A DNA stretch of 28,404 bases from Candidatus Thorarchaeota archaeon (GTDB taxonomy: Archaea; Asgardarchaeota; Thorarchaeia; Thorarchaeales; Thorarchaeaceae), in the NCBI GenBank assembly GCA_048882485.1, contig JBHLRP010000042.1, positions 1 through 28,404 of the forward strand. Direction: 5' to 3'. The translations under genes and the position numbers were made by a program. The number at the start of each line of letters is the position of its first letter. The stretch's first letter is position 1. The notes beneath the pieces are model-generated. The model did not search any database. It was given only the letters and a program-made list of their open reading frames with translations, and had not been told where the DNA came from. Positions 1-28,404 of this stretch are shown here, piece after piece.

Positions 1-887
1 CCATAGGCACCTGGTTTGCCATAGAAAATGCAGACCAGATCTGAAACATAGTCAAGAATTGAAAGGTCGTGCTCAACAACGACCACTGTCTTTCCTTGAT
101 TGGAGAGATTGCGGATTGCTCGGCCCACCCTCAGTCTTTCGCGGACATCAAGGTAGGCAGTTGGTTCGTCAAAGAAGTAGATATCACCCTCTCGCACGAT
201 CGCTGCTGTCACAGCGACTCGCTGTAGTTCTCCACCTGAAAGAAACTTGATTGGGCGGTCCCAAATCTCAGTCAGGCTCATATCCTCCTTCAGGCCCTTT
301 AGTCGACCGGACGTGTCTGCAGCCTCAAGAAGTTCACTGATCGGTTTGTCAGCCACCGCCTTGACCTTGGGCAGGTCTGTTATAGTCTGCGGTTTATGGA
401 CTGGCACAATGTTGCCGTCCTGTATTCGTTCAAAGAACGGCTGCAGCTCTGAACCTCGGTATTGTTTGATTATCTCATCCCATTCGGGCGGACTCTCAAC
501 ATTGCCAAGATTGGGCTTCAATTCACCTGCCAGTATTTGAACAGCGGTTGTCTTGCCTACACCGTTGGCACCAATCAATCCTAAGACCTGCCCCTCCTTC
601 GGTATTGGCATCCGGAAGAGCTGGAATCCATTTACGCCGTAGCGGTGACTACCGTCAGTATCGAGCTCCTCAGGAAGATTCACCACGCTAATCACATGGT
701 ACGGACACTTCTTCACACACATTGCCGCCCCAGAGCAGAGGGACTCCACAATTGTAGGGGGCTTGTCAGGTCCATCGAAGAATACGACTGTCTCAGTACC
801 AGTCCTGACCATGGGGCAGAACCTTTGACACTCATGAGTACAGTCCTTTGGCCTGCAACGAACTCTATCAATAACAGCAATGCGCAT
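1..887 (-). CDS. rli: Ribosome recycling ABC ATPase ABCE1/RLI, N-terminal part (runs off the left edge; not in the ORF track)
   Basis: Hand translation from ATG at 887: MRIAVIDRVRCRPKDCTHECQRFCPMVRTG...ESLCSGAAMCVKKCPYHVISVVNLPEEL...HRYGVNGFQLFRMPIPKEGQVLGLIGANGVGKTT. Later LSGGELQR, YFFDEPTAYLD and VVEHDLSILDY...YGKPGAYG. This is the Fe-S domain plus NBD1 of ABCE1. GGTGA-type SD upstream. Confidence 0.97.
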   Translation of the reverse strand, partial: MRIAVIDRVRCRPKDCTHECQRFCPMVRTGTETVVFFDGPDKPPTIVESLCSGAAMCVKKCPYHVISVVNLPEELDTDGSHRYGVNGFQLFRMPIPKEGQVLGLIGANGVGKTTAVQILAGELKPNLGNVESPPEWDEIIKQYRGSELQPFFERIQDGNIVPVHKPQTITDLPKVKAVADKPISELLEAADTSGRLKGLKEDMSLTEIWDRPIKFLSGGELQRVAVTAAIVREGDIYFFDEPTAYLDVRERLRVGRAIRNLSNQGKTVVVVEHDLSILDYVSDLVCIFYGKPGAY

Positions 888-980
888 TTCTGTCCTTCAC
901 CTTCAAGAGGTATGAGGGGAGATTTCGTGCATAGTATTTAGCGCTTTGGCTCAGGCTCAGATAGGTAAATAGACAGATGA

Positions 981-993
981 AAAACCTTTAGAA
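981..993 (+). promoter_or_regulatory. Candidate archaeal BRE/TATA element in the divergent rli / small-ORF intergenic region
   Basis: AAAACCTTTAGAA about 30-35 nt upstream of ATG 1020; purine-rich BRE-like stretch followed by a TTTA box. Confidence 0.3.
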
Positions 994-1019
994 CCATTGG
1001 CGTCAACAGAAACACAGAG

Positions 1020-1262
1020 ATGAAACTATTAGAACGAATTCTGGGCATATTTGCCAGACAGCGCAATCTGTTCCTAGGCGCAGTTGGACATCCAGACACG
1101 CTTGCTGAATACATACTCCAAGTCAGAGCCCAGACCTATCTAAGACTGACCGGAAAGAGGCTCACGCAGGTCTCTCCGAAGGACATCACAAGAAGTTCCA
1201 ATGAAAACGATCTTTCAGACCGCGTTTCCCGAGTTCGACGAATCACTCGAGGGCATGCCTAG
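1020..1262 (+). CDS. Small basic hypothetical protein (80 aa)
   Basis: ATG-initiated ORF filling the gap divergent from rli, with a TATA-like element upstream; no recognisable motif. Confidence 0.5.
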   Translation: MKLLERILGIFARQRNLFLGAVGHPDTLAEYILQVRAQTYLRLTGKRLTQVSPKDITRSSNENDLSDRVSRVRRITRGHA

Positions 1263-1409
1263 AAAGAGTTGACTCGCTAGGATTATAGCATTTCCCGGCA
1301 ATTGGACATTAGGGATTGGAAATTCCAAAAAAACGGCTAACAGAGTTTATAGGATTTCATTTGTAGAGGGATGTGGGGATAGGAGATTTCTACAAAGGAT
1401 CGCGATTTT

Positions 1410-2024
1410 GTGCTGGCTAGTCTAATAGTAATTGCATTAGTGATACCACTCATCACCATAGGCAGTGTGCATTCTGATGAGATTCTATTAAGAATCCACT
1501 ACCAATACGAATACTCGCATCGGGATGGAAGTTCGGATAATACGACGAGTGCTTCTGAATACTATGAAGTTTCTGCGGCTGCGACACTGGATAATCTGAG
1601 TCTTGCACTAGGAGGAAAAGAAGTTCGAGGGTATCCAGTGTGGGTAAATGTGAGCAATTGGAGTGCAGGCCAAACGGTTCAACTTGCTGGTGAAGATTTC
1701 ACCGTCATAAGTCCCCAGGAGAGGTACAGATTATATTGCTGGGAAGCACAAACCTACAATGGCACAAGTGCGTACTATCATAGAGAAACGGGAGTCTTCC
1801 TTGGCTCATCATATTTCGAAACCGAGTTTCTAGGCGGGACTGAATGGATCTGGACAAGTAGCGATATCATTGTCACTTATCAAAACCTCGATGACTTCCA
1901 TTTAGTAGAATATTTCTTCAATCCTGATTCATTAGTACTATCCTTCATTCTGATAGAAGCAGTAGTAGCTCTCAAGCTCTTTGATAAGAAGTCCTTGATG
2001 GACTCCACACCCCGAAAGTCTTAA
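1410..2024 (+). CDS. Hypothetical secreted, membrane-anchored protein
   Basis: N-terminal hydrophobic signal (LIVIALVIPLITIG), Tyr/Ser/Thr-rich body with several N-x-S/T sequons, C-terminal TM segment (SLVLSFILIEAVVAL) followed by basic residues. Confidence 0.75.
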   Translation: MLASLIVIALVIPLITIGSVHSDEILLRIHYQYEYSHRDGSSDNTTSASEYYEVSAAATLDNLSLALGGKEVRGYPVWVNVSNWSAGQTVQLAGEDFTVISPQERYRLYCWEAQTYNGTSAYYHRETGVFLGSSYFETEFLGGTEWIWTSSDIIVTYQNLDDFHLVEYFFNPDSLVLSFILIEAVVALKLFDKKSLMDSTPRKS

Positions 2025-2048
2025 GCAAAATCGAGAATGGCTAGTATT

Positions 2049-2121
2049 GTGGAATGATGATGAAGTAGGGATGGTGAACGTCTCATCAACGTGATGACCC
2101 ACTAAACCGCAGTCTGACCAC
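2049..2121 (+). ncRNA. Box C/D methylation-guide sRNA (predicted)
   Basis: Terminal stem GTGG (2049-52)/CCAC (2118-21); box C ATGATGA 2054-60; D' GTGA 2074-77; C' GTGATGA 2091-97; box D CTGA 2114-17. The D guide contains TAAACCGCAG, the complement of the archaeal 16S motif CUGCGGUUUA. Confidence 0.8.
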
Positions 2122-2215
2122 TCATCAGTATACACTGAATTGGAACCTCACACCTCACAGCGAGAAGAGGATAGAGAACCTTTGACGGCCCTTACTAGGA
2201 GACCCATGAATCTTG

Positions 2216-2623
2216 ATGACCATTGACTGTAAACGATTTTGTCCCGATGTGAGAATATGCTGTCAAGAGACTGAGATGACTATTACCCGAAAGGATGCAG
2301 AGAGAATCAATGTTCTTGGTTACTCGACCACCGATTATTCCCAGAAAGTTGGCGATGGATTCTGCGAACTAAAGAATATCGAGGGTCACTGCTTCTTCTA
2401 TGACGCATCCTTAAAAGAGTGTAAGATATACGAGGCCAGACCAGAGGGTTGTCGATGGTTTCCAGTTGTTTATCACTACAAGAAGCGCAAATGTATCGGT
2501 GATGACGACTGTCCTGCCGCGCCCACTTTAACCAGGACCGATATTAGAAAGGTCTGTCATAAGGTGAAGGCACTAGTAGAGGAACTAAGGAGGGAGGTTG
2601 CGCATGGCGAGAGCCCTTGCTGA
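2216..2623 (+). CDS. YkgJ/UPF0153 family cysteine-cluster (putative Fe-S/Zn) protein
   Basis: C-x3-C-x5-CC...GHCFFYD...CKIYEARPEGCRWFP motif. ATG 2216 preferred over TTG 2213. Confidence 0.88.
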   Translation: MTIDCKRFCPDVRICCQETEMTITRKDAERINVLGYSTTDYSQKVGDGFCELKNIEGHCFFYDASLKECKIYEARPEGCRWFPVVYHYKKRKCIGDDDCPAAPTLTRTDIRKVCHKVKALVEELRREVAHGESPC

Positions 2624-3461
2624 CCTTCATACCCATTCATCCATTTCGGATGGAACAGATTCGCCAATCGATTTGGTCAGACTAGCAGATGAGATGAAAC
2701 TCGGTGGAATTGCCCTGACTGACCATGATACAATCATGGGCCTGAGGGAATTCATGGAGGCAAGGGCAACACCTGATCTTCAAAGGGTTCCAGGTCTGGA
2801 ACTCAGTGCAGACTACCAGGACCAAGAGGTCCACATTCTAGGCTACTTTGTCCCCTTGGAATCCAAGACGCTTGATGCAAAGCTTAGAGACCTCAGAAAT
2901 CGGCGGCGATACAAGTTTTCAAAGATGATTGACAAGCTTCACAATCTTGGAATAGAGCTGGAGCATGACGAGGTAGAGGCTGCTCTACAGGGAGTGGAGA
3001 GTCCCGGGCGTCCGCATCTTGCCGCGTTACTTATGAAGAAAGGGATAGTCGTATCAATCGATGAGGCATTTGACTTGTACCTTGGAGAGGGAAAACCTGC
3101 ATATGTTGAGAAGAAACGCATGCATGTTTTCAAAGCAATTGATCTTATCAGATCAGTGGGAGCCGTGCCAGTTGTTGCGCATCCTCTTACAGTCGAGGTG
3201 CCAAATCTGGGAGATTTCCTTGGAGACCTAGAGAAATCTGGAATTCTTGGTGTTGAGATCGATTATGACTATCATACTGCCATAGCCGATGTTAACTTGG
3301 AGGAATTGCGGAATATCACACGGGAATTGGGTCTCATAGAAACCGGAGGAAGTGACTATCACGGAGATTCTTGGATGGGCGCACTCGGAAGTGTAACGGT
3401 GCCAGTAAAAACCATTGAGATTCTTAGAGATGCTGCAGATGACATGAATACGCAAGCCTAA
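2604..3461 (+). CDS. PHP-domain metal-dependent phosphoesterase (TrpH/YciV-like)
   Basis: DLHTHSSISDG, TDHDT, GLELS, HILGY, GRPHLA, AHP and GGSDYHG motifs. GGAGG SD before ATG 2604; overlaps the upstream gene end. Confidence 0.93.
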   Translation: MARALADLHTHSSISDGTDSPIDLVRLADEMKLGGIALTDHDTIMGLREFMEARATPDLQRVPGLELSADYQDQEVHILGYFVPLESKTLDAKLRDLRNRRRYKFSKMIDKLHNLGIELEHDEVEAALQGVESPGRPHLAALLMKKGIVVSIDEAFDLYLGEGKPAYVEKKRMHVFKAIDLIRSVGAVPVVAHPLTVEVPNLGDFLGDLEKSGILGVEIDYDYHTAIADVNLEELRNITRELGLIETGGSDYHGDSWMGALGSVTVPVKTIEILRDAADDMNTQA

Positions 3462-3499
3462 TCTGAAACGTTTTCAAGTAGCGGTCGAGTGTTGACCAG

Positions 3500-4405
3500 T
3501 TGAGAGTAATAGACGCTCATACACATACCTGGACTAGGGATATCATCAGTAAAATGGATCTCGAAGCACGTCGCATAGCGGCTGAGCGGGATGGTATTGA
3601 GCCTCAACTAGACTCCCCTTTTGAGGCATTGCAGTCCGCTATGAAGGACGCAAATATAGAGAGAGCGGTGATCCTTCCAATTGATAGTGGCATTAACCAA
3701 GACATGCCATTGACCATGACCGAGAAGACTGACTGGCATGTGGATGAAGTGAAAGGGGATCCAAACATCCTTACCTTTGTAGGACTTGATCCTCGAAGGG
3801 GAAAGGACGGTCTGGAGGAGTTGGAAAGAGCAGTCAAGGAGAAAAGTTGCGTTGGATGGAAGATGTACCCTCCCAACGGATTCTATCCTGATAACAAAGA
3901 GTTCTATCCTTATTATGAACTATGCACGGAACTGGGAGTTCCAGTGGTAATTCACCAGGGATTCACATCAAGATTCAAGCACATCAAATTCGGACGACCA
4001 GTTCATGTGGACAGTGTGGCAGTAGACTTTCCAAGACTCAAACTTGTCTTAGCCCATGTAGGAGTTCCATGGGTGGATGAAGCTCTGACAATCGCTGCAA
4101 AGAATCCCAACGTTCATGTCGATGTATCAGGATGGCAGGTCTTTGCAGCCAGCAACACATCCAGACTCTATCGCATGATCGTAGATGCGAAGATGATGCG
4201 GGTGTTTCCTAGTCGTGTAATTTGGGGTAGTGACTTCCCACTCTTTGAACAGGTCATGCCCCTGAAGAAATGGAGTGATTTCTTTGCAAATCTCCAAGTT
4301 CCTGACTCAATATTGGATGAGGGGCATGCTCAAGTAACCAAGGATGAGATTGAAGCTGTGATGTGGAAGAATGCCGCTCGTTTGTTCTTCGGTGAGAGAT
4401 TATGA
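3500..4405 (+). CDS. Amidohydrolase family 2 (TIM-barrel metal-dependent hydrolase)
   Basis: IDAHTH, GWKMYP, PVVIHQG, LVLAHVG and WGSDFP motifs. Confidence 0.92.
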   Translation: MRVIDAHTHTWTRDIISKMDLEARRIAAERDGIEPQLDSPFEALQSAMKDANIERAVILPIDSGINQDMPLTMTEKTDWHVDEVKGDPNILTFVGLDPRRGKDGLEELERAVKEKSCVGWKMYPPNGFYPDNKEFYPYYELCTELGVPVVIHQGFTSRFKHIKFGRPVHVDSVAVDFPRLKLVLAHVGVPWVDEALTIAAKNPNVHVDVSGWQVFAASNTSRLYRMIVDAKMMRVFPSRVIWGSDFPLFEQVMPLKKWSDFFANLQVPDSILDEGHAQVTKDEIEAVMWKNAARLFFGERL

Positions 4406-4881
4406 CCCATTTCATTGTTGATGCGATGCTGGGCAAACTCACTCTCTGGCTCAGACTGACTGGACACGATACAATCTATTCCACAGAGATACATGATGAT
4501 GAGATGTTGGGCATTGCTGAGAGAGAGAATCGAGTCCTGCTGACTGCAGATGAAGATCTCTTCGAACGGTCTCAGCAGAGAGGAATCAATGCACTCCTTC
4601 TAAGAGGTACTGTCGATGAGCGTGTGGCACGTGTATTCAGCGAGTTTAACATTCGGCCTCATATCGACCCTAGTAATTCGCGTTGCTCAAAGTGCAATGG
4701 TACTCTGGAAGAGCTGAGTAATACCACGAAGGTGAAAATCAAGGACCTTGTCCATGAACAGACCTACAATCATTACGACAAATTCTGGTATTGCAGTGAT
4801 TGTCAAAGTGTATACTTCCAAGGTGGACAATGGGAGAATATTACTGATTATATGGAACGAATTAGAGGGCTCCTCAGCTAA
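4402..4881 (+). CDS. Mut7-C RNase domain protein (PIN-like fold plus Zn ribbon)
   Basis: FIVDAMLGKLTLWLRLTGHDT, ENRVLLTAD, RCSKCNG...CSDCQSVYFQG. ATGA overlap with the upstream gene. Confidence 0.92.
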   Translation: MTHFIVDAMLGKLTLWLRLTGHDTIYSTEIHDDEMLGIAERENRVLLTADEDLFERSQQRGINALLLRGTVDERVARVFSEFNIRPHIDPSNSRCSKCNGTLEELSNTTKVKIKDLVHEQTYNHYDKFWYCSDCQSVYFQGGQWENITDYMERIRGLLS

Positions 4882-5336
4882 TCCTTTTGCTCACGGACAA
4901 AGACATCGTAGTCTATTGGTATACTTCCGCTAATTGTGCGTGTAAGATGACAATATTCTTTCATGAGGTGAAGACACCTATCACCGGCTTCTAACTCATC
5001 TTCACCCACGACTATCTCACCCCAGACAGATATGCCAGTTATCTTGTAGCCTTCACCATCGAATTTGGCTGTGGCTTTGCCGTTCAAATCTATGGCTATG
5101 AGATGCATCTCAAATCGTCGCTGAAAATCAAGGAAAGTATTGTTCAGGCACCCCAATACTGATGACACAAAGAGCTCATCTGGACAGATACCATCCCCCC
5201 TGCCGCCATAGGTTGGTGGAGTGTCAATGACAACCTTTCGATTATCTGTCACATAGGCGGTACAGCCGGTCAGTCCATCCCACGAGCTTCTGGCTGTGTA
5301 TACCAGAGTTTCAGGGTATCTTGGTTTCAACTTCAT
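4878..5336 (-). CDS. OsmC/Ohr family protein
   Basis: DTPPTYGG...CPDELFVSSVLGC...EYCHLTRTI, with the two conserved Cys. Confidence 0.88.
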   Translation of the reverse strand: MKLKPRYPETLVYTARSSWDGLTGCTAYVTDNRKVVIDTPPTYGGRGDGICPDELFVSSVLGCLNNTFLDFQRRFEMHLIAIDLNGKATAKFDGEGYKITGISVWGEIVVGEDELEAGDRCLHLMKEYCHLTRTISGSIPIDYDVFVREQKD

Positions 5337-5400
5337 TAGAAGTGCCTCGATGGAGTCGGCTCCAAGTTCTGATTAAGGATTGCGGTCAGTCAGTAAGCCA

Positions 5401-5406
5401 TTTAAA
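5401..5406 (+). promoter_or_regulatory. Candidate TATA box for the Zn-ADH/Toprim transcript
   Basis: TTTAAA 40 nt upstream of ATG 5441 in a divergent intergenic region. Confidence 0.35.
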
Positions 5407-5440
5407 CGGGCCAAACAATCACGACTTGGAGTCTGACCTC

Positions 5441-6484
5441 ATGAGCCGTCGGATGAATGCTGCAATGTTTCATGGAGTTGGGGATGTCAGGTATGAACAG
5501 ACTGATATTCCCGAGATTGGTCGTGGTGAACTCTTGGTGAAAGTCGGCAATGCTCTCACCTGCGGTACAGATGTCAAGACCTACAAGAGAGGACATCCAA
5601 TCCTCCTGAAACACACACCGGCACTGTTTGGACATGAATATGCAGGGACAGTCGAAACCGTTGGAGAGGGTGTTCGCGGATTCAGTGTGGGAGACCGCGT
5701 TGTAGCCACAAATTCAGCTCCGTGTGGGACCTGCTTCTTCTGCAAACGAGGCAGTTTCAATCTCTGTCCTGAGCTAAAGGAGTCATTCGTGAACGGTGCC
5801 TTTGCCGAGTTTGTAAGGGTCCCTGAACATGTAGTCAAATGGAATACGCATCACATTCCGGATTCCCTCTCATTTCGAGATGCCGCCTTGACCGAGCCTC
5901 TTGCCTGTGTTGTACATGGGATAGAAGAAGCGAACATCCAGCTTGGTGACACTGTGGCCATCATAGGGGCTGGTCCTATCGGACAGATGATGATTATGCT
6001 TGCAAAGAAGAGTGGCGCATCCAATGTCATAGTTTCAGACCTAGCTAAACTTCGACGTGAGATGGCTGTGCTTTCTGGAGCGGATGTTGTTATCGATCCC
6101 GCTAATGAGGATGCTATTGAGAGGGTAAAGTCAGAAACGGATGGGTACGGAGCAGATGTCGTGATTGAGGCGGTCGGGCTTCCGGCAACTTGGGAGCAAG
6201 CAGTGGACATGACGCGCGATGCTGGCATGACTGTATTGTTTGGTGGCGCTGCTTCGGGAACTAAGTTCGAGATTGATACAGTACGTTTCCACTATGGACA
6301 ACTCACAATCAAGGGTGTCTTTCATCTCACACCAAGACATGTAGAACAGGCTCTCAAGCTCATAATTGCTGGTGATGTTGATCCTGATATCTTGATCACT
6401 CACACCATGCCTCTCGAAAAAGTGACTGACGCTATTCTTATGATGAGCAAGGGAGAGAGCATGAAGGTAGCTATTGAGCCATGA
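5441..6484 (+). CDS. Zinc-dependent medium-chain alcohol dehydrogenase (sorbitol/threonine dehydrogenase-like)
   Basis: TCGTD, GHEYAG, structural Zn motif CGTCFFCKRGSFNLC, EPLAC and GAGPIG Rossmann motif. Start re-called at ATG 5441, because the ORF-track start overlaps osmC. Confidence 0.93.
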   Translation: MSRRMNAAMFHGVGDVRYEQTDIPEIGRGELLVKVGNALTCGTDVKTYKRGHPILLKHTPALFGHEYAGTVETVGEGVRGFSVGDRVVATNSAPCGTCFFCKRGSFNLCPELKESFVNGAFAEFVRVPEHVVKWNTHHIPDSLSFRDAALTEPLACVVHGIEEANIQLGDTVAIIGAGPIGQMMIMLAKKSGASNVIVSDLAKLRREMAVLSGADVVIDPANEDAIERVKSETDGYGADVVIEAVGLPATWEQAVDMTRDAGMTVLFGGAASGTKFEIDTVRFHYGQLTIKGVFHLTPRHVEQALKLIIAGDVDPDILITHTMPLEKVTDAILMMSKGESMKVAIEP

Positions 6485-6992
6485 CTTCCGTGAGGAGAAG
6501 CTCTTGAGCGATGATAGAGACAGAATGCTCAAAGATAAGGTTGAAGCAATATACAGAGCCAGAGATAAAGAGAGAGAGAGCACTCGGGGTCTGCGAGAGA
6601 ATGAGAAGTCATTGATAAGCCTTATTCAGAAGCTGGATGAATATGATAGTATTATTGTGATAGTAGAGGGAAAGCGTGATGAACGCATTCTCAGAAGTCT
6701 GGGATTACGTGCTCCCATAGTGAAAACACAGCATGGTATGCCAAGACCAGAGCTTCTGGATGATATCGCATCGCGAGCAGGCAGGAATGGCCAAGTTCTC
6801 ATCCTTACAGATTTTGACGACGAAGGCATTGAGATCTGTAAGTTCATTGAAAGGGGGCTTGAACCTAGGCGTATTAAAGTCCTTCAAGGCCTCCGCTTCG
6901 AGATTCGTAAAGCCATGGGCAATTGGCGTTGCATTGAGGAGATGGTGGCGCTCTTCAAGAGAAAGGATTCTCCAGAGCCGGGTCCATGCTAA
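6474..6992 (+). CDS. Small Toprim-domain protein (UPF0292 / RNase M5-like)
   Basis: IVIVEGKRDERIL and ILTDFDDEG Toprim motifs; charged helical N-terminal extension. Confidence 0.88.
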   Translation: MSHDFREEKLLSDDRDRMLKDKVEAIYRARDKERESTRGLRENEKSLISLIQKLDEYDSIIVIVEGKRDERILRSLGLRAPIVKTQHGMPRPELLDDIASRAGRNGQVLILTDFDDEGIEICKFIERGLEPRRIKVLQGLRFEIRKAMGNWRCIEEMVALFKRKDSPEPGPC

Positions 6993-6997
6993 ACCTG

Positions 6998-8032
6998 CTA
7001 TACAGTGACCTGTGAGCCGCAGTTCGGACAGATGAACTTGCCGCCAGGAATCTCTGTTCCGCACACTCTGCAGTTGTGGACTTTTCTTACACGCATGTGG
7101 TCAACAACTTCTCCCAGCTGAGGCTCAAGAATGAACCTGTTGTCTCTATAGCTGATTCTGAACTCCTTTGGATTGCCTGCTAGCTCAAGCAGCTCCATTG
7201 GCATGGGAAGCCTGAACTTGTCATCTAGTCTCACAATCCTCGTGTCGTCCAACATGTCAAGGTCGATTCCAGCTTGGTGGAAACCTGAAATGACTCCGTC
7301 GCGAATCTCGACAGTGACGTCCGCCTTTGAAGCCACCTGTTGACTATGAGTGACAATGAAAAAGGAGGTGCCAAGTGTTTCATTCAGCTCTTGGAATAGA
7401 TCGAGGATCCTCTCACCAGTCTCTGGGTCCAAATCACCTGTCGGCTCATCACAGAGCACAAGCCCCTTTCCTTCGGTGTCAATGAGATTGACTAGGGCAC
7501 TGGCAATGGCTACTCTAGATCTCTCTCCTCCACTGAGTGTAGTGGCTTTGTTTCGTCTACGTTCCTCAAGACCTACTAGCTTAATCAGTCGATCAACTCG
7601 TTCCTTACGAATACGGCGGGGTACACCTGCAATTCGCGCTGCCAACTCAACATTCTGCCATGCGTTGAGATGAGGCAACAGATTTCCAAGTTGGAACACA
7701 AAACCCATCCACGCTCTGCGCGCCTCAGTTAGTATTCGCTCACTGAGCCTCGTGATATCAGTATGCAGGTTGGCCCAGTAGACCTTTCCAACAGTGGCTC
7801 TCGTAATCCCTCCAAGGATATTTACTAGCGTAGTTTTCCCTGAACCACTTGGACCCACCACAGCCATGATTTTGCCCTCGAGAATCTGGAGAGAGACCCC
7901 ACTCAATGCCACAACCTCAAGCTCATTCGTCTTATAGATCTTGTAGCAGCTGTGAAGACTCGCCACAACATCGTCAGGCATGTCGCCAAATAGGTCTAAT
8001 TCATCAGCGGTTCCGTGTGTAGTTGTTACCAT
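6998..8032 (-). CDS. ABC ATPase (LolD/MacB type) with C-terminal AbrB-like segment and zinc ribbon
   Basis: GPSGSGKTT, GFVFQ, LSGGE, LCDEPTGDLD, VTH. Tail VRLDDKFRLPMPMELL...FILEP and CRVC-x10-CPNC. GAGGTGA SD before ATG 8032. Confidence 0.93.
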   Translation of the reverse strand: MVTTTHGTADELDLFGDMPDDVVASLHSCYKIYKTNELEVVALSGVSLQILEGKIMAVVGPSGSGKTTLVNILGGITRATVGKVYWANLHTDITRLSERILTEARRAWMGFVFQLGNLLPHLNAWQNVELAARIAGVPRRIRKERVDRLIKLVGLEERRRNKATTLSGGERSRVAIASALVNLIDTEGKGLVLCDEPTGDLDPETGERILDLFQELNETLGTSFFIVTHSQQVASKADVTVEIRDGVISGFHQAGIDLDMLDDTRIVRLDDKFRLPMPMELLELAGNPKEFRISYRDNRFILEPQLGEVVDHMRVRKVHNCRVCGTEIPGGKFICPNCGSQVTV

Positions 8033-8043
8033 TCTCAATCACC

Positions 8044-10950
8044 TCATAGGTTTCTCAATGTACTAGCAGGATCTGTCGCTCCTGCTCTTCGAGCGGGCAT
8101 GTAGCATGCCACTATCATTGCAGTTGCTTCCATAGCTACTGTGAGTATCATGACTGTTACTGGAAGTGCTAGGACCTCCGGGAGAACTGGAGATATTGCA
8201 TATATGCCGAATGTCAGCGATGTCATCACTAGTCCAAAGACAAGGCCCAGTAAGAAACTAATCAGAATCGTAGCTAGCACAATTCCTGCGAATTCTCCAA
8301 ATACCATAGCTGCGACTTGCTTCTTAGTACCGCCAAGTGCTCTGAAGACGGCATACTCAGACTCTCGCTCGCCCACCGCAGAGCTCAGGAACAGGACTAT
8401 GGCAAATAGCCCCATAGCTGCACACAAAATATAGGAAATCATAGTGAGCCCTTGAAGGCCCGACAGAAATGGACTCAGCCTAGGAATCTGCGTTAGGTCT
8501 GTATTCTCAGGGGTAAAGACATGATTATTCTTCACCAACTCAATATCGGTGACAAGAGGTGTCACCAAATCATAGTCGATTATGTCTAGAAGGACCAAGT
8601 GAGCATTCTCAATATATGTCAGTGATGATAGAAAATCTCTATTGACTAGACTAAATCCGCCAGTGGCTGCTACTTGAAATCCGAAATAGGACCCGAAGGG
8701 TACACCAGTAAAGCCATGTGTAGAAGCTATACCCAATCCTGGTGCACTTATCATTATCCCAACAACCTGGAATTCTTGAGTTGTAGTCGAATTTATGGTC
8801 CCTACACTGACCGTTATTGTCTGCCCGACTTCTATCCTCCAGCGTGTTGCATGATGTTCACTAATCACGATACCGTTTGGTGTGGAGTCCAATGCAGTAA
8901 GAACCTGTGTAGGAGTCCCACTGACAAAACTATCAGTCGTGAACAGGCCAACTGAGAGATAGCTGGATGCATCTACCCCTTCAAGGAAGAAGAGGCTTGC
9001 GTTCACTGCGGCAGAAGTTTCAATGAAAGAGGCTATATCATTGACTCCAGAATAGCCCAAGAATGATGATACCTCCTCAGGCGTTAAACCGTATGATTCA
9101 ACTCTCATATCTGCGCCTATCGCGTATTCTAGCTCGCGACTCATTGTCGTTTCAATACTCTGAGTTTGAATCAGTGTCATCGTAGTGGTTGTTAGTGTCA
9201 GCGTCAAGATGATCATTAGTGGAATGAACTGACCCTTTCTTCTTCTGAAACTCTGCTTCAGATAGAGACTCTTCTCTCCAAGAAGTCGTTGACTTCTTCC
9301 AAAAGCATGAGCTGCCGCTAGGCGCATCGATCTTGACCCCAGATAAGACGCTGAGAAGAGCAGAAGGGTGCCGGCAAGGACTTCCAGCATGGCGGCAGGG
9401 CCTCTCGGAGCAATGATCAGTGGCATAATCACTAGAATCGTTAGCACAAGACCTAGACCAGACCAATAGAACCAAGGACTAGTTTCCTCTGGGGTTTCAT
9501 ATTCACTTCTCGTTGATGGCTGACCTATTTCAGAAACATCAATTCTTCTTGCTACATGTAGAAGATAAGTAGACGGCAGATACAGTGCAATTGCCACTGC
9601 AAGAATAACAGCTTGATATGGGATTATTGCATTGTCAAGGTACAGCATATACAAAGACAAATCGAAGGAAAGCAGTCCATTTGAAGAGCCCATCAATGGT
9701 GCCATAAAGACTGCCATCAGCAATCCTGCGCCAAGTCCGAGAACGGCTAGAGCTATGGACTCCCAGATAACAGCAGAGAAGATTTGGTTGAAGGCAGCAC
9801 CCTTTGCTCTCAGGGAACTAATCTCGCCTCGTCTATATGATATCGACGTTTCTGAAGTGAAGACTGTAAGCATCAACCCCATGAGGATTATTGGCAATCC
9901 AAGAACAATTAACACCTGGCTGCGTAGATATATCGCAATGTGGGCCTCAAGCTCCTCAATAGTCGTATATCCAATTACGCGGAGACTTGGAAACCGCTCC
10001 TCAATCTGAACCTTGAGTCTTTTCAAATTGTAGACAACTTGTGTCACACCAGCTGCAACCAAGCCATCGCGGGATGCTCTGATGAATCCCACTGGAGAGA
10101 AATAGCCCTTTGTAGCAACGTCATCAAATACGTCTTCATCTATCTGTTCGTCAAGAAGTATCACTGCATCAGTCATACCCAACACCGGGTCGCCGCCGCC
10201 TAATGCGTTCCAGTTCTGCCGTATTATTGATAGAAAAGATTGGCCAATATTGGATACTGCTACAATACGGTAGATGCCAACGACCTTGAGACCACTTATT
10301 CTAATTCGTCCTGCTTCATCTGGAGTTGTCCAGTCATCATCCTTTATATTCTGCTTAGCAGCAAATCGCAGGAGGTCAATATCAATAAAACTGCCTAGGG
10401 TTATGTTAACGCCATGAACATCGAAAGCTGTGTCCACGAAGTTCTGTGACACAACTGTTTCTCCAACCGCCAGATTCATTCGCCCTTCCCACTCAACTTC
10501 CTTTGAGAAAGCATCTAGAATCTCGTTGTTTGCGAGGATCACCCTTCCATCCTTTATTCCATCAAGGTAATTTCTTTGAGATAGCATGTTATACTCGTAC
10601 CAATCGGGCCAGCTGCCCTGCAAAATACAGACCGTTGAGGGTATGACATGGGCGTATTCAACAAGGCCACTTGCCAAGGCAAAATCACGTGCCTCAGACA
10701 GGCTTGTATAGTCTGCTATCGCCGAGTCAACATGCATGTTGATCTGATAGGCATTCTCGTCAAAATAATCCTCAACTGCCAAAAGTGACGCTGTGCCAGT
10801 CCATATGAAGACCGTTGTGGGGATGGAAATGCTCACGGCCAGAATAAGTGCAATCCCAATATTTCGTGCTTTGTGGGCATTCAGCGAAGTCACTGCATAT
10901 GATGGAGCCCACCAGAAGTTGCCCTTCATCAATTTTCTTCGGTCACTCAA
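8044..10950 (-). CDS. FtsX/MacB-family ABC permease, about 970 aa, two repeat units
   Basis: Two FtsX signatures (RRGEISSLRAKGA and ERESEYAVFRALGG), multiple TM segments, two large extracellular domains, C-terminal PARRAGATDPASTLRNL. Confidence 0.92.
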   Translation of the reverse strand: MSDRRKLMKGNFWWAPSYAVTSLNAHKARNIGIALILAVSISIPTTVFIWTGTASLLAVEDYFDENAYQINMHVDSAIADYTSLSEARDFALASGLVEYAHVIPSTVCILQGSWPDWYEYNMLSQRNYLDGIKDGRVILANNEILDAFSKEVEWEGRMNLAVGETVVSQNFVDTAFDVHGVNITLGSFIDIDLLRFAAKQNIKDDDWTTPDEAGRIRISGLKVVGIYRIVAVSNIGQSFLSIIRQNWNALGGGDPVLGMTDAVILLDEQIDEDVFDDVATKGYFSPVGFIRASRDGLVAAGVTQVVYNLKRLKVQIEERFPSLRVIGYTTIEELEAHIAIYLRSQVLIVLGLPIILMGLMLTVFTSETSISYRRGEISSLRAKGAAFNQIFSAVIWESIALAVLGLGAGLLMAVFMAPLMGSSNGLLSFDLSLYMLYLDNAIIPYQAVILAVAIALYLPSTYLLHVARRIDVSEIGQPSTRSEYETPEETSPWFYWSGLGLVLTILVIMPLIIAPRGPAAMLEVLAGTLLLFSASYLGSRSMRLAAAHAFGRSQRLLGEKSLYLKQSFRRRKGQFIPLMIILTLTLTTTTMTLIQTQSIETTMSRELEYAIGADMRVESYGLTPEEVSSFLGYSGVNDIASFIETSAAVNASLFFLEGVDASSYLSVGLFTTDSFVSGTPTQVLTALDSTPNGIVISEHHATRWRIEVGQTITVSVGTINSTTTQEFQVVGIMISAPGLGIASTHGFTGVPFGSYFGFQVAATGGFSLVNRDFLSSLTYIENAHLVLLDIIDYDLVTPLVTDIELVKNNHVFTPENTDLTQIPRLSPFLSGLQGLTMISYILCAAMGLFAIVLFLSSAVGERESEYAVFRALGGTKKQVAAMVFGEFAGIVLATILISFLLGLVFGLVMTSLTFGIYAISPVLPEVLALPVTVMILTVAMEATAMIVACYMPARRAGATDPASTLRNL

Positions 10951-10960
10951 TCATATCGCC

Positions 10961-13870
10961 TCACAGATTCCTCAAAACAATCGCTGGGTCCGTCTTACCT
11001 GCTTCTCTGGCTGGAAAATACGCCCCAATAATCATCGCTATGATTTCAATGAATAACACTAGCAGCAAGAAGTTCATCGGGACAGCAATTGTTGCTGGAA
11101 GTGTTCTAGAAAATGGACTCATCTGAAATAAAAAGAAGCCATTGGCATACGCCAATGCAATTCCCAGAACCAGACTTACCGCTAAGGATGCGAAGACAAC
11201 GCTCGAGAACTCAGAGAACACCATTGACACTAGTTGCCGTCTAGATCCTCCTAGTGCACGGAGGACCGCATATTCCTTCCTTCTTTCCCGTACGACGGAA
11301 CCCAAGAAGAGCGACAGTGCGAACAGACTCATGATAAGGCCCATGACAAACCCAATAGAGAACAGTCCTTCAATTGTGTTCAGGAACAGTGCTGTGCCGT
11401 AGGAATGCGCCTTGAGGTTGAACTCGTCTGGCGTGAAGACAGATACACTGTTGTCAGTCATTAAGACGGCAGCGAACGTAGCAGAATCAGTTTCTTCATC
11501 TAGGCTGGCCATGAAGAGGTCAGTTTCAGACTTTCCAAGCTCTGTTGACACGAAATCAATGTTTGTAAGCACGAATCCTTCATAATCAGACTGAAAGCCA
11601 AAGCCAGCCCCTAATCTAGATGGGGGAACATCCCCCTTCCATGAATAGCCGAAGCCAGGAGCTGAGTAGACAATCCCAGTAACGTTGAAGTAAATCTCCC
11701 TAGTAATTCCAATTCCACTCACTGAAATCCGCACAAGATCGCCAACCGCCTTGTTCCAGCGTTGGGCATGATGAGCGCTAATGACTATTCCATTTTCCAG
11801 ATTGTCAAGATCTGAGAGAACCTCTTCGGCACTGGCATCAGGAAAACTAGTTTCATCAAAATGACCAATCAATGAGTATTTGGAGGCTTCAAGAGCCGTG
11901 ACGGTCAGCTCGTCGGAGCCAATTCTTCCAAGGGCTCGATAAACGGGAGTAACTGATGAAACCTGATCGTATGCCTCAAGTGTTTCGCTGAAAGCAAATG
12001 GAAGAGAGTCAGTTTCAATTCTCATATCAGCCCCCACAGCATAGTCCACTTCACGTTCAAGATCATAGTGAAGACTCTCAGCCTGGACAGAGAAAGCAAT
12101 CGTTGTGGAAATTGTGAGTGCTAGCACAAGCATCAGTGGGATTATTCTCCCCCTTCGCATTCGGAGATAGGCTGCGGTAATACGATTCTTCTGACCAAGC
12201 ACGTTAGAAAGCCTTGAGGAAATTCCCGCTAGGCCTAGTCGTGAAACTCTGGAGCCGTTATATGCAATGAAGAACCACGCTGCTGTGGCCAGTGCTAGAT
12301 TAAACAATAGGATAAGTGGATTCCGTGGGAAGTAGAAAGCTCCAAATAGGGCTATAGCCAGAAGCACAATTGACGCCCCAAGTGTAAACCTATAGGCCAC
12401 CTCTCCTGAATATGGCTTCTCCAGAGAATCCTCCAGCATTGAACCAATCTCTGCTTGGGCTGCTTTCTTTGAAAGGTAGAGAATGAAAAACATCGGAGGT
12501 ATGATGCATAATACGACAGATGTAATCAGTGTATCAACCCTTACAACGGAATTGAGCAAATAGAATTCATACACTGACCAATCAAATGTCATGAAGCTTG
12601 TAGTTGCAGGAATCAACGCCGCAAATACAGTGGCCAGAACGATGCCAAGAACCAGACTAAGCATCGCGAGAAAGAATGTTTCCCAGAGGAAGATACCATA
12701 GACCTGACTGGAACTTGCCCCCTTCGATCGAAGCACACCCACCTCTGTGGATCTCGGAGCCATGAAGGTGTCTGCGGCAAAGATAGAGAGCACAAGTGCC
12801 AGGAGGAATATTGGTAGATTCAGCATTGAATATGACACTGAGTTGAGATATGAATTGACCCTCCGCTGTAGGTAGTCAGCTTGGTCCAGTCCATCAGCGT
12901 CAACATAATACCGCTGCTCAACCCGAGTAGCAAGAGCCCGTATGCTTCTAGAGATTCTGGTTGGACCATCCTCAAGAAGGCCATCTGCATCTGTTCGAAC
13001 GAAACTATGATCAGGAAACCAACCTTCAGGGTCGAGATAACCTGTAGGAATGGAAGTGTCAAGAATCATCACACTGTCTCTGAGGCCCAGAACTGGAAAT
13101 CTTACGTTTGTGTAATTCCAGTTGGCCCTCATATACGATGGAAAGGCTTGTTCTATCAGGGTGTTGTAACCCTGTGGATGATATATACCTGCTATTCTGA
13201 GGTTCTCGATACTGTGTCTATCCAGGTTTCCTATCTCAAGAGGATTAGCAACGACTTGGGCTGGCTCATCTCTGCCGAGGAGTTCCAAATCAATAGTGTC
13301 GCCAACACTCAGCGTCAGATTGAACACCTCTTCCGTGTAGGCTACAAACTGGCTTGATACGAGAACCTCTCCGTCATTGAGCGAAAAGGAACCTTCATAC
13401 CTGAAGTCGACTGAAGCGAGATTGAGAAAATCGTTGTTGACAAGTATTACGCGGCAATCCTTCATTCCTGCAGAGTAAAGGGAATCATCTACATCATATT
13501 CAAAGTCGTCTGGGAAATCAGTTCCCCAGAGAAATCCCAATGTCGAGTCAAGCCTCATCACAGTATCCACTAAAGGGTCCTCCTGTAGGTATTCAAATGC
13601 CAGGGCCCCTTGAGTGGAGTTATCATCGTATGTCTTAACGAGCAGCTGGAATGCATTGTTCTCTAGATAACTATCTACACTTACTTTCACGCCTGTATCA
13701 GTCCACACAATGTTAGAGGTCAACAGACTTATTCCAAGAGCAAGAGTAAGTGCTAGACTGAGTGATCGGAAAGGATTGGCTTTCATTGCACTCAATGCAT
13801 ACGACAGCGAGTAGAAACGACTCCCCTTTGAAAATGGCTCATGACTCGCTGATTTAGCCACCGAGGTCAC
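10961..13870 (-). CDS. FtsX/MacB-family ABC permease, about 970 aa, paralog of the adjacent permease
   Basis: RSTEVGVLRSKGA and ERRKEYAVLRALGG; C-terminal PAREAGKTDPAIVLRNL. GTGA overlap with the upstream ATPase stop. Confidence 0.92.
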   Translation of the reverse strand: MTSVAKSASHEPFSKGSRFYSLSYALSAMKANPFRSLSLALTLALGISLLTSNIVWTDTGVKVSVDSYLENNAFQLLVKTYDDNSTQGALAFEYLQEDPLVDTVMRLDSTLGFLWGTDFPDDFEYDVDDSLYSAGMKDCRVILVNNDFLNLASVDFRYEGSFSLNDGEVLVSSQFVAYTEEVFNLTLSVGDTIDLELLGRDEPAQVVANPLEIGNLDRHSIENLRIAGIYHPQGYNTLIEQAFPSYMRANWNYTNVRFPVLGLRDSVMILDTSIPTGYLDPEGWFPDHSFVRTDADGLLEDGPTRISRSIRALATRVEQRYYVDADGLDQADYLQRRVNSYLNSVSYSMLNLPIFLLALVLSIFAADTFMAPRSTEVGVLRSKGASSSQVYGIFLWETFFLAMLSLVLGIVLATVFAALIPATTSFMTFDWSVYEFYLLNSVVRVDTLITSVVLCIIPPMFFILYLSKKAAQAEIGSMLEDSLEKPYSGEVAYRFTLGASIVLLAIALFGAFYFPRNPLILLFNLALATAAWFFIAYNGSRVSRLGLAGISSRLSNVLGQKNRITAAYLRMRRGRIIPLMLVLALTISTTIAFSVQAESLHYDLEREVDYAVGADMRIETDSLPFAFSETLEAYDQVSSVTPVYRALGRIGSDELTVTALEASKYSLIGHFDETSFPDASAEEVLSDLDNLENGIVISAHHAQRWNKAVGDLVRISVSGIGITREIYFNVTGIVYSAPGFGYSWKGDVPPSRLGAGFGFQSDYEGFVLTNIDFVSTELGKSETDLFMASLDEETDSATFAAVLMTDNSVSVFTPDEFNLKAHSYGTALFLNTIEGLFSIGFVMGLIMSLFALSLFLGSVVRERRKEYAVLRALGGSRRQLVSMVFSEFSSVVFASLAVSLVLGIALAYANGFFLFQMSPFSRTLPATIAVPMNFLLLVLFIEIIAMIIGAYFPAREAGKTDPAIVLRNL

Positions 13871-14646
13871 TTCCCAATAGAGGCCTCCTCATCAGCCTGA
13901 AACTTTGCCCGAGCCGCTTCGATGTCAATCCCGCTAGGCCTGAAGAATTCAGTCACTAGTTCCTCCACCAAGACACCATCTCGAAGTAGGAGAATCTTGT
14001 CTGTCATCTTTGCGACTTCAGGGTCATGCGTGACTACGATAATGGCTCTGTTTTCTTCCTTCGCAAGACGTTTCATAAGCTGGATGATTTCGCCTCCAGT
14101 AGTATGGTCAAGATCGCCTGTCGGTTCATCACAAAGAAGAATTGCCGGGTCATTTGCAAGGGCACGTGCAAGTGCGATACGAGAACGCATACCGCCAGAT
14201 AGTTCATGAGGCATGTGTTGAGCCCGGTGGTCAACACCGACGACTTCAAGGAGCTTCATACCTCGCTCATGGCGTTCTTTTGTGGGAACATTATCAAGTA
14301 GCATTGGAACCTCGACGTTCTCCAGAGCCGTGAAAATCGGGAGAAGAAGCTGGTCCTGGAAAAGCACGCCAACTTTGTGGCGTCTTACGGATGAGATTCC
14401 TTCATCATCGAGTGCAGTGATATCAGTTCCGTCAACAAGAATCTTGCCAGATGTAGGTCGGTCAAGACCCCCAATGAGATTCAAAAGAGTGGTCTTCCCG
14501 GATCCTGAGGCGCCTACAACGGCTACAAACTCACCTCTGTGGACCTTTAGATTGGTCCCTTGAAGCACACGGATGACTCTTGAGCCGTCTTGGAACTCCC
14601 TGTGAACATCCATGCATTCAACTGCAACGTGATTATCTGCTACCAA
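13867..14646 (-). CDS. ABC ATPase (LolD/MacB type)
   Basis: GASGSGKTT, LSGGM, LLCDEPTGDLD, VTHD. Start re-called to TTG 14646, which follows a GGGGTGA SD. Confidence 0.93.
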   Translation of the reverse strand: MVADNHVAVECMDVHREFQDGSRVIRVLQGTNLKVHRGEFVAVVGASGSGKTTLLNLIGGLDRPTSGKILVDGTDITALDDEGISSVRRHKVGVLFQDQLLLPIFTALENVEVPMLLDNVPTKERHERGMKLLEVVGVDHRAQHMPHELSGGMRSRIALARALANDPAILLCDEPTGDLDHTTGGEIIQLMKRLAKEENRAIIVVTHDPEVAKMTDKILLLRDGVLVEELVTEFFRPSGIDIEAARAKFQADEEASIGK

Positions 14647-14785
14647 TGGGATGTCACCCCATGCCTCTCGCAGACAAAGGCCATTTAAGGAGAGTGCTTT
14701 GAGCATTTGCATACGAGCGAAAAACGACTGCTGTTCTGAATGAGAAGACAGAATAGCAGTGCATCCAGGAGTGAAATGAGGTCTC

Positions 14786-15283
14786 ATGCGAGTCTTTTCG
14801 ATAGCTGGTTACTCGAGCACAGGCAAGACAACACTAGTAGAGGCGCTCATCAGGGAGCTGACTAGAAGGGGATTCTCGGTTTCGACAATCAAGAGCACAA
14901 ATGAGAATGTGACCGACAAGGAGGGGACAGACACAGAGCGACATAGACTGGCTGGAGCTAGGGCCACAATGCTGGTAGGACCTGATTCAATGATGATTCG
15001 TTCAGAAAGACCATCGAGCCTGAAGGAGTATCTTTCCTCATTTCAAAGCGATCTGCTAATTATCGAGGGCATGAAGGAGAAGGCCATTCCCAAAATCTGG
15101 TGTATTGGCAAAGATATGTTGCCAAAAGCATTGCCAGACGGCGTCGTTGCTGTGTTCACATGGGAGAAAGCTTCGGCTATCGAGGAAGGACAGATGATTT
15201 CACGCTACACCATAGAAAACATAGCAGAGCTTGCTGATTTGATTGAAACAGTCTCGGTGGACCTGAATGAGGTTGAGCTGTAA
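14786..15283 (+). CDS. mobB: Molybdopterin-guanine dinucleotide biosynthesis protein B
   Basis: FSIAGYSSTGKTTL, RRGFSVSTIK, DKEGTDTERHRLAGA, DLLIIEGMK. Confidence 0.88.
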   Translation: MRVFSIAGYSSTGKTTLVEALIRELTRRGFSVSTIKSTNENVTDKEGTDTERHRLAGARATMLVGPDSMMIRSERPSSLKEYLSSFQSDLLIIEGMKEKAIPKIWCIGKDMLPKALPDGVVAVFTWEKASAIEEGQMISRYTIENIAELADLIETVSVDLNEVEL

Positions 15284-15334
15284 CAGCATCGAACTCAATC
15301 AAAATACTCTTCAAAGGTCACAGTAGAGCGGAAT

Positions 15335-16183
15335 ATGATGCAGACTATCAAAGTCAATCATTTCAGCCTAGCAGACACAATTGAGTGTGGTCAGACCTTT
15401 AGCTGGATTAGAGAGGGAGAGGGATACATTAACGCAGATGTTGGACAGGTAGTATATGTTGAGCAACAAGGGAACAGACTGCACTATGAAACATCTGAAC
15501 AGATTATAGACCTGAGGAAGCTTTTCAGGCTGGACGACCCGCTTCTTGAAATCCAAGATGAGATTGCTAAGGACAAAATCATGAAGGAGAGCATCGATTT
15601 TGCGCCAGGGCTTCGCCTTGTTTCGGACGAGTTCTTTCCTTGTTTGATATCGTTTATCCTCTCGATACAGAGCAACATCCCAAGGATGCATGGGTGCATG
15701 CATGCTCTCAGACAAAAATATGGACCAGTCTACGAGTTCCGCGGGAAGACCTTCTACGGGTTCCCTAGTCCAGAGCAATTGAATATGGCATCTGAAAAAG
15801 ACCTGAAAGACCTCATGTTTGGATGGCGATCTTCATTCATAGCTAGAACCACTGCCTCTATTCTGTCCAAAGAAGTTGACCCTCAAGAACTAGTCAATCT
15901 CAATTATGCTCAAGCTCATAGAAGACTGAAATCCCTGCACGGAGTTGGAAACAAGGTCGCTGATTGTGTTTGCTTGTTCTCACTCGGCCATCTTGAAGCA
16001 TTTCCAATCGATGTGTGGATTCAGAAAATAATCAACCAGTATTATGACATCTTCAAGACTTCAGGAGAATCATACTCCAAGAGGTCGTTGGCAGCAAGAG
16101 AGTACTTTGGAAGATATGCTGGATACGCACAGGAGTATCTCTATAATTATGCTAGATCAAGGGAGGGAAAGCTGGTACTGTAG
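15335..16183 (+). CDS. ogg: 8-oxoguanine DNA glycosylase/AP lyase (OGG1-like, HhH-GPD)
   Basis: N-terminal TIECGQTFSW (OGG_N), LISFILS..SNIPR, FPSPEQL, HhH LHGVGNKVADCVCLFSL, AFPIDVW, FGRYAGYAQEYLY. Confidence 0.9.
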   Translation: MMQTIKVNHFSLADTIECGQTFSWIREGEGYINADVGQVVYVEQQGNRLHYETSEQIIDLRKLFRLDDPLLEIQDEIAKDKIMKESIDFAPGLRLVSDEFFPCLISFILSIQSNIPRMHGCMHALRQKYGPVYEFRGKTFYGFPSPEQLNMASEKDLKDLMFGWRSSFIARTTASILSKEVDPQELVNLNYAQAHRRLKSLHGVGNKVADCVCLFSLGHLEAFPIDVWIQKIINQYYDIFKTSGESYSKRSLAAREYFGRYAGYAQEYLYNYARSREGKLVL

Positions 16184-16187
16184 CTAA

Positions 16188-17303
16188 TTAGAAAAACTGC
16201 TTTGGCTTTCTCCTTTGAGCATACCAGGAATGATTTGTGATACCCTTACTCATTTCCCAGGCTCTTGTGTTGTAGAATGCAAGAGGATGGAGTATAAATG
16301 TACACAGAGGATCAGAGGCCGTTCCAAGTTGAACAGGACATAGACCTGCGTTCTGGAGCTTCTTGCATCCAGGAGGCTTGTACTCCTTTCGACGAATGTG
16401 ATCTACTTGATACCCAGCGAGACTCCGAGCAAAATCAGGTGAACCCTCAAAGATTTTCATAATGGATTTCATATCCATATTGATATTGAGAAGGAAGGAT
16501 GCCAGAGCAAAACGGCCTTCATGTGACACGTTCTTCCCGTCTAGATGGTCCTGATGCAGATTGGCTATGCATGGAGGGAACGCAGTTGAAGCATCCTCGG
16601 GCAATTCGATTTCTGAACGCTCCCGAACATAGCTGGGCATTTCGGATTCAATTCTCTGTACGGCTTCAGTTAGACGCATGGGCAGGTCAGGGACATTGAT
16701 TTCACTTTGCTCGATGAGATTCTGAAATTTCCCGGATATTAGTCTATGAAGCTCTGACTTCCTAACTGATATCCAGCCACGATCAAGATGACGGTTGATT
16801 AGTTTCCATTTCCCGGTGGCATCTTTGAAGGAAGGAGCAACTTCAAGAAAATCCTCGAAATGAATCCTGTAATCGAAGCTTCTTAGTGAAAGGGGCAGTT
16901 TTGCCCGCTCAGATGGTGTTCCAGTAGATTCGACCTCCCATCCTAGTGAATCGGTGCATAGACTCATGACATATCTTTCTCGCTCGGAGCTTAGATGCTT
17001 GTTGACAGCTTTGGACTCTGCGACAGCCTGAATCCCTCTAAGTGTCTGCCTTCCAATCTTTTCGACGATAAGACGGGCCGTCTGATACACAAGCAAAGCT
17101 TCCTCACGAACAATGGAAGGAAGCTGAATCTCTGATTTTGTGAGTGCTGCATATACCCGGCTCTCAGCCTCTTCAATTATATCGTAATTGCGCGGATCTT
17201 CCAATATCTTGACCATAGAGCCGATGTCACGTGCAATCTTCTGAACTGATGTCCTAGCCTCCACTGAAAAGGGATATTTCAGTAGCTCAATTGAAACGGC
17301 CAA
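16188..17303 (-). CDS. priL: DNA primase large subunit PriL
   Basis: KYPF N-terminus, WKLINRHLDRGWI, C-terminal Fe-S domain FPPCI...HEGRFALASFL...YQVDHI...YKPPGCKKLQNAGLCP...C...HPLAFY with four Cys. Confidence 0.93.
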   Translation of the reverse strand: MAVSIELLKYPFSVEARTSVQKIARDIGSMVKILEDPRNYDIIEEAESRVYAALTKSEIQLPSIVREEALLVYQTARLIVEKIGRQTLRGIQAVAESKAVNKHLSSERERYVMSLCTDSLGWEVESTGTPSERAKLPLSLRSFDYRIHFEDFLEVAPSFKDATGKWKLINRHLDRGWISVRKSELHRLISGKFQNLIEQSEINVPDLPMRLTEAVQRIESEMPSYVRERSEIELPEDASTAFPPCIANLHQDHLDGKNVSHEGRFALASFLLNINMDMKSIMKIFEGSPDFARSLAGYQVDHIRRKEYKPPGCKKLQNAGLCPVQLGTASDPLCTFILHPLAFYNTRAWEMSKGITNHSWYAQRRKPKQFF

Positions 17304-17339
17304 GTTCTCGCGCCTCTCACCAGTATTCTGTCAGACTCG

Positions 17340-17573
17340 TTAAATAAACTGTCCTCGACGACGTCTGGAGAATCTTCTGCTAAACGTCGGAGTATAATCG
17401 TCGATTCCTCTTGTATAATACCTTCTTCCGCATGAAGCACATTGAAACATCTGGATTCCCCTAGTCCGGCCCCAGCGGTCAAAGATGAGATGTACATTTT
17501 CGCTCTGACAGCGAGGACATGAGATATTCGATTTCGCATATGCCCATGGTGAATGATGTCGTTTTGCTCTCAT
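17340..17573 (-). CDS. Small zinc-ribbon protein with Arg-rich tail (IS1/InsA-like ribbon pattern)
   Basis: CPRCQSENVH...GRTRGIQMFQCASCGRRY and tail FSRRFSRRRR; co-oriented between the thioredoxin-like gene and priL. Start uncertain (17573/17579/17585). Confidence 0.72.
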   Translation of the reverse strand: MRAKRHHSPWAYAKSNISCPRCQSENVHLIFDRWGRTRGIQMFQCASCGRRYYTRGIDDYTPTFSRRFSRRRRGQFI

Positions 17574-17607
17574 TGACATCCTCACATGAAGAATGAAGGT
17601 GTGAACC

Positions 17608-18147
17608 CTAGACCCTACCTAGAACGTAATCAGATCTCATCAGTAGGTTCATGAATTCACCAAGGCTCTGCCGTAGAATCTCTGAATCACTGTACAGCTT
17701 TTTGAGCTCGGCCTTTCTGTCTTCTAAGGCTGGCTTGGAGCCCTGATTCACCTGCTTATAGGCTGCATTGGGCCTCTCAACCCACCGACAGATCTCTTGG
17801 TTCTCTTCACTCATGAATAGCACGACGGGAGTCTTTCTCTTTCCGTTGACCTTGTATTGCTGATGGAGTTTAGCGTACTTATCACTGTCAAGGACGCGCA
17901 GCTTCAATCTTGGGGAGAGTGCCGCCATCCGGGCAAGCACGGGAATGTTTCCTGCAGAGTCATCACAGCGGTCAGTGCCAATAACAAGAATTCGAATCTC
18001 ATTCTGAATACTACTCAATGTTTCCTGCTCACTCTCGTTGAGCATGAGATCGGCATATCGGGCTTTCATAAGCTCGACATTCTCCCGAGCATTCTTTAGG
18101 AAGGTATCGTATTCCAAAGCACTATCCCAATCTGCAGGTTCACACAT
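17608..18147 (-). CDS. Thioredoxin-fold protein (Thioredoxin_9-like, CxxS)
   Basis: ILVIGTDRCDDSAGNIPVL, LRVLDSD, NGKRKTPVVLF, RWVERP. Confidence 0.82.
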   Translation of the reverse strand: MCEPADWDSALEYDTFLKNARENVELMKARYADLMLNESEQETLSSIQNEIRILVIGTDRCDDSAGNIPVLARMAALSPRLKLRVLDSDKYAKLHQQYKVNGKRKTPVVLFMSEENQEICRWVERPNAAYKQVNQGSKPALEDRKAELKKLYSDSEILRQSLGEFMNLLMRSDYVLGRV

Positions 18148-18293
18148 GCTTTATCAACTCAATTTTCATGAAGAATTCCGCTAGACATGCTAGCAGTATC
18201 ATTTTGTGGTGTTCGAATAAAAGGATTACTTGAAAGGCATTAACAACCAAGAAATGGAAACAAATCTATACTCAGCTTCTTTGATGAAGATAT

Positions 18294-18977
18294 ATGGTTG
18301 AAGAAACTCGTAGGGCTTTAATGCAGGATTTGAGGAGTAGAGAAGACGAAGAGAAAGGAAGAATGGTAGCCAGTTACATGAAGACATCGAGTCTTCGGTT
18401 CCTCGGCGTTTCTGTGACTGAGGCTCGCAAGATAACAAGGAAGCACATCAAGGGACTTGATATCGATGACTTACCCCTACTGATAGAGCAGCTATGGCAG
18501 GAGCCTGTATTCGATTTCAAGCTGGCAGCAATCGAGGCACTTGAGAAGTACAGTGCGGAGGGCAACATCGAAATTGCATTTTCCATGATTGATAGAATGA
18601 TTGAAGACGTTGATACATGGTCCACAGTGGACCCGTTATGCATTGTCTGCCTGGCAAATGTAATTATCAGAGACCCCGGATATGAGAAGAAGATAGCTAA
18701 ATGGCGCACAAGCAACAACTTCTGGAGGCGCAGAGCAACTCTATTGCCCTACGTTCATCTGTCGAAGAAGCGAATCTATCACAAGGATTATGCTGAACGT
18801 TCGCTCGCCGCCGTTGAACCACACTTGTCTGATAACGAGTTCTTTGTGGCGAAAGCTGTTGGATGGGTTCTTAGAGAACTGAGTAAGAGAGAACCGGACC
18901 TCGTTCGTAGATTCATTGATGACAATAGAGATAGGATGAACAAACTCTCGATAAGAGAAGGTAGCAAGAAACTGTAG
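18294..18977 (+). CDS. DNA alkylation repair enzyme, AlkD-like HEAT-repeat family
   Basis: YMKTSSLRFLGV, VDTWSTVD, W..SNNFWRRRA, EFFVAKAVGWVLRELSK, LSIREGSKKL. Confidence 0.9.
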   Translation: MVEETRRALMQDLRSREDEEKGRMVASYMKTSSLRFLGVSVTEARKITRKHIKGLDIDDLPLLIEQLWQEPVFDFKLAAIEALEKYSAEGNIEIAFSMIDRMIEDVDTWSTVDPLCIVCLANVIIRDPGYEKKIAKWRTSNNFWRRRATLLPYVHLSKKRIYHKDYAERSLAAVEPHLSDNEFFVAKAVGWVLRELSKREPDLVRRFIDDNRDRMNKLSIREGSKKL

Positions 18978-19037
18978 TGAACATCTCAGGGATTCCGAGT
19001 AGATGATATAAGACCGGAGGTTGCTAGAATAAGTGAC

Positions 19038-19385
19038 ATGACAGCTAAGATGATGGCATATTGTGGGATTGTCTGCACGGAATGCAATGCGTACATCGCA
19101 ACAAAGACCAATGATGATGAACTCCGAAAGAAGACAGCAAATGAGTGGGGCTCACCTGAATGGCCTGTTGAAGCCGTAGATATCAATTGTCAGGGGTGTA
19201 AATCAACCGGAGATGATCATTTCAAGTTCTGTTCGACTTGTGGTGTCAGAGCCTGCGGTAGCCAACGCAATGTCCAAACGTGTGCACACTGTGATGATTA
19301 CGGGTGTGATACTCTCGAGGAATTTCTCAAGATGACAGGAGAAGGGTTCAGAGAAAAACTTGAGACCCTCAGAAGTAGCCTTTAG
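19038..19385 (+). CDS. DUF3795 cysteine-rich protein
   Basis: AYCGIVCTECNAY...CQGCK...CSTCGVRAC...TCAHCDDYGC pattern. Confidence 0.87.
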   Translation: MTAKMMAYCGIVCTECNAYIATKTNDDELRKKTANEWGSPEWPVEAVDINCQGCKSTGDDHFKFCSTCGVRACGSQRNVQTCAHCDDYGCDTLEEFLKMTGEGFREKLETLRSSL

Positions 19386-19465
19386 CGCTCGATGATACAC
19401 AATACTTTCGGTTTCCTGTTGGGTTTATCTAAGTTAGTCTTTCACTATACTTTGGAGTAGAGAGA

Positions 19466-20596
19466 ATGAAGAGAGCAGGTGTTGCTGACCTGAAACTACA
19501 TCCAGGTAAAGCACCGCATTGGCTGGTCAAGAGAATGATGCCTATGGCTAGTGCGCTCTGTGAATTCATAGTAGATGAATTTGGGACACTCGAGCTTCTG
19601 AGGCGACTCTCAGATCCGGTCTACTTTCAAGCACTGTCAAATGTTTTGGGTTATGATTGGGACAGTTCCGGATCAACCACTGTAACATGCGGAATCCTGA
19701 AGTCTGTACTGAGTTGGGAGAAGCACAGTATGGTAGGCATCGGGGGAAAGGGGCTTGCCTCCAGAAGGGTGCCAGACCAGCTGAGGGCGTTGGAAGACTT
19801 CGGACTCGATGGATACGGACTTGCTGAGATAAGCAAGGCTGTGGCGAAGGTTGACAATGCTGCAGTTCAGGACGGATATCAATTGTATCAGCACGTCTTC
19901 TTTGTGGACCCTGAAGAGAATTGGACAGTAGTACAGCAAGGCATGGATAACAATTCAAACGATGCACGCAGGTACCACTGGATCTCTCAAGAGGTGGACA
20001 GCTTCATTGATGAGCCTCATACTGGAATGATATCCGGTCAAGTGAAGAAGGCGACTCTCGATCTCACCTCCAAGGAGTCTGAGGAGTGTCGAAAGACAAC
20101 TCTAGAAATAGTCAAGGAGGAACCACGAAAGGTCAGGAAGCTCTTTGAGGATGTGAAGGCGTACGGTGAGAGCACGCTAATCCCATGGATTGAGGGAGAG
20201 GGTCCAGAGGCGTCCATGCCATCTTACAAGGTAATCCCCAACAGAATGGACTGGAATGCCGTACGTAAAGCATACGAAGTACAGCCATCCGGCTATGAAG
20301 ACATGCTCTTTATCGATGGGATGGGGCCTGCGACAGTGAGGGGACTGTCTCTTATCTCAGAGATGATCTATGGATCAGCACCATCTTGGTCAGATCCAGT
20401 CCGCATGACGTTTGCATTTGGTGGGAAGGATGGAGTGCCATATCCAGTTCCACGTCAAGACTATGACGAAGCAATCAAGTTCATGGAGCAGGCCTTGAAT
20501 GATGCAAAACTGGGTAGAAGAGACCGCGTTATAGCCCTCAGAAGACTGAGTGAATTTGCACCGCCAGTCCTCCGTGCGGTTTCCCAAGGGAGCTGA
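19466..20596 (+). CDS. DUF763 family protein
   Basis: ADLKLHPGKAPHWL, RLSDPVYFQ..SNVLGYDWDSSGSTT, AKVDNAAVQDGYQLYQH, VVQQGM, ARRYHW, FAFGGKDGVPYPV. Confidence 0.92.
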   Translation: MKRAGVADLKLHPGKAPHWLVKRMMPMASALCEFIVDEFGTLELLRRLSDPVYFQALSNVLGYDWDSSGSTTVTCGILKSVLSWEKHSMVGIGGKGLASRRVPDQLRALEDFGLDGYGLAEISKAVAKVDNAAVQDGYQLYQHVFFVDPEENWTVVQQGMDNNSNDARRYHWISQEVDSFIDEPHTGMISGQVKKATLDLTSKESEECRKTTLEIVKEEPRKVRKLFEDVKAYGESTLIPWIEGEGPEASMPSYKVIPNRMDWNAVRKAYEVQPSGYEDMLFIDGMGPATVRGLSLISEMIYGSAPSWSDPVRMTFAFGGKDGVPYPVPRQDYDEAIKFMEQALNDAKLGRRDRVIALRRLSEFAPPVLRAVSQGS

Positions 20597-20649
20597 CGCA
20601 GTTGGTGCAGACCGAAGCATAGATTTTACCGACTTGCGCAGCCAAACCC

Positions 20650-21456
20650 ATGATAGAGATTGAGCCCTATGACAATCTGATGACATGTATCAAGACTGGC
20701 TCGGATTTCAATGGCAGTGTTGTGATGTGGACTTATGCCTATCTGATTGAGGATTCTCTAATAGAAGCAGGATGCCCAAATGCATCCAGGGAAATTCAAG
20801 AATTTGCAGCCAGAAATCCAATCAGAAGTGTTTTTGTGACACACACCCATGAAGACCATCTTGGCTGTTGCTCAGTCCTCGCACCTGAATCCGAGATATA
20901 TGCAACACCCCCCGTTGCAGAGTTTCTGAAGAATCCGAAGACACTCCCGGACTTCTTTGTGATGGTCTGGGGTCAACCGGAACCAGTTCATGAAGTGTTG
21001 CCAATGCCTCAGCAGTTTGAGATTGGGGATCTATCATTTGAATGGTTATCACTGCCTGGTCATACAGACCATATGATAGGGTTCTACGAGAAGGAGAGAG
21101 GTTGGCTATTCTCTGCAGATGCCGTCCCATTGCCATCAAGAAAGGAGCTTGCAATGCCTGATGAGAATGTTCCAGAGATGATAGTCACCATGGAGAAGAT
21201 TCAGAAACTCGAATTGAACATTCTCTTTGATGGTCATAGGGGACCTGTAGAAGATCCCTACGAATACATTCAGAAGCGTATTGATTTTCTGAAGGACTTG
21301 CAGAAATCTATAAAGGAACTGCATGATCAGGGGCAAGACATTCCGGAAATCCAGGAGAGTCTTGGAATAGAGGCTCCTTGGTACGCTGGTATGACTGAGG
21401 GACGATTCACGGTGGACCACCTGATTGAATCGCTGATTTTTGATGAAGTTCCCTAA
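20650..21456 (+). CDS. Metallo-beta-lactamase fold hydrolase
   Basis: THTHEDHLG (HxHxDH), PGHTDH, LFSAD, DGHRG. Confidence 0.9.
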   Translation: MIEIEPYDNLMTCIKTGSDFNGSVVMWTYAYLIEDSLIEAGCPNASREIQEFAARNPIRSVFVTHTHEDHLGCCSVLAPESEIYATPPVAEFLKNPKTLPDFFVMVWGQPEPVHEVLPMPQQFEIGDLSFEWLSLPGHTDHMIGFYEKERGWLFSADAVPLPSRKELAMPDENVPEMIVTMEKIQKLELNILFDGHRGPVEDPYEYIQKRIDFLKDLQKSIKELHDQGQDIPEIQESLGIEAPWYAGMTEGRFTVDHLIESLIFDEVP

Positions 21457-21513
21457 GCTGAGAAGTAATAAGGGCAGGATTCAACTAATTCGTGAAAGTG
21501 AGCTGAGTAAGAG

Positions 21514-21828
21514 ATGATTATGGGAATCGTAACAATCGCAGTCATCATCGTTGTTGCTGCTGCCACTCCACTCATTTTCCCTAACATATATGCTGACACA
21601 ATTGGCCATTTCTTGGCGGCTAGACCTGACGACTACGAGGGTTGGACATTTTATGGACAGCTTCTGACCCGATTAAAGGACTATGACTTCGCACTGTTTG
21701 CTTTTAACAAAGCAGTAGCTATCAGGCCGGACTATTCAGAGGCATGGGAAAAGATGGGAGACCTCTTCATGCTGATGGATGAGACCGAAAACGCAAATCA
21801 AGCATACAGAATGGCAAAGAAGGAATAA
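21514..21828 (+). CDS. Small membrane-anchored TPR protein
   Basis: N-terminal TM (IVTIAVIIVVAAA) and about two TPRs (GWTFYGQLL...AFNKAVAIRPDYSEAWEKMG). Confidence 0.78.
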   Translation: MIMGIVTIAVIIVVAAATPLIFPNIYADTIGHFLAARPDDYEGWTFYGQLLTRLKDYDFALFAFNKAVAIRPDYSEAWEKMGDLFMLMDETENANQAYRMAKKE

Positions 21829-21835
21829 TTCACCG

Positions 21836-22726
21836 TTATTCATCTTTAGGCATCCGTCTTCTCGCATAGACCTCTTTATCATTCATATCTCGACCAATTA
21901 CATCTTCACGACCAACAGCTCTGAGCCGTACAAGTGCATGAGGATATGGGTCAAGAAACTCTTCCTCAATTCCGCGTCGCACTGTCGGATGAATATCATT
22001 TAGCCGGTCGTAGATGACTCTCTTCTCTTCGTCTGAAGTGAATCTAGGGTCTACCACCACAGCCACATGGAACGACGCACCTGCATCCCATAGACGCTGA
22101 GCCGCGATGAATGGGAGTTCGAGGAACTCGGTCGAACACCCAGTCTTTACCATAAACGAATCAGGCAGCCCTCCACGAATCGAGAGCCGAACATGCCCAA
22201 CGGTTTCACCATCCCGGGATGCGTATTGAGCCAATCTTGATGCTAGATCTTCTTCTGTTCCTATCACTACTCCATTGGTTTCAATTACGAACAAGTCAAA
22301 GGCATTGGCATCTCGATGGACAAGTTCAAGGATGCCACAGATGTGATCTGGGCACAGAGTAGGTTCAGCACCACTTACTCGAGCACGCCTGAGTTTCTGG
22401 ACCTTCATGATTTCCCTTAGATTGGAATAGACTTGGAATGGAGAGTAGAACTCTCCATACCGTTCCGGCCAGTCTCGGCTCCAGTCTACCCAGCAGAACG
22501 TGCATCTGTAATTGCAGCCGACTGAATAGGCAGTAGCAATACCCCCATAGACTCCCACGGCATAGAATCTCGTGTATTTTCTAAGATGAACTCCATCCAC
22601 AACTTTGCATACAATCTTTCTCGTTGACTCAGTTAGTTTGACCGGATTCATGGGGAAAGGCGGTTCGAGTTCACCATCCGGTCCAGTCCTAGCAAATCGG
22701 ATTGGTTTCTCATCATAATCCGTCAT
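21836..22726 (-). CDS. Radical SAM protein (archaeal COG5014-like)
   Basis: RKYTRFYAVGVYGGIATAYSVGCNYRCTFCW (Cx3Cx2C), RVSGAEPT, FVIETNG, HVRLSIRG. Confidence 0.9.
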   Translation of the reverse strand: MTDYDEKPIRFARTGPDGELEPPFPMNPVKLTESTRKIVCKVVDGVHLRKYTRFYAVGVYGGIATAYSVGCNYRCTFCWVDWSRDWPERYGEFYSPFQVYSNLREIMKVQKLRRARVSGAEPTLCPDHICGILELVHRDANAFDLFVIETNGVVIGTEEDLASRLAQYASRDGETVGHVRLSIRGGLPDSFMVKTGCSTEFLELPFIAAQRLWDAGASFHVAVVVDPRFTSDEEKRVIYDRLNDIHPTVRRGIEEEFLDPYPHALVRLRAVGREDVIGRDMNDKEVYARRRMPKDE

Positions 22727-22783
22727 TGAAACACCTTCGGCAATGAACGAGTTTTAGGTTTTGCAAGCAGGAATACATTCCTT

Positions 22784-23938
22784 TCATCGCTTCTTCTTTG
22801 GCTTTCTCCTGCGTTCATCAAATCTGTCTGAGAATGAGCGAGTCGCCTTTTCACGTTCCCGTTCTGCTCGAGCGGCCTTCTTTTGGCGTGAGCAGTTGAT
22901 GCGTGCTGCACGTTTCAGCTCTGCAACGCGGTTTGCTTCTCTATCGTCGCTACGTTTCTTGTAGAGCTTTCGTGCCCGTTCCCAAGCCTCTGATGCGGAG
23001 CAAAAATCCTCCAGTCGGGCATAGGTTGTTGCTTTTGCATCGAACACTTGCGGATCATCCTGGACTATTGCAGTGAGTCGGTCCCAAGTCCTGCTGGCCT
23101 CTGACCATTCCTCTAAATCCATCTGGACAAACCCCAGATTCCGAAGCGCAGTAGTATGTTTCTTATCACGCACAAGTGCTCTTCGAAAATGTGCCGCTGC
23201 ATCTTTAAGACGCCCAGCTTTAAACTCCACCATGCCCATAGTGTTCTCCACAGAAGCATCACTTGGATCTATTTCTGAGGCCTTTTTGAGTGCCTTCATC
23301 GCCGCACGTTGTTTACCATATCTGATGTTCACATCGGCAAGAACACGCCAGGTCTCTATGTCGTCAGGTGCCAATTTGGTGGCTTTCTCAGCTGACTTCA
23401 CTGCTTCTTTTCCTTTCTCCATCATTGAGAGACCTATTGCTCGGTGAACAAGAGCTGTCACCTTTTCAGGATCAAGCATCAGTGCTTGGTCATAGTTGAT
23501 GACTGCATCATTGAAGTGGCCTTGCTCCAATTTGATGTCACCCATGCGAATCCAGATCGCTGGAACATCAGTGACTGTTTCGCTGACCTTCTCATAGCAT
23601 GCAAGCTCTTCCTTGGTTCGCCCTAGCGCCCGAAGAGCTTTGGCCTTGTCAATGAGGGCATCCCAATTGTCTGGAGAAAGCCGAAGTGCCTTGTCGAAAG
23701 ACTCCAATGCTCTGCTTGCCTTATCAGGACCTAGAGCCATGAGGACACGACCGCGATTAATGTGTGCCTCTGAGAGATTCGGGTCTAGGCGAATTGCTCG
23801 ATTTAAACAACGCAGAGCCTCTCCAAACTCGTTCTTGTTTGCCAAAAGAACTCCCCGGACATTCCAGGCGGATGCATCATCTGGATTCTCCTCAAGATGT
23901 TTCTTCACAGCTCTCAGGGTATCATCCACAGATGCCAT
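22784..23938 (-). CDS. Multi-TPR protein with basic C-terminal tail
   Basis: About nine consecutive TPR units (AWNVRG..., AIRLDP, ALRLSP, ALMLDP, ATKLAP, ASEIDP); tail RRRKPKKKR. Confidence 0.9.
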   Translation of the reverse strand: MASVDDTLRAVKKHLEENPDDASAWNVRGVLLANKNEFGEALRCLNRAIRLDPNLSEAHINRGRVLMALGPDKASRALESFDKALRLSPDNWDALIDKAKALRALGRTKEELACYEKVSETVTDVPAIWIRMGDIKLEQGHFNDAVINYDQALMLDPEKVTALVHRAIGLSMMEKGKEAVKSAEKATKLAPDDIETWRVLADVNIRYGKQRAAMKALKKASEIDPSDASVENTMGMVEFKAGRLKDAAAHFRRALVRDKKHTTALRNLGFVQMDLEEWSEASRTWDRLTAIVQDDPQVFDAKATTYARLEDFCSASEAWERARKLYKKRSDDREANRVAELKRAARINCSRQKKAARAEREREKATRSFSDRFDERRRKPKKKR

Positions 23939-24051
23939 CCAAATCTAGTTGATATCACTTGTATTAAAGAAAAAGGTTGACCGGCTAGACTCCTCTGCCG
24001 TCACATATAGATACAGGTAAGCAGATTGTAGGTCCACTTGGCGGAATATAG

Positions 24052-24789
24052 ATGATAGAAGGAATCGATGCTGTTATCTTCGACCTAGGAGGGACCCTCT
24101 ACAGGACAGACAGAGACCTTGGAGAAGTCCATAGACGATTTCTTGCTGAGGTAGGTCTGACAGATATTGCAGCCATGTCTGACTATGAGCTTGAAGGAGC
24201 GCAATCCCGTGGTCCCGATGTGTGGCTCGACGATTTCATGCTGAAGAAACGAGCCGACCTGCATTGGGAACCATCCAGAGAGGATTGGGTGGAGTATGAT
24301 AAACGGCTGTTAAAGAGCCTTGGCGCAAAAGGGGATATTGAAAAATTGGCCAATGAGTTTCAATCATTGTGGGACGATTGGCTTCGCCTTGACAGATACA
24401 TACCTCTGGATGGCTGTAGAGAAACACTTGTGGAACTGAGGAGAAGAGGCTACATGCTTGGAATGGCGTCAAATCGTTTTGGAGACCCTAGATCTATCCT
24501 CAAGCGTGATAACAATCTATCCCTGTTTGGGTCTATTGAGTATACAAATGTGCCTGGATACAAGAAACCGTCGCCCTATATGTTGCTCAAGGTGGCTGAC
24601 GACCTTCGAGTCAATCCTAGAAGATGCGTGTATGTCGGCAACTATGTGAGATATGATGTCGAGGCTGCAATCAGAGGTGACATGGTACCGATTCTTATCG
24701 TAGAGTGTAACTCTGAGGAGAGAGAGATTGCACCGGCCAATATCACGATTATCGACCATTTGCCTGAACTTCTAGAAATCCTACCATAA
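24052..24789 (+). CDS. HAD-superfamily hydrolase
   Basis: AVIFDLGGTL, GMASN, KKPSP, VYVGN...D. Confidence 0.88.
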   Translation: MIEGIDAVIFDLGGTLYRTDRDLGEVHRRFLAEVGLTDIAAMSDYELEGAQSRGPDVWLDDFMLKKRADLHWEPSREDWVEYDKRLLKSLGAKGDIEKLANEFQSLWDDWLRLDRYIPLDGCRETLVELRRRGYMLGMASNRFGDPRSILKRDNNLSLFGSIEYTNVPGYKKPSPYMLLKVADDLRVNPRRCVYVGNYVRYDVEAAIRGDMVPILIVECNSEEREIAPANITIIDHLPELLEILP

Positions 24790-24822
24790 TCCTAAAGACT
24801 ACCGAGCAATATACTAGGGGCA

Positions 24823-25632
24823 ATGAAGCTTAGACTATGCGGAGCTTTGCTGTCCGTTGCATTGCTTATTCCATTTCTCAGTGCCTCGTACGTTTCGGCC
24901 CAAAGCAATCATAGCCTAGAATGGGGAGTGGAAGTAGGTGACGAGATAACATATGTTCTGCAGAGAAAATTGCTCGACGAGACATTTGGCTCATATCTCA
25001 GCGAGTTTATGCCATTCATCTCTGAAGTTGAAGAAGGCCAGAAGATAACCGCGCGAGTCGCACACTTAGATTCTATACCTTCTTTGATTAATGAGTCTTG
25101 GCAGATGCCAGGATCCAATTGCACATTGATTCGCCAAAATGACTCTGAGGTCATTATGGAAGACATGTTTCTGGTAGTTGTGCCTATTGGTGATTGGAAT
25201 TTTTCAAGTGAACTGGGTGGATTCGGATTCTTTGGAAGTGTCAATGAATCAGAAGCGCCTAGCAACTTCACAGCTTTTGATGACATTGAACTAGTAGACA
25301 CTGATACCAGTTGGGGCACTGTGATTGACACCTCGTTCGTCTTCGGAATATTCCTCATCTCTATCTACATGGAGATGCTCTACGAGAAGGTCAATGGCAC
25401 CTTGACAAACATGCGAATGCGGGTCAATTTTGCTGGAAATAACATGATAGATCTCGTGTTCACTCAGTGGTATCCAGGGATAATGCTCATTCTTCTTCCA
25501 GAGTTACAGCTTCTCACAATTGGCCTCATTTCCACAGGAGTGATAATCATAGTTCTCATAGCTTTCTTCTACAGGCGTCGACGTATGCGTAGGGCTCTTT
25601 CTGTTGCAGCTTCAGAGGGACATGGTGAGTAA
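24823..25632 (+). CDS. Hypothetical secreted, membrane-anchored protein
   Basis: Signal peptide (MKLRLCGALLSVALLIP...VSA), LEWGVEVGDEITY start of the mature domain, N-glycosylation sequons, C-terminal TM followed by RRRRMRR. Confidence 0.8.
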   Translation: MKLRLCGALLSVALLIPFLSASYVSAQSNHSLEWGVEVGDEITYVLQRKLLDETFGSYLSEFMPFISEVEEGQKITARVAHLDSIPSLINESWQMPGSNCTLIRQNDSEVIMEDMFLVVVPIGDWNFSSELGGFGFFGSVNESEAPSNFTAFDDIELVDTDTSWGTVIDTSFVFGIFLISIYMEMLYEKVNGTLTNMRMRVNFAGNNMIDLVFTQWYPGIMLILLPELQLLTIGLISTGVIIIVLIAFFYRRRRMRRALSVAASEGHGE

Positions 25633-25635
25633 TCT

Positions 25636-25986
25636 ATGAAACCTAGGGATACTGAGATGCGTCAAATTGAATGCACAAGGGCAATATGCGAGGTCACGGT
25701 CCAAGTAGGCGAGCGCTTCTTCTACCTGTTTCATAGACATGGCTCTGTGGGTGAAGACGCCGAGTTTGAGATTGACGATGACACGGTCATCTATCTGGAG
25801 GATACCGAAACCGAGTATGTCAATCCAGAGAATATGAAGAAGCCAGGATGGACCGGTGGCGATGCTGAGAGAGGAAGGTGGATCTTCAGAGCGCTACGCC
25901 CAGGAAAAGCAACACTCACCATTCGGATATTGTTCAGATTCGAGGTTGAAGAGGAGCGACTCATAGACTTCACTGTGGTCTTCTAA
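25636..25986 (+). CDS. Hypothetical protein, possible chagasin/I42 protease-inhibitor-like Ig fold
   Basis: About 110 aa; VTVQVGERF...HGSVG...PGWTGGD...WIFRALRPGKATLTI...FTVV resembles the chagasin beta-sandwich pattern. Confidence 0.6.
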   Translation: MKPRDTEMRQIECTRAICEVTVQVGERFFYLFHRHGSVGEDAEFEIDDDTVIYLEDTETEYVNPENMKKPGWTGGDAERGRWIFRALRPGKATLTIRILFRFEVEEERLIDFTVVF

Positions 25987-26732
25987 TCCTTTCTGGCCCA
26001 TACATAGGTGTAGCCAGCAGCATAGTCTAGCTTCTCTTCTTCAGAAAAAGCCTGCTGGAGGGCTTTCAGCCCCTCTTGATAGTCGCGCTCAGAAATCTTG
26101 TGTAGCATCGAGTAGCCCTTCCGGGATACAGTTTCTAGGTATTCTTCACCAAGAATAACAGGGGCGAACTTATACTGATTTGACCATACGCGATTGAGTC
26201 CGGCTGATTTCATATGCTCTTTAATCTCAGGAATGTCTGGATAACGCTCCTTGTCAATAGCAACAGTTGAAGGAAAGAACCTCGAGGTCATCCGTGCTTC
26301 TATTTGCCTATGGGACTGTGTGACTATGCACATTAAGCCGCTGCTAAGAATCCTCCCCATTTCATGGATAGCTGAGGCGACATTCGGAAGGTGATGAACA
26401 ACTTCAGTCATAAAGACCATGTCGAATGTGTCAGAGGGGAACGGCATCTTGTCGGCTGGCGCATGAACCAGTGAGATGACATCAGCCTTTGACTTGGCTT
26501 TTGCAAGCATACCCCATGACAAATCAAGACCAACCATCTGTGCTCCGGTGGACTTCTGGAAGAGCAAGGTGTTGTTTGCAGTTCCGCAACCAACATCCAG
26601 AATCAGTGACTCTGAATGAGGGGAGAACTCTTCAAGGAGATGAAATATCATCTCAGGGTCACCCATTCGGACCTCATCATATACTTTGGAAAGAGAGTCG
26701 TAATTGATGCTCTTCTCATTTCCTCCTTTCAT
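25983..26732 (-). CDS. Class I SAM-dependent methyltransferase (UbiE/Methyltransf_11-like)
   Basis: ILDVGCGTA, VGLDLSWGML, ADKMPFPSDTFD, VVHHL. Start re-called to ATG 26732 (26762 also possible). Confidence 0.88.
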   Translation of the reverse strand: MKGGNEKSINYDSLSKVYDEVRMGDPEMIFHLLEEFSPHSESLILDVGCGTANNTLLFQKSTGAQMVGLDLSWGMLAKAKSKADVISLVHAPADKMPFPSDTFDMVFMTEVVHHLPNVASAIHEMGRILSSGLMCIVTQSHRQIEARMTSRFFPSTVAIDKERYPDIPEIKEHMKSAGLNRVWSNQYKFAPVILGEEYLETVSRKGYSMLHKISERDYQEGLKALQQAFSEEEKLDYAAGYTYVWARKD

Positions 26733-26775
26733 GATACATCTAGCACCATAGTCAGTTCGCATTTGAAGACAGCGG

Positions 26776-28167
26776 TCAGATGGCACCAAGAGGAGAGGCT
26801 TCAAAGAAGCATGAATGCACTGCTTTGATTGCCTGCTCCATGTGCTCATGTCGTACGATGAAATAGTACGCCACCTCTGAGGCACCTGAAGAGATCATCT
26901 CGACATTGATGTCCTCCTGAGCCACAGCAGAGAAGACCTTGGCCGCTAATCCCTTAGTCGTCGAGAGACCCTCACCTACGACAGCTATCAGAGCCACATC
27001 TTCTTTGAGTTCGAGTCGCTCGATGACTCCATCGACTAGTGGTATCAGAGCATCTCGTGCCCTCTGAGAGTCCTGTTGATCAAGCAGGAGGTTTATGCAA
27101 GTCTGAGAGGTTATCACCGAGTAGATATTGATGTTCTGGCTTGCAAGAGTCTGGCCAATTTCCCCAATTATGCCAGGTTTGTAGCCCACACCACCACCAT
27201 GGATTCTGAGCACTGAGATGTCAACGTTTGATGTCACACTCTTGATGACATCATCCTTCGTCTCACCCTGCCTTCTGATGAGCGTTCCAATGCTCTTGGG
27301 GGAATGGACATTCCGGATTCGAATATGTACATCCTTCCCTGATAGCGGTTCAGTAGTCCGAGGATGCAGAATCTTTGCTCCGAAGTATGACAGCTCCGCA
27401 GCTTCTCCATATGACAAGGTGGCGATATTCTGGGCGTTAGGGATTAGATTTGGGTCAGCGGTCATGAAACCGTCAACATCTTTCCAGATGTCTATTCCCC
27501 CTGCATCGAGAGCGCTGGCGATTACAGCTGCGCTGTAGTCAGTTCCATTTCTGCCAAAAGATGCAGTCTTCCCTTCAGGATTACAGCCAAAGAACCCTGT
27601 GACTACTGGTACTGTGCCTTCATTGAGGACTGGCAAGAGTGAGTCTTGGAGATTCGTCCTTACGAGAGGCAGATTAGCAGTGGCATTTTCGCAGGCAGGA
27701 AAGGTGACTATGCCTATCCTATCCGACTCATAAGCCTCTGAAGATAGGCCGGCTTCCTGAAGCACCCGGGCTAAGACGGATGCTGACATCCGCTCTCCCT
27801 GGCTCAGGATCAATATCCTGACTGTGTCAATGAGCTCTCCTGTATAGGCCACTCCGAACAGTAGACGCTCAAGCTTCTTGAGATGGGGCTCTAGGTCATT
27901 TATGGCTCTCCTACGTGCCTCTGGATTCTCAATTGCTTCTCTAATGATCTGATGATGGATGCTTCGAATCTCATCAACTCGTTGAGGAATCTCCGTTTCA
28001 GATGCGAGAGCTGCTTCAGAGGCTTCAGCCAGAAGGTCTGTGATGCCGTATATTGCAGATATCACAGCAACAATAGGCTCCGAATACTCTGACTTCACAA
28101 TCTCAGCCACTCGTATGAATCCCAGAGGGTTTCTGAGACACCCACCTCCGAACTTCAACACCCGCAT
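26776..28167 (-). CDS. lysC: Aspartate kinase with two ACT domains
   Basis: VLKFGG, VISAIYGITD, SQGERMS, VPVVTGF, GRNGTDYSA, WKDVDGFMTADP, LSYGEAAELSYFGAKILHP, two ACT domains. GGAGGTGA SD. Confidence 0.93.
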   Translation of the reverse strand: MRVLKFGGGCLRNPLGFIRVAEIVKSEYSEPIVAVISAIYGITDLLAEASEAALASETEIPQRVDEIRSIHHQIIREAIENPEARRRAINDLEPHLKKLERLLFGVAYTGELIDTVRILILSQGERMSASVLARVLQEAGLSSEAYESDRIGIVTFPACENATANLPLVRTNLQDSLLPVLNEGTVPVVTGFFGCNPEGKTASFGRNGTDYSAAVIASALDAGGIDIWKDVDGFMTADPNLIPNAQNIATLSYGEAAELSYFGAKILHPRTTEPLSGKDVHIRIRNVHSPKSIGTLIRRQGETKDDVIKSVTSNVDISVLRIHGGGVGYKPGIIGEIGQTLASQNINIYSVITSQTCINLLLDQQDSQRARDALIPLVDGVIERLELKEDVALIAVVGEGLSTTKGLAAKVFSAVAQEDINVEMISSGASEVAYYFIVRHEHMEQAIKAVHSCFFEASPLGAI

Positions 28168-28404
28168 CAGGTCACCTCCCCATATTTCTTCAATAACCCC
28201 TTGGCATAGGCATATTCTGCATTGAGCACTGATGCGCCTGCTGCCCCTCTAATTGTGTTATGAACCAAGAGGAAGAATGACAGTCGATTGTCCTGACTTC
28301 GAAGTCGTCCTATCTTCACATCCATACCTTTGCCGGCCTCTGTCACCGAGATGTCACGCCTCGGCTGTGGTCGATCTTGTTCCTCAAGTAGGGTGATAGG
28401 TTTC
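28167..28404 (-). CDS. asd: Aspartate-semialdehyde dehydrogenase, C-terminal part (archaeal/fungal type; runs off the right edge; not in the ORF track)
   Basis: Hand translation KPITLLEEQDRPQPRRD...GMDVKIGRLR...LVHNTIRGAAGASVLNAEYAYAKG...*. The TGA stop overlaps the lysC ATG (TGATG). Confidence 0.93.
   Translation of the reverse strand, partial: KPITLLEEQDRPQPRRDISVTEAGKGMDVKIGRLRSQDNRLSFFLLVHNTIRGAAGASVLNAEYAYAKGLLKKYGEVT

Follow-up and report, generated by a model that had tools for sequence, protein, structure and literature searches.

Archaeal dual-guide box C/D small RNAs (sRNAs), known from the sR RNAs of Pyrococcus and from Pyrobaculum, have common RUGAUGA and CUGA boxes, a terminal kink-turn (K-turn) and the N+5 rule, together with two guides of about 12–13 nt, symmetric spacing, conserved rRNA targets and genes for the core proteins (PMC6009581; PMC7994747). 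A typical archaeal C/D sRNA is about 50 nt long and combines the terminal K-turn with an internal K-loop (PMC6009581). In Nanoarchaeum equitans, the targets of the dual guides sR17 and sR15 are strands of helices 28 and 30 of 16S rRNA that lie far from each other (PMC4644070). Eukaryotic box C/D snoRNAs are longer and often contain a stem between D′ and C′, and have the K-turn and N+5 logic in common with the archaeal RNAs. No known prokaryotes are more closely related to eukaryotes than the Asgard archaea, which encode the snoRNP core proteins; our literature search for C/D guide sRNAs of this group found no description of one.

Here we analyse a Thorarchaeal element that shares the features listed first for the archaeal dual guides and is, very probably, a dual-guide box C/D sRNA aimed at two cytidines of 16S rRNA. 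Unlike typical archaeal sRNAs, it is 73 nt long, its internal motif reads as a full K-turn, in which a 4-bp stem carries a conserved loop of 7 nt, its D′ and C′ boxes are GUGA and AUGACCC, and it reaches the threshold of no Rfam family. The assignment as a C/D guide sRNA is made with high confidence; each methylation site, taken singly, is put forward with less.

The element lies at positions 2049–2121 on the plus strand of the window (the whole 28,404-nt stretch of DNA that was analysed), in the gap between the open reading frames (ORFs) 1410–2024 (+) and 2213–2623 (+). Its sequence, GTGG-A-ATGATGA-TGAAGTAGGGATG-GTGA-ACGTCTCATCAAC-GTGATGA-CCCACTAAACCGCAGT-CTGA-CCAC, matches the original prediction exactly. 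The two ends close on each other: GTGG (2049–2052) pairs with CCAC (2118–2121) to form the terminal C-stem, which is followed by a 3-nt bulge (AAT, 2053–2055), box C (ATGATGA, 2054–2060) and, at the other end, box D (CTGA, 2114–2117). The resulting GUGG/CCAC stem, AAU bulge, GA/GA, U-U and G-C pairs compose the terminal K-turn that had been proposed, and the stem covaries, pair 3-77 occurring as UA (11) or GC (7) and pair 4-76 as CG (16) or UA (9). Between the ends lie a 13-nt D′ guide (TGAAGTAGGGATG, 2061–2073), box D′ (GTGA, 2074–2077), an internal hairpin and a D guide. Of the four boxes first proposed, C, D and D′ stand; the placement of C′ on GTGATGA gives way to covariation and to the divergent homologues, as set out below.

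Short boxes are common words, and a 65-aa ORF on the minus strand (1938–2135) overlaps the element, so that chance words in non-functional intergenic DNA, or conservation imposed by that ORF, had to be weighed as its origin. The comparative data already refute this explanation, and we assign it a practically negligible probability. We searched the 3.96-Mb genome, in both orientations, for the complete set of elements, namely box C, box D, a UGAUGA between them and a terminal stem of 4 bp with K-turn geometry; this site was the single match, and each of five shuffled genomes gave 0. Conservation across the family is confined to the 73 nt, so the ends of the ORF are not conserved, and compensatory changes occur in three helices.

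The original prediction had also held that such an element is missed by standard annotation, and in gathering mode no Rfam family reached its threshold for the 73 nt. The top sub-threshold match was to SNORD31, at 21.8 bits against a gathering threshold of 40. Six of the seven weak matches in the region were to C/D-box families, including all those that overlap the element. The weak matches to eukaryotic SNORD31, SNORD53/92 and U43 all fall far below the gathering scores and carry no family-level similarity.

More than 40 Thorarchaeota genomes carry homologues, in every case with a small ORF on one side and a CxxCxxCC/PHP gene pair on the other. BLAST recovered them in 17 of 40 relatives, all from the same genus or family, and a guide-core pattern search of GTDB species genomes returned 33 loci, most of them in genomes titled Candidatus Thorarchaeota, one in a genome titled Hermodarchaeota and the others under generic titles (archaeon, uncultured archaeon, Promethearchaeota). 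The pattern was built from the two guide cores, and the D′ core is therefore partly fixed by it in the loci L038–L070, but not in the BLAST-derived L003–L019. In the alignments, conservation ends within a few bases of the terminal stem, and the 73 nt remain recognisable between flanks that diverge. The 29 distinct variants all share box C, box D and TAAACCGCA, and AAG-A-GGAT is almost as constant. Both boxes also persist in the divergent homologues, in line with the box conservation that had been proposed as a check, and the D-guide word TAAACCGCA is unchanged in every homologue found, divergent ones included. The D′ guide is replaced in one relative (G042) and disrupted in another (G017), with the D guide kept in both, which suggests that the D′ arm is dispensable in some lineages.

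A covariance model built from the alignment matched 15 of the 26 genomes sampled within the host's family; among 125 genomes drawn from 26 further families of the phylum, its one match was marginal. Among the genomes searched, the RNA is restricted to one family. A weak model match (25.6 bits) in AT-rich DNA of an other-family genome (L087; G044:C145:27545–27690, minus strand) has the layout UUGAUGA-UGAAGUAGGAAAUAGUAAUU-CUGA with a short flanking stem, and may be a single-guide mini C/D RNA with the same UGAAGUAGG word.

At the internal motif our reading departs from the original one, which took C′ as GUGAUGA (2091–2097) and left a 16-nt D guide; on that reading C′ would form a K-loop with D′ over a 13-nt unstructured loop. 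GUGAUGA is a perfect match to the RUGAUGA consensus and is present in most variants, and K-loops are the norm in the sRNAs of Pyrococcus and Pyrobaculum (PMC6009581). Comparison of the variants, however, places C′ 3 nt further 3′, at AUGACCC (2094–2100), where it would form a full internal K-turn with the GUGA D′ box. In this geometry the ACGU that follows D′ (2078–2081) pairs with ACGT (2089–2092), whose last two bases are the GU of the former C′ box, around a 7-nt loop (CTCATCA, 2082–2088), so that the hairpin spans 2078–2092. GAU (2093–2095) is bulged, the sheared GA is at 2096–2097, and the CC(C) of C′ pairs with the GG before D′. The former 13-nt spacer is thus re-read as a 4-bp stem and a 7-nt loop, and the 3-nt shift shortens the D guide to 13 nt (ACTAAACCGCAGT, 2101–2113).

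Three variants discriminate between the two registers, because in each the first GA is lost and the second (2096–2097) is retained. G024 carries ..CGTCGTGA.. (GUCGUGA, bulge CGU) and L081 carries ..GCTATGA.. (bulge UAU). L019 carries GCAAUGA (bulge AAU), and its NC stem is compensated from GG..CC to CAC..GUG. The surrounding bases, meanwhile, covary as the 4-bp stem: pair 33-48 is GU, AU or GC and pair 36-45 is CG, UA, UG or AU among the variants, and G042 has a fully compensated GUGU/GCAC stem that alters a pair invariant elsewhere. The GA of D′ is retained in most variants, and in three it changes to UA jointly with a change of the C′ GA to GG.

Over the 29 variants, the K-turn model pairs 92% of cells, against 18–46% with slid partners; five pairs change on both sides, and the observed covariation score was reached by 0 of 500 shuffles. 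RNAalifold independently predicts the core of the 4-bp internal stem. By nearest-neighbour rules the K-turn model has an energy of about 0 kcal/mol, which lends it no support and is the value to be expected for protein-dependent K-turns. The internal motif is also not fully canonical, having GUGA rather than CUGA as D′ and a C-U pair where canonical boxes have U-U. The guide spacers vary jointly, at 13/13 nt in most variants and at 12/12 nt in the L043 group, where each of the two has lost one base. Archaeal sRNPs are said, after Tran et al. in 2005, to keep a symmetric guide spacing of about 12 nt, and the equal guides of the shifted register are in line with such a rule. The earlier register would instead give asymmetric 13/16 spacers and a G-G clash with D′ where the shifted one gives G-C pairs, and we regard it as quite unlikely.

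The loop CUCAUCA is conserved far beyond the needs of a loop and is the complement of the box word UGAUGAG. An alternative hairpin, UCAUCA/UGAUGA, is possible in most variants (82% of cells paired) and would hide C′; as a fold it was rejected, its covariation falling below that of the K-turn model and its formation being impossible in L040. When the loop was compared with 16S rRNA beside either target, the only matches were two scattered 6-mers, 50–60 nt away and at chance level. It is conceivable, if rather unlikely, that throughout the family a true internal K-turn with a functional capping loop replaces the archaeal K-loop, in an RNA that also tethers helix 30 to helix 28. The conserved loop could then keep C′ masked, in the manner of a conformational switch, up to the binding of L7Ae, or could contact the pre-ribosome at a third point.

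The targets were read on the 16S genes of relatives because no 16S gene was found in the host assembly; these were a same-genus genome (G011), with an sRNA copy that shares about 97% identity with the window's along the aligned part, and other relatives. Positions 2–11 upstream of box D, the pairing part of the D guide (2103–2112), form 10 bp with UUGCGGUUUA. As first described, the guide word TAAACCGCAG ends 1 nt 5′ of box D. Position 5 (G2109) forms a Watson–Crick pair with the C of UUG[C]GG (position 919 of the G011 gene), which corresponds to E. coli 952 on the ruler in the supplement of PMC4644070 and lies on the 5′ strand of helix 30. The predicted target, the C in (C/U)UG[C]GGUUUA near position 952 in the helix 30 region, therefore holds as a prediction on the relatives' 16S. 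The archaeal string behind it needs revision, ..GCCUGCGGUUUA.. being replaced by GGAGCUUGCGGUUUAAUUGG in the nearest relatives. Taken literally, the word CUGCGGUUUA expected of the host is absent from same-genus and same-family genes, and UUGCGGUUUA stands in its place with the 10-bp duplex and the N+5 cytidine unchanged. At the position where the relatives have U for the expected C, the G of the window's guide makes a G-U pair and the A of most variants makes A-U. Against the same-genus 16S, the duplex of ten contiguous pairs has an energy of −13.8 kcal/mol, and 64 of 1000 shuffled guides pair as well. Statistically the match is modest and, alone, not rare; its weight comes from the invariance of the guide.

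The D′ guide, which the original prediction left without a target, has a stronger 16S match than the D guide. Its positions 1–12 pair with CGUCCCUGCUUC of the same-genus 16S through ten Watson–Crick and two G-U pairs (−20.4 kcal/mol), a match equalled by 8 of 1000 shuffled guides. G2069, the fifth base 5′ of D′, forms a Watson–Crick pair with the bracketed cytidine of ACGUC[C]CUG (position 1354 of the G011 gene), which corresponds to E. coli 1382 and lies in the linker that leads to the 3′ strand of helix 28. The predicted site of this arm is therefore C1382. A U/C variation at guide position 8 faces a G, and pairing is retained. Neither guide finds a run of more than 8 pairs in 23S rRNA.

Some of the relatives' 16S genes have features of their own. 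The gene in G015 (L029) was left out of the target analysis, since, at just 88% identity to the other same-genus 16S genes, that of G011 included, it is possibly mis-binned. With an insert of about 616 nt after ..CAACGCC, it is probably an intron-bearing gene. In two further relatives, G012 (L086) and G018 (L030), a 30-nt hairpin-forming insert (AGGG.ACGTG....CACGTACCCGGGGAA, between ..GUCCCUGC and UUCUUG) falls inside the D′ target, just 5′ of TTCTTGCACACACC. Such an insert may represent either an expansion or a mini-intron, and in the latter case, were it removed by splicing, the D′ guide would pair over the junction. With relaxed criteria and a required 9-nt match to rRNA, a search of the whole genome for additional C/D RNAs gave 5 real against 3 decoy matches. 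The best extra candidate, on contig C3 (128014–128093), was rejected, being conserved only in three very close genomes, with its flanks included.

The closest described parallels come from the catalogue of Dennis et al. (PMC4644070), although the sites quoted here for IHOsR56, NeqsR17 and NeqsR15 were derived from the sRNA sequences in its supplement, not from the authors' table. Read in this way, the D guide of N. equitans sR17 pairs with the same CCCUGCUCC strand of 16S; the nucleotides selected are U1371 (N. equitans numbering, approximately E. coli U1384) and A915 for sR17, and G930 and G1218 for sR15. Approximately C1382 and C952 would instead be selected by the Thorarchaeal RNA, which combines the 5′ strand of helix 30 with the 3′ side of helix 28 and has no sequence homology to sR17 or sR15 outside the boxes. 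The D′ guide of Ignicoccus hospitalis sR56, GGGCAGGGACGAU, is complementary to ACGUCCCUGC, on the same 16S strand as the Thorarchaeal D′ guide; its register, read from the sequence, selects approximately U1380, two bases from C1382, and its second guide differs. Among the seven archaeal species in that catalogue, we found no guides for CUGCGGYUUA or C952 (PMC4644070). The two Thorarchaeal sites lie about 430 nt from each other in the 3′ major domain. To our knowledge, neither predicted site matches a human or yeast 18S methylation site, the nearest being human Am1678, which we take to lie at approximately E. coli A1377.

Such spacing of two targets in one domain also fits an RNA that is chiefly an rRNA-folding chaperone, tethering the strands of helices 30 and 28 and directing methylation at one site or at neither. 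A chaperone role has been proposed for Nanoarchaeum sR17 and sR15, which bridge helices 28 and 30 (PMC4644070), and the 30-nt insert that interrupts the D′ target in two relatives points the same way. Both guides, however, keep a Watson–Crick pair at position 5 and the canonical distance from D or D′, and the fibrillarin gene is present. Loss of the D′ arm in lineages where the RNA persists argues further against obligatory bridging. On this balance a chiefly chaperoning RNA seems improbable, and a dual methylation guide remains the preferred reading.

In 50 of 50 loci examined, the gene order around the element is ABCE1 (−), an 80-aa ORF (+), the sRNA (+), CxxCxxCC and PHP. The divergent neighbour in nearly all genomes is the ABCE1/RLI ribosome-recycling ATPase gene (Fer4_RLI and ABC_tran; window 3–887, minus strand). 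The CxxCxxCC (PF03692) and PHP (PF02811) genes, identified by Pfam matches at 2213–3461 (+), are always downstream of the sRNA. A 204-aa ORF without a Pfam match (1410–2024, +) stands between the 80-aa ORF and the sRNA in some lineages only, and occurs as one or two tandem divergent copies (26–52% identity) in the subclade of the window.

Approximately 30 nt upstream of box C lies a BRE/TATA-like motif, GAAAG followed by TCTTAAGCAAAA (2014–2030, +), and the stop codon of the ORF 1410–2024 falls within the TATA-like box. A purine-rich word and an A/T-rich word recur at equal distance in nearly all homologous loci (GAAAGCATATTTAG, GAAAGGATTTTTAG and GACGTATATAAC are examples), in an upstream flank that has otherwise diverged. 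We infer that the motif acts as a promoter, whose spacing would start transcription at the terminal stem. The start codon of the CxxCxxCC gene is preceded by GGAG, with scant space for a separate promoter, which makes co-transcription of the sRNA with the CxxCxxCC–PHP genes plausible.

An element whose distance to one particular downstream gene pair is always 55–105 nt, with both on one strand, could also act mainly in cis, as a K-turn leader of the CxxCxxCC–PHP operon that serves as an L7Ae-binding regulatory or processing signal, with its rRNA complementarity incidental. The Shine–Dalgarno-like GGAG of the downstream gene and the lack of an obvious promoter there agree with such a leader, and L7Ae is known to bind K-turns in archaeal mRNAs (PMC5539422; PMC6009581). 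A leader fails to explain why the single-stranded guide segments of 10–12 nt are the most invariant parts and the stems are variable, or why both guides match universally conserved 16S strands in the N+5 register. We therefore consider a mainly cis-acting element very unlikely, although guide and leader roles are not mutually exclusive.

The host encodes the partners that a guide RNA would need. Its assembly, a metagenome-assembled genome, comprises 157 contigs and 3.96 Mb, is 90.5% complete, and belongs to the Thorarchaeota, so the Asgard host suspected at the outset was correctly recognised. The presence of fibrillarin, Nop5 and L7Ae had been proposed as a check, and Pfam searches find all three: fibrillarin (PF01269, 287.8 bits) and Nop5 (PF01798, 227.4 bits) are encoded by adjacent genes on contig C14, and L7Ae (PF01248, 95.1 bits) by a gene on contig C58, one of two L7Ae-family genes in the host. 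A 23S gene is present (G000 contig C34, 29135–32216, minus strand), with 1.3 kb upstream that contain no 16S gene; the rRNA genes of the host are probably unlinked.

Together, these features suggest how the RNA would work as a dual guide. A BRE/TATA-type promoter of its own would drive transcription, perhaps with the RNA at the start of the CxxCxxCC–PHP transcript, and the RNA would fold into two K-turns: the terminal one (GUGG/CCAC stem, AAU bulge, and the GA of box C with the GA of box D) and the internal one (ACGU/ACGU stem with its 7-nt loop, GAU bulge, and the GA of C′ with the GA of D′). L7Ae would bind each K-turn, and a Nop5 dimer with two fibrillarins would bridge both motifs over the two 13-nt guides. 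By the N+5 rule, pairing of the D guide with UUGCGGUUUA on the 5′ strand of helix 30 would put the C952 equivalent in the fibrillarin active site, and pairing of the D′ guide with CGUCCCUGCUUC, in the linker into the 3′ strand of helix 28, would select the C1382 equivalent. Given the distance between the two target sites within the 3′ major domain, the RNA may in addition keep both strands together during assembly of the 30S subunit.

This RNA is a new example of a well-known class, and the established picture of box C/D RNA function is unchanged by it. For the Thorarchaeal family, it provides a family-wide Asgard C/D RNA with two testable 16S sites, and a covariance model that detects the RNA where Rfam does not. 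The eukaryotic Snu13/15.5K protein binds K-turns but not K-loops. The predicted internal full K-turn is a small structural point that would bear on the relation of the K-loop sRNAs of archaea to the stem-containing snoRNAs of eukaryotes, and, if its capping loop is functional, the architecture of the family would be intermediate between compact archaeal sRNAs and eukaryotic snoRNAs.
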